Positions 1 through 64,000 of a stretch of 64,000 nt of DNA are shown here, piece after piece. A model generated the notes under the pieces. The model did no database searches. It was given only the letters and a program-made list of their open reading frames with translations, and had not been told where the DNA came from. A program made the position numbers and the translations under genes. The stretch comes from Malacoraja senta (taxonomy: Eukaryota), in NCBI GenBank assembly GCA_038087875.1, contig CM075995.1:7628001-7692000 (forward strand). Direction: 5' to 3'. How positions within the stretch are numbered: the first letter of the stretch is position 1; each line of letters opens with the position of its first letter.

Positions 1-155
1 GCTTGAGAGTAAAGATGAGTTTGAACTCTCGACTTAAAAGAGTCGATGGAGGGGGCAGTTCTGATGGGAAGGGGGATGCTGTTCCACAGTCTAGGGGCTG
101 CAACCGCAAAGGCGCGGTCGCCCCTGAGCTTATGCCTAGACCGCAGGATATTCAG
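1..155 (-). mobile_element. L2-clade LINE 3' fragment (runs off window edge)
   Basis: Near-identical to the ~18250-18400 part of the L2-type fragment encoding RGDRAFAVAAPRLWNS. Confidence 0.7.
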
Positions 156-159
156 TAAA

Positions 160-772
160 TGTGTTTCCACGTCTCCGTTCTAAATGGCTCACCTCTTATT
201 CTTAAACTGTGGCCCCTGGTTCTGGACTCCCCCAACATCGGGAACATGTTTCCTGCCTCTAGCGTGTCCAAACCCCTTAAGGGCCTGTCCCACGGGCAGG
301 CGATTCCAGGCGGCAAGCACGACCTAGCAGGAAGCGGAGGCCGCACGGGGACCGCGGGGTCGGTCCCACGTAGATAGCCGGAGCCGTATGTAGTTGGTCC
401 CGACACCGCGCGGGGCTCAGAAAAACTGACACTGTTCAAAACTCCCTTGCGGCAACGGCCTGTCGCCCCGCTGCCGCCTCGACGCCGCGCGCACCGCCTC
501 GCGCACCGCCTCGACGCCTCGCACACCGCCTGGACGGAGTAGGCTAGCGCGTTGCGTTGCGCGATGATGTCATCACCCGACGCCGCGCTCGCCGCATGCA
601 TTCGCATGCTCGTGGGGCAGGCCCCCGATTCCGGGGAAGTCGCGCTTGCCGCCTGGAATCGCCTGCCCGTGGGACAGGCCCTTTAATAATCTAATATGTT
701 TCAATAAGATCCGCTCTCATCCTTCTAAATACCAGAATATACAAGCCCAGTCGCTCCATTCTCCCAGCATAT
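160..772 (-). mobile_element. CR1/HER1-like LINE 3' fragment interrupted by a MITE
   Basis: Minus-strand GLDTLEAGNMFPMLGESRTRGHSLRIRG motif, the same as the many CR1 ORF2 C-terminal fragments in the window. Confidence 0.8.
280..682. mobile_element. PIF/Harbinger-type MITE
   Basis: 39-bp perfect TIR starting AGGGCCTGTCCCAC; TTA TSD at 277-279 and 683-685; removal restores host CCCTTAATAATC. Confidence 0.85.
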
Positions 773-1054
773 GACAATGAGGGTGACTGGAGGTCAGGAC
801 CGCTCTCTAGCTGATGAGAGCACGGTTCAATTAGTTAACAGATCATCCCTCAGTCTCTTACGCTCCAAGGAACAAAGACTTGGGCAGCAAGCCAGTGTTT
901 GCAGGCTGTGGCTTAAATGGACGTGCCTGAAAGCACATATCACCGATGAAGCTCTCACACACACACACACACACATATCGATGGCCTCTCACACAGTCTC
1001 CTCTGCCTACAGCCTCTGATCTCTCCCTATCACCACCACCACCACCCTCATTGT

Positions 1055-1425
1055 CATAAAGATGGTTAAGGGCTTGGACACGCTAGAGGCAGGAAACATG
1101 TTCCCGATGTTGGGGGAGTCCAGAACCAGGGGCCACAGTTTAAGAATAAGGAGTAAGCCATTTAGAATGGAGACGAGGAAACACTTTTTCTCACAGAGAT
1201 TGGTGAGTCTGTGGAATTCTTTGCCTCAGAGGGCGGTGGAGGCCGGTTCTCTGGATGCTTTCAAGTGAGAGCTAGATAGGGCTCTTAAAGATAGCGGAGT
1301 CAGGGGATATGGGGAGAAGGCAGGAACGGGGTACTGATTGGGGATGATCAGCCATGATCACATTGAATGGCGGTGCTGGCTTGAAGGGCCAAATGGCCTA
1401 CTCCTGCACCTAATGTCTATTGTCT
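1055..1425 (+). mobile_element. CR1/HER1-like LINE 3' fragment
   Basis: ORF2 C-terminal motif FFSQRLVSLWNSLPQ, 3' UTR and (CTATTGT)-type tail. Confidence 0.8.
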
Positions 1426-2262
1426 ATCATTCATAGTCATACAGTGTGAAATAGGCCCTTCGGCCCAACTTCGGCACTGGGCCTGTACTCGCTGGAATTT
1501 AGAACAATGGGGGGGGGGGGGGGGGGACCTCCTTGAAAGATACATAATTCTGAAAGGCTTGGATAGAGTGGATGTGGAGAGGATGTTTCCACTAGTGGGA
1601 GAGTCTAAGACCAGAGGTCATAGCCTCAGAATTAAAGGACGTTCTTTACGGAAGGAGATGAGGAGAAATTCCTTTAGTCAGAGGGTGATGAATCTGGGGA
1701 ATTCTTTGCCACATTAGGCCGTGGAGGCCAAGTCAATGGATATTTTTAAGGCAGAGATGGATATGTAGATTCTTGATCAGTACGGGTGTCAGAGATTATG
1801 GGGAGAGGGCAGGAGAATAGGTTTAGGAGGGAGAGATAAGATCAGCCATGATTGAATGGAAGAGAAGACTTGACTCAGTCGTAGAGTTGTACAGCACGGA
1901 ATCAGGCCCTTCGGCCCAACTCATCCATACCGACCAACATGCCCCATCTACACTAGTCCTACCTGCCTGCGTTATCCCTCTAAACCTGTCCCGTCCATGT
2001 ACCTGTCCAAATGATTAATAAATACTGCGATAGCCCCAGCCTCAACTACCTCCTCCAGCAGCTTGTTCCATACACCCAACACCCTCTGTGTGAAGAAGTT
2101 GCCACTCAAGTTCCTATTTAATCTTCCCCCCCCCTCACCTTAAACCTATGTCCTCTGGTCCTTGATTCCCCTACTGTGGGCAAGAGACTCTGTGCATTTA
2201 CCTGATTTATTCCTCTCATGATTTGTACACCTCTATAAGATCACCGCTCATCTTCATGCGCT

Positions 2263-3375
2263 AGCAGTGTTGCAGCAGTAGCAGTGTTGTAGCAGTGTTG
2301 TAGCAGTGTTGCAGTAGTGTTGCAGTGGTGTTGTAGCAGTGTTTCAGCAGTGTTGCAGTTGCAGTAGTGTTGTAACAGTGTTGTAGCAGTGTTGTAACAG
2401 TGTTGCAGTGGTGTTGTAGCAATGTTGTAGCAGTGTTGTAGCAGTGTTGCAGTTGTAGCAGTGGTGTAGTAGTGTTGTAGCAGTGTTGCAATGGTGTTGC
2501 AGTAGTGTTGTAACAGTGTTGTAGCAGTGTTGCAGTGGTGTTGCAGTCAAGAGATTTTATTGTCATGTGTCCCAGATAGGACAATTAAATTCTTGCTTGC
2601 TGCAGCACAATAGAATGTTGTAAGCATAAATACAGGACAGATCAGTGTGTCTATATAGCATAGAACGTTATATACACACGAATACACAGATAAAGTGCAT
2701 TAGGCTGTTATAGTTCAGTTTGATGGCGAGTTTAATAGCCTGATGGCTGTGGGGAAGCAGCTGTTCCTGAACCTGCATGTTGCAGATTTCAGGCTCCTGT
2801 ACCTTCTACCTGAAGGCAGCGGGGAGATGAGTGTGGTGGCCAGGATGGTGTGGGTCCTTGATGATGTTGACTGCCTTTTTGAGGCAGCGACTGCGATAGA
2901 TCCCCTCGATGGTGGGAGGTCAGAGCCGGTGATGGACTGGGCAGTGGTCACAGCTTTCTGCATTCTTTTCCGCTCCTGGACGCTCAAGTTGCCGAACCAA
3001 GCCACGATGCAACCGGTCAGCATGCTCTCTACTGTGCACAAGGCAGTGGTGTTGTAGCGGTGTTGCAGTAGCGGTGTTGCAAGTACGGTGTTGCACGGGT
3101 TGCAGCAGCGCGTTGCAGTAGCGGTGTTGCAAAAGTAGTGTTGCAGTCGCAGTGTTGCAGTCGCAGTGTTGCAGTCGCAGTGTTGCAGTCGCAGTGTTGC
3201 AGAAGCAGTGTTGCAGTCGCAGTGTTGCAGTAGCAGTTGCAGCAGTAGTGTTGCAATAGTGGCGTTGCAGCAGCGGCGTTGCAGTAGCGGTGTTGCAAAA
3301 GTAGTGTTGCACTTGCAGTTGCAGTGTTGCAGTCGCAGTGTTGCAGAAGCAGCGTTGCAGTAGCAGTGTTGCTGA
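2263..3375. repeat. Degenerate GCAGTGTT(GTA/GCA) minisatellite split by a LINE fragment
   Basis: Tandem ~11-14-nt units at 2263-2547 and 3043-3375. Confidence 0.85.
2548..3042 (-). mobile_element. Rex1/Babar-like LINE 3' fragment
   Basis: Translation VESMLTGCIVAWFG...LPSGRRYRSLK...RFRNSCFPTAIRLLN followed by a TGACAATAAA 3' tail. Confidence 0.75.
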
Positions 3376-3414
3376 AGTGTGTGCAATGTTACATCTGACA
3401 TTAAGCTCTGCATC

Positions 3415-4110
3415 TCCCCCCCACCCCCTCCCCCCGCGAGCTGCGTGCGGGACGTGCCGGCGCCGGCGCCGCCTGCTGCAGGGGGCGCTCTGCTGCCGCT
3501 CAGCGTCGGTGCCAGCGTCACGCGGGTCAGTGCCGGCGCCGAACGTGCCGCGTCGCACGCCGCCCTGACGTCAGCGTCAGTGTCAGTGCCGAACGTGCGC
3601 GTCGCACGCTGCCCTGACGTCTGTGTCAGTGTCAGTGTCAGTGCCGAACGTGCCGCGTCGCACGCCGCCTGGTGGGCGGGGGCGGGGGGGCAGGCGCTCC
3701 TCCGCGACTGCAGGGGCGCTGCCGCTGCCGCTGCCGCTGACTTCCCCGCCCGGCGACGGCCGCCGCCTCCAGTCAGTCAGTCTCTCCCACAACCGCCGTC
3801 GCCGCCGCCGCCGCCTCAGCCTCATCGCTGCCCCGGGGACGGACAGACGGCGAGACTCGACGGACGGGTCGCTGCTCCCTCACCAGTCGCCAGCTCCAGG
3901 CCGCAGGTGAGGAGGGCAGGGGAGGGGAGGGGAGGGGAGGGTCAGCGTCAGCTGTCAAGAAGGTGGTGACCGTCAGCCTGGCCCGGACCAAGTGACCCCC
4001 CCCCCCCCCCCCGCCGGTACACACTCTCCCCTGAGTCTCCCGATACAGTCTCCCGGAGTTTAATCCTCCCTCAGTCCACAAAAGCCTCCCCTTCTCGCCC
4101 GCCCCTCCCC
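3415..4110 (+). promoter_or_regulatory. SIRT5: CpG-island promoter of SIRT5
   Basis: Strongly GC/CpG-rich unique sequence, CRE TGACGTCA at 3566-3573, GC boxes near 3674-3690, overlapping the first exon. Confidence 0.75.
3770..3906 (+). other. SIRT5: SIRT5 non-coding exon 1 (start approximate)
   Basis: Strong donor CAG|GTGAG at 3906/3907 within the CpG island; no ATG; the next acceptor is at 6330. Confidence 0.65.
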
Positions 4111-4717
4111 CTTCTCCCGAGTCTGCTTTTCACTGTATCTCGGTACACAGTAATAACAATAATAAACCTGAACCTAGACCTGTACCGTCTGGTTGATGAT
4201 CATACAGTGTTCGTTCAAAATCAGGCCGTTCACACTAGATCGATGTTATCTGACTTACTTCTCCATTCCCTGCACACTAGGGGCAATTTACAGAAGTCAA
4301 TGAACCTACAAACCCCACGCGATCACAGGGTACAAACTCTATACAGACATCTCCCGAGGTCAGGATTGAACCCAGTCTCTACCAACTGCCACCTGCATAC
4401 TCTTCATCTTTAGTTAGTTTAGAGATACAGCATGGAAACAGACCCTTCGGCCCACTGTCATTACTGACCTTCAATCACCTGTTCGCATTAGTTTCTAGGT
4501 TATTCTGTTTTCTCACCCACTCCCTGCACACTAGGATGATTAACAGATGGCTAATTAACCTACAATCCCACGTGTCTTTGGGATGTGGGTGGAAACCGGA
4601 GCACCCAGAGGAAACCCATGCGACCACAGCGGGGAATGTGCAAACTCCACACAGACAGCACCCGAGGTCAGGATCGAACCCGGGTCTCTGGCACTGCGAG
4701 GTGTTTGGAATTGTTGT

Positions 4718-5775
4718 AAACATAGGAAAATAGAAGCAGCAGTAGGCCATTTGGCCTTTCGAACCAGCATCACCATTCAACATGATCATGGCTGATCCTG
4801 CTTTTTCCCCATATCCCTTGATTCCTTTAGTCCCGGTACCCTGTTCCTGCCTTCTCACAATATCCCCGGACTCACTATCTTTATGAGCTCTATCTAACTC
4901 TCTCTTGAAAACATCGAGTGGATTGGCCTCCACTGCCTTCTGTGGCAGAGAATTCCACAGATTCACAACTTTCTGGGTGAAGAAGTTTGTCCTCATCTCA
5001 GTCCTAAATGGCCTATCCCTTATTGTTAAACTGTGACCCCTGGTTTTGGACTCCCCCAACATCGGGACATTGTTCCTGCATCTAGCCTGTCTAATCCTTT
5101 ATGAATTTTATATGTTTCCATAAGATCCCCTCTCATCCTAAATTCCAGTGAATATAAGCCCGGTGTACCAATTCTTTCATCATATGGTCAGTCCCACCAT
5201 CCCGGGTATTAACATGGAGAACTACGCTGCACTCGCTCAATAACAATAATGCCCTTCCTCAAATTAGGAGACCAAATTGCACACAATACACCAGGTGCAG
5301 TCTCACCTGGGCCCTGTACAACTTCAGTAGGACCTCCTTGCAGCTAAACTCAAATCCTCTTGCAATGAAGGCCAACATGCCATTAGCTTTCTTCACTGCC
5401 TGCTGTACCTGCATGCTTACTTTCAGTGACTGATGTACAAGCACACCCAGGTCTCATTGCACCCTCCCCCCCCCCACTTTCCTAATCTGACACCATTCAG
5501 ATAATAATCTGCCTTCCTGTTCTTGCCACCAAAGTGGATAACCCTCACATTTATCCACATTATACTGCATCTGCCATGCATCGGCCCACTCACCCAACCT
5601 GTCCTAGTCACCCTGCAGCCTCATAGCATACTCCTCGCAGCTCACACTGCCACCCAGTTTATGCCATCTGCAAACTTGGAGATGTCACGTTTAATTCCCT
5701 CGTCTAAATAGTTAATATATATTGTAAATAACTGAGGTCCCAGCACTGAGCCTTGCGGCACCCCACTAGTCACTG
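4718..5775 (-). mobile_element. CR1-like LINE ~1-kb decayed 3' fragment
   Basis: Frameshifted RT C-terminal pieces (VIHFGGKNRKADYYLNG, QAVKKANGMLAFIARG, NLWNSLPQ). Confidence 0.8.
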
Positions 5776-6348
5776 CAAAAATGTTAAAGTGTTATTATTG
5801 TTCTCCTTTGTGCATTTTGACAGAGTGAAATCCACCTCTGTCATTGTTTAAGTTTAAGTTTAGGATGCAGCACGGAAACAGGCCTTCGGCCCACCGAGTT
5901 CACGCCGACCAGCGATTACCCCGTACACTTGCACTATCCTACACACAAGGGGCAATTTACAATTTTTACCAAAGTCAAATTAACTTGCATACCTGTGTAG
6001 GAGGAAACCAGAGCACCCGGAGAAAAACCCACCGCAGGTCACAGGAAGAACGTACAAACTGCGTTCAGACGCACCTGAGATCAGGATGGAACCCGGGTCT
6101 CTGGCGCTGTAAGGCAGCAACCCTGCCACCGTGCCGCCCCCCAATTGAGTTGTGCGGTATAAATGTAAAAGTGTTGTTATTGTTGTACATCAGCCCCAAC
6201 AATCGAGCTCCTCCTCTTGTGAATATTGACATGAGTGCAATCCACATTTTTTTCATTCTTATTTGAGGACGGAGCAGGCTTGAAGCTTCCTGCATATTTT
6301 AAGAACATATATATATCATTTCTCTTCCAGAATCAGCCAATAATTGCA

Positions 6349-6460
6349 ATGATTCTTCTTCAGTTTACTACCAGGAAGCTAGTTCCCCAGGTGGGCAATT
6401 GGCTAAAGCAATCCTCCAAGCTGCTCATGACCCAGACTGAAATGATACGCCAAAGTTCAG
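6349..6460 (+). CDS. SIRT5: SIRT5 coding exon 1 (exon starts 6331); probable mitochondrial presequence
   Basis: Acceptor TTCCAG at 6330, ATG 6349, MILLQFTTRKLVPQVGNWLKQSSKLLMTQTEMIRQSS, donor CAG|GTACG; phase 1 joins the next exon as D. Confidence 0.85.
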
Positions 6461-7224
6461 GTACGTACTTTGTTGAATGAGGGAAGTTCAATTAAGTCTG
6501 TAAAAACTGCTGCTTGAAAAAATTTATATTTAAAGGTAGGAGAGTGAGAGAGTGGTGATCGCAGTTGTGTATCAAGTGCTGAAGTATTGTAATGCTTTTA
6601 GATTAGTGCTGTGTAACTGTATAGTCAGGTCTACTTTCGTCTATTGTCATGTGTACCGAAGTACAGCGGAAAGCTTTTTGTTGCGTGCTAACCGGTAGCG
6701 GAAAGACAATACATGATTACAATGGAGCCGTTCACAGTGTACAGATACTTGATAAAGGGAATTACATGAATAACGTTTGGTGCAAGAGAAAGTCCAGTAA
6801 AGTCCCATCAAAGATGGTCTGAGGGTCTCCAATGAGGTAGACAGTAGCTCAGGACTGCTCTCTATTTGTTGGTAGGATGGTTCAATTGCCCGATAACACC
6901 TGAGAAGAGGGCTGTCCCTGAATCTGGAAGGTGTAAATTGAGTCAATGGAAGGGAGATTGGTTTGTGTGATGGTCTGGGCTTCATCTTCAATTTCTCTAC
7001 ATTTGCCTTGCGGCCTTGGGTGGAGCTCTTCCCAAACCATGCTGTGATGCATCCTGATAAAATGCTTTCAACTGCGCGTCTCTGGATGTCCAGTTCCAAG
7101 CACTTAAATTACCCGGATGGACTCCATCTGAAGAAGTTTCCAGACCCAAAACACTAGCTATCCATGATCTCCACAGATGTTGCCTGACGCGCTGACTTAC
7201 TCCAGAACTCTTTTTTTCTCTACC

Positions 7225-7940
7225 AACATAGAAAATAGGTGCAGGAGGAGGCCATTCGGCCCTTCGAGCCAGCACCGCCATTCATTGTGATCATGGCTGA
7301 TCGTCCCCTATCAATAACCCGTGCCTGCCTTCTCCCCATATCCCTTGATTCCACTAGCCCCTAGAGCTCTATCTAACTCTCTCTTAAATCCATCCAGTGA
7401 CTTGGCCTCCACTGCCCTCTGTGGCAGGGAATTCCATAAATTCACAACTCTCTGGGTGAAAACGTTTTTTCTCACCTCAGTCTTAAATGACCTCCCCTTT
7501 ATTCTAAGACTGTGGCCCTGGTTCTGGACTCGCCCAACATTGGGAACATATTTCCTGCATCTAGCTTGTCCAGTCCTTTTATAATTTTATATGTTTCTAT
7601 AAGATCCCCCCTCATCCTTCTAAACTCCAGTGAATACAAGCCTAGTCTTTTCAATCTTTCCTCATATGACCGTCCCGCCATCCCAGGGATCAATCTCGTG
7701 AACCTACGCTGCACTGCCTCAATCACAAGGATATCCTTCCTCAAATTAGGAGACCAAAACTGTACACAATACTCCAGATGTGGTCTCACCAGAGCCCTAT
7801 ACAACTGCAGAAGAACCTCTTTACTCCTATACTGAAATCCTCTTGTTATGAAGGCCAACATTCCATTAGCTTTCTTCACTGCCTGCTGTACCTGTAAGCC
7901 AACTTTCAGTGACCGGTGTACAAGGACGCCCAGGTCTTGC
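7225..7940 (-). mobile_element. CR1-like LINE 3' fragment
   Basis: ORF 7499-7879 KKANGMLAFITRG...RPHLEYCVQFWSP... Confidence 0.85.
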
Positions 7941-8029
7941 TACCCCATTATACTTTGGAGAAGTAGAGAGCAAATTGACTGGTTGATCACGGCCTGGTTC
8001 GGCATCTTGCTCGCCCAGCAACAAACAGT

Positions 8030-8338
8030 ATTACAAATGTAGTGATCACCGCTCGGTCCATCAACCTCCCCATCATCGATGGGATCTATTGGAGTTGCTG
8101 CCTCAAAAAGGCAGCCAGCATCACCAGAGACCCACACCACCCTGGCGACGCTCTTATCTCACTCCTGCCATTGGGAAGAAGGTACAGGAGCCTGAAAACT
8201 GTAACGTCCAGGTTCAGAAACAGCTGCTTCCCTACAGCCATCAGGCTATTAAACACTACAACCTCCAAATAAGCTCTGAACTACAAATACTTGTTTTGTT
8301 TTTTTGTCGTTACACTATAATTGTTTGTATGTATATGT
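8030..8338 (+). mobile_element. Rex1/Babar-like LINE 3' fragment (3' UTR appears to resume after 14333 and near 15460-15790)
   Basis: LPLGRRYRSLKTVTSRFRNSCFPTAIRLLN. Confidence 0.7.
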
Positions 8339-10139
8339 CAGAGCTGCCAACTCCCACGCATCGAGCGTGAGACTCACGCATTTCGCCCAATTCTCACACT
8401 GATCACAGAATTTCTCACGCTCTGTCGTGAGAAATTTTGTGATCACCGAGAATTTCAAAACTAATAACTGCTTGTGTGCGCGTCTGTTGACAAGACAGCA
8501 GCACTCTTATTCTCTGTTACTCTCACTTGACCGAACTGGCACACACCACCAAACCATGTCCCCATGCAAATTTACATTGAACGACACGGCAGTGAATGAG
8601 TGTCACCCAGCGCAGCAAGTAAGGCCATGTCCTGCTCCCAGCGGCAGTCGGATTTGTGGGAAGCGGTCACATGAGCGAGGCCGGCGAGGAGAGAGGTACA
8701 TGGGCGGCGGAACGGGGGTGGGGGGGGATTTTTTGGCTAGACATATTTCAATGTCTCCAGCTTTGGATGAGGCGCTGCTGTGCTCTGAGCAACCTGGTTG
8801 TGGATGTTGGGATACCTGGGGAGGAGGGAGGGATGGAAGCAGAAGCAGCAGCGGGGTCAGATGCGGACGGGGAGCCGGGGTTGGCGAGTGTTTGCCGGGC
8901 TGGCGAGTTGCTCACTGCAGCTCCGGCCATGGAGCAGCCTCAGTGCAAGAGTCCCGGGCCGTCGGAAGCGTTGCGCCGCTGCCGTGAGAGTCTCTGTGCC
9001 GAATTCGCATGGACCAGGCTGCGGCTCGGTGCATCCTGGAGGGCAACCAGTGGCTGCTGGAAATAGCTACCAAGCACTGGGTAGAAGCGGTGGAAGATAG
9101 TGGCCTTCAAATGGGGGTGGTTGGAGAAAGCATCCTGCTTGCCTGCTAGATTTTCACTTACTGTATCTGCAGGAAAAATGTTCCCGATGTTGGGGGAGTT
9201 CAGAACCAGGAGTCACAGTTTAAGAATAAGGGGTAGGCTATTTAGGACTGAGATGAGGAAAAACTTTCTTCACCCAGAGAGTTGTGAATCTGTGGAATTC
9301 TCTGCCACAGAAGGCAGTGGAGGCCAATTCACTGGATGTTTTCAAGAGAGTGTTACATTTTGCTCTTGGGGCTAGCGAAATCAAGGAATAAAACAGGAAA
9401 GAGGTACTGATTTTAGATGAAAAGTCATGATCATATTGAATGGCAGTGCTGGCTCGAAGGGCCGAATGGCCTATTCCTGCACCTATTTTCTATGTTTCTA
9501 GGCTTGAGTATATGGCAGTAAAACTCGACCACTTGATTTTGAAGCATTCATGCATGGTGGAGGTATAATGTAGTCATAGAGTGATACAGTGTGAAAAACA
9601 GGCCCTTCGGCCCAAACTTGCCCACACCCGCCAACATGTCCCAGCTACACTACCTGCTTTTGGTCCATATCCCTCCAACCTGTCCCATCCATGTATCAGT
9701 ATTTCTTGAATGTGGGATAGTCCCTGCCTCAACTACCTTCTCTGGCAGCTTGTTCCATACACCCACCACCTTTTGTGGGGGAAAAAAGTTACTCTTAAAA
9801 ATACTTTAAACAAAAACATTGAAATCATACTTTTACAATGCACTAAAACATGATTTTAATACATAAAATTTCAAAAAGGCACCCCTCCCACACCCTCCCC
9901 CCACTCCACCCTCGCCAGGTACCCCAAGGACAGTGATCAGTAATCGCTCAGCCCCTCCCACTTCAAAAAACGCTCCGCGGACCCTGGTTCAGATGGAGAG
10001 CACTGCCAAATGTGAGCGAGGAACTGAAGCCAGTTGTCCGTGATGTCTGGATCCCAATGCTCAGCGCTTCCTGTTTCGGAGTTGGCTAATGTTATTGATT
10101 TGTAATTAGTTGACAAAACCTTAATTTATTAATACGGAA

Positions 10140-11639
10140 TGTAAACAGGCACCTGAGACAATGTATGATTTATAATAAGTTGTCAGTACATCCTAGCTGC
10201 TCAGACTGACGGTGCTGGGAATAAGCATTAGTGTAAGTTATAGTGGGGTGGAGTTAGTGATGCTGGCTATGTGTGATTGGTTCACATGCATCAGCAATCT
10301 ACATCCTTCCCCCTAAAGATTATATGTGGAAAGGAAATGTATTAAACATACTCGCCATATCTGTCTGGTGTCTACTAACACGGCCCGAGCGCGTGCAGAC
10401 CCAACCATCCCCTCCCTCACCTGAAGGATTAGACGGAGAGCTGGAGGTGAAAATGGACCGGGAGAGCTTGTGGTGACCGAGAGGGGAAACATGCGGTAGG
10501 TGAAACCCCGTGGTTAGTGGAGATCGAGGGTCGTGGGGGGGGGTGCAAGGCATGCGGGGACGGGTGGGAGACATTGCCAAAGGCGGCTGGAACTGGAGCG
10601 GCGGAGCATAGGGATCAGCAGGTGTTGGTCGGGGCTCCTTCACAGCAAGCAGGTGTTGTCGACTTCTCCGGTATACCGCTCCCTCACAGTCCACAAGGTA
10701 CGATCGCGGCTCATCAGTCGGGCGTACAACAGTGCCCAGACGAGAATGTCCAGTTGAAGTTCATAGACGGACGACCTGGCCCGGCAGTAGATCAGAGCTC
10801 CTGAGACGGCCAGATTTAACGCTCGATGAAGCTGTGCATGCATGCAGAACCGCCGAACTTGTCGATCCCATAGACAGTTCGCATGAAACCAAAACGATCA
10901 ATTTGACGGGCCTCACTAGGCAACGAACATACACAGATAACAGCCGATTTATGACCCAAGCTAGTCAAGCAGTTCACAGTGGTCCTCCGAAGAGATGTCC
11001 TAACTGCAGTTATCTACACAACAGACAATCCGCCTGCCCTGCCCTCAGGAAGGCATGCAATTACTGCAAAAAGCTAAATCACATTGCCTCTGTCTGTCGG
11101 GCTGCAATTCGGGCCCGAGGAAAAGAATGCGCCCAGCCCAAGTCTAATCTCAATTTTTTGCAACGAGACAGCAACATACTGCCTCCCCAATTCCAGCTCG
11201 AAACCGCCCCCGAATACAGCCAATAACTCGCAAGATGACCCGACTGTTTACACGTTACAGCATGCTGCTGCCAAGAATTCTGATCCAACCGTGACGATAT
11301 CTGTAAACAATGTTGATTTTGGCGCGAAATTAGACACGGGGGCGAAGGTTAACACTATGTCAATCAACCTCTTTAACAAGATTAGAGCTAACGAGCCACT
11401 CATCAAGGACAAATCCCACTTCTGACACCATGTAAACAGGCACCTGAGACAGTGTATGATTTAAACACATCTTTAATCAGCACTGTAACTTGGCAGCGTT
11501 TGAGGACAATAAGTTGTCAGTACATCCTAGCTGCTCAGACTGACGGTGCTGGGAATAAGCGTTAGTGTAAGTGTTATAGTGGGGTGGAGTTAGTGATGCT
11601 GGCTATGTGTGGATGGTTCACATGCATCATCAATCTACA
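10140..11639 (-). mobile_element. Non-autonomous Gypsy-like LTR element with internal deletion and inversion
   Basis: LTRs TG...CA at 10140-10303 and 11431-11639; 5-bp TSD CGGAA; minus-strand PBS TGGTGTCAGAAGTGGGATT (tRNA-Leu-like); PPT AGGGGGAAGGA; integrase C-terminus on -, gag zinc knuckles and protease LDTGA on +. Confidence 0.9.
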
Positions 11640-12559
11640 CGGAATATCCAGGGGGATGGGATAAGTGTAATATTAAATGACGTGCAATGGTGTCAGGTGT
11701 CTGTCACAACATACAGCCCCGATAACCCATTATTTCCTTCAGTTAAATATTGGGAAGGTAGCACTATTGTCATTTGCCACTCAACTATTATGTTTTGTTT
11801 ACTTCACTGACTATTTCTAACCCCCCCCCCCCCCAAAATCCCTTTGATAGGTTGAGTAGAAATTTCCCCAATCTCGTTGTTTATTAATTGAACACGTAGA
11901 TGAACATCCTCAAGGAGTGTAATCAGATGGAAACTGATTCAGATGCAATGTTTAAGAGCTTGTTCAAAGAAGGGGCATATTTTAAAGGAGTGACAGATAT
12001 ACGTGCAGGGTAATGTGTGAGGAGGTTATTATTTGTCTTTAGTTTTGGCTTGAACCAGGACATCTGAAGATTCAGTTTAATATAGTAATTGTGCTGATAC
12101 TGACTCCAACCAACCACGCAATGAATGTAATCCATTCCGGAGGTTTTATTTTTCTGATGCCATTTAAAACTTCACTTGGATTTCAATCACTTCAATGTAA
12201 AAGTAATTGGGAATGGGGATCATTGGAACAAAAAACTGCCCTCGGTACATAGTAACTGTAATATAATAATGTATGCATGTTGGTAGGTGCAAAAGATCTT
12301 TTTATCATTGTTGTGTTATGAATACCACAAAAAATATTATGTACTCTCAAGATCACATTAAATAGAATATTATTGCTTAAATATATATTGTTATTGGACT
12401 TTGCATTTCGGAAAAGTCCCAGCTGAGAGAAGACAGCAAAATACTGAAAATATTGGGGGTGAAAATGACTTCAGGACAGTTGTTAGAAAATGAAGGCAAT
12501 GGTAACAGAATACACAATACTTATACGGCTGAGTGAGTATAATTTTATGGATGAGAAAT

Positions 12560-12694
12560 GGGAGATTGCAACCTTCACGTGGTCCGCCCTGTTTCGACGA
12601 ATGCAATCAACCTGGCGTGCACAATCAAATAAGATCAAATAGAACAAGTTGTCCTACAACTTTAGGCTGTGCACGCAATACGCAAGAAGAAGAA
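12560..12694 (+). mobile_element. Short (GAA)n-tailed retroposon
   Basis: 10-bp TSD GATGAGAAAT; second copy at 39652-39762. Confidence 0.75.
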
Positions 12695-13175
12695 GATGAG
12701 AAATTGTGTTCAACCAATTGATGACTTATTTGACAAAGTAACTAGCATGTTAGATAACAAGGAAGCCAATGGATGTAGCAAATTTTGTTATACAAAATTA
12801 TACAAAATTTGGTCCGTGAAGTGCCCATAAAAGATTAACGCATTAGATAAGCACCTGTGGACTTGAACGTAATAGGTTATGTCCCAGGGGGTCAGATATG
12901 GGGCTTTCTGTGTGGGCCAGATATATTGTCAATGCAGAGGGGCTAGGAGCAAGGCCAAGTGTGCATCCAAATTCAGTTCTGGAATAGTACTAGGTGTGTA
13001 GTCAAAGGTGGGACAATGGGAGTGTTCAGCACAAGGAATCTAAGCAGGTAAGCAGCTATGATCAGGGTAGAATAGGGGGCCAGGTGTAAGGCTGGACTCG
13101 GGGTTAGGAATGAGAGAAGGTATGCAACCTGGGGTCAGGAGTAGTAATAGGTGTGCAGTGAGACCCAGGTTGGTG

Positions 13176-13990
13176 CCGAGTGGTGGCGCCATCGAAGTGT
13201 GGCAGCATCGCCTGCAGCTGTTCGTATTTTCCATCCTTTAAAAAAATTGTCTGTCAAAAAGTTTTGTTGAGATCTTTTAGTCTTTTTATGTGGGTGGGGG
13301 GGAAACTGTTTTTCACATTCACTACCTGGGTCAAGGATGCGTCTTTCCTCCGAGCCGCATCTTCGCCCCCTCCTCGTGGCCTACCATCTGGATTGGCGCG
13401 GCCTTTCCTGCCGGAGACCGGCCACAGCTTCAGCGGCGGCGCAGCACTGAGGTACCATCGCGGAGCGGGCGATGCCTTACCGAGGTCGCCATGTTGAAGC
13501 TCCGGAGTGCTGGGACTGCCGACTTTAACACTGTGGAGCTGTGGTCTGTGGAGCCTCCAGCTGCGGGCGGCGCTGACTTTGACATCACGGAGGCCTGGGA
13601 TCTTTCGCCGAGGTCGCCAGTGTTGGAGCTCTGCCCAGCTCGGCCTGTGGACATCTGGAGCCACGGTCTCCGGTAGGAAGCGGCCGATTCGGACACTCCA
13701 AGCCGCTGAGAGTGTTCTTCTGATGCCGGAGTACCATCATCCGTCGAGAGGGCCTGAAACATCGGGCCGTCCGCAGCGGTGAATGCGGAGGCCTCAAATA
13801 GGCCCCGACCACGGGTGAACATGAGGAAGAGGACTGAACTTTTATTGCCTTCCCTCACAGTGGGAAACGTTGATTCTGTGGGGGATGTTTTATGTTAAAT
13901 TCTGTAGTGTGCTGTTTATCTTATTTGTGTGCTGCATGGTAACTCAAATTTCACTGCACCAATTGGTGTATGTGACAATAATTGTCCTTT
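13176..13990 (+). mobile_element. GC-rich non-coding retroposon with LINE-type GTGACAATAA tail
   Basis: GC-rich body with internal repeats ending in the AAATTTCACTG...TGACAATAA tail shared with Rex-like 3' ends; similar architecture at 32070-32617 and 50705-51500. Confidence 0.5.
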
Positions 13991-14365
13991 GGTCATCATG
14001 GGCCAAGTGCTTGATTATAATCTGATTTCCATACATGAATACACTAAGATCATTCATGTGCTGCACCTGTTGATCAGAACCTGGCTCTTCTGTGGAATGT
14101 AATTAGGAATGTAATTTAGCCTAACCTTATTCATAGCTAATCCAATTTAAAGCATAAATATTGCATTCAAGTGTAAGTTAAAAGACTCGCTACAGTATGC
14201 ACCAGATTGCACAATTTCAAGCTGAAAATGCAAAAGCTCTCCACCACCCCCTCGGTCGCTATGCTCCTTGCATCTCTTGCAATTTTTCTTGCAAGTTCTC
14301 ACTCCCAACTCTCACCCAATGTTGGCAGCCCTGATATGTCTGTGAGTGTGTGTATATATAATATA

Positions 14366-14759
14366 TCTATATACTATTAAAACTCTGTGTGTGTGTGGAT
14401 GGATGTGTGTGTGGATGTGTTTATTTATTTGTGGGTGTCACATTTGGCCTTTGATTCCTTGCTCCGCCAAAACCACACGCGAAAACTCCGCGATTTTTTC
14501 CATTTCGTTAGACATTACACTTTTACATACCCTAACACACTCCTTATTAGATTTAGACATTTTTATGTACACGTTTTTTAATAAAATCCATCCCCCCCCC
14601 CCCCCACTCACTCATTTTGTCTCCTCCTGCTGGCCAACCACCATAAAGGCTGCTGCTGACCGACTCTGCTCCAAAAATGACGCCATTTCTTTCTTTCGCT
14701 AGCACGGGGTCTGAAGGCACGTTCGGGGTCCAGACCCAAGGGGTCTGCACTTGGTCTAG
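14366..14759 (+). mobile_element. Non-autonomous Helitron
   Basis: 5' TCTATATACTATTAAAA, 3' hairpin CAGACCC-AAG-GGGTCTG then CTAG, inserted between A and T, no TSD. Confidence 0.75.
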
Positions 14760-15556
14760 TAATATATATATATAGTGTGTGTGTGTGTGCATGCGCATAT
14801 ACACATGCTAATTGTGTGTGTGTGTTTATATACATATATATATATATATATGTGCGTGAGTGAGTATATAATAATAATAATTCATTTTATTTGCTGGCGC
14901 CTTTCTAACACCCAAGGACACCTTACAAGACATAAAATCACAAAAATACAAAACACATAGTCGGAATAAATTAAATATAAAAACACCACAATACACAAAT
15001 CAAGGACAGAATTCAATTACAAAAGCACAAAAGAAATCAGAAACACAATTTGAGGAGAGAGCAGCGGCAGCCAAACCGCGCCAGCGTCCACTCTCCCCTC
15101 CGATCGCCATCTTGAACACAGACCAACAAAGACACAGCACACAGAAATCATCCCCCCACAATGACCACCACTGTGGGGGAAGGCACAATGTCCAGTCCCC
15201 AACCCCAGTTCACCCAAAGTCAGGCCCAATGAGGCCTCCGCTATTGCCTCTACGGAGGCCCGATGTTCCTGGCCGTTCTCACCGGGTGATGCTGGCCCGG
15301 CGTCGGGGAGAGTCCTCTAGCGGCTGGGCACCTGGAACGGCCGCATCCCTCACCGGAGGCCGCAGCTTCCGAAGCCGACAAGGCTGCGCCGGTTTGGAGC
15401 TCCAAGGCTCCCGATGTTAAGGTCGACGCCCGCCCGATCCTCTCCACAGTCCCGCTGTGTATATACAATTTGTTGTTCATTATGGTGTTTACAGTGTGCT
15501 ATGTTCACATATGTGTTGTGTTTCTACAAGTAAGAATTTAATTGTTCCATTTAGAA

Positions 15557-15757
15557 CAAGGGTTCCCAAACTAGGGTAAAATTTCACCTACCCAGGGGGG
15601 AAATTTGTTGATTCTGGATTTGTACATATTTTTTCTCATTGACTGACTGTGTTTGGTTCTGGTATATCTGTTCATTATTAGTTGTTAATAAATAACATTA
15701 TTATGTGCTATTAAAGTTGCTAGGGGTAAACGGGACGAAAAAGGTTGGGAACCCCTG
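15557..15757. mobile_element. hAT (Charlie-like) MITE
   Basis: TIR CAAGGGTTCCCAA / TTGGGAACCCCTG; 8-bp TSD ATTTAGAA. Confidence 0.85.
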
Positions 15758-16499
15758 ATTTAGAACACGTGACAATAAAACTCTTGATAATGTTATTAAG
15801 ATTTCTTTAAATAATGAAGAGACAAAATGGTGTATATATGCACTCTGCCAGGGATGGTGGTGGAGGCAGATACAATAGCTGCGCTTAAGGGACGTTTTGG
15901 ATAGGAGCGTGAATATGCAGGGATTGGAGGGGTTTGGATCATGTATAGGCAGATGGGTTTAGCTTAACATCATATTCGGCACGGACATTGTGGGCTGCAG
16001 GGTGTATTCTCGAGTAGTACTTTTCTGTGTTCCATGTTCTATTTCAAATAGGTGGGTTTGGGAGAACCAGGGGGTCAGGATTCAGATAAGAAAGCGTGAA
16101 CGCGTGTTGGCAATGGTTTTATTTGACTAAAATCCTTTATCATTGGTGCCATTTTGATATATCTTCTCTGTAGATCTCAGATTAGAAAGAGAAAAGGAGT
16201 TAATGCGTTTGTTAATATTCCCTGTCAAGGCCGTGTAATCTTTGATATTTGTTTGTGCCCAGATAGGCATTCATTCCACAGTGTTAGATAACCTGTGCTC
16301 TTGAAGCATGTTTCAATAACATTTCATGCAAAGGTGGACCCACTTTTCTAACAACTCTTGAAAATGTTCACTCCCCCTCGCCTGTGTTTACCTTTTACCA
16401 GCTATTGTTTGGTATGCCTATCCTCTCTTCCGGCTTTCTTCCCCCCCCTCCCCTCCCTGCCCCCACCGCACACCCCACCCTGCAATCAGTCTGAAGAAG

Positions 16500-16805
16500 G
16501 GGTGGCACGGTGATGCATCGGTAGAGTTGCTGCCTTACAGCACCAGAGACCCGGGTTTGATCTAGACTACGGGTGATGTCAGGATACCGTTTGCCCGTTC
16601 TCCCTGTGACCACGAGCGTTTTCTCTGGGTGCTCCAGTTTCCTCCCACACTCCAACGATGCACAGAAGTCTGTAGGATAATTGACTTTGGTTAAAAAAAA
16701 TTGTAAATTGTCCCTAGTGTGTAAGATTGAAACTGTACAGGGTGATCGCTGGTCGGCGCGGACTCGGTGTTCCGAAGGGCCTGTTTCCGCGTTATATCTC
16801 TAAAG
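16500..16805 (+). mobile_element. tRNA-derived V-SINE (HE1-like); representative of many copies
   Basis: tRNA-like head, central GGGTGCTCCRGTTTCCTCCCACA domain, CTAAA tail. Other copies near 4410-4700, 5845-6140, 19065-19350, 21995-22295, 27815-28070, 34500-34790, 37285-37790, 42175-42465, 46020-46280 and 61895-62170. Confidence 0.8.
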
Positions 16806-17190
16806 TCGAATGGTTCCCGACCCGAAGCGTCACCTATCCATGTTCTCCAGGGATGCTGCCTGATCTGTTGAGTTATTCCAGCACTTTGTCTTTCTTTGGT
16901 AAATCAGTATCTATCGTTCCTTGTTATTACATTAAAAGTTTCATTATTCTGCTTTGGTACACATGACAGATAATACGCCTGACTCTCTCTTGCCTATTCA
17001 ACTGTAATTATTTATTGGTGGTACCACTCCTGATGCAGGGTCTTGAATCGAAATATAAGCCTTCTCTCTGCCGCTGTAATTATCACTCTGCAAGCATATT
17101 CAACTTTTTCTGGATGGTTGTATCCTCTGAGTTCAGTTTTATTTCTCCAAACCATCTAAATTTAAATGTAGTATTGGATTTTTTTGTAGA

Positions 17191-17690
17191 AGACACAGTA
17201 ACTCAGTGTTGGAGTAACTCAGCGGGTCAGGCAGCATCTGTGGAGAACATGGATAGATGACGTTTCACAGAGTGCTGGAGTAACTCAGCGGGTCAGGCAG
17301 CATCTGTGGAGAACATGGATAGGTGACGTTTCACAGAGTGCTGGGAGTAACTCAGCGGGTCAGGCAGCATCTGTAGAGAACATGGATAGGTGACGTTTCA
17401 CAGAGTGCTGGAGTAACTCAGCGGGTCAGGCAGCATCTGTGGAGAACATGGATAGGTGACGTTTCACAGAGTGCTGGAGTAACTCAGCGGGTCAGGCAGC
17501 ATCTGTGGAGAACACGGATAGGTGACGTTTCACAGAGTGCTGGAGTAACACAGCGGGTCAGGAAGCATCTGTGGAGAACATGGATAGATGACGTTTCACA
17601 GAGTGCTGGAGTAACTCAGCGGGTCAGGCAGGATCTCTGGAGAACATAGTTAGATGACGTTTCAGGTCGCGACCCTTCTTCAGACTGAAG
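17191..17690. repeat. 66-bp tandem array (7 units) derived from a Penelope-associated terminal repeat
   Basis: Junction GTTTCACAGAG at 17262, 17328, 17395, 17461, 17527 and 17593; ends in a complete hammerhead-like core at 17656-17683 (-). Confidence 0.9.
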
Positions 17691-18101
17691 GATCCGGTCC
17701 TGAAACGTCACCCGTCCATGTTCACCAGTAATACAGCCTGACCTGCCGACTTACTCCAGCACTTTCTTTTTTTTTTGTAAACCAGTAAATCAGTATTGTT
17801 TCCTAACATAATCGCAGTGTTCTCCCAAAAATACAAATTCACTTAATTTATGTTTGGGTTTTTGATATCTGCAAGTATATAATACAATGTTAATTCCCGG
17901 GATGGCGGGACTGTCATATGCTAAGAAAATGGAGCGGCTGGGCTTGTACACTCTGGAGTTTAGAAGTATGAGAGGGGATCTTATTGAAACATATAAGATT
18001 GTTATGGGTTTGGACACGCTAGAGGCAGGAAACATGTTCCCGATGTTGGGGGAGTCCAGAACCAGGGGCCACAGTTTAAGAATAAGGGATAGGCCATTTA
18101 G

Positions 18102-18534
18102 TCAAGTCAAGTCACATTTATTTATATAGCACATTTAAAAAACAACTCTCGTTGGCCAAAGTGCTTTACATTTGTTATAAGAATAGTATAAACAAACAAA
18201 CTACATACATATATACATATAGCCCTCGCTCAGAGGACGTCAAGAAAGGCTTGGGAGTACAAATAAGTTTTTAGTCTCGACTTAAAGGAGTCGATGGAGG
18301 GGGCAGTTCTGATGGGAAGAGGGATGCTGTTCCACAGTCTAGGAGCTGCAACCGCAAAGGCGCGGTCGCCCCTGAGCTTATGCCTAGACCGCGGGATATT
18401 CAGCAACCCCAAGTCGGCCGATCTGAGGGACCTGGAGGTGGTGTGGTGGGTGAGCAGACTTTTAATGTAGGTGGGGGCAAGCCCATTGAGGGCTTTGTAG
18501 ACATAAAGGAGGAAAGTGTAGACATAAAGGAGAA
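18102..18534 (-). mobile_element. L2-clade LINE 3' fragment nested in a CR1 fragment (17885-18800, +)
   Basis: YKALNGLAPTYI...RGDRAFAVAAPRLWNSIP...FKSRLKTYLY; (CTTGA)n tail; ATTTAG on both sides. Confidence 0.8.
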
Positions 18535-19352
18535 ATTTAGAACGGAGACGAGGAAACACTTTTTCTCACAGAGAGTTGTGAGTCTGTGGAATTCTCTGCC
18601 TCAGAGGGCGGTGGAGGCCGGTTCTCTGGATACTTTCATGAGAGAGCCTAGATAGGGCTCTTAAAGATAGCGGAGTCAGGGGATAAGGGGAGAAGGCAGG
18701 AACGGGGTACTGATTGGGGATGATCAGCCATGATCACATTGAATGGCGGTGCTGGCTCGCAGGGCCGAATGGCCTACTCCTGCACCTATTGTCTATTGTC
18801 TAAAATTATGAGAAACGAAAATAGGGTAGACAGTCAGAACCTTTTCTCCAGGGTAGAGATGCCCAACACTAAAGGGTCTAGCTATAGGGTGAGAGGAGGT
18901 AAAATTAATGGGGATGTGCGGGGTAGGTTTATTGCACAGGGTGGTGGGTGCCTGGAACACATTGGGGGTGGAGGCAGCTACGATTAGTGATATTTAAGAA
19001 GCTTTTAAATAGGCACATGGAAGAGCAGGGAATAGAGGGATATGCATCACATACAGGCCGATGAAGTTAGTTTAGTTTAGAGATAAAGCGCGGAAACAGG
19101 CCCCTTCAGCCCACTGAGTCCGCGCCAACCAACGATCCCCGCACATTAACACCATCCTACACCCACTCGGGACAATTTTTACATTTATACCAGGCCAATT
19201 AACCTACAAATCTGCGCGTCTTTGCAGTGTGGGGGTAAACCGAAGATCTTGAGGAAAACCCACATAGGTCACGGGGAGAAAGTACAAACTCTGTACAGAC
19301 AGCACCCGTGGTCGGGATCGAACCCGGGTCTCCGGCGTTGCATTCGCTGTAA

Positions 19353-19890
19353 GGTTTGGTCTCCTAATTTGAGGAAGGACATCCTTGTGATTGAGGCAGT
19401 GCGGCGTAGGTTCACGAGATTGATCCCTGGGATGGCGGGACTGTCATATGAGGAAAGATTGAAAAGACTAGGCTTGTATTCACTGGAGTTTAGAAGGATG
19501 AGGGGGAATCTTATAGAAACATATAAAATTATAAAAGGACTGGACAAGCTAGATGCAGAAAAAATGTTCCCAATGTTGGGCGAGTCCAGAACCAGGGGCC
19601 ACAGTCTTAGAATAAAGGGGAGGTCATTTAAGACTGAGGTGAGAAAAAACTTTTTCACCCAGAGAGTTGTGAATTTATGGAATTCCCTGCCACAGAGGGC
19701 AGTGGAGGCCAAGTCACTGGATGGATTTAAGAGAGAGTTAGATAGAGCTCTAGGGGATAGTGGAGTCAAGGGATATGGGGAGAAGGCGGGCACGGGTTAT
19801 TGATAGGGGACGATCAGCCATGATCACAATGAATGGTGGTGCTGGCTCGAAGGGCCGAATGGCCTCCTCCTGCACCTATTTTCTATGTTT
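19353..19890 (+). mobile_element. CR1-like LINE 3' fragment
   Basis: Open frame WSPNLRKDIL...GYGEKAGTGY, 3' UTR and CTATGTTT tail. Confidence 0.85.
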
Positions 19891-20032
19891 CTAACTTCGC
19901 ATCATGCTTGGCACAAACATTGTGGGCCGAAGGGCCCATCCCTTTATCCTTCCATGTTATCCTTTCATAGTTTTGTTTTCTTTTGTTAAAGTATGCTGAT
20001 TGTGGGATTTTTTGCCCCGTGTTTTTTTTTAG

Positions 20033-20166
20033 ATTTGGCCGAATTTCGGGACGTCTTCGCCAAAGCCAAGCACATAACAATTATAACAGGGGCAGGTGCC
20101 AGCGCGGAGAGTGGCGTGCCCACGTTCCGTGGAGCAGGGGGTTTCTGGCGGAAATGGCAAGCCCAG
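20033..20166 (+). CDS. SIRT5: SIRT5 coding exon 2
   Basis: (D)[44 protein letters not shown], containing the sirtuin GAGxSxxxG motif; TTTAG acceptor, CAG|GTATG donor; 134 nt. Confidence 0.97.
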
Positions 20167-22701
20167 GTATGTTCATAGGTAATTGGAGCAGAATTAGGCC
20201 ATTCTGCCCACCAACTCTGCTCCTCCATGCTGACCTATCTTTCCCCCTCAACCCCTATCTCTTGCCTTCTCCCCATAACCCCTGACACCTGTTCTAATCA
20301 AGAATCTGTCAATCGCCACCTTAGAAATAACCATTGACTTGGCCTCCACAGCCGTCTGTGGCAATGAATTCCACAGATTCACCACCCTCTGAGTAAAGTA
20401 ATTCTTCGTCTCCATTCTAAAAGTACATCCTTTAATACTGAGGCTGTGGCCTCTGGTCCTAGACTCTCCCGCTAGTGGAAACATCCACTCCACATCCACT
20501 CTATCCGAGCCTTTCATTATTTGGTAACTTTCATTGAGGTCCCACCTCATCCTTCTAAACTCCGGAGAGTACAGGCCCAGCGCTGTCAAATACTCATCAT
20601 TTGTTAGCCCAATCATGCCTGGAAACCCAATGTGCAGGAAGGAACTGCAGATAGATAGAAAAAACTGGAGTGACTCAGCGGGACGGGCAGCATCTCTGGA
20701 GAGAAGGAACGGGTGATGTTTTGGGTCGAGACCCTTCTCCCGGAAACCCAATCATCCCTGGTGCGAAATAAAGAAGGACCAGTCGCACCCCGGTCACCCC
20801 CTCTTCTCCCCTCTCCCATCAGGCAAGAGGTAATGAGTGTGAAAACACACACTTCCAGATTCAGGGACAATTTCTTCCCAGCTGTTGTCAGGCAACTGAA
20901 CCATCCTATCAACAACTAGAGAGCACTCCTGAGCTACTATCTACCTCATTGAAGATCCTTGGAATATCTTTGATCGGACTTTATTTTGCACTAAACGTGA
21001 TTCATAAGGTCATGTGATAGGAGCAGAATTAGGCCATTTGGCCCATCAAGTCTACTCCGCCATTCATTCATGGCTGTTCTATATCTCCTAACCCCATTCT
21101 CCTGCCTTCTCCCCATAGCCCCTGACAACAAAACTAATCAATATTCACTTTATCATGTATCTGTACATTGTGGACGGCCCGATTGTAATCACGTATTGTC
21201 TTTCCGCTAACTGGATAGCACACGACAAAAGCTTTTCACTGTACCTTGATACACGTGACAACAATCTAAACTAAACTGAGGAATCCTCCATACATCAGAT
21301 TATCTTCTAGGTCAACTATCTGTAATCTTTCACGCCTGTTGATATCCTGATAAGTGTTTTATAACACTTTCCATAGTTGCCATAGAGGGAGTACAGAGAA
21401 GGTTCACCAGACTATTCCTTGGATGGCAGGACTTTCATATGAAGAAAGACTGGATAGACTCGGCTTGTACTCACTAGAATTTAGAAGATTGAGGGGGGAT
21501 CTTATAGAAACTTACAAAATTCTTAAGGGGTTGACAGGCTAGATGCAGGAAGATTATTCCCGATGTTGGGGAAGTCCAGAACAAGGGGTCACAGCTTAAG
21601 GATAAGGGGGAAATCTTTTAGGACCGAGATGAGAAAATCATTTTTCACACAGAGAGTGGTGAATCTGTGGAATTCTCTGCCACAGAAGGTAGTTGAAGGC
21701 AGTTCATTGGCTATATTTAAGAGGGAGTTAGATGTGGCCCTTGTGGCTAAATGGATCAGGGGTATGGAGAGAAGGCAGGTACAGGATACTGAGTTGGATG
21801 ATCAGCCATGATCATATTGAATGGCAGTGCAGGCTCGAAGGGCCGAAAGTCCTACTCCTGCACCTATTTTCTATGTTTCTATAATGTTTTTAGTAATCTA
21901 TACTGCAGACGCACATTTCAACAACATGGTACAGGTTCTCACATTTGTAAGAAGAGATTTGCAATCCAGGTATAAAAGGCTGAGGATAGCTGTAGGGCAG
22001 CACAGTGGCGTAGTGGTAGTGATGCTGCTTTACAGCGCCGAGGATGTGGGTTTGATCCTGGTGACATGCCCTGTCTGTACGGAGTTTGTACGCTCTCCCC
22101 GTGACTCCGTGGGTTTTCCCCGGACGTCCAGTTTCCTCCCACACTCCAAAGGCGTGCAGGTTTGTAGGTTAATTGGCTTTGGTAAAGATTGTAAATTGTC
22201 CCTAGTGTGTGCAGGATAGTGCTGGTGTACTGGGTGATCGCTGGTCAGCATGGGCTGGTCGCTATGTTTCTGCGTTGAATCTCTAAACTAAATTAAACAT
22301 TAGCTAATAGCCTTGCTCATGAAATCTACATTTTATTATTATTACTTATCAGATTATAATAGTCAGATAATAAAATGCTTGCAGATTTTATTACTAATAA
22401 TGAAATTAGGCACTGATTGCGGATTTTGAATGCCAGCAATATTTTAATTTAAAGTAAGTGCTGTTATAAAACACTAAGAAATGTCTACCAATGCTGCATT
22501 TTTTCCATTTTGTTTCATGGTACATTGTGGTGTTATTGGATGATCTGAATTATTTTCCCAACTTGGACTTGCACCTATTTCTCCCCTCCTCCTCCACCTA
22601 CATTCCTTCTTCCAGCTTCATTTAGCTTGTTCCATACACCCACCACTCGAAGAAGTTACCCTTAGATGCCTATTAAATATTTTCCCCTTCACCTTAATCC
22701 T

Positions 22702-23043
22702 ATAATAATAATGATAATAATGGATGGGATTTATATAGCGCCTTTCTAATACTCAAGGCGCTTTACATCGCATTATTCATTCACTCCTCAGTCACACTCG
22801 GTGGTGGTGAGCTACTTCTGTAGCCACAGCTGCCCTGGGGGAAGACTGACGGAAGCGTGGCTGCTAATCTGCGCCTACGGCCCCTCCGACCATCAATCAC
22901 TCACACACATTCACACACATTCACACGCAGGCAAAGGTGGGTGAAGTGTCTTGCCCAAGGACACAACGACAGTATGCACTCCAAGCGGGATTCGAACCAG
23001 CTACCTTCCGGTTGCCAGCCAAACACTTAGCCCATTGCGCCAT
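22702..23043 (-). mobile_element. tRNA-derived CORE-type SINE with L2-like tail
   Basis: B box GGTTCGAATCC, CORE-like GTGTCCTTGGGCAAGACACTTCACCC, tail AAAGCGCC...GGCGCTATATAAAT and (ATT)n. Confidence 0.7.
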
Positions 23044-24072
23044 CTATGTCCTCTGGTCCTTGATTCACCTACTCTGGGCAAAAGACTCAATCTATTCCTC
23101 TCGTGATTTAAAAAAAAAGTATAATATTTTTATTAGAAGCATATACATATCATAATCAAAACACATTTTGTTTATCAATTACATATTGTTAATAGTTGGG
23201 ATCCCAGCTATCAAAATAGTTGGGGTCCTCATTTATCAATTACATATTAACACAGCTTCTATTTGTTTTTGTTTTTTATAGATAGGAAGAAAGGAGAAAA
23301 AAAAAAGCGATTACAAAAAAATAGAATATATTACCAATAATACAACTTTGGAGATAGGTCCGTAGATTCTAAAACATAACTATTCATCTAATCCTAGGTT
23401 CAAGTTTCAGTCAGGCTGCCGTGCTGGACCAATTTACCCGCTCAGAAAATCAATAAATGGAGTCCTCTCGCGATTTTGAATGAATGAAGGCCTTTATTTG
23501 TCATTGTAAGCACTGCATACAATAAAATTATTATTGCCACTCCATTGGTGCATAATATACTAACATAAAAAACACAGGACACAATTTATAAACAAGGTTA
23601 TAAAACTAGGTATCAAGATTAATAAATAATCAGTATTGCACATGGTGATAGTAAAGAGCGAGGTGGGTAGCAGCATGGAAGATTGCAAGATGAATAATAC
23701 TCAGTGTTTTTTCAAATTGAGTGTGCAGATTGCTTTGGGGAAGAAACTGTCTCTGAGTCTGGAGATGCGTGTTTTGGCTGACCTGTAACGCCTGCCAGAG
23801 GGCAACAGCTTTATACACCTCTATAAGATCACCCCTCATCCTCCTGCGCTTCAGGGAATAGAGTCCCAGCCTGCTAAAACTCTCCCTACAGCTCAGACCC
23901 TCGAGTCCTGACACCATCCTCGCAAATCCTCTCTGCACCCTTTCCAGCTTGATGACATCCTTCATATAGCACGGTGCCCAGGACTGAACACACAATACTC
24001 TAAATGAGGTCTAAATAAGGTACATTTTTTCTCTGCCCCCCCCCCCCCCCCCCCCCCCTTTTCCATGAACAG

Positions 24073-24298
24073 GATCTGGCGACCCCAGAAGCGTTTTCAC
24101 GGAATCCTTCCCGGGTTTGGGAATTCTATCACTACCGGCGCGAGCTGATGCTGAGCAAGCAGCCGAACCCCGCACACGCAGCGATTGCCGACTGCGAGGC
24201 CAGGCTCAGCAAGCAAGGCCGCAAGGTCGTGGTTATCACGCAGAACATCGACGAGCTGCACAAAAGGGCGGGATCAAAAGATATTCATGAAATTCACG
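24073..24298 (+). CDS. SIRT5: SIRT5 coding exon 3
   Basis: [26 protein letters not shown]...[21 protein letters not shown](G): class III YxxR succinyl-pocket residues, QNID motif and catalytic His; 226 nt. Confidence 0.98.
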
Positions 24299-26151
24299 GT
24301 ACGTGGCCTCTTTTGTATTCTCAAAGCCGCGATTGTAGGCATTGCCACTTGTCTGGGCACTTCGCTTGTTATGTCTGTGTGGAGAAGAGTGTGGATTTAA
24401 TTGCTTTGATAATGAGGTCGATGACCCCGATAACACTTTGTGGAATTCTTTGCCACAGAAGGCACTAAACATTATTCACTTATCATGTATCTGTACACTG
24501 TGAATGGCTCGATTGTAATCATGTATTGAATGAATGAATGAATAAGTTTATTGGTCATGTATTCACATACAAGAAATTTGCCTTGGTGCTCCCCCCGCAA
24601 GTGCCAACATAACATTGATTGAGGGGGGATCTTCTAGAAATGTACAAAATTCTTAAGGGGTTGGACAGGCTAGATGCAGGCAGATTGTTCCCGATGTTGG
24701 GGAAGTCCAGAACAAGGGGTCACAGTTTAAGTATAAGGGGGAAGTCTTTTAGGACCGAGATGAGAAAAACATTTTTCACACAGAGTGGTGAATCTCTGGA
24801 ATTCTCTGCCACAGAAGGTGGTTGAGGCCAGTTCATTTGCTATATTTAAGGGAGTCGAAGGGCCGAATGGCCTACTCCTGCACCTATTTTCTATGTTTCT
24901 ATGACATACAGTGACAGTTAGGAATGACACATAAAACATTAAACATCAATAATAAAACATTATCTATTAAACATCTGAATTAAATAAAATACCAGATAAA
25001 ATTTGTCTTTCCAGAGTATTGTCTTTCCGCTGACTGGATAGCATGCAACAATAGCTTTTCACTGCACCTCGGTAAATAAACCTCGGACAATAAACTAAAC
25101 TGAAACTGACTCTATGACGTTCCTTTAGGAAAGAGGTGAGAAGGTATTACTTCAGTCAGAGGGTGGTGAATCTGTGGAATTCATTGCCACAGGCGGCTGT
25201 GGAGGCCAAGTCAGTGGATATATTTAAGGCTGAGATAGGTAGATTCTTGATTAGTACAGGTGTCATGGGTTAGGGGGAGAAGGCAGGAGAATGGGGTTAG
25301 GAGGGAGAGATAGATCAGCCATGATTGAATGGCGGAGTAGACTTGATGGGCCGAATGGCCTAATTCTGCTCCTTGAACATAAAATCTTATGAATGCACTA
25401 CGGTCTGCTGGGAAAATTCTTTGCTATTACAGGACTCACCATTCATAATACAAATTTAAACAAGCTGGTTATCCCCTAAAAAAAAAATTGATCTTCACTG
25501 TTGGAACAATCACTAATTATTTGTACGTGCTGTAAGTTTATTCCTGGTATGGTTTTTCTGTCTTTCCTCACATTTAGTTTTAGAAATACAGAGCGGAAAC
25601 AGGCCCTTCGGCCCACCGAGTCTGCACCGACCAGCAATTCCCGCACGCTAACACTGCCCTACACACACGAGGGACAATTTTACATTTACACCGGGCTGAG
25701 GGGGAGAGGGATGCGTTACGATAGATCTTTATTGCCAACAGTCATAAAAACACAAAATACATACATGTAAATCATGAAATTAAAGTGACAAATGGAAAGG
25801 ATTGGGGGACGTGCAAAGATTGGGGAGGAGGGGGGGAAGGGGAGTCGATCTCGGTCTACCTCATGACAGAGGGGGGAGGAGTCGTATAGTTTGATAGCCA
25901 CCAGGAAGATAGAGAGAAAGAGAGCGAGATATGTACAGAGAGTCATTTATCCAGGATAAGAAATTATAAAAACAGAGGAGAAATGTTTACGGTGAGAGGG
26001 GAAAAAATTGTACACAAACCTGGGAGACAACCTCTTCACTCGGAGGGTGGTGGGTATATGGAACGAGCTGCCAGAGGAGCTAGTTGAGGCAGGTACTATA
26101 ACAGCATTTAAAAAACATTTAGTCAGGTACATGCATAGGGAAGGTTTAGCA

Positions 26152-26622
26152 GGTCAACTTCTGTACATTGGCGAGACCAAGCGCAGGCTCGGCGATCGTT
26201 TCGCTGAACATCTCCGCCCAGTCCGCCTTAACCTACCTGATTTCCCGGTTGCTCAGTACTTTAACTCCCTTCCCATTCCCAATCTGGCCTTTATGTCCTG
26301 GGCCTCCTCCATTGTCTGAGTGAGGCCCAGCGCAAATTGGAGGAAAAAGCACCTCATATTTCGCTTGGGTAGCTTACACCGCAGCGGTATGAACATTGAC
26401 TTCTCTAACCTCAAATAGCCCTTGCTTTCCCTCTCTCTCCATCCCCTCCCCCTTCCCAGTTCTCCCACCAGTCTTACTGTCTCCGACTACATTCTATCTC
26501 TGTCCCGCCCACTCCCCTGGCATCAGTCTGAAGAAGGGTCTCGTCCCGAAACGTCGCCCATTCCTTCTCTCCAGAGAAGCTGCCTCACCCACTGAGTTAC
26601 TCCAGCATTTTGTGTCTACCTA
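26152..26622 (+). mobile_element. Penelope-like element 3' fragment (GIY-YIG endonuclease remnant plus terminal repeat)
   Basis: LLYIGETKRRLGDRFAEHLR motif followed by a hammerhead-like motif at 26528-26555. Confidence 0.8.
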
Positions 26623-26896
26623 AGGTTGAGAAGCATAAAGGCCAAACATGGGCAAATGTGACCAGCTTAGGTGGAGCATCTTGATTGGCATGGATCAAAG
26701 GAGCCTTTGACCATAAGATAAAGGAGCAGAATTAGGCCATGGCTGATCGATTTTTCCCTCTCAACCACACGCTGAACGACACTACGACATGAGTTTTTTT
26801 AGCATTATTTATTCCTTCATTTCTTATTGGGTCTATCATTAGTCTACTAGTTAACATTTGTTTTGTGTTTTCATCTCTGCAATTTTGTTCTTTTAG

Positions 26897-26984
26897 GCAG
26901 TTTATTCAAAACGCTTTGCACAAGCTGTAAAAATATCGCGGAGAACTACAAGAGTCCAATATGTACGGCCCTGGCTGGAAAAGG
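26897..26984 (+). CDS. SIRT5: SIRT5 coding exon 4
   Basis: (G)[28 protein letters not shown](G), first Zn-binding CxxC; 88 nt; AG/GT sites. Confidence 0.97.
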
Positions 26985-27114
26985 GTAAATGACTTAATAA
27001 ATCTCATATTTGTGATGCATGTGGTGTATGTCTGGTGCAATGAAAACAGTTCTGGGGCATGTTCTGGTATGTGTAGAACAGAGAACAGTCCAGCACAGTA
27101 CAGTACAACTGTAG

Positions 27115-27550
27115 AGAATGGAGCAGCTGGGCTTGTATACTCTGGAGTTTAGAAGGATGAGAGGGTATCTCATTGAAACATATAAGATTGTTAAGGGCTT
27201 GGACACGCTAGAGGCAGGTAACATGTTCCCGATCTTGGGGGAGTCCAGAACCAGGGGCCACAGTTTAAGAATAAGGAGTAAGCCATTTAGAACGGAGACG
27301 AGGAAACACTTTTTCTCACAGAGAGTGGTGAGTCTGTGGAATTCTCTGCCTCAGAGGGCGGTGGAGGCCGGTTCTCTGGATGCTTTCAAGAGAGAGCAAG
27401 ATAGGGCTCTTAAAAATAGCGGAGTCAGGGGATATGGGGAGAAGGCAGGAACGGGGTACTGATTGGGGATGATCTGCCATGATCACATTGAATGGCGGTG
27501 CAGACTCGAAGGGCCAAATGGCCTAGTCCTGCACCTATTATCTATTGTCT
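27115..27550 (+). mobile_element. CR1-like LINE 3' fragment
   Basis: ORF 27118-27462 MEQLGLYTLEFRRMRG...GYGEKAGTGY. Confidence 0.85.
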
Positions 27551-28614
27551 ATCACAAGAACAGGCCCTTCGACGCACAATGTCTGTGCCGAACATGATGC
27601 CAAGACTTATCGACCTGCACATAACCCACCTCTCTGCATTTCCATGTGCCCATACCAAAGTCTTTCAAATGCCACTAACGTACCTGCTTCACCCAAAACT
27701 GCCAGTATCACGTTCCAGGTACACGCCACACTCTGTGTGTAAAATAAATAAATTGATAAATGTGTGACTAAATAAATGAAGTAGACAGCTAAACAGCTAC
27801 ATAGATTATTTTTTTAGAGATACAGCGTGGAAAACGGCCCTTCGGCCCACTAGGTCCGCGCCGACCAGCGATCCCTGCATATTAACACACAATAGGGACG
27901 ATTTTTACACTTACCAAGCCAATTAACCTACAAACCTGTACGTCTTTGGAATGTGGGAGGAAACCGAAGATCTCGGAGAAAACCCACGCCGGTCACGTAC
28001 AGACAGCACCCGTAGTCGGGATCGCACCCGGGTCTCCTGCGCTGCATTCGCTGTAAGGCAGTAACTCTACCGTTGAGTTGATTTTGAAGCAAGGTCTGGG
28101 TTAGATGAAACGTTTCATGAACAATCTCTTTAGAAATTAGGTCAAGCTGCCGTTACCAGAAATAAACTCAATAAATTAAATTCCAGATTCCCTCCAGATT
28201 CAGGGACAGTTTCTCCCCAGCTGTTATCAGGCAACCATCCTATTACCAACTAGAGAGCAGTCCTGAGCTACTATCTATCTCATTGGAGACCCTATCTTTG
28301 ATCGGACTATACTGCACTTTGTTTTGCACTAAACAGTATTCCTTTTAACATATATCTGCACACTATATGGCTTGATTGTTATCATAGACAATAGGTGCAG
28401 GACTAGGCCATTCGGCCCTTCGAGCCAGCACCGCCATTCAATGTGATCATGGCTGGTCATCCACAATCAGTACCCCGTTCCTGCCTTCTCCCCATATCCC
28501 CTGACTCCGCTATCTTTAAGAGCCCTATCTAGTCTTTCCGCTGACTGGTTAGCATGCAACAAAAGCACCCGGCAATTAAGTAAACTAAATGTTCTAAATT
28601 TACAAGATGTAGAT

Positions 28615-28791
28615 CAGGGGTGTCAAACTCGCGGCCCGCAAAGTGGTCCAGTCCGGCCGGCGGAATGATTTCTCCGATGCCAGAGCGGGCTGCAGCTGTC
28701 TCCGGTGCCGGATCGGGCTGCGTGCACGGCGCTATCCGGCGCGCACAAAGTCGCATTTTGCCCGTGACCTAAAATGAGTTTGACACCCCTG
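28615..28791. mobile_element. hAT (Charlie-like) MITE
   Basis: 16-bp perfect TIR CAGGGGTGTCAAACTC; 8-bp TSD ATGTAGAT. Confidence 0.9.
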
Positions 28792-28893
28792 ATGTAGATC
28801 GAGCAGCAGAAATTACGATATTTCAATATACTACATGGAAAATGGTGTCATAAATCCATGCAAATCAATCTTTTAATTCTCTCTTCTTTCAAG

Positions 28894-28947
28894 GGCCCCA
28901 GATCCCGACACTGAAGATGCCAGAATCCCAGTGGAGAATCTTCCCAG
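28894..28947 (+). CDS. SIRT5: SIRT5 coding exon 5
   Basis: APDPDTEDARIPVENLP(R); 54 nt; AAG acceptor, CAG|GTAC donor. Confidence 0.95.
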
Positions 28948-29566
28948 GTACAAATATTTGTGTCTTGGTGCAGAGTGACCATGGAGCACTGGTGGAGCTG
29001 AACACTCTCTGTCTCATCTCAGTCTTAAATAACCTACCCCTTATTCTTAAACTGTGACCCCCGGTTCGGTTCCCAACATCGGAAAACATGTTTCCGGCAT
29101 CTAGCCTGTCCAATCCTTATAGAATCTTATATGTTTCTATAAGATCCCGTCCCATCCTACTAAATTCCAGTGAATACAAGCCCAGTCGACCCAGCACGTC
29201 TTTGGAGTGTGGGGAGGAAACCAAAGATCTCGGAGAAAAGCCACGCCGGTCACGGGGAGAAGGTACAAACCCCGTACGGACAGCACCCCTAGTCGGGATC
29301 GAACCGGGTCTCTGGCGCTGTGAGGCAGCAACTCTACCGCAGCGCCACCGTGACGCCCCATGTGCTGTGTTTCCATCTGCCCATTGTAATCAAGAGTTCA
29401 AGAGAGTTTATTGTCATGTGTCCCTGACAGGACAATGAAATTCTTGCTTTGCTTCAGCACAACAGAACATAGTAGCCACGAATACTGCTCATCAACGCGA
29501 GAGGACATAGAACTTCATATCCCTTCAGTCCTCCAGTTCCCAGCCTTGTTCTTTCCTCTTCCTCAG

Positions 29567-29690
29567 GTGTAAAGAGTCGGGGTGCAGTGGTCTGCTGCGC
29601 CCCCACGTGGTCTGGTTTGGGGAGACTCTCGATTCCGACATCCTGATGGAAGTGAACAAGGAGCTAGACATTTGTGACCTTTGTCTTTTG
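29567..29690 (+). CDS. SIRT5: SIRT5 coding exon 6 (GC donor)
   Basis: [41 protein letters not shown]; 124 nt; donor TTG|GCAAGT. Confidence 0.93.
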
Positions 29691-29828
29691 GCAAGTTTAG
29701 ACATTTTTCTTACAGTGCATCAATCAAAGGAATGTTTTCTGAATGCGATGGGAATGTGAAGAGTATTGAAGTTGGGGGGGGGGGGGGGGTTATATTGCAG
29801 TTATATAAGACGTTGGTGAGGCCACATT

Positions 29829-30187
29829 TGGGTCTGGACCCCGAACGTGCTTTAGACCCTGCTAGCGAAAGAAAAAAAAATGGCGTCGTTTTTGGAGCAG
29901 AGCCGGTCGGCAGCAGCCGTTATGGTGGCTGGCCAGCAGGAGGAGACAAAATTAGTGAGTAGGGGGTGGGGGGAGAATGATTTTATTAAAAATGTGTGCA
30001 TAAACTGGACGAAATTTAATCAGGAGTGGGTACTTGGAATGAAAAGTGAAATCTCTACCGAAATGGAAAAAATCTCGGCGTTTCTGCGTGTGGTGTTGGC
30101 GTAGCAACGAATCAAAGGAAGGCTGGCACCCACTAGACAGGCAGAAACACACACACACACACACACACAGTTTTAAATATAGATAGA
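29829..30187 (-). mobile_element. Non-autonomous Helitron, second copy, truncated at its 3' hairpin
   Basis: Reverse-complement similarity to 14366-14740; 5' TCTATCTATATTTAAAA; splits a CR1 fragment. Confidence 0.7.
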
Positions 30188-30229
30188 TTGTGTTTAGTTT
30201 TTGGGCACCATCTTATAGGAAAGATGTCC

Positions 30230-30765
30230 CATATATACGCATATACCTACACAGATGCATACACAAACATATGTGAATACATGAATGTGTACACGTGTTT
30301 GTGTAGATAACTATAGATACACATATTTGAGTGTATGTTTATATATAAATATTTATATAAATGTATACACACGTGTGTGTGTGTGCATATATACACATAC
30401 ATACACCTCTATACAGACACACACGCACACTCATACGCGCGCGCGCACACACACACATACACACTCACACTCATATTCACACACACACACACTCATACAC
30501 ACACACACACACCTCTATACACACACACACCTCTATATACACACACACACACACACACACACCTATATAGACACACACACACACACCTATATAGACACAC
30601 ACACACCTATATAGACACACACACACACCTATATAGAGACACACACACACACACACCTATATAGACACACACACACACCTATATAGAGACACACACACAC
30701 ACACACCTATATAGACACACACACACACACACCTATATAGACACACACACACACACACCCATATA

Positions 30766-30804
<39 letters not shown>

Positions 30805-31165
30805 ATATAGACACACACACACACACACACACACACCTCTATACAGAGACACACACACACGCACACCTCTATACAGACACACACACACCTATATAGACAC
30901 ACACACACACACACACACCTCTATACAGAGACACACACACACACACACACATATAGACACACACACACACACCTCTATACACACACACACACACACCTCT
31001 ATACACACACACACACACACACACACACCTATATAGACACACACACACACGCCTATATAGACACACACACACACACACACACCTCTATACAGACACACAC
31101 ACACACACACACACACCTCTATACAGACACACACACACACACACCTCTATACAGACACACACCTG
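30230..31165. repeat. Compound (CA)n / CCTATATAGA micro-minisatellite
   Basis: Direct inspection. Confidence 0.95.
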
Positions 31166-31544
31166 AACAGACCTAAATGGTGCGTGGTCAAATAATGCCC
31201 CCAAGTCTATGTAGTTCGGAGCCTATATGAGGCTGTAGGGAAGAAGCTGCTCCTGAACCTGGACGTTACAGTTTTCAGGCTCCTGTACCTTCTTCCCGAT
31301 GACAAGAGTGAAATGAGAGCATGGCCAGGGTAGTGTGAGTCTGATGATGATGCTGGCTGCCTTTTTGAGTCAGCGACTCGTGTAATTCCCTTTGACGGTG
31401 GGCAGGTGAGTACTGTGATTGAACGGGCAGTGTTCATCACTTTTTGCAATCTTCTTCGTTCCTGGCCGTTCATGTGGACTTTGCGAACTAATTGTACTTT
31501 AGGTTTTAGTTCAATGTTAGTGAGGGTGTATGCTTAGATAAATA

Positions 31545-32040
31545 CAGACACAGAAAGCTGGAGTAACTCAGCGGGACAGGCAGCATCTCTGGGGAAAAGG
31601 AATGGGTGACATTTCGGGTCGAGACCCTTCTTCAGACTGAAGGTCAGGGGGAAGGGGAACGAGAGATATGGACGGTACTTGGGGCAAATGAATGGAGGAT
31701 ATGCAGAAAGCAAGGACGATCAAGGAAATGTGGAGCCCACAATGGTCCATTGTTGGCTGTGGTATAGGTGATAACGATTTACACAGTCAGTGGAACTCAA
31801 CGGTACGATAATAACGACTAGGGTGAGAGAGGGATGGAAAGAGAGGAGTTGCAAGGGTTACTTGAAGATAGAGAGATCATAATCTTATCGCTGGGTTGAA
31901 AGCTGGCCCAAGCGATATTTGAGATGCTGTTCCTCCAATTTACGTTTGACCTCACTGTGACAATGGAGGAGACCCAGGACAGAGAGGTCAGTGTGGGAAT
32001 GGGAGGGGGTGGGGGGAGTTAAAGTGTTTGTCGACCGGGA
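31545..32040 (-). mobile_element. Penelope-like element 3' fragment
   Basis: Reverse-complement similarity to 26250-26620; hammerhead-like motif at 31608-31635. Confidence 0.7.
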
Positions 32041-32069
32041 GGTCATAAATCTTCTGCTCACATCAATGT

Positions 32070-32617
32070 TTTGGACCTGTTGATCCCTCGTTGGGATCCC
32101 TCATTGGGGACCCGGGAGAAGAAGAAGCTTCCACCGCCGGCCCGCGGCCTACTTCTACCGCGGGCCCGGCGTGGACCTGCCATCAGGAGCGGGATCCCTC
32201 GCCGGGGATCCCTGGAGGGGAGTTTCGACCGCCGGCCCTGCGGTCTGCGGTGCTTCTGGCTGCGGCGCGGCGGGGACTTTAAATCTTCGACCGCCGGCCT
32301 GCGGCCTACACCAACCTAAAGCCGCGGTCTCCGGTGGGGAAGAGCCGATTCTGGACTTACCTGGACTTTTTACCTTGTCTGCACATCTGGATGCCCGCAG
32401 TGGCGGCTGCGGAGGGTTGAGGTCCCGACCACGGGGGAAAATAGAGGAGGACTGGCCAAATCTTGTGCCTTCCACCATAGTGATGAATGCTGTGGTGTGT
32501 GTTTGTGTTAAATTTTTATGGTGTTTTTGTGTGTTCTTTCTCATTGTACCGCTGCTGGCAAATTCATTTCACTTGCACTTTATGTGCAAGTGACGAATAA
32601 AACTGATATTGATATTG
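32070..32617 (+). mobile_element. GC-rich retroposon abutting a SIRT5 acceptor
   Basis: Ends in AAATTCATTTCACTTGCAC...GTGACGAATAAAACTGATATTGATATTG about 10 nt before the exon. Confidence 0.6.
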
Positions 32618-32626
32618 TTGTCTCAG

Positions 32627-32742
32627 GTTGGCACGTCGTCGATTGTCTACCCGGCAGCATTGTTTGCCCCCCAGGTGGCGGAGAGAGGTGTGCCCGTTGC
32701 AGAGTTCAACACTCAAGTCACGAACGCCACCACACAATTCAG
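32627..32742 (+). CDS. SIRT5: SIRT5 coding exon 7
   Basis: [38 protein letters not shown](R); 116 nt. Confidence 0.97.
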
Positions 32743-34037
32743 GTGCGTGCACGAAACATAACGCAAAATGTGCTGGGGAAAAAACTCAACGGCTCAGGCA
32801 GCGTCTGTGAAGGGAACGGACAGGCGACCCCTCTTGTTCCTCCAGCACTGTGTGTGCTTTGCTAAAGATTCTGTCGTCTGCACTTTCCTGTGTAGGAGCT
32901 AGCGACTGTTGGCATATTATTATCATTTTAGACAATAGACAATAGGTGCAGGAGTAGGCCCTTCGGCTCTTCGAGCCAGCACCGCCATTCAATGTGATCA
33001 TGGCTGATCATCCCCAATCAGTACCCCGTTCCTGCCTTCTCCCCATATTCCCTGACTCCGCTATTTTTAAGAGCCCTATCTTGCTCTCTCTTGAAAGCAT
33101 CCAAAGAACCTGCCTCCACCACCCTCTGAGGCAGAGAATTCCACAGACTCACCACTCTCTGTGTGAAAAAGTGTTTCCTCGTCTCCGTTCTAAATGGCTT
33201 ACTCCTTATTCTTAAAACCTCTTAGGTGACCAACGGATTTTGTCTAGATATATCTTGCAGTATTATTTTGCACACTTGGGGACCGTCATTAGGTGCACAG
33301 GGTGGTGTATATATGGACATAGGGGACAGGAAGCCACAGACACAGGCAGGGATAGCGTACAGTTCTCACCAGACCTGGGACAGAGCAGCTAGCTACAACA
33401 CTGCATGCAGAATAAGGAAAACCTGGCACGTTCATCTCTTTGTTTGTACAACTGCTTCAATAAAGAACCAATTAAACTGGTAATAACGACTGGAAGATCT
33501 GTGCTAAGATCACTCCTACTTACCTGTGTAGTAATGGCAACGGAAAAGTCGGAAATTTGCCCTGTGTGTATCAGCTTGTGCTCTCGTTAGGCAATTTGCC
33601 AAGTATGCAATACAGTAAAACCCTCATTACAATGGGCTACTGGGTGATGGGGGGGGGGAGGAGAGATGGTGTCCGTTATTGCCGATTGTCCGCTATAAGA
33701 GAGCAGGGGAGTAAATCACTTCAACCGCCAGTCTGATCCGTTGGTCACCTAAGAGGTAGATAGCAGTTCAGGACCGCTCTCTGGTTGTGGTAGGATGATT
33801 CAGTTGCCTGATAACAGCTGGGAAGAAACTGTCCCTGAATCTGGAGGTGTGCGTTTTCACACTTCTGTACCTCTTGCCCGATGGGGGAGAGAGGAGAAAA
33901 GGGAGTGACCGGGGGTGCGACTCGTCCTTGATTATGGCTGCTGGCCTTGCCGAGGCAGCGTGAGGTGTAGATGGAGTCAATATAGACTCTGCTCTGATCC
34001 TCTGATTATGATTTGATTTTTGTTTTTTTTTTTGCAG

Positions 34038-34113
34038 ATTTTATTTTAAAGGCCCTTGCGGAACCACACTACCACCGGCGCTGGCTCGTCATGAGAGTGA
34101 AGCTAATTTTTAA
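34038..34113 (+). CDS. SIRT5: SIRT5 terminal coding exon; total CDS 930 nt = 309 aa NAD-dependent protein deacylase sirtuin-5
   Basis: [28 protein letters not shown]; exon lengths 112+134+226+88+54+124+116+76 keep frame. Confidence 0.96.
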
Positions 34114-34394
34114 TGCAACGACATCGACATTCACAAGGAAATGAACAAGTCATAGGTCAAACGAAGCACTTTAACAAATTGTGGTGTTTTTCAATTATGA
34201 ACAAGGAGTGCCACTGATTACATGGCAACACCCGGTGATGCCGACAAGTAATTATTTTTAGTGACAAAATGATTAACGACAAGATTCTTAACTGTTTTGT
34301 TCTCTTGGATATATAAGGTTGTTTCTGATGACTCCTATCAAAGGATTAGTACCGCCAGTATCATTGTATTGTATGGATTAGCAGATTTCTCCAT

Positions 34395-34400
34395 AATAAA
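34395..34400 (+). terminator. SIRT5: Probable SIRT5 poly(A) signal
   Basis: AATAAA ~280 nt after the stop, followed by a GT-rich tract. Confidence 0.6.
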
Positions 34401-35032
34401 ATAACTGAAATTGTTGGCAGTCCTGTTCTGTGTTTCTTGCAAGCAAAATTAAACGTTTGACCTTAAAGTATACCACCGGGGCAGATGAGGCGTCAAAGGT
34501 TTGTTTAGAGTTTAGAGATGCAGTGTAGAAACAGGCCCACTGAGTCCGTGCCGACCGACGATCCCCGCACACTAACGCTACTTGATACACGCCAGGGACA
34601 GTTTACATTTATACCAAGCCAATTAACCTATAAACCTGCACGTCTTTGGAGTGTGGGAAGGAACCGGAAGTCCCAGAGTAAAGTCACGGGGAGAAAGTAC
34701 AAACTCCGTGCAGGCAGCACCTGTAGTCGGGATCGAATCTGGGTCTCTGTAAGGCAGCAACTCTACCGCTGCGCCACTGTGCTGCCCTGTTTAGTTGGCA
34801 GTTTTTTTTTTTTATTGTCACGTGTACTGAGGTCCAGTGAAGAGCTTTTTGTTGCGTGCTACCCAGTCAAAGACTATACACGATTACAATCAATCCAACC
34901 ACAGTGTACAGATACAAGGTAAAGGGCATAACATTTAGTGCAAAATAAATTCCGAATAAAGATACTTCAGAGGTCTCCAAAAGATGGGTGGGAGGTCAGG
35001 ACCACCCTCTAGTTGTTGGTAGGACGGTTCAG

Positions 35033-35232
35033 NNNNNNNNNNNNNNNNNNNNNNNNNNNNNNNNNNNNNNNNNNNNNNNNNNNNNNNNNNNNNNNNNNNN
35101 NNNNNNNNNNNNNNNNNNNNNNNNNNNNNNNNNNNNNNNNNNNNNNNNNNNNNNNNNNNNNNNNNNNNNNNNNNNNNNNNNNNNNNNNNNNNNNNNNNNN
35201 NNNNNNNNNNNNNNNNNNNNNNNNNNNNNNNN
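35033..35232. other. Assembly gap (200 N)
   Basis: Run of n. Confidence 1.
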
Positions 35233-35258
35233 ACAATAAGTTGTTGTGCTTTTTTTAG

Positions 35259-35344
35259 GAACAAAGAAAAAACAAAAAGCCGCTAAGTATCGCAAACAGT
35301 GGCTGCAGAAGCACTGTGCGGCTGGAGTCACCGAGAAAGCATGA
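35259..35344 (+). CDS. NOL7: Probable NOL7 terminal coding exon (upstream exons not visible in the window)
   Basis: Acceptor TTTTTTTAG; (G)TKKKQKAAKYRKQWLQKHCAAGVTEKA-stop resembles the recalled human NOL7 C-terminus GIQKKQNAKRFKRRWM; position between SIRT5 and RANBP9 matches human synteny; ATTAAA near 35524 and 35628. Confidence 0.72.
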
Positions 35345-36659
35345 AGTCCACACTGACTGGCGGGGAAATGAAGCAGGAGGTCTCCAGAGCATGGAACCAG
35401 ACTGAGCAGCGATGTCCTCAGCTCATCTGTGCTGGCTGCAGCTCTCTGGGACAGAGGAGACCTCTCTGTACAAAGGAGAAAAGAAATGTTCTTGCCTCGT
35501 ACATTTCACAATTTATACTTTCCATTAAATATTTTGTTGCTAAATCTGTGCTGGCTGTTTCACCTGTGGCTATTAATTGTAAGAAAACACCGTCAACGCT
35601 TTGAAACTCTTTAAAAATGTATGTCTCATTAAAAAATTGATGTTGGTTCAGTTTAGAGGATAGTTGTGGTTGCACGAGGATTTAAACAAAACCTGTTAGC
35701 ACTATCTTGCTTTAAATCGGGCAACATGTACAGGGTTAATATTAGAGCCATTGATTTACCATAAATGGTAGGATGTGCTGGCGTTGGAGAGGGTCCAGAG
35801 GTGGTTTACGAGAATTCTCCCAGGAATCTAGTGTACAGGGAACTAATCTAGTCCCAGGCATGTTGGCCGTAGTGGGCAAGTTGGGCCGAAAGGCCTGTTT
35901 CCATGCTGTTTGATTGAATGAGTGGATTAACATACGATGAGCATTTGACAGCACTGGGCCTGTACTCGCTGTTTAGAAGGATGGGGGGGGGGGGGGGGGG
36001 GGGGGGAGGGGAGAACCTCATTGAAATTAACTGAATTGTGAAAGGCCTGGATAGAGCAGATGTGGAGAGGATGTTTCCACTCGCGGGGAGAGTCTAGGAT
36101 CAGAGGCCACAGGCTTTTACTTTTAGGAAGGAGATATTAAATGGCATCAGAACATATTTGTTGGCGTGCAGGAGGCGGAGGGATGATCTTATGTACAAAA
36201 TCATAGGATGGAGATGAGGAGGAATTTCTTTAGTCAGAGGGTGGTGAATCTATGGATTTCATTGCCACAGACGGCTGTGGAGGCCATCAATGGTTATTTT
36301 TAAGGCAGAGATTGACAGATTCCTGATTAGTAGCGGGTTATGGGGAGAAGGTAGGAGAATGGGGTTGAGAGGGATAGATAGATCAGCCATGAATTTTTGA
36401 ACAAATGAATTCTGCTGCTTGATACAGTATATGTTTTGAACAGGGTGGGAAGATCTAAAACTGGAGAGACTAGCGTTAAGGTGCAAGGACGTGCGGGGCA
36501 AGTTATTTTTACGCAGACTGGTGTTTGAGGTAGATACGATAGTGGCATTCAAGAGGCTTTTGGATAGGTACATGGATATGCATCCTGTGCAGACTAGATC
36601 AGATCAGTACACGTGACCATAAACTAAACTGGTTTACCTTGGCATTGTGTTTAGTGAAA

Positions 36660-36975
36660 CATGCGGAAGTAACTCAGCGGGTCAGGCAGCATCTGTGGAG
36701 AACATGGATAGGTGGCGTTTCACAGAGCGCTGGAGTAACTCAGCGGGTCAGGCACCATCTGTGGAGAACATGGATAGGTGACGTTTCACAGAGTGCTGGA
36801 GTAACTCAGCGGGTCAGGCAGCATCTGTGGAGAACATGGATAGGTGACGTTTCACAGAGTGCTGGAGTAACTCAGCGGGTCAGGCAGCATCTGTGGAGAA
36901 CATGGATAGGTGACCTTTCACAGAGTGCTGGAGTAACTCAGCGGGTCAGGCAGCATTTGGGTCAACGGATAGGTG
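36660..36975. repeat. 66-bp tandem array (~4.5 units), same unit as 17191-17690
   Basis: ORF track shows repeated 22-aa WRTWIGDVSQSAGVTQRVRQHL. Confidence 0.9.
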
Positions 36976-38019
36976 AACCCAGGACCCTTCTGACCTTTCT
37001 CAGATATACTATGAAGATAGACACAAAATGCAGGAGTAACTCAGTGGGAGAGGCAGCATCTCTGGATAGAAGGAATGGGTGACGTTTTGGGTTGGGACCC
37101 TTCTTCAGTCTCGAAACATCCTTTTTCTCCAGAGATGCTGCCTAACCCGCTGAGTTACTCCTGCACTTGGTGTCTATCTTTGGCATAAACCAACATCTGC
37201 AATACCCACATAAAGTGGTTTCCACGGTTCAAGAATAATTGTGCATTTTAAACGTGCTGCCGAAACTAGAGTTCAACTACAGTGGCTTTAGTTTAGATTA
37301 GAGATACAGCGTAGAAACAGGCCCTTCGGCCCACCGAGTCCACACCAACCAGCAATCCACGCACACTTAATGCTACCCTATACACACACACACACGGGAC
37401 AACTTACATTTATACCAAACCAAATAACCTACAAACATGTACGTCTTTGGAGCGTGGGAGGAAACCAGAGCACAAAACCCAGGCAGGACGGGGGGGATAG
37501 ACACAAAATGCTGGAGTAACTCAGCGGGCGAGGCAGCATCTCTGGAGAGAAGGAATGGGTGACGTTTCGGGTCGAGACCCTTCAGACTGAAGAAACGTCG
37601 CCCATTCCTTCTCTCCAGAGATGCTGCCCCACCCGCTGAGTTACTCCAGCATTTTATGTCTACCTTTTTAAAACAGCATCTGCAGTCCTTACACAGGACA
37701 CGGGATAACGTACAAACTCCGTACTGACAGGACTGGTGGTTAGGATCGAACCCGGGTCTCAGCTGTTGGAAGGCAGCAACTCTGCCAGCATGCCGCCTCT
37801 GGTATGGCGAGTACATACTGAGCCACATCATGCTGCTGCCGACCTGTGAATGTAAACTTAACCACATTAAGGGGATAAATCGAGCATAGAATGAAGCACG
37901 TTGGAACATCTGCGTGAAGGTGCATCTCCTCTTGGTCCACAGTTTCAAAAACTTTCCATTTGCATGCAAAGACCAGCAATGAACCACTCACTCCGCAGTA
38001 GATTTAAATCTTTAATAGC

Positions 38020-39245
38020 TGATTAATTATGGTTCATACATTTGTTTATTGCAATAAAGTATTCACTCAAGCACTGCTTAAAAATGCAGAGTGTACAAAG
38101 TTTAAATTAAGACATTGCAGAATTTGACTAAGTATTTGGTTTAATATAAATAAAGTCATTACCACACAATGTGTTGATAGGTACTTAACACTGTTAATTT
38201 ACAATGGTTAAAATGATGGACGTGGAATGGGTTTCTCTGCATTTTGAACGCTGTTCTGGCGGGGTTTGGTGGGCGGGGGGGGGGGTGGGGGGGGAATGAC
38301 GAAGCAAACAGGTGAAGACTGGGAACAAAAGACAACCTGGAGGGTTAGAAACACAGAGGCAGCAGGTTGCCATCTCCTGCTCACTACCACTCAGCTGAGG
38401 AATGGACTTTTAACAATACTCTGTGAGAAAGGGAACAGACTTCACCCCACCCCCCCCTCCTCTCTCGGTCCAATTGTACTTTAAAAAGATCCGTCAGATT
38501 ACTCGAGCCTGTAATTTTTTTGATGTGAAATGCTTTTAATTGTTTTAATCCATTTTGCATTGGACATGCTCAGTTGAAGATCCACTCACACAACAGCCAC
38601 ATTTTCACATTTTGGTTTATCACAAAAGTTACATCTTAATAAAGTACAAAAAAACTTTTTTTTTTTTTTGGTTTTAACCTGTAACTAAATACTTTTATTC
38701 ACACATTCTCACTTCAATCAAAGCACTTTTTTTGTTTTGTTTTTAAACTGTATTTTGAGCCAATTAGTTACCGTCCCAAATATTGATGCGTTAGTGACTT
38801 TGTCCTGTGTTTTAGGTTTTTTTTCTCTCTTTCATCTGGAGCCTCGAAGGGGGGGGGAACAGTTAAGATGAAGATATGGGTGACGTGTGTGTGTGTGTGT
38901 GAGGGGGGGTTTAAATGGAAGCACAGTAATGTCCCACTGAAAACAGATATACAGACTACACTGTCACAAATCGTCCAGACATTGGTATAAAAAGAAATGC
39001 AAACACATGCCAACAAACTGTGCGTTTTGGTTAGAAAACAGCTGGCCCATGCTGTAACGTAGGAAGCTGATGTGGAGAGACAATGTAGAATCTGTCCCCA
39101 AAAAAAAAGATCACTGGAAATGAAGTGTCATTTTTGTCACCCCCCCCCCCCCTCCTCTCCTCCATCAGTGGACGCGGCTCCGGGTAATAAGGTCACTAAA
39201 TGTGAAGGCAGCTCCAGACTGAGACTGAGCTGTGCAAACACCTAG
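38020..39245 (-). other. RANBP9: RANBP9 3' UTR (distal end approximate)
   Basis: Unique, TE-free, U-rich sequence downstream of the stop codon. Confidence 0.65.
38045..38058. terminator. RANBP9: Palindromic poly(A) signal pair; probable RANBP9 distal signal on -
   Basis: TTTATTGCAATAAA reads AATAAA on both strands at the end of the repeat-free AT-rich 3' UTR; another minus-strand AATAAA at 38694-38699. Confidence 0.6.
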
Positions 39246-39376
39246 CTAGTGCAAATATTCTTCCGCCGTGGCAAAGGCGCAGGAACCAATGCCCAGACGG
39301 GCCATCAACTCTAGACACTTGGAAGCCTGGCCGATCGCCAGGGCCAGTGGGGGCTGCTTTGGCAGGTTGTGGGACT
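39246..39376 (-). CDS. RANBP9: RANBP9 terminal coding exon
   Basis: (E)[46 protein letters not shown] (CRA domain end); acceptor TTGCAG. Confidence 0.95.
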
Positions 39377-39651
39377 CTGCAATGCAAAAAAAATAAATAA
39401 AAAAAATACAAATTAGATTCAAGTTCCATGAAAACCAAGTGTATGAAATCATGAGAGGAATAATTGCTGTCTCTTGCCCGGAGTCAGGAAAACCGAGGAC
39501 CAGAGGACATTGGTTTAAGGTGAAGGGGGAATGATTTAATAGGAATGTGAGGGGTAACTTTTTCACACAGTTTATGGAACGAGCTGCCAGAGGAGGTAGT
39601 TGCGCCTGAGACTATCCCAACGTTTACGAAATAGTTAGACAGGTACATGGC

Positions 39652-39762
39652 GGGGTGGGAAAATTGCAACCTTCAACGAATCAACGGCGTGCACAACCAA
39701 ATAAGATCAAATAGAACAAGTTGTCCTACAACTTTAGGCTGTGCACGCCATACGCAAGAAGA
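39652..39762 (+). mobile_element. Short (GAA)n-tailed retroposon, second copy
   Basis: 11-bp TSD AGGTACATGGC. Confidence 0.75.
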
Positions 39763-40454
39763 AGGTACATGGCTAGGACAGGTTTGGAGGGATATGGGCC
39801 AAACGTGGGCAGGTGGGACTAATGTAGTTGGGACATGTTGGCCGGTGTGGGCAAGTCGGGCAGAAGGGCCTGTTTCCACACTGGATCACTGTACGACTCT
39901 AAGCATTATTTTGCAAACTATAAAGTCGTGAAAGGCATGGATAAAGCTGATGTGGAGACGATGTTTCTACTTGCGGGAGAGTCTAGGACCATACGTTCAT
40001 ATGTTCTAGGAGCAGAATGAGGCCATTCGGCCCATCGTCTACTCCGCCATTTAATCATGGCTGATCTATCTTTCCCTCTCAACCCCATTCTCCTGCCTTC
40101 TCCCCATAACCCCTGTCACCTGTACTAATGAAGAATAATACCTTAACCTCAATCACGCCCGGGATCATTCTTGTAAAGCAGCTCTGGGCCCTCTCCGATG
40201 TCAGCCTTCCGCAAATACGGAGCTCAAAACCACTCTCTCCATAACCCCCGTATTATCAAGAATATATCATTCTCCACCTTAAAAATACCCACTTACTTGT
40301 CCTCCACAACCTTCTGTGGCCATAGCCTCAGACTAAAAGGATGCACCTTTAGAAGACGAGGGATTTCTTTAGTCAGAAGGTGGTGAATCTGTGGAATTAA
40401 TTGCCACAGACAGCTGTGGAGGCCTTCATTAGGTATTTTTAAGGCGCAGATTAA

Positions 40455-41165
40455 CAATAGACAATCGGTGCAGCAGTAGGCCATTCGGCCCTTCGAGCCA
40501 GCAACCCCATTCAATGTGATCATGGCTGATCATCCCCAAGCAGTACCCCGTTCCTGCCTTCTCCCCATATCCCCTGACTCCGCTATTTTTACGAGCCCTA
40601 TCTAGCTCTCTCTTGAAAGCATCCAGAGAACCTGCCTCCACCGCCCTCTGAGGCAGAGAATGTGAGAAAAAGTGTTTCCTCGTCTCCGTTCTAAATGGCT
40701 TACTCCTTATTCTTGAACTGTGGCCCCTGGTTCTGGACTCCCCCAACATCGGGAACATGTTTCCTGCCTCTAGCGTGTCCAAACCCTTAACAACCTTATA
40801 TGTTTCAATGAGATTCCCTCTCATCCTTCTAAACTTCAGAGTGTACAAGCCCAGCTGCTCCATTCTCTCAGCATATGACAGTCCCGCCATCCCGGGAATT
40901 AACCTTGTAAACCTACGCTGCACTCCCTCAATAGCAAGAATGTCCTTCCTCAAATTAGGGGACCAAAACTGCACACAATACTCCAGGTGTGGTCTCAGTA
41001 AGGCTTTGTACAACTGCAGAAGGACCTCTTTCGGTCTGAACGAAATTTCGTTCAGACCGAAAGGTCTGAATGACAAATAAAGGAATCTCTAATCTCTAAT
41101 CTCTTTGCTCCTATATTCGATTCCTCTTGTTATAAATCCTATATTCGATTCCTCTTGTTATAAAT
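40455..41165 (-). mobile_element. CR1-like LINE 3' fragment with a small nested insertion at 41032-41100
   Basis: ORF 40429-41076 KEVLLQLYKALLRPHLEYCVQFWSP... Confidence 0.85.
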
Positions 41166-44100
41166 TCTGGATTGATAAGGGCGTCAGAGGTTACGGGGAG
41201 AAGGCAGGAGAATGGGGTTGAGGGGGAAAGATGGATCAGCCATGATTGAATGGCGGAGTAGACTTGACGGGCTGAATGGCCTAATTCTGTTCTTTGAACT
41301 TATGAACATATTCAGTGAAACAGCAATTATGATGGTGCGTACAGAGCTCTCAATTGCAAACAATCTTTGCAACTATCTCTAAATAGTCAGAGTGTGCCAT
41401 CATTTTGAAAGCTAAAGGAACACAGTGTTCATTAAACTGCACATCAGCCCAGGCACAACAGTTTATGAAAAACAGACGCAAAATGCTGGAGTAACGCAGC
41501 AGGTTAGGTAGCATCTCTGGAACAATGGACCATGGACATATTTTCTAATTGTGTTTTGCACTGATATTTCGTCTTGATTTTTCCTTGTCTTGTAGAATTA
41601 ATATTTTTTAAATTATGTATAATGCGTGGAGAAAAGAAAATCTGTGATGTTTCGGGACGGGACCAGAGACGTGACATTTTTCCTTTTGTCCAGAGATGCT
41701 GCCCGAGTCACTCCAGCATTTTGCGTCTATCATCTTTGAAGTGTGGGAGGAAACTGGAGCGCCCGGAGAAAACCCACGCAGGTCACGGGGAGAAACATGC
41801 AGCTCACCCCCTCCATGACACACTGGTCAACCTGAGGAGCACCTTCAGCAACAGACTGGTTCCAGCAAGATGCAGGACAGAACGCCACAGGAGATCCTTC
41901 TTCCACGTGGCTATCAAACTGTACAACTCCTCCCCCTTCTGTCCTGGGGTAGACTGACCCCTCTCCCCCCCCCCCCAATCTTTGCACATCCCCAATCCTT
42001 TCCATTCGTCATTTTAATTTCATGTCCCACATATCTTGTTGTGTTTTATGACTGTTGGCAGATCAATTTCCCTCCTGGCATAAATAAAGTTCTATCGTAT
42101 CACAATGGGATCCAGAAGATGGGATTAAACTAACTACCTGGGTGGCATGACAAGCGGGGAGCACAGGAATAGACTTAAGATACAGGGTGGAAACAGCCCC
42201 TTCGGCCCACCGAGTCCGTGCCAACCAGCGATCACCCCGTACACTAGCACTATTCCACACACCAGGGACAATTTACAATCACAGAAGCCAATTAATCTAC
42301 AAAAACCTGCACGTCTTTGGAGTGTGGGAGGAAACCGGAGCACCCGGAGAAAACCCACGCGGGCAGGTCACGGGGAGAAGGTACAAACTCCGTACAGACA
42401 GCACCCGTAGTCAAGATGGAACCCCGGGTCCCTGGCGCTGTGAGGCAGCAACTCTACCGCTGCCCACTTGATTTTGATCAAATGTTGAATAATTAATAAA
42501 CAATTATGGTAAGATTACACATTGAGATGTATCATTTTCTGTACTTTTCTGAAGTATAGTTCTTGTTGAGATGAAAACCTCAAGTCAACTGTTTCATTGT
42601 CATATGTAGAGGAAATGGAACCATTACATTTTTAGCTTCAGCAGAACCTCTAACCAAAGATTGGCATGTAGGATTCAGGTTAGTCTTTACTAAGTCCGCA
42701 TCGTCTAGCGATTACTGCGTACACAAGTTCACAAGTTATAGGAATAGAATTAGGCCATTCAGCCAGAGTCTACTCCACCATTCAATCATGGCTGATCTCT
42801 GCCTCCCAATCCCATTTTCCTGCCTTCTCCCCATAACCCTTGACACCAAATCAAGAATTTGTCTATCTCTGCCTTAAAAATACCCACTGACGGCCTCCAC
42901 AGCCCTCTGTGGCAATGAGTTCCACAGATTAACTGCCCTCTGACTAAAGAAGTTCCTCCTCACCTCCTTTCTAAAAGAGCGCCCTTTAATTCTGAGGCTG
43001 TGACCTCTGGTCCTAGACTCTCCCACCAGTGGAAACATCCTCTCCACATCCACTCTGTCCAGGCCTTTCATTATTCTGTAAGTTTCAATGAGGTCCCCCC
43101 TCAACCTTCTAAACTCCAGCGAGTACAGGCCCAAGTGCTGTCAAACGCTCATCATATGTTAACCTACTCATTCCTGGGATCATTCTTGTAAACCTCCTCT
43201 GGACCCTCCCCAGAGCCAGCACATTCCTCCTCAGATAAGGGGCCCAAATTTGCTCACAATATTCCAAATGCGGCCTGCCCAGTGCCTAATAGAGCCTCAG
43301 CATTACAGCTCTGTTTTTGTATTGCAGTCCACTTGATATCATTGAATTTGCCTTCCTTACGACCGATCCTCACCACCTTAGGTACCTACGGTTCCTTACT
43401 GCCTTGCACAAACTGACACACACTAGGGACAATTTTACAACTTGCCAAAGCCAATTGACCTACATTTAGAAAGGAAACAAGGAAGAATCTCTCGTCAGAG
43501 GGCAGTGAATCTGTGGAATTCATTGCCACAGACGGCTGTGGAAGCCAAGTCATTAGGAATAGACAAAATGCTGGAGTGACTCTCGGAACAGGCACCATCT
43601 CTGGAGAGAAGGAATGGGTGCTGTTTCGAATCAAGGCCCTTCTTCAGATACTCCAGCATTTTGTGTCTATCTTCTGTGTACACCAGCATCTGCGGTTCCT
43701 TCCTACCCAAGTAATCGGGTATTTTTAAGGCACAGAGGGACCGATTTGTGATTAATACGGGTGTCAGGGGTCAAGGAGCAGAGAAGATCATTGGCGTCTC
43801 CCTACCCTCGGTACAAGAACTGTTCCTGAGCCGCTGTCGGAAAAAAGCTCAGAGAATAGCTAAGGACAAACTGCACCCCCTCCACATACACCTGGATCTC
43901 CTGCCATCAGGCAAGAGATATCGCAGCATCAAAGCCCGGACTACAAGACTGCTAAACAGCTTCCTGCCATATGCTGTGAGGCTGCTAAACAGCCACTCTG
44001 TACTCACAGTCACCTGATTCTGCGGCTTGGCACGGACACTATAATAACTGGCACTGGCCACTCAAATCAGCTGCCCCGGACATGTTTATGATTGGTCTTA

Positions 44101-44729
44101 CTGTATTTTAACATTGTTTTTATCTATTTTAACTTTATACTGTTCCATCAGGGACTGGATTGTTTTTGTTTTTAATAATAATAATAATAATGGATTTTAT
44201 TTACGGGCGCCTTATACCGAGGTCTCAAGGACACCAGTGTTATTTTAGTGTTATTAGTGTGAAATGTTTTAAACTTCATGTGCGATGCTCCGGTATTCCC
44301 TGAGAAACGTCTTTTCGTTTCGCACTGTACAACTGTTGCTTGCAAGATGACAATAAAGGAATTGAATTGAAAAATTGAATTGAATTGAATGGGGCGAAGG
44401 CAGGAGAATGGGGCTGAGGGGGGAAAAGACAGATCAGCCATGATTGAATGGCGGTGTAGACATGATGGGGCCTAATTCTGCTCCTATAACTAATGAACCC
44501 CGTGCATCTTGAGTGTGGAAGGAGACCGGAGCACCCGGAGGAAACCACGTGGTCACAGGGTAAAATGTCCAAACTCCATGCAGACAGCAACTCTACCGCT
44601 GCGCCACTGTTGAAATAAAACAGCAATCTGCCGTTGTATCGAATGAACAGCGGAGACAGGTTAAACACATATTTTTAGGTGCATTAGTCATGATAAACAG
44701 CTGTTTAAAATTGACTGCCACATACTCAC

Positions 44730-44841
44730 CTAATATAGCACTATTTAACGCCGAGCACACGGGTTCTCTCTGCACCACGTCGAGTTGATATCCTACTGGG
44801 CTGTTCCATGGATCCGAATAAGCGAGCAAACTAAACGCATC
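44730..44841 (-). CDS. RANBP9: RANBP9 coding exon (penultimate)
   Basis: [37 protein letters not shown]; 112 nt; CAG acceptor, G|GTGAGT donor. Confidence 0.97.
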
Positions 44842-45042
44842 CTGAATGGGGCAAAGATGTAATCAGTGTGGGGCAGTAACAGTGGTCACTACAGCAACTC
44901 TACCGCTGCGCCTTAGTCTGACACGCTGGGTATTTCCAGCAGTTATTCCCACTGATGCTACCACAGACTCGTCAATGGGATATCAGAGAGTCACAAGGTT
45001 GTACAACACAGAAACGGGTCCCCTTTGGACGCCCTTGTCCAC

Positions 45043-45490
45043 GAATGGAGCGGCTGGGCTTGTACACTCTCGAGTTCAGAAGGATGAGAGGTGATCTCAT
45101 TGAAACATATAAGAATGTTAAGGGCTTGGACACGCTAGAGGCAGGAAACATGTTCCCCATGTTGGGGGGGGAGTCCAGAACCAGGGGCCACAGTTTAAGA
45201 ATAAGGAGTAAGCCATTTAGAACGGAGACGAGGAAACACTTTTTCACACAGAGAGTGGTGAGTCTGTGGAATTCTCTGCCTCAGAGGGCGGTGGAGGCCG
45301 GTTCTCTGGATGCTTTCAGGAGAGAGCTAGATAGGGCTCTTAAAGATAGCGGAGTCAGGGGATATGGGGAGAAGGCAGGAAACGGGGTACTGATTGGGGA
45401 TGATCAGCCATGATCACCTTGAATGGTGGTGCTGGCTCGAAGGGCCGAATGGCCTACTCCTGCACCTATTGTCTATTGTCTATTATTGTC
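45043..45490 (+). mobile_element. CR1-like LINE 3' fragment
   Basis: [23 protein letters not shown]... and (CTATTGT)n tail. Confidence 0.85.
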
Positions 45491-45594
45491 TAAACACTTT
45501 TTTTTTTCTTAAGTTGATGATGAACATGAATTAGATCTTAATTTTCATCACTCCCGTCTCCAAACCATGCAGTCATTCCCACAACGTTCGGTAC

Positions 45595-45746
45595 CTGCAG
45601 CATTTTTTTATTCAGGGTGTTCTTGCCACATTCTCTTCTCAGCTGCTCGCTGACAGTCTGCAGCTCCCGCCCAAAGTGAATCATCCGTTCGATCGCCGCC
45701 TGGCTGCCTCCACAAAGTTGGCGTCGCGACTGACTCAGGTCTATCT
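45595..45746 (-). CDS. RANBP9: RANBP9 coding exon
   Basis: (E)[50 protein letters not shown]; 152 nt. Confidence 0.97.
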
Positions 45747-46369
45747 CTGTTGGAAAACCCACAGGGAAAAACAGATCAACAAGACCTTCAACTGTACCTC
45801 GACAACAAACCGAACTGAAGCCCAGCATTCCATTAACATCAGACAGCAGCCAGAGTTTGGGGACTTCACGTGGAGTCAGGGTGGAGTTGCTGCCTTACAG
45901 CGCCAGAGACCCGGGTTCCATGGGTTAGGAGGGAGAGATAGATCAGCCGTGATTAAATGGCAGAGTAGACTAGATGGGCCGAATGGCCTAATTCTACTCC
46001 TATTCCTTATGACATTATGATCCTGACTACGGGTGCTGTCTGTCCGGAGTTTGCACGCTCTCCCTGTGATCTGCGTGCGTTTTCTCCGGGTGCTCCGGTT
46101 TCCTCCCAAACCCCAGACGTACAGATTTGTTGGTCAATTGGCTTCTGTGAATTGTAAATGACCCCTAGTGTGTAGGATGTGAAAGTGAGATAACATTGAT
46201 CTTTGGAACAAGGTGATCGATGGTTGGTGTGGACTAGGTGGGCCAAAGGGTGCGTTTCCACCCTATACCTCTAAACTAATCTGTACTTAGTTGTACTTGG
46301 GTTAGGTAGACACAAAATGCTGGAGTAACTCAGCGGGACAGGCGGCATCTCTGGAGAGAAGGAATGGGT

Positions 46370-46397
46370 GACGTTTCGGGTCGAGACCCTTCTTCAG
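46370..46397 (-). ncRNA. Minimal hammerhead-ribozyme-like motif (Penelope-associated); cleanest of ~10 copies
   Basis: CUGAAGA-A-GGGUC UC GACCC-GAAA-CGUC: catalytic core consensus, stem II and palindromic ACGU in place of stem III; stem I is weak. Confidence 0.55.
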
Positions 46398-46757
46398 ACT
46401 TAGTTGTACTGATCTGTACCCTGTAGACTGTAATTACACTGGCTGGTTAGCACGTGACGAAAGCTTTTCCCTGTACACGTGACAATAAACTAAACATTGA
46501 ACAACACTTGCTTTTGGGCCAAGTAAAAAATTCAATCCTCATATGCATAGAGAGTGGAAAAAATTCAGATTCTCAGACAGCTCGCAAATGTCATAAAAAG
46601 CAAAAAAAGTGGAAATGGAAAAAAAAACAACAACATGATGGTCTACAAAGATCAGTTCGTCTTCAAAGGATGAGAGGTTGAACGTGTTGACCTTTAAAGA
46701 TGAGACAAGATCTAAATATCTCGGTGTCTTTACTCAATACAATGTTGACATTCATAC

Positions 46758-46876
46758 CCATCTCTGCGTCATTTTCATCCATATCATGAACGCGTTTGAC
46801 ACTGCCGTTAAGGAAACCGTTTGATGACCCATCCACCCCATTGGTATAGTGCTCAGTCTCCATGTCCATGTCGTTA
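46758..46876 (-). CDS. RANBP9: RANBP9 coding exon
   Basis: NDMDMETEHYTNGVDGSSNGFLNGSVKRVHDMDENDAEM; 119 nt; phases match neighbours. Confidence 0.93.
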
Positions 46877-47589
46877 CTGCAGAACAAGGGACAGAATATC
46901 AATATTTGCAGTATGCATCCCTGCCTTTTAAAATCTGTCCAGCAAAGTTTAAAAATAAACATAGAAACATAGAAAATAGGTGCAGGAGGAGGCCATTCAG
47001 CCCTTCGAGCCAGCACCGCCATTCATTGTGATCATGGCTGATCGTCCCCAATCAATAACCCGTGCCTGCCTTCTCCCCATATCCCTTGATTCCACCAGCC
47101 CCTAGAGCTCTATCTAACTCTCTCCTAAACCCATCCAGTGACTTGGCCTCCACTGCCCTCTGTGGCAGGGAATTCCACAAATTCACAACTCTCTGGGTGA
47201 AAAAGTTTTTTCTCACCTCAGTCTTAAATGGCCTCCCCTTTTTTCTAAGACTGTGGCCCCTGGTTCTGGACTCGCCCAACATTGGGAACATTTTTCCTGC
47301 ATCTAGCTTGTCCAGTCCTTTTATAATTTTATATGTTTCTATACGACAAACATCGAGGCCAAAAAGCACATTTTCAAAATCACTTTCCCCTCACTCCATC
47401 AACATCTTTCCCCAAATATAACATGGTGCCCAATACTGGACAGAGTGCTGGAGTAACTCAGCGGGTCAGGCAGCATCTGTGGAGAACATGGATAGGTGAC
47501 GTTTCACAGAGTGCTGGAGTAACTCAGCGGGTCAGGCAGCATCTCTGGAGAACATGGATAGGTGACATTTCGGGTTGGGACGCTTCTTC

Positions 47590-48370
47590 AGAGCAAGTCA
47601 TGGATTGCTCATCAACGCAGGTTTCTACCCTGGAGCAGCGGTGCAGCAGATTGCGGACTTTAGGAGGGCACAACAACCGAGGACGTACACGCCACTGGGG
47701 ATAAATGGGACTGCAGTGGATAGGGCGAGCAGCTTTAAATACCTGGGAGTCCACATCACAGAGGATCTGACATGGACATCACACGCTGCCGCACTGGTGA
47801 GTAAGGCAAGGCAGCGCCTTTACCACCTCAGGCAGCTGAGGAAATTCAGAGTGTCTCTGAGGATCCTCCAGTGCTTCTACTCTGGGGCTGTAGAAAGCTT
47901 CCTGTCCGGCAACATCACAATCTGGTTCGGGAACAGTTCTGCCCAGGACAGGAAGGCTCCGCAGAGAGTAGTGCGTTCGGCCGAACGCACCATGGGAACT
48001 ACACTCGCCCCCCCCTGCAGGACCCATACACCAGGAGGTGCAGATCCAGAGCCAGCAACATTATGGGGGACCCCTACCCCCCCAGCAACGGACTGTTCCA
48101 GCTGCCACGGTCAGGCAAACGCCTCCTCTGTCACGCTGTGAAAACAGAGCGGATGAGACGGAGTTTCTTCCCACAGGCCGTCAGGACTGTAAACTCTGAT
48201 CTCACCAGAGACTAAATACTGTTGTGTTGTGTCTTTTTTTAACATGTAAATACTGGTTCTGTTCTGTTCTGTTGTTCTATAGTTTTTGCACAATCCGCAG
48301 GCATTGCCACTTTCATTTCACTCTACATCTTGTGTGTGTATGTGACAAATGAAGTTGACTTGACTTGACA
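47590..48370 (+). mobile_element. Rex1/Babar-like LINE 3' fragment
   Basis: FKYLGVHITEDLTW...KARQRLYHLRQLRKF...FYSGAVES; (GACTT)n tail. Related pieces near 31200-31475, 41800-42100 and 43778-44180. Confidence 0.8.
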
Positions 48371-49923
48371 GTGCTGTGCCTCACCGCTCCAGTGACCTAG
48401 GTCCGACCCCAATCCTGTCTGTGTGGAGTTTGCACGCCCTCACGGAGTCTGTCGCTTTCCTTTCATTTCTCCCATTTCCCCCCACATCCCAAAGCCGCCT
48501 AGATAGGTAGGTTAACTGGCTACTCCAGTCTACCCCAAGTTTGCTGTGTGTAGGAGAATCGGAGGAAGTTTAGAGACATGTCCAAGATGTGATACAGAGT
48601 GGAAACAGGCCCTTCGGCCCAACTTGCCAACACCGACCAACATGTCCCACCTGCATGCGTTTGGCCCATATCCCTCTCAACCTGTCCTATCCACATACCT
48701 ATCCAAATGCTTCTCAAACGTTGCGATAGCACCTAGCTCAACTACCTCCTCCAGCAGCTCGCTCTATACCCCCCTTTGTGTTAAAAAACGTCACCTCTCA
48801 GGTGTCTGTTCCATTTTCCCCAACTCTGGGCATGAGACTGTGCGTTTACCCAATCTACCCCTCTCATGATTTAGTATACCATATAACCGTATAACAATTA
48901 CAGCACGGAAACAGGCCATCTCGGCCCTTCTAGTCCGTGCCGAACACTTACTCTCACCTAGTCCCATCTACCTGCACTCAGACCATAACCCTCCATCCCT
49001 TTTCCGTCCATATACCTATACAATTTATTTTTAAATGATAAAAACAAACCTGCCTTCACCACTTCCACTAGAAGCTCATTCCACACAGCCACCACTCTCT
49101 GAGTAAAGAAGTTCCCCCTCATGTTGCCCCTAAACTTTTGTCCCATAATTCTCAAATCATGTCCTCTTGTTTGAATCTACTCTCAATGGAAATAGCTTAT
49201 CCACGTCAACTCTGTCTATCCCTTTCATAATTTTAAAGACCTCTATCAAGTCCCCCCTTAACCTTCTGCGCTCCAAAGAATAAAGACCTATCTTGTTCAA
49301 CCTTTCTCTGCAACTTAGGTGCTGAAACCCAGGCAACATTCTAGTAAATCTCCTCTGTACTCTCTCTATTTACCTCTATAAGATCACCCAGAATCCTAGC
49401 CTGCTCAACCTATCCTTACAGCCTGGGTCCCCGAGTCCTGGCGACATCCTCATAAATCTCCAGCGTACCCTTCCCAGCGTGACATCTCTCCTATAACATG
49501 GTGCACAGAACTGAACGCAAAACTCTAAATGCGGCCTCACCAACACCTTGCATACCTTGCAACAATGACCTCCCAACTTCTATACTCTGACTGATGGCCA
49601 ATGTGCCAAAAGCCTTTTTGACCACCGGTTCAGCCTGCAGTGCCACTTTCAAGGAACCGTGTACCTGCACTCCTAGATCCCTCTGCTCGACAACGCTCTC
49701 CAGAGCTTTACTATTCACCGTGTGGAATGGGAGGGAGTACGGTGAAGGGAAATGAGGAGGTGGTGGGGAAATGGGGTAGTCCCAAGCGCCAATGGTTGAT
49801 GATGGGCCAAATGTCCTCATCTGTCACAAGGAAAACAATGGGAGCAACCTGCAGATCTCAATTCTGCTCAACACCTTCATTAACGTTGCAATTAAATTCC
49901 CACGCCAACTAGTTTTAGTGTAA

Positions 49924-50221
49924 AGGGCCTGTCCCACTGTACGAGCTAATTCAAGAGTTCTCCCGAGTTTCCCCTGATTCGAACTCGGAGAATTACGGTA
50001 ATAGCCGCTCGTAGGTACTTGGGGGTCTCGTGGACATTTTTCAACATGTTGAAAAATCTTCACGAGCTTACCGCGTTTCCCCGAGTACCTGCCGTTCGCG
50101 TTACGAGCCGCTAAGAGACGTCCCGAGCGCCGACGTCTACGTGCACACCACGAGTTTGATTTTTTTTTTTTTTTAAACTCGAGAGAGCTCTTGAATTACC
50201 TCGTACAGTGGGACAGGCCCT
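49924..50221. mobile_element. PIF/Harbinger-type MITE (different family from 280-682)
   Basis: TIR AGGGCCTGTCCCACTGTACGAG...; TAA TSD at 49921-49923 and 50222-50224. Confidence 0.85.
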
Positions 50222-50408
50222 TAAGGCAGGAAGTCTGATTGCACCTACACAGTCTTGATTCACTCCTTGTGTCTAACTATTCTTGAACTTTAAACTCGAA
50301 CAGCAACAAAGCAAGCGGGAGGACAACTTTTATGGAAGAAAACGTCCAAACGAGTTCACTGAAGATGCAGCTCGGAAAACAGAATTGAAAGTAAACGGAA
50401 GCACTTAC

Positions 50409-50562
50409 TTGTCTTTGCTACAACTGTTTGATTGCTGGGATCTTGTAGCATTTATACTGTTCAATTCTGGCGTACTTAAACACGAGACTGGATGCTTATT
50501 GTGACTACTGGATTGATGGCCTTTATTGGATATTATACCGTTGCTACAATTATTTTCATAAC
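50409..50562 (-). CDS. RANBP9: RANBP9 coding exon (most 5' one found in the window)
   Basis: (G)YENNCSNGIISNKGHQSSSHNKHPVSCLSTPELNSINATRSQQSNSCSKD(N); 154 nt; GACAG acceptor, AA|GTAAGT donor; resembles recalled human CSNGVISNKAHQS...PELNSIN. Confidence 0.9.
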
Positions 50563-50704
50563 CTGTCAAAAGATAGAAGACATCACACTCGTTACTCTTT
50601 CCCCAATCATTATTCCATTAATATATTAGGTCGATGGCACAAAGTACTGGAGACAGAATTAAACTAAACATTATAACTAAATGTTATTCCCTTTATCATG
50701 TACC

Positions 50705-51500
50705 ACCAGGTGTCAACCTCGCCAACAGCCTGCCTTAGTCTGTTGTATTTGCATATTTTAGTGTATCTTTAGTTTTTGTATTATGTGGGGGGGGGGGGGG
50801 GGGGTTGGGGGAAATTGTTTTGATTCCATCCCTCGACAGTGATGCGACTTTTTCCGTATCGTATCCCCGTCCGCACTGCGGCCTTAACGTCGTGGAGATG
50901 GCGGTCCCTTTGTTAGGGATCGACTGCGGGAGCTCCAACCGCGGGAGCTTCGATCGCCCCGATCGCGGGGGCTTCGACTGCCCAGAACACGGGAGCCTCG
51001 ATCGCCGACTGCGAGCGCTTCGATCGCCCCGACTGCGGATGTTTCGACTGCCCCGACAAGTTATTCGCCTTCTATCACAGTGGGGAATGTGATGTCGCCA
51101 AAAAACAAGATGGATGCTGCCTGCGCTGGTGGGAACGCGGACGGAGTGCCGTGAGTGCGGTGGTCTCCGTGTTTGTAGGGACATGGGCTCCATGGGGACA
51201 TCCCGGAGTCTTTGTGACTGTTCGGGCGGACAGGGACTGCAGAGAGATTGACAGCGGTCGGTACAACTCTGGTCACATCACGGTGAAGGAGCGTGTGTGC
51301 GTGTGGCCCGGACGTTGAACTGACGGCTGTGGGTCTCTGCTTATGCTGTGTGCCCTGGGGATTCTCACACGCCACTGTGGTGGCTGTTTGTGTTTAATCT
51401 TTATGTCGTTTTTTATTTTGTTACTATTTTGGTATGACTGTATGGCAAATCAAATGTTACTGTACCTTGGTACACATGACAATAAAGGACAATTGAACCA
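50705..51500 (+). mobile_element. GC-rich retroposon with internal ~24-bp tandem repeat
   Basis: About 5 copies of GCGGGAGCTTCGATCGCCCCGACT at 50940-51057; tail TGTACCTTGGTACACATGACAATAAA. Confidence 0.5.
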
Positions 51501-54500
51501 AGTATCTGTACACTTTGTTATTAGAATGATGAAAGGCCTGGATAGAGTGGATGTGGAGAGAATGTTTCCACTAGTGGGAGAGTCTAGGACCAGAGGGCAC
51601 AGCCTCAGAATTAAAGGACATTCTTTTAGGAAGGAGATGAGGAGACATTTCTTTAGCCAGAGGGTGGTGAATCTGTGGAATTCTTTACCACAGAAGGCTG
51701 AGGAGGCCAGGTCAGTAGATATCTTTAAGGCAGAGATAGATAGATTCTTGATTAGTACGGGTGTCAGGGGTTATGGGGAGAAGGCAGGAGAATGGGGTTT
51801 GGAGGGAGATAGATCAGCCATGATTGAATGACGGATGGGCCGAATGGCCTAATTCTACTCCTATTCCTTAGGATTATTTCAGCATCTTAGACACAATTTG
51901 CAATTGAAGAAGAGGAATATACTGAAAGGGATTACTGCATGATTGAAAACTGCGATCCCATTGGGAGCATTCCCACTACAAGGCCACCAGCATCATCAAG
52001 GACGAGTCTTAGTCTCTTCAACTCAACCACCATCTACACCTCACGCTGCCTCGGCAAGGCCAGCAGCATAATCAAAGATCAGTTGCACCCCGGCCACTCC
52101 CTCTTCTCCCCTCTCCCATCGGGCAAAAGGTACGGAAGTGCAAAAGCGCACACACCTCCAGATTCAAGGACAGTTTCTTCCCAACTGTTATCAGGCAACT
52201 GAACCATCCTCTCACCAACTCGAGAGCGGTCCTGAGCCCATCAAGACTACTCCGCCATTCAATCATGGCTCATCTTTCTTTCCCTCTCCACCCCATTCTC
52301 CTGCCTTCTCCCCATAACCCCTGACACCCGCACTAATCAAGAATCTGTCAATCTCCGCCCCAAAAATACCCAATGATTCGGCCTCCACAGTCGTCTAAAA
52401 GTACATCCTTTTATACTGAGACAATAGACAATAGGTGCAGGAGTAGGCCATTCAGTACCACCATTCAATGTGATCATGGCTGATCATCCACAATCAGTAC
52501 CCCGTTCCTGCCTTCTCCCCATATCCCATGACTCCGCTATCTTTAAGAGCCCTATCTAGCTCTCTCTTGAAAGCATCCAGTGAACCGGCCTCCACCACCC
52601 TCTGAGGCAGAGAATTCCACAGACTCACAACTCTGTGTGTGGAAAAAGTGTTTCCTCATCTCCATTCTAAATGGCTTACCCCTTATTCTTAAAAAATAGA
52701 CCAGAGGAAACAGAGGCTGTTCCCTCTGGCCCTAGACACTCCCACTGGTGGAAACATCCTCTCCACATCGACTCTATCCAGGCCTTTCACTATTCGGTAA
52801 GTTAAAAACAGCAAGGTTCCACGAGGAGAACGAACAAGTGACCAGATAATCTCCATCATGGAGTTGTCTTTGGAGGTTTGGCCAGGATACTACTGCTCTT
52901 TGGACGAGGCCATCATCAGGACAAGAGCTGGAAAGGGTGCAGAGTTGATTTGCAAGAATGTTGCCAAGACTCGAGGTGATTGAGCTACAATGAGAGGTTG
53001 GGCTGGTCAAGACATTATTCCTTGGAGCGCAGGAGGCCGAGGGATGATATATATAACATCATGAGGGCAATAGATCGGGTAGATGCAGTTTCTATCTTCA
53101 AGCAGCCCTTGCTTTCTCTCTCGCCATTCCCTCCCAGTTCTCCGACCAGACTTACTGTCTCCAACTATTTTATCTCTGTACCGCCCACTCCCCTGAAATC
53201 AGTCTGAAGGGTCTCGACCCGAAACGTCACCCATTCCTTCTAAACAGAGATGCTCCGCTGAGTTACTCCAGCATTTTGTGTCCATCCAGAGTAGATGCAC
53301 AAAGTATTTTATCCAGCGTGGGGGAATGAAGAACCAGAGGACATTAGGTTTACGGTGAGGAGGGGGGGAAGATTTAATAGGAACCCGAGGGGCAACTTTT
53401 CCCCACAGAGGGTGGTGGCTGTATGGAACAAAGTGATACTTGCCAGAAGAGGTATTTGAGGCAGGTATTATAACAACATTTAAAAGACATCTGGACAGGA
53501 AAGGTTTAGAGGGATATCGGGCCAAATGTTAGCAGCTGGGACTCGTGTAGATGGGGCATCTTGGGCAGTACGGGCAAGTTGGGACGAAGGGCCTGTCTCT
53601 GTGCTGTATGACTGTATAGTCGTGCACTTTTTTCCCTTCTACCACACTGAGCCTAGTTTCAAACACTTTGCACCCTCTCTACTGCAATGTACGCACAAAA
53701 ATACCGATTATTCTATTACTCGGAACAAAACATTTGACTTGCACAAGGGGAAAGGTCCCACACAAGAGATTAGTGTGCAAAATTAGAGCACATGGTATTG
53801 GGGTAGGGTATTTTGGTCGCCTAATTTGAGGAAGGACATTCTTGCTATTGAGGGAGTGCAGCGTAGGTTCACCAGGTTAATTGTTGGGATGGCGGAACTG
53901 ACATATGATGAAATAATGGGTCGACTGGACTTATATTTGCTGGAATTTAGAAGGATGAGAGGGAATCATAGAAATAAATAAAATTCTTAAAGGATTGGAC
54001 AGGCTAGATGCAGGAAAAATGTTCCCGATGTTGGGGGAGTCCAGAACCAGGAGTCACAGTTTAAGAATAAGTGGTAGGGCATTTAGGACTGAGATGAGGA
54101 AAAATCTTTTCACCCAGAGAGTTGTGAATCTGTGGAATTCTCTGCCACTGAAGGCAGTGGAGGCCGATTCGCTGGATGTTTTCAAGAGAATTAGATTTAG
54201 CTCTTAAGGCTAAAGGAATCAAGGGATATGGGGAAAAAGGGGGCACTGATTTTGGATGATCAGCCTGATCATAGTGAAAGGCAGTGCTGGCTCCAAGGGT
54301 CGAATGACCTATTCCTGCACCGATTTTCTATGTTTCTATGAAATAAAATTATTTGAAAGGCAGAGGAATCTTGCCTCTGGTTGTTGAGATGTTGAAGAAT
54401 CACCTTTACTACTCCTTGGAGGGAAGGAGTTTTATTTCCCACAGGAATGGTAGCAAACTACAAATGTACAAGGATATTTCAGTAACTAAAAAGGTGACAA

Positions 54501-55385
54501 GGTTGACACAACCTATACTATTGTTCCACTTTTGACTGGAGCTGAATACACTCAGTAATACGCAATCAGATTCCATCGTATTAATTCCATGCATTAATCT
54601 TAACTGTGAGCGGTGAGGTTGCCAAAATACCTCAGGAACATTGTCTGGGCAGAACCAGACTTGGTGATCCTTCCAGAGATTCAGTTCACAAACCATAGTC
54701 AGAATTGTAAAATATTTAATTATGATGACAGAGTCATAAGAGTCTTATAGTGTGGGAACTGTCCCTTCGGCCCAACCACACCACACTCCCCATCTACCCT
54801 GGTCCCCACCTGCCTGCTTTTGGCCCATATCCCTATAAATTTGTTCCATCCATGTACCTGTCTAAATGTTTCTTAAATCTCATGATAGTCCCTGCCTCAA
54901 CTACATCCTCTGAGGGATAAGGGCCAAATGCAGGCAGGTGGGACAACTGTAGAGGGAGCATGTGGGCAAGTGTGGCTGTGGTAGTTCTGCTCTGTGATAG
55001 ACCACATCTGGACTATTGTTTACAGTTTTGGTCTCCTAATTTGAGGAAGGACATAGAAACATAGAAACATAGAAAGTAGGTGCGAGAGTAGACCACCAGG
55101 CCCATCGAGCCCGCACCGCCATTCGCTCATGGCTGAACACTAAACAGACACCCTTACCCACAAACAGTAGACACAAGACACAGAACACAAGACACTACCC
55201 TCCCCTTTATATCGCTATCACCCCTCTCCACCCCAAGAACCGCGTGATCTCCTGGGGGAGGCAAAAAACGGATAAAAACCCATGTCCAATTCGGGAAAAA
55301 AATCCGGGAAATTCCTCTCCGACCCCAATCCAGGCGATCGACACTTGTCCAGGAGATCACTCAGGTCTTACTATACTAACCATAC

Positions 55386-58280
55386 CTAGGTCCATATCCC
55401 TGCCCTCTCCCCGTAGCCCCTTATCCCCTTGGCAGCTAAAAAACCATCTATTTTAGACTTAAATATATTTAATGTTTCTGCTTCCACTGCTCCCTGGGGC
55501 AGTGAATTCCATAAATTAACCACCCTCTGGGTGAAGAAGTTCTTCCTCATCTCAGTTTTAAAAGAGCCCCCTCTTATTCTACAACTATGTCCCCTAGTTC
55601 TAGTTTCCCCGATCATTGGGAACATCCTCGGTGCATCCACCCGATCAAGGCCCCTCACGATCTTATATGTTTCAATGAGATCGCCTCTCATTCTTCTAAA
55701 CTCCAAAGAGTAGAGTTCCAGCCTACTTAACCTTTCCTCATATGTCAATCCCCTCATTGCAGGAATTAATCTTGTAAACCTTCGCTGCACTGCCTCCAGG
55801 GCCAGTACATCCTTTCTTAAGTATGGACCCCAGAACTGTACACAGTATTCCAAATGTGGTCTCACTAATACTGTGTACAGCTGCAGCAAGACCTCCGTGT
55901 TTTTATACTCAATCCCCCTAGCAATAAAGGCCAAAACTCCATTGGCCTTCCTGATTGCTTGCTGCACCTGCATACTAACTTTTAGTGATTCATGTACTAC
56001 TACCCCTAGATCCCTTTGCGTTGCATTACAACGCAGCTCCACCTCATTTAGAAAATAACTTGCCCTATCATTTTTTTTCCCAAAGTGAATGACTTCACAT
56101 TTATTAGTATTAAATTTCATCTGCCAAGTTGTTGCCCACTCACCTAGCTTATCTATATCCTTTTGCAGACTCTTCCTATCCTCCTCATCCCCTACTTTTC
56201 CTCCCATTTTTGTATCGTCCGCAAATTTTGATATATTACACTTGGTTCCCTCCTCCAAATCATTTATATAAATTGTGAACAACTGGGGTCCCAGCACCGA
56301 CCCTTGCGGAACCCCGCTAGTTACCGGTTGCCATCCCGAGTATGAACCATTTATCCCCACTCTCTGCTTCCTATTTGTTAGCCAATCCTCTACCCATGCT
56401 AATATATTACCCCCAATCCCATAATTTTTTATTTTTAGCAATAGTCTCTTATGTGGCACCTTGTCAAAAGCCTTTTGGAAGTCCAAGTATACCACATCCA
56501 CCGGTTCCCCTTTATCCACCCGGGTTGTTACTTCCTCAAAGAATTCGAGCAGATTCGTTAAACAGGACTTCCCCTTCACAAAACCATGCTGGTTCTGTCC
56601 GATGAAGTCATGTTTATCCAAGTGCCCCGTTAGTGTTTCTTTAATAATTGTCTCTAACATTTTACCCACCACCGATGTTAGACTAACCGGTCTATAGTTA
56701 CCCGCCTTCTGTTTACTTCCTTTTTTAAATATAGGTGTTACATTGGCCATTTTCCAATCCACTGGGACCGTTCCTGCCTCCAGGGAGTTTTGGAAAATTA
56801 TCACCAATGCATCCACAATCCCCACCGCTATCTCCCTCAAGACCCTTGGATGTAATCCATCAGGCCCAGGGGATTTATCCTCCTTCAGTCTCATTAATTT
56901 CCCTAATACCACCTCCTTGGTGATCTTAATAATATTTAGCTCCTCCATTCCTACCGCCCCCTGTTTATCCAGCGTTGGAATATTTTTTGTGTCTTCTATG
57001 GTGAAGACTGATACAAAATACTCGTTTAATGCCTTTGCCATTTCCATGTTCCCCACCAACAACTCTCCAGTCTCACCCTCCAATGGACCAACGTTCACCT
57101 TAGCCACCCTTTTTCTTTTTATATAGCTATAAAAACTCTTACTATTAGTTTTTATGTTGTTCGCTAAATTCCTTTCATAGTCTATTTTCCCCGTCTTAAT
57201 TAATCTCTTAGTTATTTTTTGCTGACCTTTAAATGCTTCCCAATCCTCTACCCTCCCACTATCTCTAGCTACCTTATATGCCCTTGCCTTCAGCCGAATA
57301 CTATCCTTTATAGTTTTACTGAGCCATGGCTGACTGTTCTTTCCCTTACCCCTTTTTTTCTTCATAGGAATAAATTTTTCTTGAAGGTTATACAGTAGAT
57401 CCTTAAACGTACACCACTGCTCATGTACCGTCTTATTCTTGAGTCTGCTATCCCAGTCAACTTTGATCAGCTCAGTCCTCATACCTTCATAATCCCCCTT
57501 ATTTAGACTAAGTACCCTAGCCTGAGTTTCAACCTGCTCCCCTTCTATTTGAATATGGAATTCGACCATATTGTGGTCACTTGTTCCCAACGAGTCCCTA
57601 ACTATGACATTTTTAATTAATCCTGCTTCATTACACAGGACCAGATCCAAGATTGCCTCCCTCCTTGTCGGTTCTGTGACATACTGTTCTAGGAACCCGT
57701 CTCTAATACATTCTATAAACTCTTCCTCTAGTTTACCCTGCCCAGTTTGGTTTGCCCAATTAATATGAAAATTGAAGTCCCCCATGATTTCAGCAGTTCC
57801 CTTTTTACATGCGTCAACTATTTGCAGATTTATGTTCTGACTAACAGCGTCACAGCTATTTGGAGGTCTATAAATTACACCCACTAGTGTTTTTTTCCCC
57901 TTGTTATTCTCTATCTGTACCCAAGCTGTTTCACTATCCTGATCCTTCAATGCAATATCCTTCCTCTCTATTGCCGTTATTCCCTCCCTTATTAAAAGGG
58001 CCACCCCTCCTCCCTTTCTTTCCTGTCTATCTTTTCTAATTGTCGAGTACCCCTCTATATTTAACTCCCAATCCTGATCCCCTTGCAGCCATGTCTCCGT
58101 AATGGCCACGATATCATAACTATATGTACTTAATTGCACCGTTAATTCATTTATCTTATTTCGAATACTCCGTGCATTTAGATACAGCACTTTCAGATGA
58201 TTTTTACTACCCTTCCTTTCTGTTTTTGCCCCGTTTACATCTAGAGCTTTATCTTCACACATTCTGGATCCTCCTGTCAC
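55386..58280 (-). CDS. CR1 ORF2: APE endonuclease + reverse transcriptase
   Basis: YLNARS, ITETW, MGDFN, SDHN endonuclease motifs; [27 protein letters not shown] motifs; no stops over 964 codons; first ATG at 58262, frame open from 58394. Confidence 0.97.
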   Translation of the reverse strand: MTGGSRMCEDKALDVNGAKTERKGSKNHLKVLYLNARSIRNKINELTVQLSTYSYDIVAITETWLQGDQDWELNIEGYSTIRKDRQERKGGGVALLIREGITAIERKDIALKDQDSETAWVQIENNKGKKTLVGVIYRPPNSCDAVSQNINLQIVDACKKGTAEIMGDFNFHINWANQTGQGKLEEEFIECIRDGFLEQYVTEPTRREAILDLVLCNEAGLIKNVIVRDSLGTSDHNMVEFHIQIEGEQVETQARVLSLNKGDYEGMRTELIKVDWDSRLKNKTVHEQWCTFKDLLYNLQEKFIPMKKKRGKGKNSQPWLSKTIKDSIRLKARAYKVARDSGRVEDWEAFKGQQKITKRLIKTGKIDYERNLANNIKTNSKSFYSYIKRKRVAKVNVGPLEGETGELLVGNMEMAKALNEYFVSVFTIEDTKNIPTLDKQGAVGMEELNIIKITKEVVLGKLMRLKEDKSPGPDGLHPRVLREIAVGIVDALVIIFQNSLEAGTVPVDWKMANVTPIFKKGSKQKAGNYRPVSLTSVVGKMLETIIKETLTGHLDKHDFIGQNQHGFVKGKSCLTNLLEFFEEVTTRVDKGEPVDVVYLDFQKAFDKVPHKRLLLKIKNYGIGGNILAWVEDWLTNRKQRVGINGSYSGWQPVTSGVPQGSVLGPQLFTIYINDLEEGTKCNISKFADDTKMGGKVGDEEDRKSLQKDIDKLGEWATTWQMKFNTNKCEVIHFGKKNDRASYFLNEVELRCNATQRDLGVVVHESLKVSMQVQQAIRKANGVLAFIARGIEYKNTEVLLQLYTVLVRPHLEYCVQFWGPYLRKDVLALEAVQRRFTRLIPAMRGLTYEERLSRLELYSLEFRRMRGDLIETYKIVRGLDRVDAPRMFPMIGETRTRGHSCRIRGGSFKTEMRKNFFTQRVVNLWNSLPQGAVEAETLNIFKSKIDGFLAAKGIRGYGERAGIWT

Positions 58281-58369
58281 ATTTTGATTTTCCGTTTCCC
58301 CACTGATACCCTGCTCTATTTCCTCTACCCCTGCCGTTATTACCCCCCTTGATACCTCCCCCCCGCTAC

Positions 58370-59323
58370 TTAGTTTAAAGACCTCTCTACTGCCCTAGTT
58401 ATATGATTTGCCAGGACCCCAGTCCCAGCACCGTTCAGGTGAAGTCCGTCCTTACAGAACAGATCCCCCCTGTCCCAGTACTGGTGCCAGTGGCCCAAGA
58501 AACCAAACCCATTTTTCCCACACCAGTCTTTGAGCCACGCATTCAGCTTTTTAATTTTTCGTACCCTCGCCGATTTGGCCCGTGGCTCAGGTAGCAATCT
58601 GGAGATCAGTACCCTCGAGGTTCTGCTTTTTAATTTATTCCCTAACTGCTCAAACTCGTTCAGCAGATCCTCCTTCCTCGTCCTTCCTATGTCATTGGTC
58701 CCCACATGGACCACGACCACTGGATCCTCCCCCTCACTCTGCAAATTTCTCTCCAGCATCGCAGAGATATCCTTAACCCTAGCACCGGGTAGGCAACACA
58801 GCCTTCGGGACATGTTCTGCTGGCCGCAGAGAACCTTATCTACCCCCCGAATAATACTATCCCCTATCACCACGGCATTTCTTCTAACTCCCCCCTCTTG
58901 AATGGCCCCCTGATCCACGGTGCTGCAGCCAGGTTGCTCATCCCTCCCACAGCCCCTGATCCCGTCCTCACATTGAGTAAGAGCCTCGGTCATGCTCGTC
59001 AGGGACAAGGGCTGTGGCTCCTGCCGCATCTCCTCCTGGTTCCCCCTACCTGCCTCACTTATGGCCACACCTTCCTTTCCCTGCTCACTAACTACTGAAT
59101 TAGTTAAACTGGTCGGTGTGACCATCCCCTGGCACAAAACATCCAGGTAATACTCCCCCTCCCTGATGCACCGCAGCGTATGAAGTTGGGTCTCCAGCTC
59201 ATCAATGCGGAGCTCGAGTTCCGCTAGCTTCAAACACTTACTGCAGCTGTAGGGATCATCTACATCAATGGTGTCGACAATTTCCCACATCTCACAGTAT
59301 TGGCACATCTCCTGGCCGCCCAT
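58370..59323 (-). CDS. CR1 ORF1: zinc finger/leucine zipper + SGNH esterase-like domain
   Basis: CQYC...CSKC, heptad LAELELRIDELETQL, GDS / PGA / GTND / DGLH blocks; 317 aa. Confidence 0.95.
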   Translation of the reverse strand: MGGQEMCQYCEMWEIVDTIDVDDPYSCSKCLKLAELELRIDELETQLHTLRCIREGEYYLDVLCQGMVTPTSLTNSVVSEQGKEGVAISEAGRGNQEEMRQEPQPLSLTSMTEALTQCEDGIRGCGRDEQPGCSTVDQGAIQEGGVRRNAVVIGDSIIRGVDKVLCGQQNMSRRLCCLPGARVKDISAMLERNLQSEGEDPVVVVHVGTNDIGRTRKEDLLNEFEQLGNKLKSRTSRVLISRLLPEPRAKSARVRKIKKLNAWLKDWCGKNGFGFLGHWHQYWDRGDLFCKDGLHLNGAGTGVLANHITRAVERSLN

Positions 59324-59752
59324 CTTATATAAGTAATTAACTGGTCCTATTAAGAATCCCCTACCCGGATTACTGTATTAAAACACCCCTTATTTATATA
59401 ATCCTACCTCCTATAAATGGGAAAGTACTTACCCCAGCCGTAAATTACCTACTGGTTTGGCTGTCTAGTGGTAATTTCGTCCGCTCTTTCTGTCTGGTCC
59501 ACTGCTCCCTTGCAGTGCGTGGCCTACCTCTTAGCCCGTTAGCCTCTCGAGCCGCGGCTCCGTCCTTCCTCCCTCGGCGACAACCCTGGGCCGCACCTGT
59601 GGCACCTGTGGCACCGCGGTCGTGACGTCCCTTCCGTTCCAACTGCCACTGATTACTCGCTACACTCTGATTACCTCGCTGCACTCTGATTGCTGCCTAA
59701 CAGCGCCTGATTACCTCGCTGCACTCCGATTGCCTCGCTGCACTCTGTTCTG

Positions 59753-60290
59753 CATCCTTGTGATTGAGGCAGTGCAGCGTAGGTTCACGAGATTGATCCC
59801 TGGGATGGCGGGACTGTCATACGAGGAAAGATTGAAAAGACTAGGCTTGTATTCACTGGAGTTTAGAAGGATGAGGGGGGATCTTATAGACACATATAAA
59901 ATCATAAAAGGACTGGACAAGCTAGATGCAGGACAAATATTCCCAATGTTGGGCGAGTCCAGAACCAGGGGCCACAGTCTTAGAATAAAGGGGAGGTCAT
60001 TTAAAACTGAGGTGAGGAAAAACTTTTTCACGCAGAGAGTTGTGAATTTGTGAAATTCCCTGCCACAGAGGACAGTGGAGGCCAATTCACTGGATGGATT
60101 TAAGAGAGAGTTAGATAGAGCTCTAGGGGCTAGTGGAGTCAAGGGATATGGGGAGAGTCAAGGGATATGGGGAGAAGGCAGACACGGGTTATTGATAGGG
60201 GACGATCAGCCATGATCACAATGAATGGCGGTGCTGGCTTGAAGGGCCGAATGGCCTCCTCCTGCACCTATTTTCTATGTTTCTATGATT
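59753..60290 (+). mobile_element. Host CR1-like fragment (continues from 55025-55054)
   Basis: Rejoined sequence matches the uninterrupted copy from 19353 onward. Confidence 0.9.
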
Positions 60291-60529
60291 CTAACCTCCA
60301 TCCCCTTTCCGTCTTTTGCGGGAGACCTTATCCTCTGCAACTCCTTGGTTCACTCATCCCATCCCACCCCTTTCCTAGGTACTTTCCCCTGCAACTGCAG
60401 GAGATGCAACTCCTGTCCCTTTACATCCTCCCTCACCTCAATCGAGGTCCTTCCAGGTGAGAGAGAGGTTCATGTGCACCTCCTCTCACCTCATCCACTG
60501 CATTTGGTGTTCCCGATGATGCACTCCCC

Positions 60530-60985
60530 TTGAAAGCATCCAGAGAACATGCCTCCACCGCCCTCTGAGGCAGAGAATTCCGCAGACTCACAGCTCTCTG
60601 TGAGAAAAAGTGTTTCCTCATCTCCGTTCTAAATGGCTTACTCCTTCTTCTTAAACCGTGGCCCCTGGTTCTGGACTCCCCCAACATCAGGAACATGTTT
60701 CCTGCCTCTAGCGTGTCCAAACCCTTAACAATCTTATATGTTTCAATGAGATTCCCTCTCATCCTTCTAAACTCCAGAGGGTACAAGCCCAGCTGCTCCA
60801 TTCTCTCAGCATATGACAGTCCCGCCATCCCGGGAATTAACCTTGTGAACCTACACTGCACTCCCTCACTAGCAAGAATGCCCTTCCTCAAATTAGGGGA
60901 CCAAAACTGCACACAATATTCCAGGTGTGGTCTCACTAGGGCTCTGTACAACTGCAGAAGGATCTCTTTGCTCCTATATTCGATT
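60530..60985 (-). mobile_element. CR1-like LINE fragment
   Basis: ORF 60433-61008 IEYRSKEILLQLYRALVRPHLEYCVQFWSP... Confidence 0.85.
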
Positions 60986-61436
60986 TCATAGCTCGACAAT
61001 TCTTTCATCTTGCATCTTCTGCCTTTTCATCACCGGATTTTGTCCAGACATCTTGCCTATCGAACCTTCCCCCCTCATCTGTGTTCGTCTATTATCTGCC
61101 ACACTTTGTGCTGCCTCTAGTCTCTCCCAGCTTCCATCTGCCTTACCCCCCCCCCCCCCAACACTATACAAATCTGAAGAAGGGTCCCAACCCAAAATGC
61201 CACCTATCCACGTTCTCCAGAGAGGCTGCCTGACCCACCAAGTTACTCCAGCACTTTGAGTCTTTTTCTGTAAACCAGCATCTGCAATTGCTCACTTCTA
61301 CAATTGTAAGATCTGGTCGGCACAGACAAGTTGGACCAACAGGCCTGGTTCTGTGCTGTATGTTGCCATGACTAACTGATTTTGGGAGCAAAAATATTTG
61401 CATTAAAAAAAAATTATCTTAAAGTCTGTGGCTTAA

Positions 61437-61863
61437 AGCGGCTGGGCTTGTACACTCTGGAGTTTACACGGATGAGAGGGAATCTTATTGAAACATATAA
61501 GATTGTTAAGGGTTTGGACACGCTAGAGGCAGGAAACATGTTCTCGATGTTGGGGGAGTCCAGAACCAGGGGCCGCAGTTTAAGAATAAGGGGTCGGCCA
61601 TTTAGAACGGAGACGAGGAAACACTTTTTCTCACAGAGAGTTGTGAGTCTGTGGAATTCTCTGCCTCAGAGGGCGGTGGAGGCAAGTTCTCTGGATACTT
61701 TCAAGAGAGAGTTAGATAGGGCTCTTAAAGATTGCGGAGTCAGGGGATATTGGGAGAAGGCAGGAACGGGGAACCGATTGGGGATGATCAGCCATGATCA
61801 CATTGAATGGCGGTGCTAGCTCGAAGGTCTGAATGGCCTCCTCCTGCACCTATTGTCTGTTGT
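61437..61863 (+). mobile_element. CR1-like LINE 3' fragment
   Basis: RLGLYTLEFTRMRGNLIETYK... Further similar fragments near 9165-9500, 21383-21880, 42725-43330, 46958-47343, 51525-51870, 53810-54340 and 62660-62935. Confidence 0.85.
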
Positions 61864-64000
61864 CCATTCACTTGGACGCAAGACATTGATCTGCCTCTCA
61901 GCGCCAAAGACCCATGTTCAACCCTGACCGCGGGTGCTGTCTGTGTGGAGTTTGCACGTTCTACCCATGACTGCGTGGGCTTCCGCAGGGTGCTCCGGTT
62001 TCCTCCCACATCTCACGTCCGTGTGGGCTTGCAGGTTGGCTGGCTGCCATCTCTGGAAGTTGCCCAGAGTGTGCCGAAAGTGGGGTAAAACAGAACTAGT
62101 GATCAATGGTCAGTGCGGACTCGGTGGGCCGAAGGGCCTGTTTCCGTGCTGTCAAATCTAAACTACACTAGAAAGTTCAAATAAATTAAGTTCATAAGTT
62201 CGAGGAGCATTCGGCCCATCAAGCCTACTTCGCCATCCAATCATATCTGATGTATCTTTCACTCTCAAACCCATTCTCCTGCCTTCTCCCCATAACCTGT
62301 GACACCCGTACTGATCAAGAATCTGTCAAACTCCGCCTTAGAAATATCCATTGACTTGGGCTCCACAGCTGTCTGTGGCAATGAATTCCACAGATTCACC
62401 ACCCTCTGACTATAGACATTCCTCCCCATTTTTCTAAAGGCACGTCCTAATGCAATGGTACGTCCTCCTTTCTATTTCAAGAAATACTAAACTTCACGAA
62501 CCATTCAAAGTTCCCATCATAGATGTTCACTTAAAGAAGATCAGTGAAGCCTAGATTATGATAAAATGGGAAAGGTTCCCTTTGGGGCCCTTGTACAAAT
62601 GTCTCAGGACATTGAGTTACAGCATTCACAGCACTTATTTGATAAAGATGTAAGCAATCATAGAAACATAGAAAATAGGTGCAGGAGGAGATCATTCGGC
62701 CCTTCGAGCCATTCATTGTGATCATGGCTGATCGTCCCCTATCAATAACCCGTGCCTGCCTTCTCCCCATATCCCTTGACTCCACTAGCCCCTAGAGCGC
62801 CATCTAACTCTCTTAAATCCATCCAGTGACTTGGCCTCCACTGCCCTCTGTGGCAGGGAATTCCACAAATTCACAACTCTCTGGGTGAAAACGTTTTTTC
62901 TCACCTCAGTCTTAAATGACCTCCCCTTTATTCTAAGCCAGCCATACAGCACAGAAACAGACCCTTCGGTCCAACATGCCCATGCCAACCAAGACGTCCC
63001 ATCTACACCAGCTACGGGTGCTGCCTGCATGGAGTTTGGACCTTCTCCCTGTGACCACGTGGGTTTTCTCAAGGTGCTCTGGCTTCCTCCCATACTCCAA
63101 AGATGTACAGGTTTGTAAGCTAATTGGCTGCGGTAAAATTGTAAATTGTCCTTGGCATGTAGGTTAGAGCTAGTGTACAGGGGGATCGATGGTCGGTGTG
63201 AGACCCCAGGAATCTAACTGGTAGAGGACATCCAAATTATTTGCAGTTCCAATTACTTGGAAGAGTCAGTTTTTTTTGCCAATTGAATTGGTGTCTGGAT
63301 TACAGCTTCTCCTACGCAATGTGGAGTTTATTAACCTCATTAGGTGCAGCTTATTGTCAGGCGTACCGAGGTACAGTGAAAAGCTTTTTTGTTGTGTACT
63401 ATCCAGTGAGCGGAAAGACAACACATGATTACAATCTAGCTGTCCACAGCATATGGATACAGGATGAAGGGTATAATGTTTAGTGCAAGATAAAGTCTAG
63501 CAAAAGGCTGATGAAAGATAGTCTGAGTTAGATGGCAAGTCAGGACTGCTCTCTGGTTGGTGAGAGGATGGTTCAGTTGCCTGGCTTTCGCTCGGTCTTC
63601 TTAATTAGCCACAACTGATTCGGCAAAATAAGTCTGAGATAGACACAGAGTGTTGGAATAACTCAGCGGGTCAGGCAGCATGTCTGGGGAAAAGGAATAG
63701 GTGACGTTACGGATCGAGACCCTTCTTCTGACTGAGAATCGAGGGGAAGAGGGGAAACTAGAGGTATAAAAAGGTGCAGAACAAATCAGAACCGGCAACG
63801 ATGGCCTAGGTTCCCACGATGGTGATAAAGGATTACAAACAGTGAAACCTACAAGACGACAAGGATGAGGGAGGTAGCCCTTAGTTATCACTCCCTCCAC
63901 ATAGATGCTGCCTGACCCACTGAGATACTTCAGCACTTTGTGTCTGTCTTCAGTGTAAATCGGCATCTGCAGTTCTTTCCGACAAAACTTTAGTTTATTG

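Follow-up and report, generated by a model that had tools for sequence, protein, structure and literature searches.

The window, by which we mean the whole stretch of 64,000 nucleotides of Malacoraja senta DNA analysed here, contains on its minus strand a full-length young CR1 LINE (55051..59752, the 5' end being approximate and placed from the flank). In 5' to 3' order the element comprises: a 5' UTR (59324..59752) with a 19-bp tandem array at 59649-59747; ORF1 (58370..59323), which starts at ATG 59323 and encodes 317 aa with an SGNH esterase at aa 152-300 (Pfam PF13472, E 7.6e-14); the ORF2 frame (55386..58394), with Pfam matches to an APE endonuclease at about 58178-57573 (PF03372, PF14529) and to a reverse transcriptase (RT) at about 56720-56073 (PF00078); and a 3' tail (55051..55075) of three copies of an 8-bp unit (TTCTATGT) without poly(A). 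The N-terminus of ORF1, as read from the sequence, carries a CxxC...CxxC arrangement and a leucine-rich stretch (zf/lz type). The best PDB match of ORF1 is the ZfL2-1 esterase 4C1B (E 6e-44), and its homologues are vertebrate, with the motif DGLHL as against DGLHP in ZfL2-1. An ORF1 with zf/lz and SGNH esterase, an ORF2 with APE and RT, and short tandem 3' repeats (8 bp) without poly(A) are shared with the canonical vertebrate CR1s, listed as Type IVB, CR1 subgroup 7, in the available part of PMC4120745 and as esterase-type CR1 in that of PMC13343379.

The element is very young: 29 other copies are 98.7-99.6% identical to it over the aligned part, and its 361-bp junction is matched essentially fully by the best 40 of 705 candidates in the same genome. 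It interrupts an older piece of CR1 RT that lies on the other strand (59753-60053 and from 55050 downwards), whose two flanks join as one plus-strand RT reading; no clear target-site duplication was seen beyond 3-4 shared bases. Elsewhere the window holds many 3' CR1 fragments; a plus-strand open frame with Cys/His knuckle-like motifs (10612-11226), gag-like by eye and without a Pfam match; a plus-strand stretch (47566-48141) that resembles the C-terminus of an RT protein from another LINE and has a PF09004 match; a low-complexity tandem repeat with long open frames on the minus strand (2715-3776); and a run of N near 35000-35250, either an assembly gap or a withheld stretch.

On the minus strand ORF1 ends in TCT TTA AAC TAA. 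The slippery heptamer U_UUA_AAC (TTTAAAC; 58373..58379) stands there in X_XXY_YYZ phase and adjoins the ORF1 stop (58370..58372), which is UAA here, while all three stop codons occur in other lineages. No stop interrupts the -1 frame between 58394 and 55389 (1002 codons, its stop being at 55388-55386), and the first in-frame ATG of ORF2 (58260..58262, minus strand), which is not conserved among lineages, is codon 38 after the slip. A slip at the heptamer would give a product of 317 + 995 = 1312 aa (995 aa counted after the slip) with the junction ...SLN/LSSGG.... Eight bases 3' of the heptamer begins the series G7-AGGTATCAA-G6-TAATAACGGCA-G4...G3...G4. The preliminary description of this DNA had reported the heptamer in its phase directly before the stop, ORF2 as a stop-free -1 frame with its first ATG at 58262, the series of G-runs, and a fusion of about 1312 aa; re-reading of the minus strand and its frames bears out all four, and the comparison of lineages given below supports the reading of the last as a putative slip product. 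The junction has two marks of a frameshift site, namely an X_XXY_YYZ heptamer in zero-frame phase and an open -1 frame leading into a functional ORF. Within the whole element there are 23 heptamers of X_XXY_YYZ type; a lone heptamer is within chance, while its conservation at one place across lineages is beyond it.

Near-identical copies of the window family say nothing about selection, and other lineages were therefore compared. A genome-wide pattern of esterase catalytic motif, 56 nt, and heptamer with stop found TTTAAAC-TRR at 8491 sites, against 126 sites at which the first heptamer base differs and 96 at which a letter of the Leu codon does, counts that leave out AAT variants; the variants listed (100 of the 126 and all 96) are by eye scattered single mutants of the same families. 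From 155 loci ten lineages were set by hand, after automatic clustering had split many copies into singletons; one copy of each, together with seven metagenome loci, gave 17 representatives chosen as the most intact copies. None of the 17 departs from the heptamer at any of its seven bases or from T at the first base of the stop, while the codon before TTA varies (TCT, ACT, GGT, GTT, GAT, CAT, TGT or GCT), TAA, TAG and TGA all occur as the ORF1 stop, and upstream identity runs from 32 to 96% (32-58% among the deep lineages over 71 nt upstream). TTA makes up some 8% of Leu codons in CR1 ORF1s, so that keeping T|TTA|AAC would be unlikely even were Leu-Asn required: given xLN, its chance by ORF1 codon usage is 0.0105 per lineage, or about 1e-8 for five independent lineages. 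The 107 unselected copies outside the window family (family A) were collected by a junction finder that needed a near-match to the site; the exact heptamer is present in 70 of the 79 that fall outside a deliberate exception set. All ten loci retrieved with a distant protein as query have heptamer and stop, and in seven the linker is open to the endonuclease. The heptamer, whose conservation at synonymous positions the preliminary description had named as a comparison to make, is thus kept there in related lineages, and judged by these alignments the CR1 heptamer site is under selection at the nucleotide level.

The same junction is found in other animals. Among 80 metagenome loci, 17 have a score of at least 100 bits and 13 of these extend to the junction; TTTAAAC is present in 12 of the 13, and the -1 frame of the heptamer is read on in six of the seven among them that have a placed endonuclease start. 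At the protein level, xLN is the C-terminus of 42 of the 46 ORF1 homologues that extend to the end, with 11 different residues as x; they include sequences from sharks, rays, a teleost, Xenopus, turtles and lizards. In a further set of 88 cluster representatives with a short tail (out of 135 new ones, the search profile having been built from LN-ending proteins and slightly favouring them) 42 end in LN, at 25, 26, 27, 32 or 39 residues from the catalytic motif, which ties LN to the stop rather than to the fold. Another nine of the 88 end in GN, eight as QGN and one as SGN (P0238, P0241, P0247, P0251, P0255, P0258, P0275, P0299 and P0310). From the protein alone, a QGN end fits G_GGA_AAC as the putative coding site; no relatives of the GN-ending group were found in the viral and prokaryote contig collections searched. 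One protein, P0071, has esterase, endonuclease and RT in a single frame of 1054 aa, joined at ...YLK-LVGQG... with no Met before the endonuclease; LN ends are found in 106 of the 120 members of its family. P0071 has the appearance of a single inserted base at the slip site, with the same -1 geometry; being one sequence only, it may reflect an error of assembly or insertion.

The linker that joins slip site and endonuclease (58200..58373, minus strand; 170 nt after the stop) is free of stops in the -1 frame of the window element, against 9 and 5 in the remaining frames. The -1 frame is kept in 58 of 87 unselected copies outside family A in which the endonuclease could be placed (binomial p 2e-10 against 1/3, the copies not being independent); the 29 out-of-frame linkers were taken as decay. 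Codons 3-32 of the 107 copies contain 66 stops in the -1 frame versus 216 and 219 in the others, and upstream of the first ATG the unselected copies have 23 versus 170 and 219. Modal linkers of 140, 167, 170, 173, 221 and 305 nt in this genome, as well as linkers of 74, 86, 128 and 254 nt in other animals, all lead into the -1 frame. Three families (B-long, D-long and E) have one common ORF2 behind different ORF1s, with linkers of 305, 221 and 173 nt, all of them -1; at L037, L204 and L212 the recombination joints of ORF2-sharing lineages sit in the linker, with the -1 frame kept. The endonuclease tree used here is a quick one, several rows of which contain frameshifted translation, and it serves only for the common ORF2 of these three families and for the distance of the readthrough group discussed below. 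What had been claimed for the window, an ORF2 in the -1 frame reached without a stop, thus extends to related CR1s, in which this frame is kept behind linkers of 74-305 nt and the linker is kept open across lineages.

By the same kind of comparison some lineages do without an AUG before the endonuclease. In the sister family B-short (1592 copies, 140-nt linker) the linker is open and lacks ATG up to the catalytic Asn of the endonuclease in 20 of 20 copies examined, and of the five copies with no stop in 554 codons, four have their earliest Met at codon 267, by which most of the endonuclease has been passed. The locus L091, from another animal, is likewise without ATG before the endonuclease. 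Contigs of related organisms (runs X1, X6 and X13) have a 3-nt deletion upstream of ATG 58262 that keeps the frame, and the ATG itself reads GTG in the single contig of run X17 covering that site; this GTG could still act as a weak start. Family A keeps the in-frame ATG in all 30 copies read. The overlapping AUG of SART1 type is absent from the window family, which reads UAA-GUA, and was found only in sister family E (L209-L212, L273-L281), where UAAUG stands directly behind the heptamer with its AUG in the ORF2 frame. Since this UAAUG overlaps the stop behind the heptamer, frameshifting and SART1-like reinitiation could both act there.

The conservation of heptamer, stop, -1 frame and open linker, together with the existence of AUG-less lineages, makes a -1 frameshift likely. 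On sequence evidence we regard the signal at the CR1 ORF1/ORF2 junction as real and deeply conserved, and we put at roughly 0.85 the probability that the ORF2 of CR1 is made as an esterase-endonuclease-RT fusion by programmed -1 frameshifting at U_UUA_AAC. In most cases translation would end at UAA with the 317-aa ORF1p as its product; in a minority the ribosome would slip by one base and produce the 1312-aa fusion, and the slip would set a high ORF1p:ORF2p ratio, as it does for gag-pol. The least certain step is the pause, which may arise from slow termination at the adjacent stop together with a fixed G-run at +11 to +15; the G-run might act as an arm of a G-quadruplex in some lineages or as a protein-binding site, which we favour over a conserved hairpin or pseudoknot. 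Because the element has no protease, the fusion would presumably stay whole or be cut by host enzymes.

An open, AUG-less linker would also be accounted for by termination-reinitiation, in which ribosomes would restart beside the ORF1 stop in the -1 frame, at an AUG or a non-AUG codon, and make ORF2p as a separate protein. The invariant position of the ORF1 stop agrees with this, as do the UAAUG of family E with its AUG in the ORF2 frame and the ATG at codon 38 of family A; changes of the start codon are tolerated in calicivirus reinitiation (PMC5972666) and L1 ORF2 initiation is AUG-independent (PMC5009743), according to the parts of these papers available. We nevertheless consider reinitiation unlikely: it leaves unexplained both a fixed seven-base X_XXY_YYZ heptamer at synonymous positions and the LN/GN switch, and UAAUG is confined to one lineage. 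In reinitiation of the calicivirus type the motif UGGGA lies at a fixed distance upstream of the stop. Here it occurs in just 6 of the 17 representatives and at varying places (-55 to -96), and a TURBS-like motif was accordingly rejected as not conserved.

It is very improbable that the junction is some other RNA signal (a 3' splice site, transcriptional slippage or a packaging signal) and that ORF2p comes from an altered transcript. TTTAAACTAG ends in AG in several lineages, and P0071 resembles a one-base insertion at the site, but the TAA and TGA lineages have no AG there, and pyrimidines make up 30-48% of the 33 nt upstream; as a candidate, a splice acceptor at the junction proved not to be conserved across the representatives. 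Runs of three bases are short for polymerase slippage, and those of the heptamer are just three bases long. A contig of run X1 covers 57900-59400 without a break or joint, and no indel is listed for it at the heptamer, although contigs drop rare forms and the RNA status of the run is guessed. Barely credible, and largely refuted, is the proposal that xLN* is a protein constraint of the last esterase helix with the DNA motif and frame as inherited by-products: an invariant Leu316 and nearly invariant Asn317 in the ORF1 homologue alignment agree with it, but the codons are fixed in spite of the rarity of TTA, LN tracks the stop over its 25 to 39 residues from the catalytic motif, esterases of the DGLHP (L2) type end in LN in one case of eight, the distant esterase LINEs end otherwise, and the open -1 linker is left unexplained.

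To return to programmed frameshifting and its possible stimulator, the G7 run of the window (58358..58364, minus strand) contains a downstream motif at +11 to +15 (58362-58358) that is conserved among lineages. G is present at +11 and +12 in 16 of 16 representatives and at +13 to +15 in 14, and 75 of 79 unselected copies have four or five G at these five positions. Position +11 falls on the third base of a Gly, Leu, Arg, Gln or Lys codon and is always G, against an ORF2 background of 0.54. In the window family the G-rich tract (58298..58364, minus strand), a possible G-quadruplex, reaches a G4Hunter score of 2.2, the highest window nearby; its loops are long (9-16 nt) and ViennaRNA with G4 enabled does not choose the quadruplex. 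In 14 of the 16 lineages the stretch behind the site belongs to the top 2% of local windows by G content; G4Hunter scores are 1.2 or more in 13 and the three-tier G4 pattern occurs in two. Folding across the 16 lineages showed neither a conserved downstream hairpin (z below -2 in one lineage) nor a long-range duplex, no pairing partner of the junction being common to them. With no conserved hairpin, G4 or long-range partner, the frameshift efficiency may be low.

The preliminary description had suggested a G-quadruplex as stimulator; the conserved G-run upholds one half of this, and the canonical three-tier G4, limited as it is to two lineages, does not uphold the other. According to the part of PMC3919603 available, G4-driven -1 frameshifting in reporters reaches about 7% at best, with 1-nt loops and 6-8 nt spacing, and falls with loop length. 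The window family resembles these reporters in combining UUUAAAC with G-tracts at a spacing (8 nt) within that optimum; the reporters are synthetic and reach their best value with 1-nt loops, against loops of 9-16 nt here. In view of that ceiling and of the scarcity of three-tier patterns, a G-quadruplex is possible at the junction of the window family; as a general stimulating mechanism it is doubtful. We prefer the putative reading that the fixed G-tract acts with the adjacent stop codon. As of 2016, natural G4-stimulated frameshifting was 'not currently known but anticipated' (PMC5009743, in the part available).

The 80 metagenome loci also include distant esterase LINEs that are without the heptamer. 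The catalytic motif was located in 20 of the 26 that have a placed endonuclease, and in 14 of these LINEs a stop lies 33 residues behind the motif; it is TGA in 13 of the 14, and the next base is C in all 14 (CTA or CCA). Frame 0 and stop-free linkers of 198-381 nt were found in 11 of the 14. A single in-frame TGA followed by CTA or CCA is seen in L106, L109, L110, L113, L117, L120, L123, L124, L125, L161 and others; most linkers of this group contain Met, and that of L120 has none. UGA-CUA is a leaky stop context, and the arrangement suggests these LINEs as candidates for stop-codon readthrough. The group is placed far from the CR1 lineages in the quick endonuclease tree, and it independently suggests that the fused product may be what is selected.

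Among the known systems close to CR1 are retroviral gag-pol and ORF1a-1b of the coronavirus IBV, which likewise have the polymerase ORF in the -1 frame behind a structural ORF and, in IBV, the identical heptamer in the identical phase. CR1 differs in that no conserved pseudoknot or hairpin was found, in that the 0-frame stop adjoins the heptamer with the G-run at +11 to +15, and in having no protease. The primary CR1 papers of 1997-2003 (Haas 1997, a turtle study of 1997, Kapitonov and Jurka 2003) lie outside the literature searched and may already remark on the overlap; within that literature no report of CR1 frameshifting was found, including the portions of PMC11835228, PMC4255032, PMC5006619 and PMC3905857 that it took in, and CR1 does not occur in the searched part of PMC5009743, where U_UUA_AAC and G_GGA_AAC are counted among the most shifty heptamers. 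In the main-text parts of PMC4120745 and PMC13343379 the word frameshift is absent and the mode of ORF2 translation is not given, though their supplements may annotate ORF overlaps; relative to the CR1s as presented there, the junction here carries a putative conserved recoding signal.

Recoding has been discussed for other non-LTR elements. The consulted part of a review (PMC5911963) states -1 frameshifting for Dictyostelium TRE5-A/TRE3-A, which belong to another clade and kingdom, have an unrelated ORF1, and are compared here by that statement and not by slip sites. For Paramecium non-LTR groups recoding of ORF2 is proposed from consensus sequences, as +1 frameshift or reinitiation (groups 1 and 2) or readthrough (group 3) (PMC5405496, in part); this is a ciliate clade, and the shift is +1, not -1. 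L1, with a 63-nt spacer, and SART1, with overlapping stop and start (PMC5972666, in part), share with CR1 a bicistronic LINE mRNA and scarce ORF2p; unlike the fusion that we favour for CR1, their proteins are separate and come from termination-reinitiation, proposed for L1 and shown for SART1.

Taken more widely, and only tentatively, esterase LINEs throughout animals might make an ORF1-ORF2 polyprotein by interchangeable recoding signals, namely the U_UUA_AAC slip in vertebrate CR1, a G_GGA_AAC slip in the QGN group and UGA-C readthrough in the distant clade, and the CR1 G-run might be the first case in nature of a G-quadruplex or G-tract that stimulates a productive frameshift. In most vertebrates CR1 dominates among the retrotransposons (PMC13343379, in the part available), and the question of how LINEs translate ORF2 has a partial answer for L1 and SART1 alone. 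If CR1 does frameshift, its predicted ORF2 protein would become an esterase-endonuclease-RT fusion instead of a protein starting at the first AUG, and the AUG-less 'ORF2s' of annotation would be explained. The junction would also join a small number of conserved frameshift sites in the nuclear genomes of vertebrates and would offer a candidate natural G-tract or G-quadruplex stimulator, and in the element itself a membrane-binding esterase would be physically tied to the RT.
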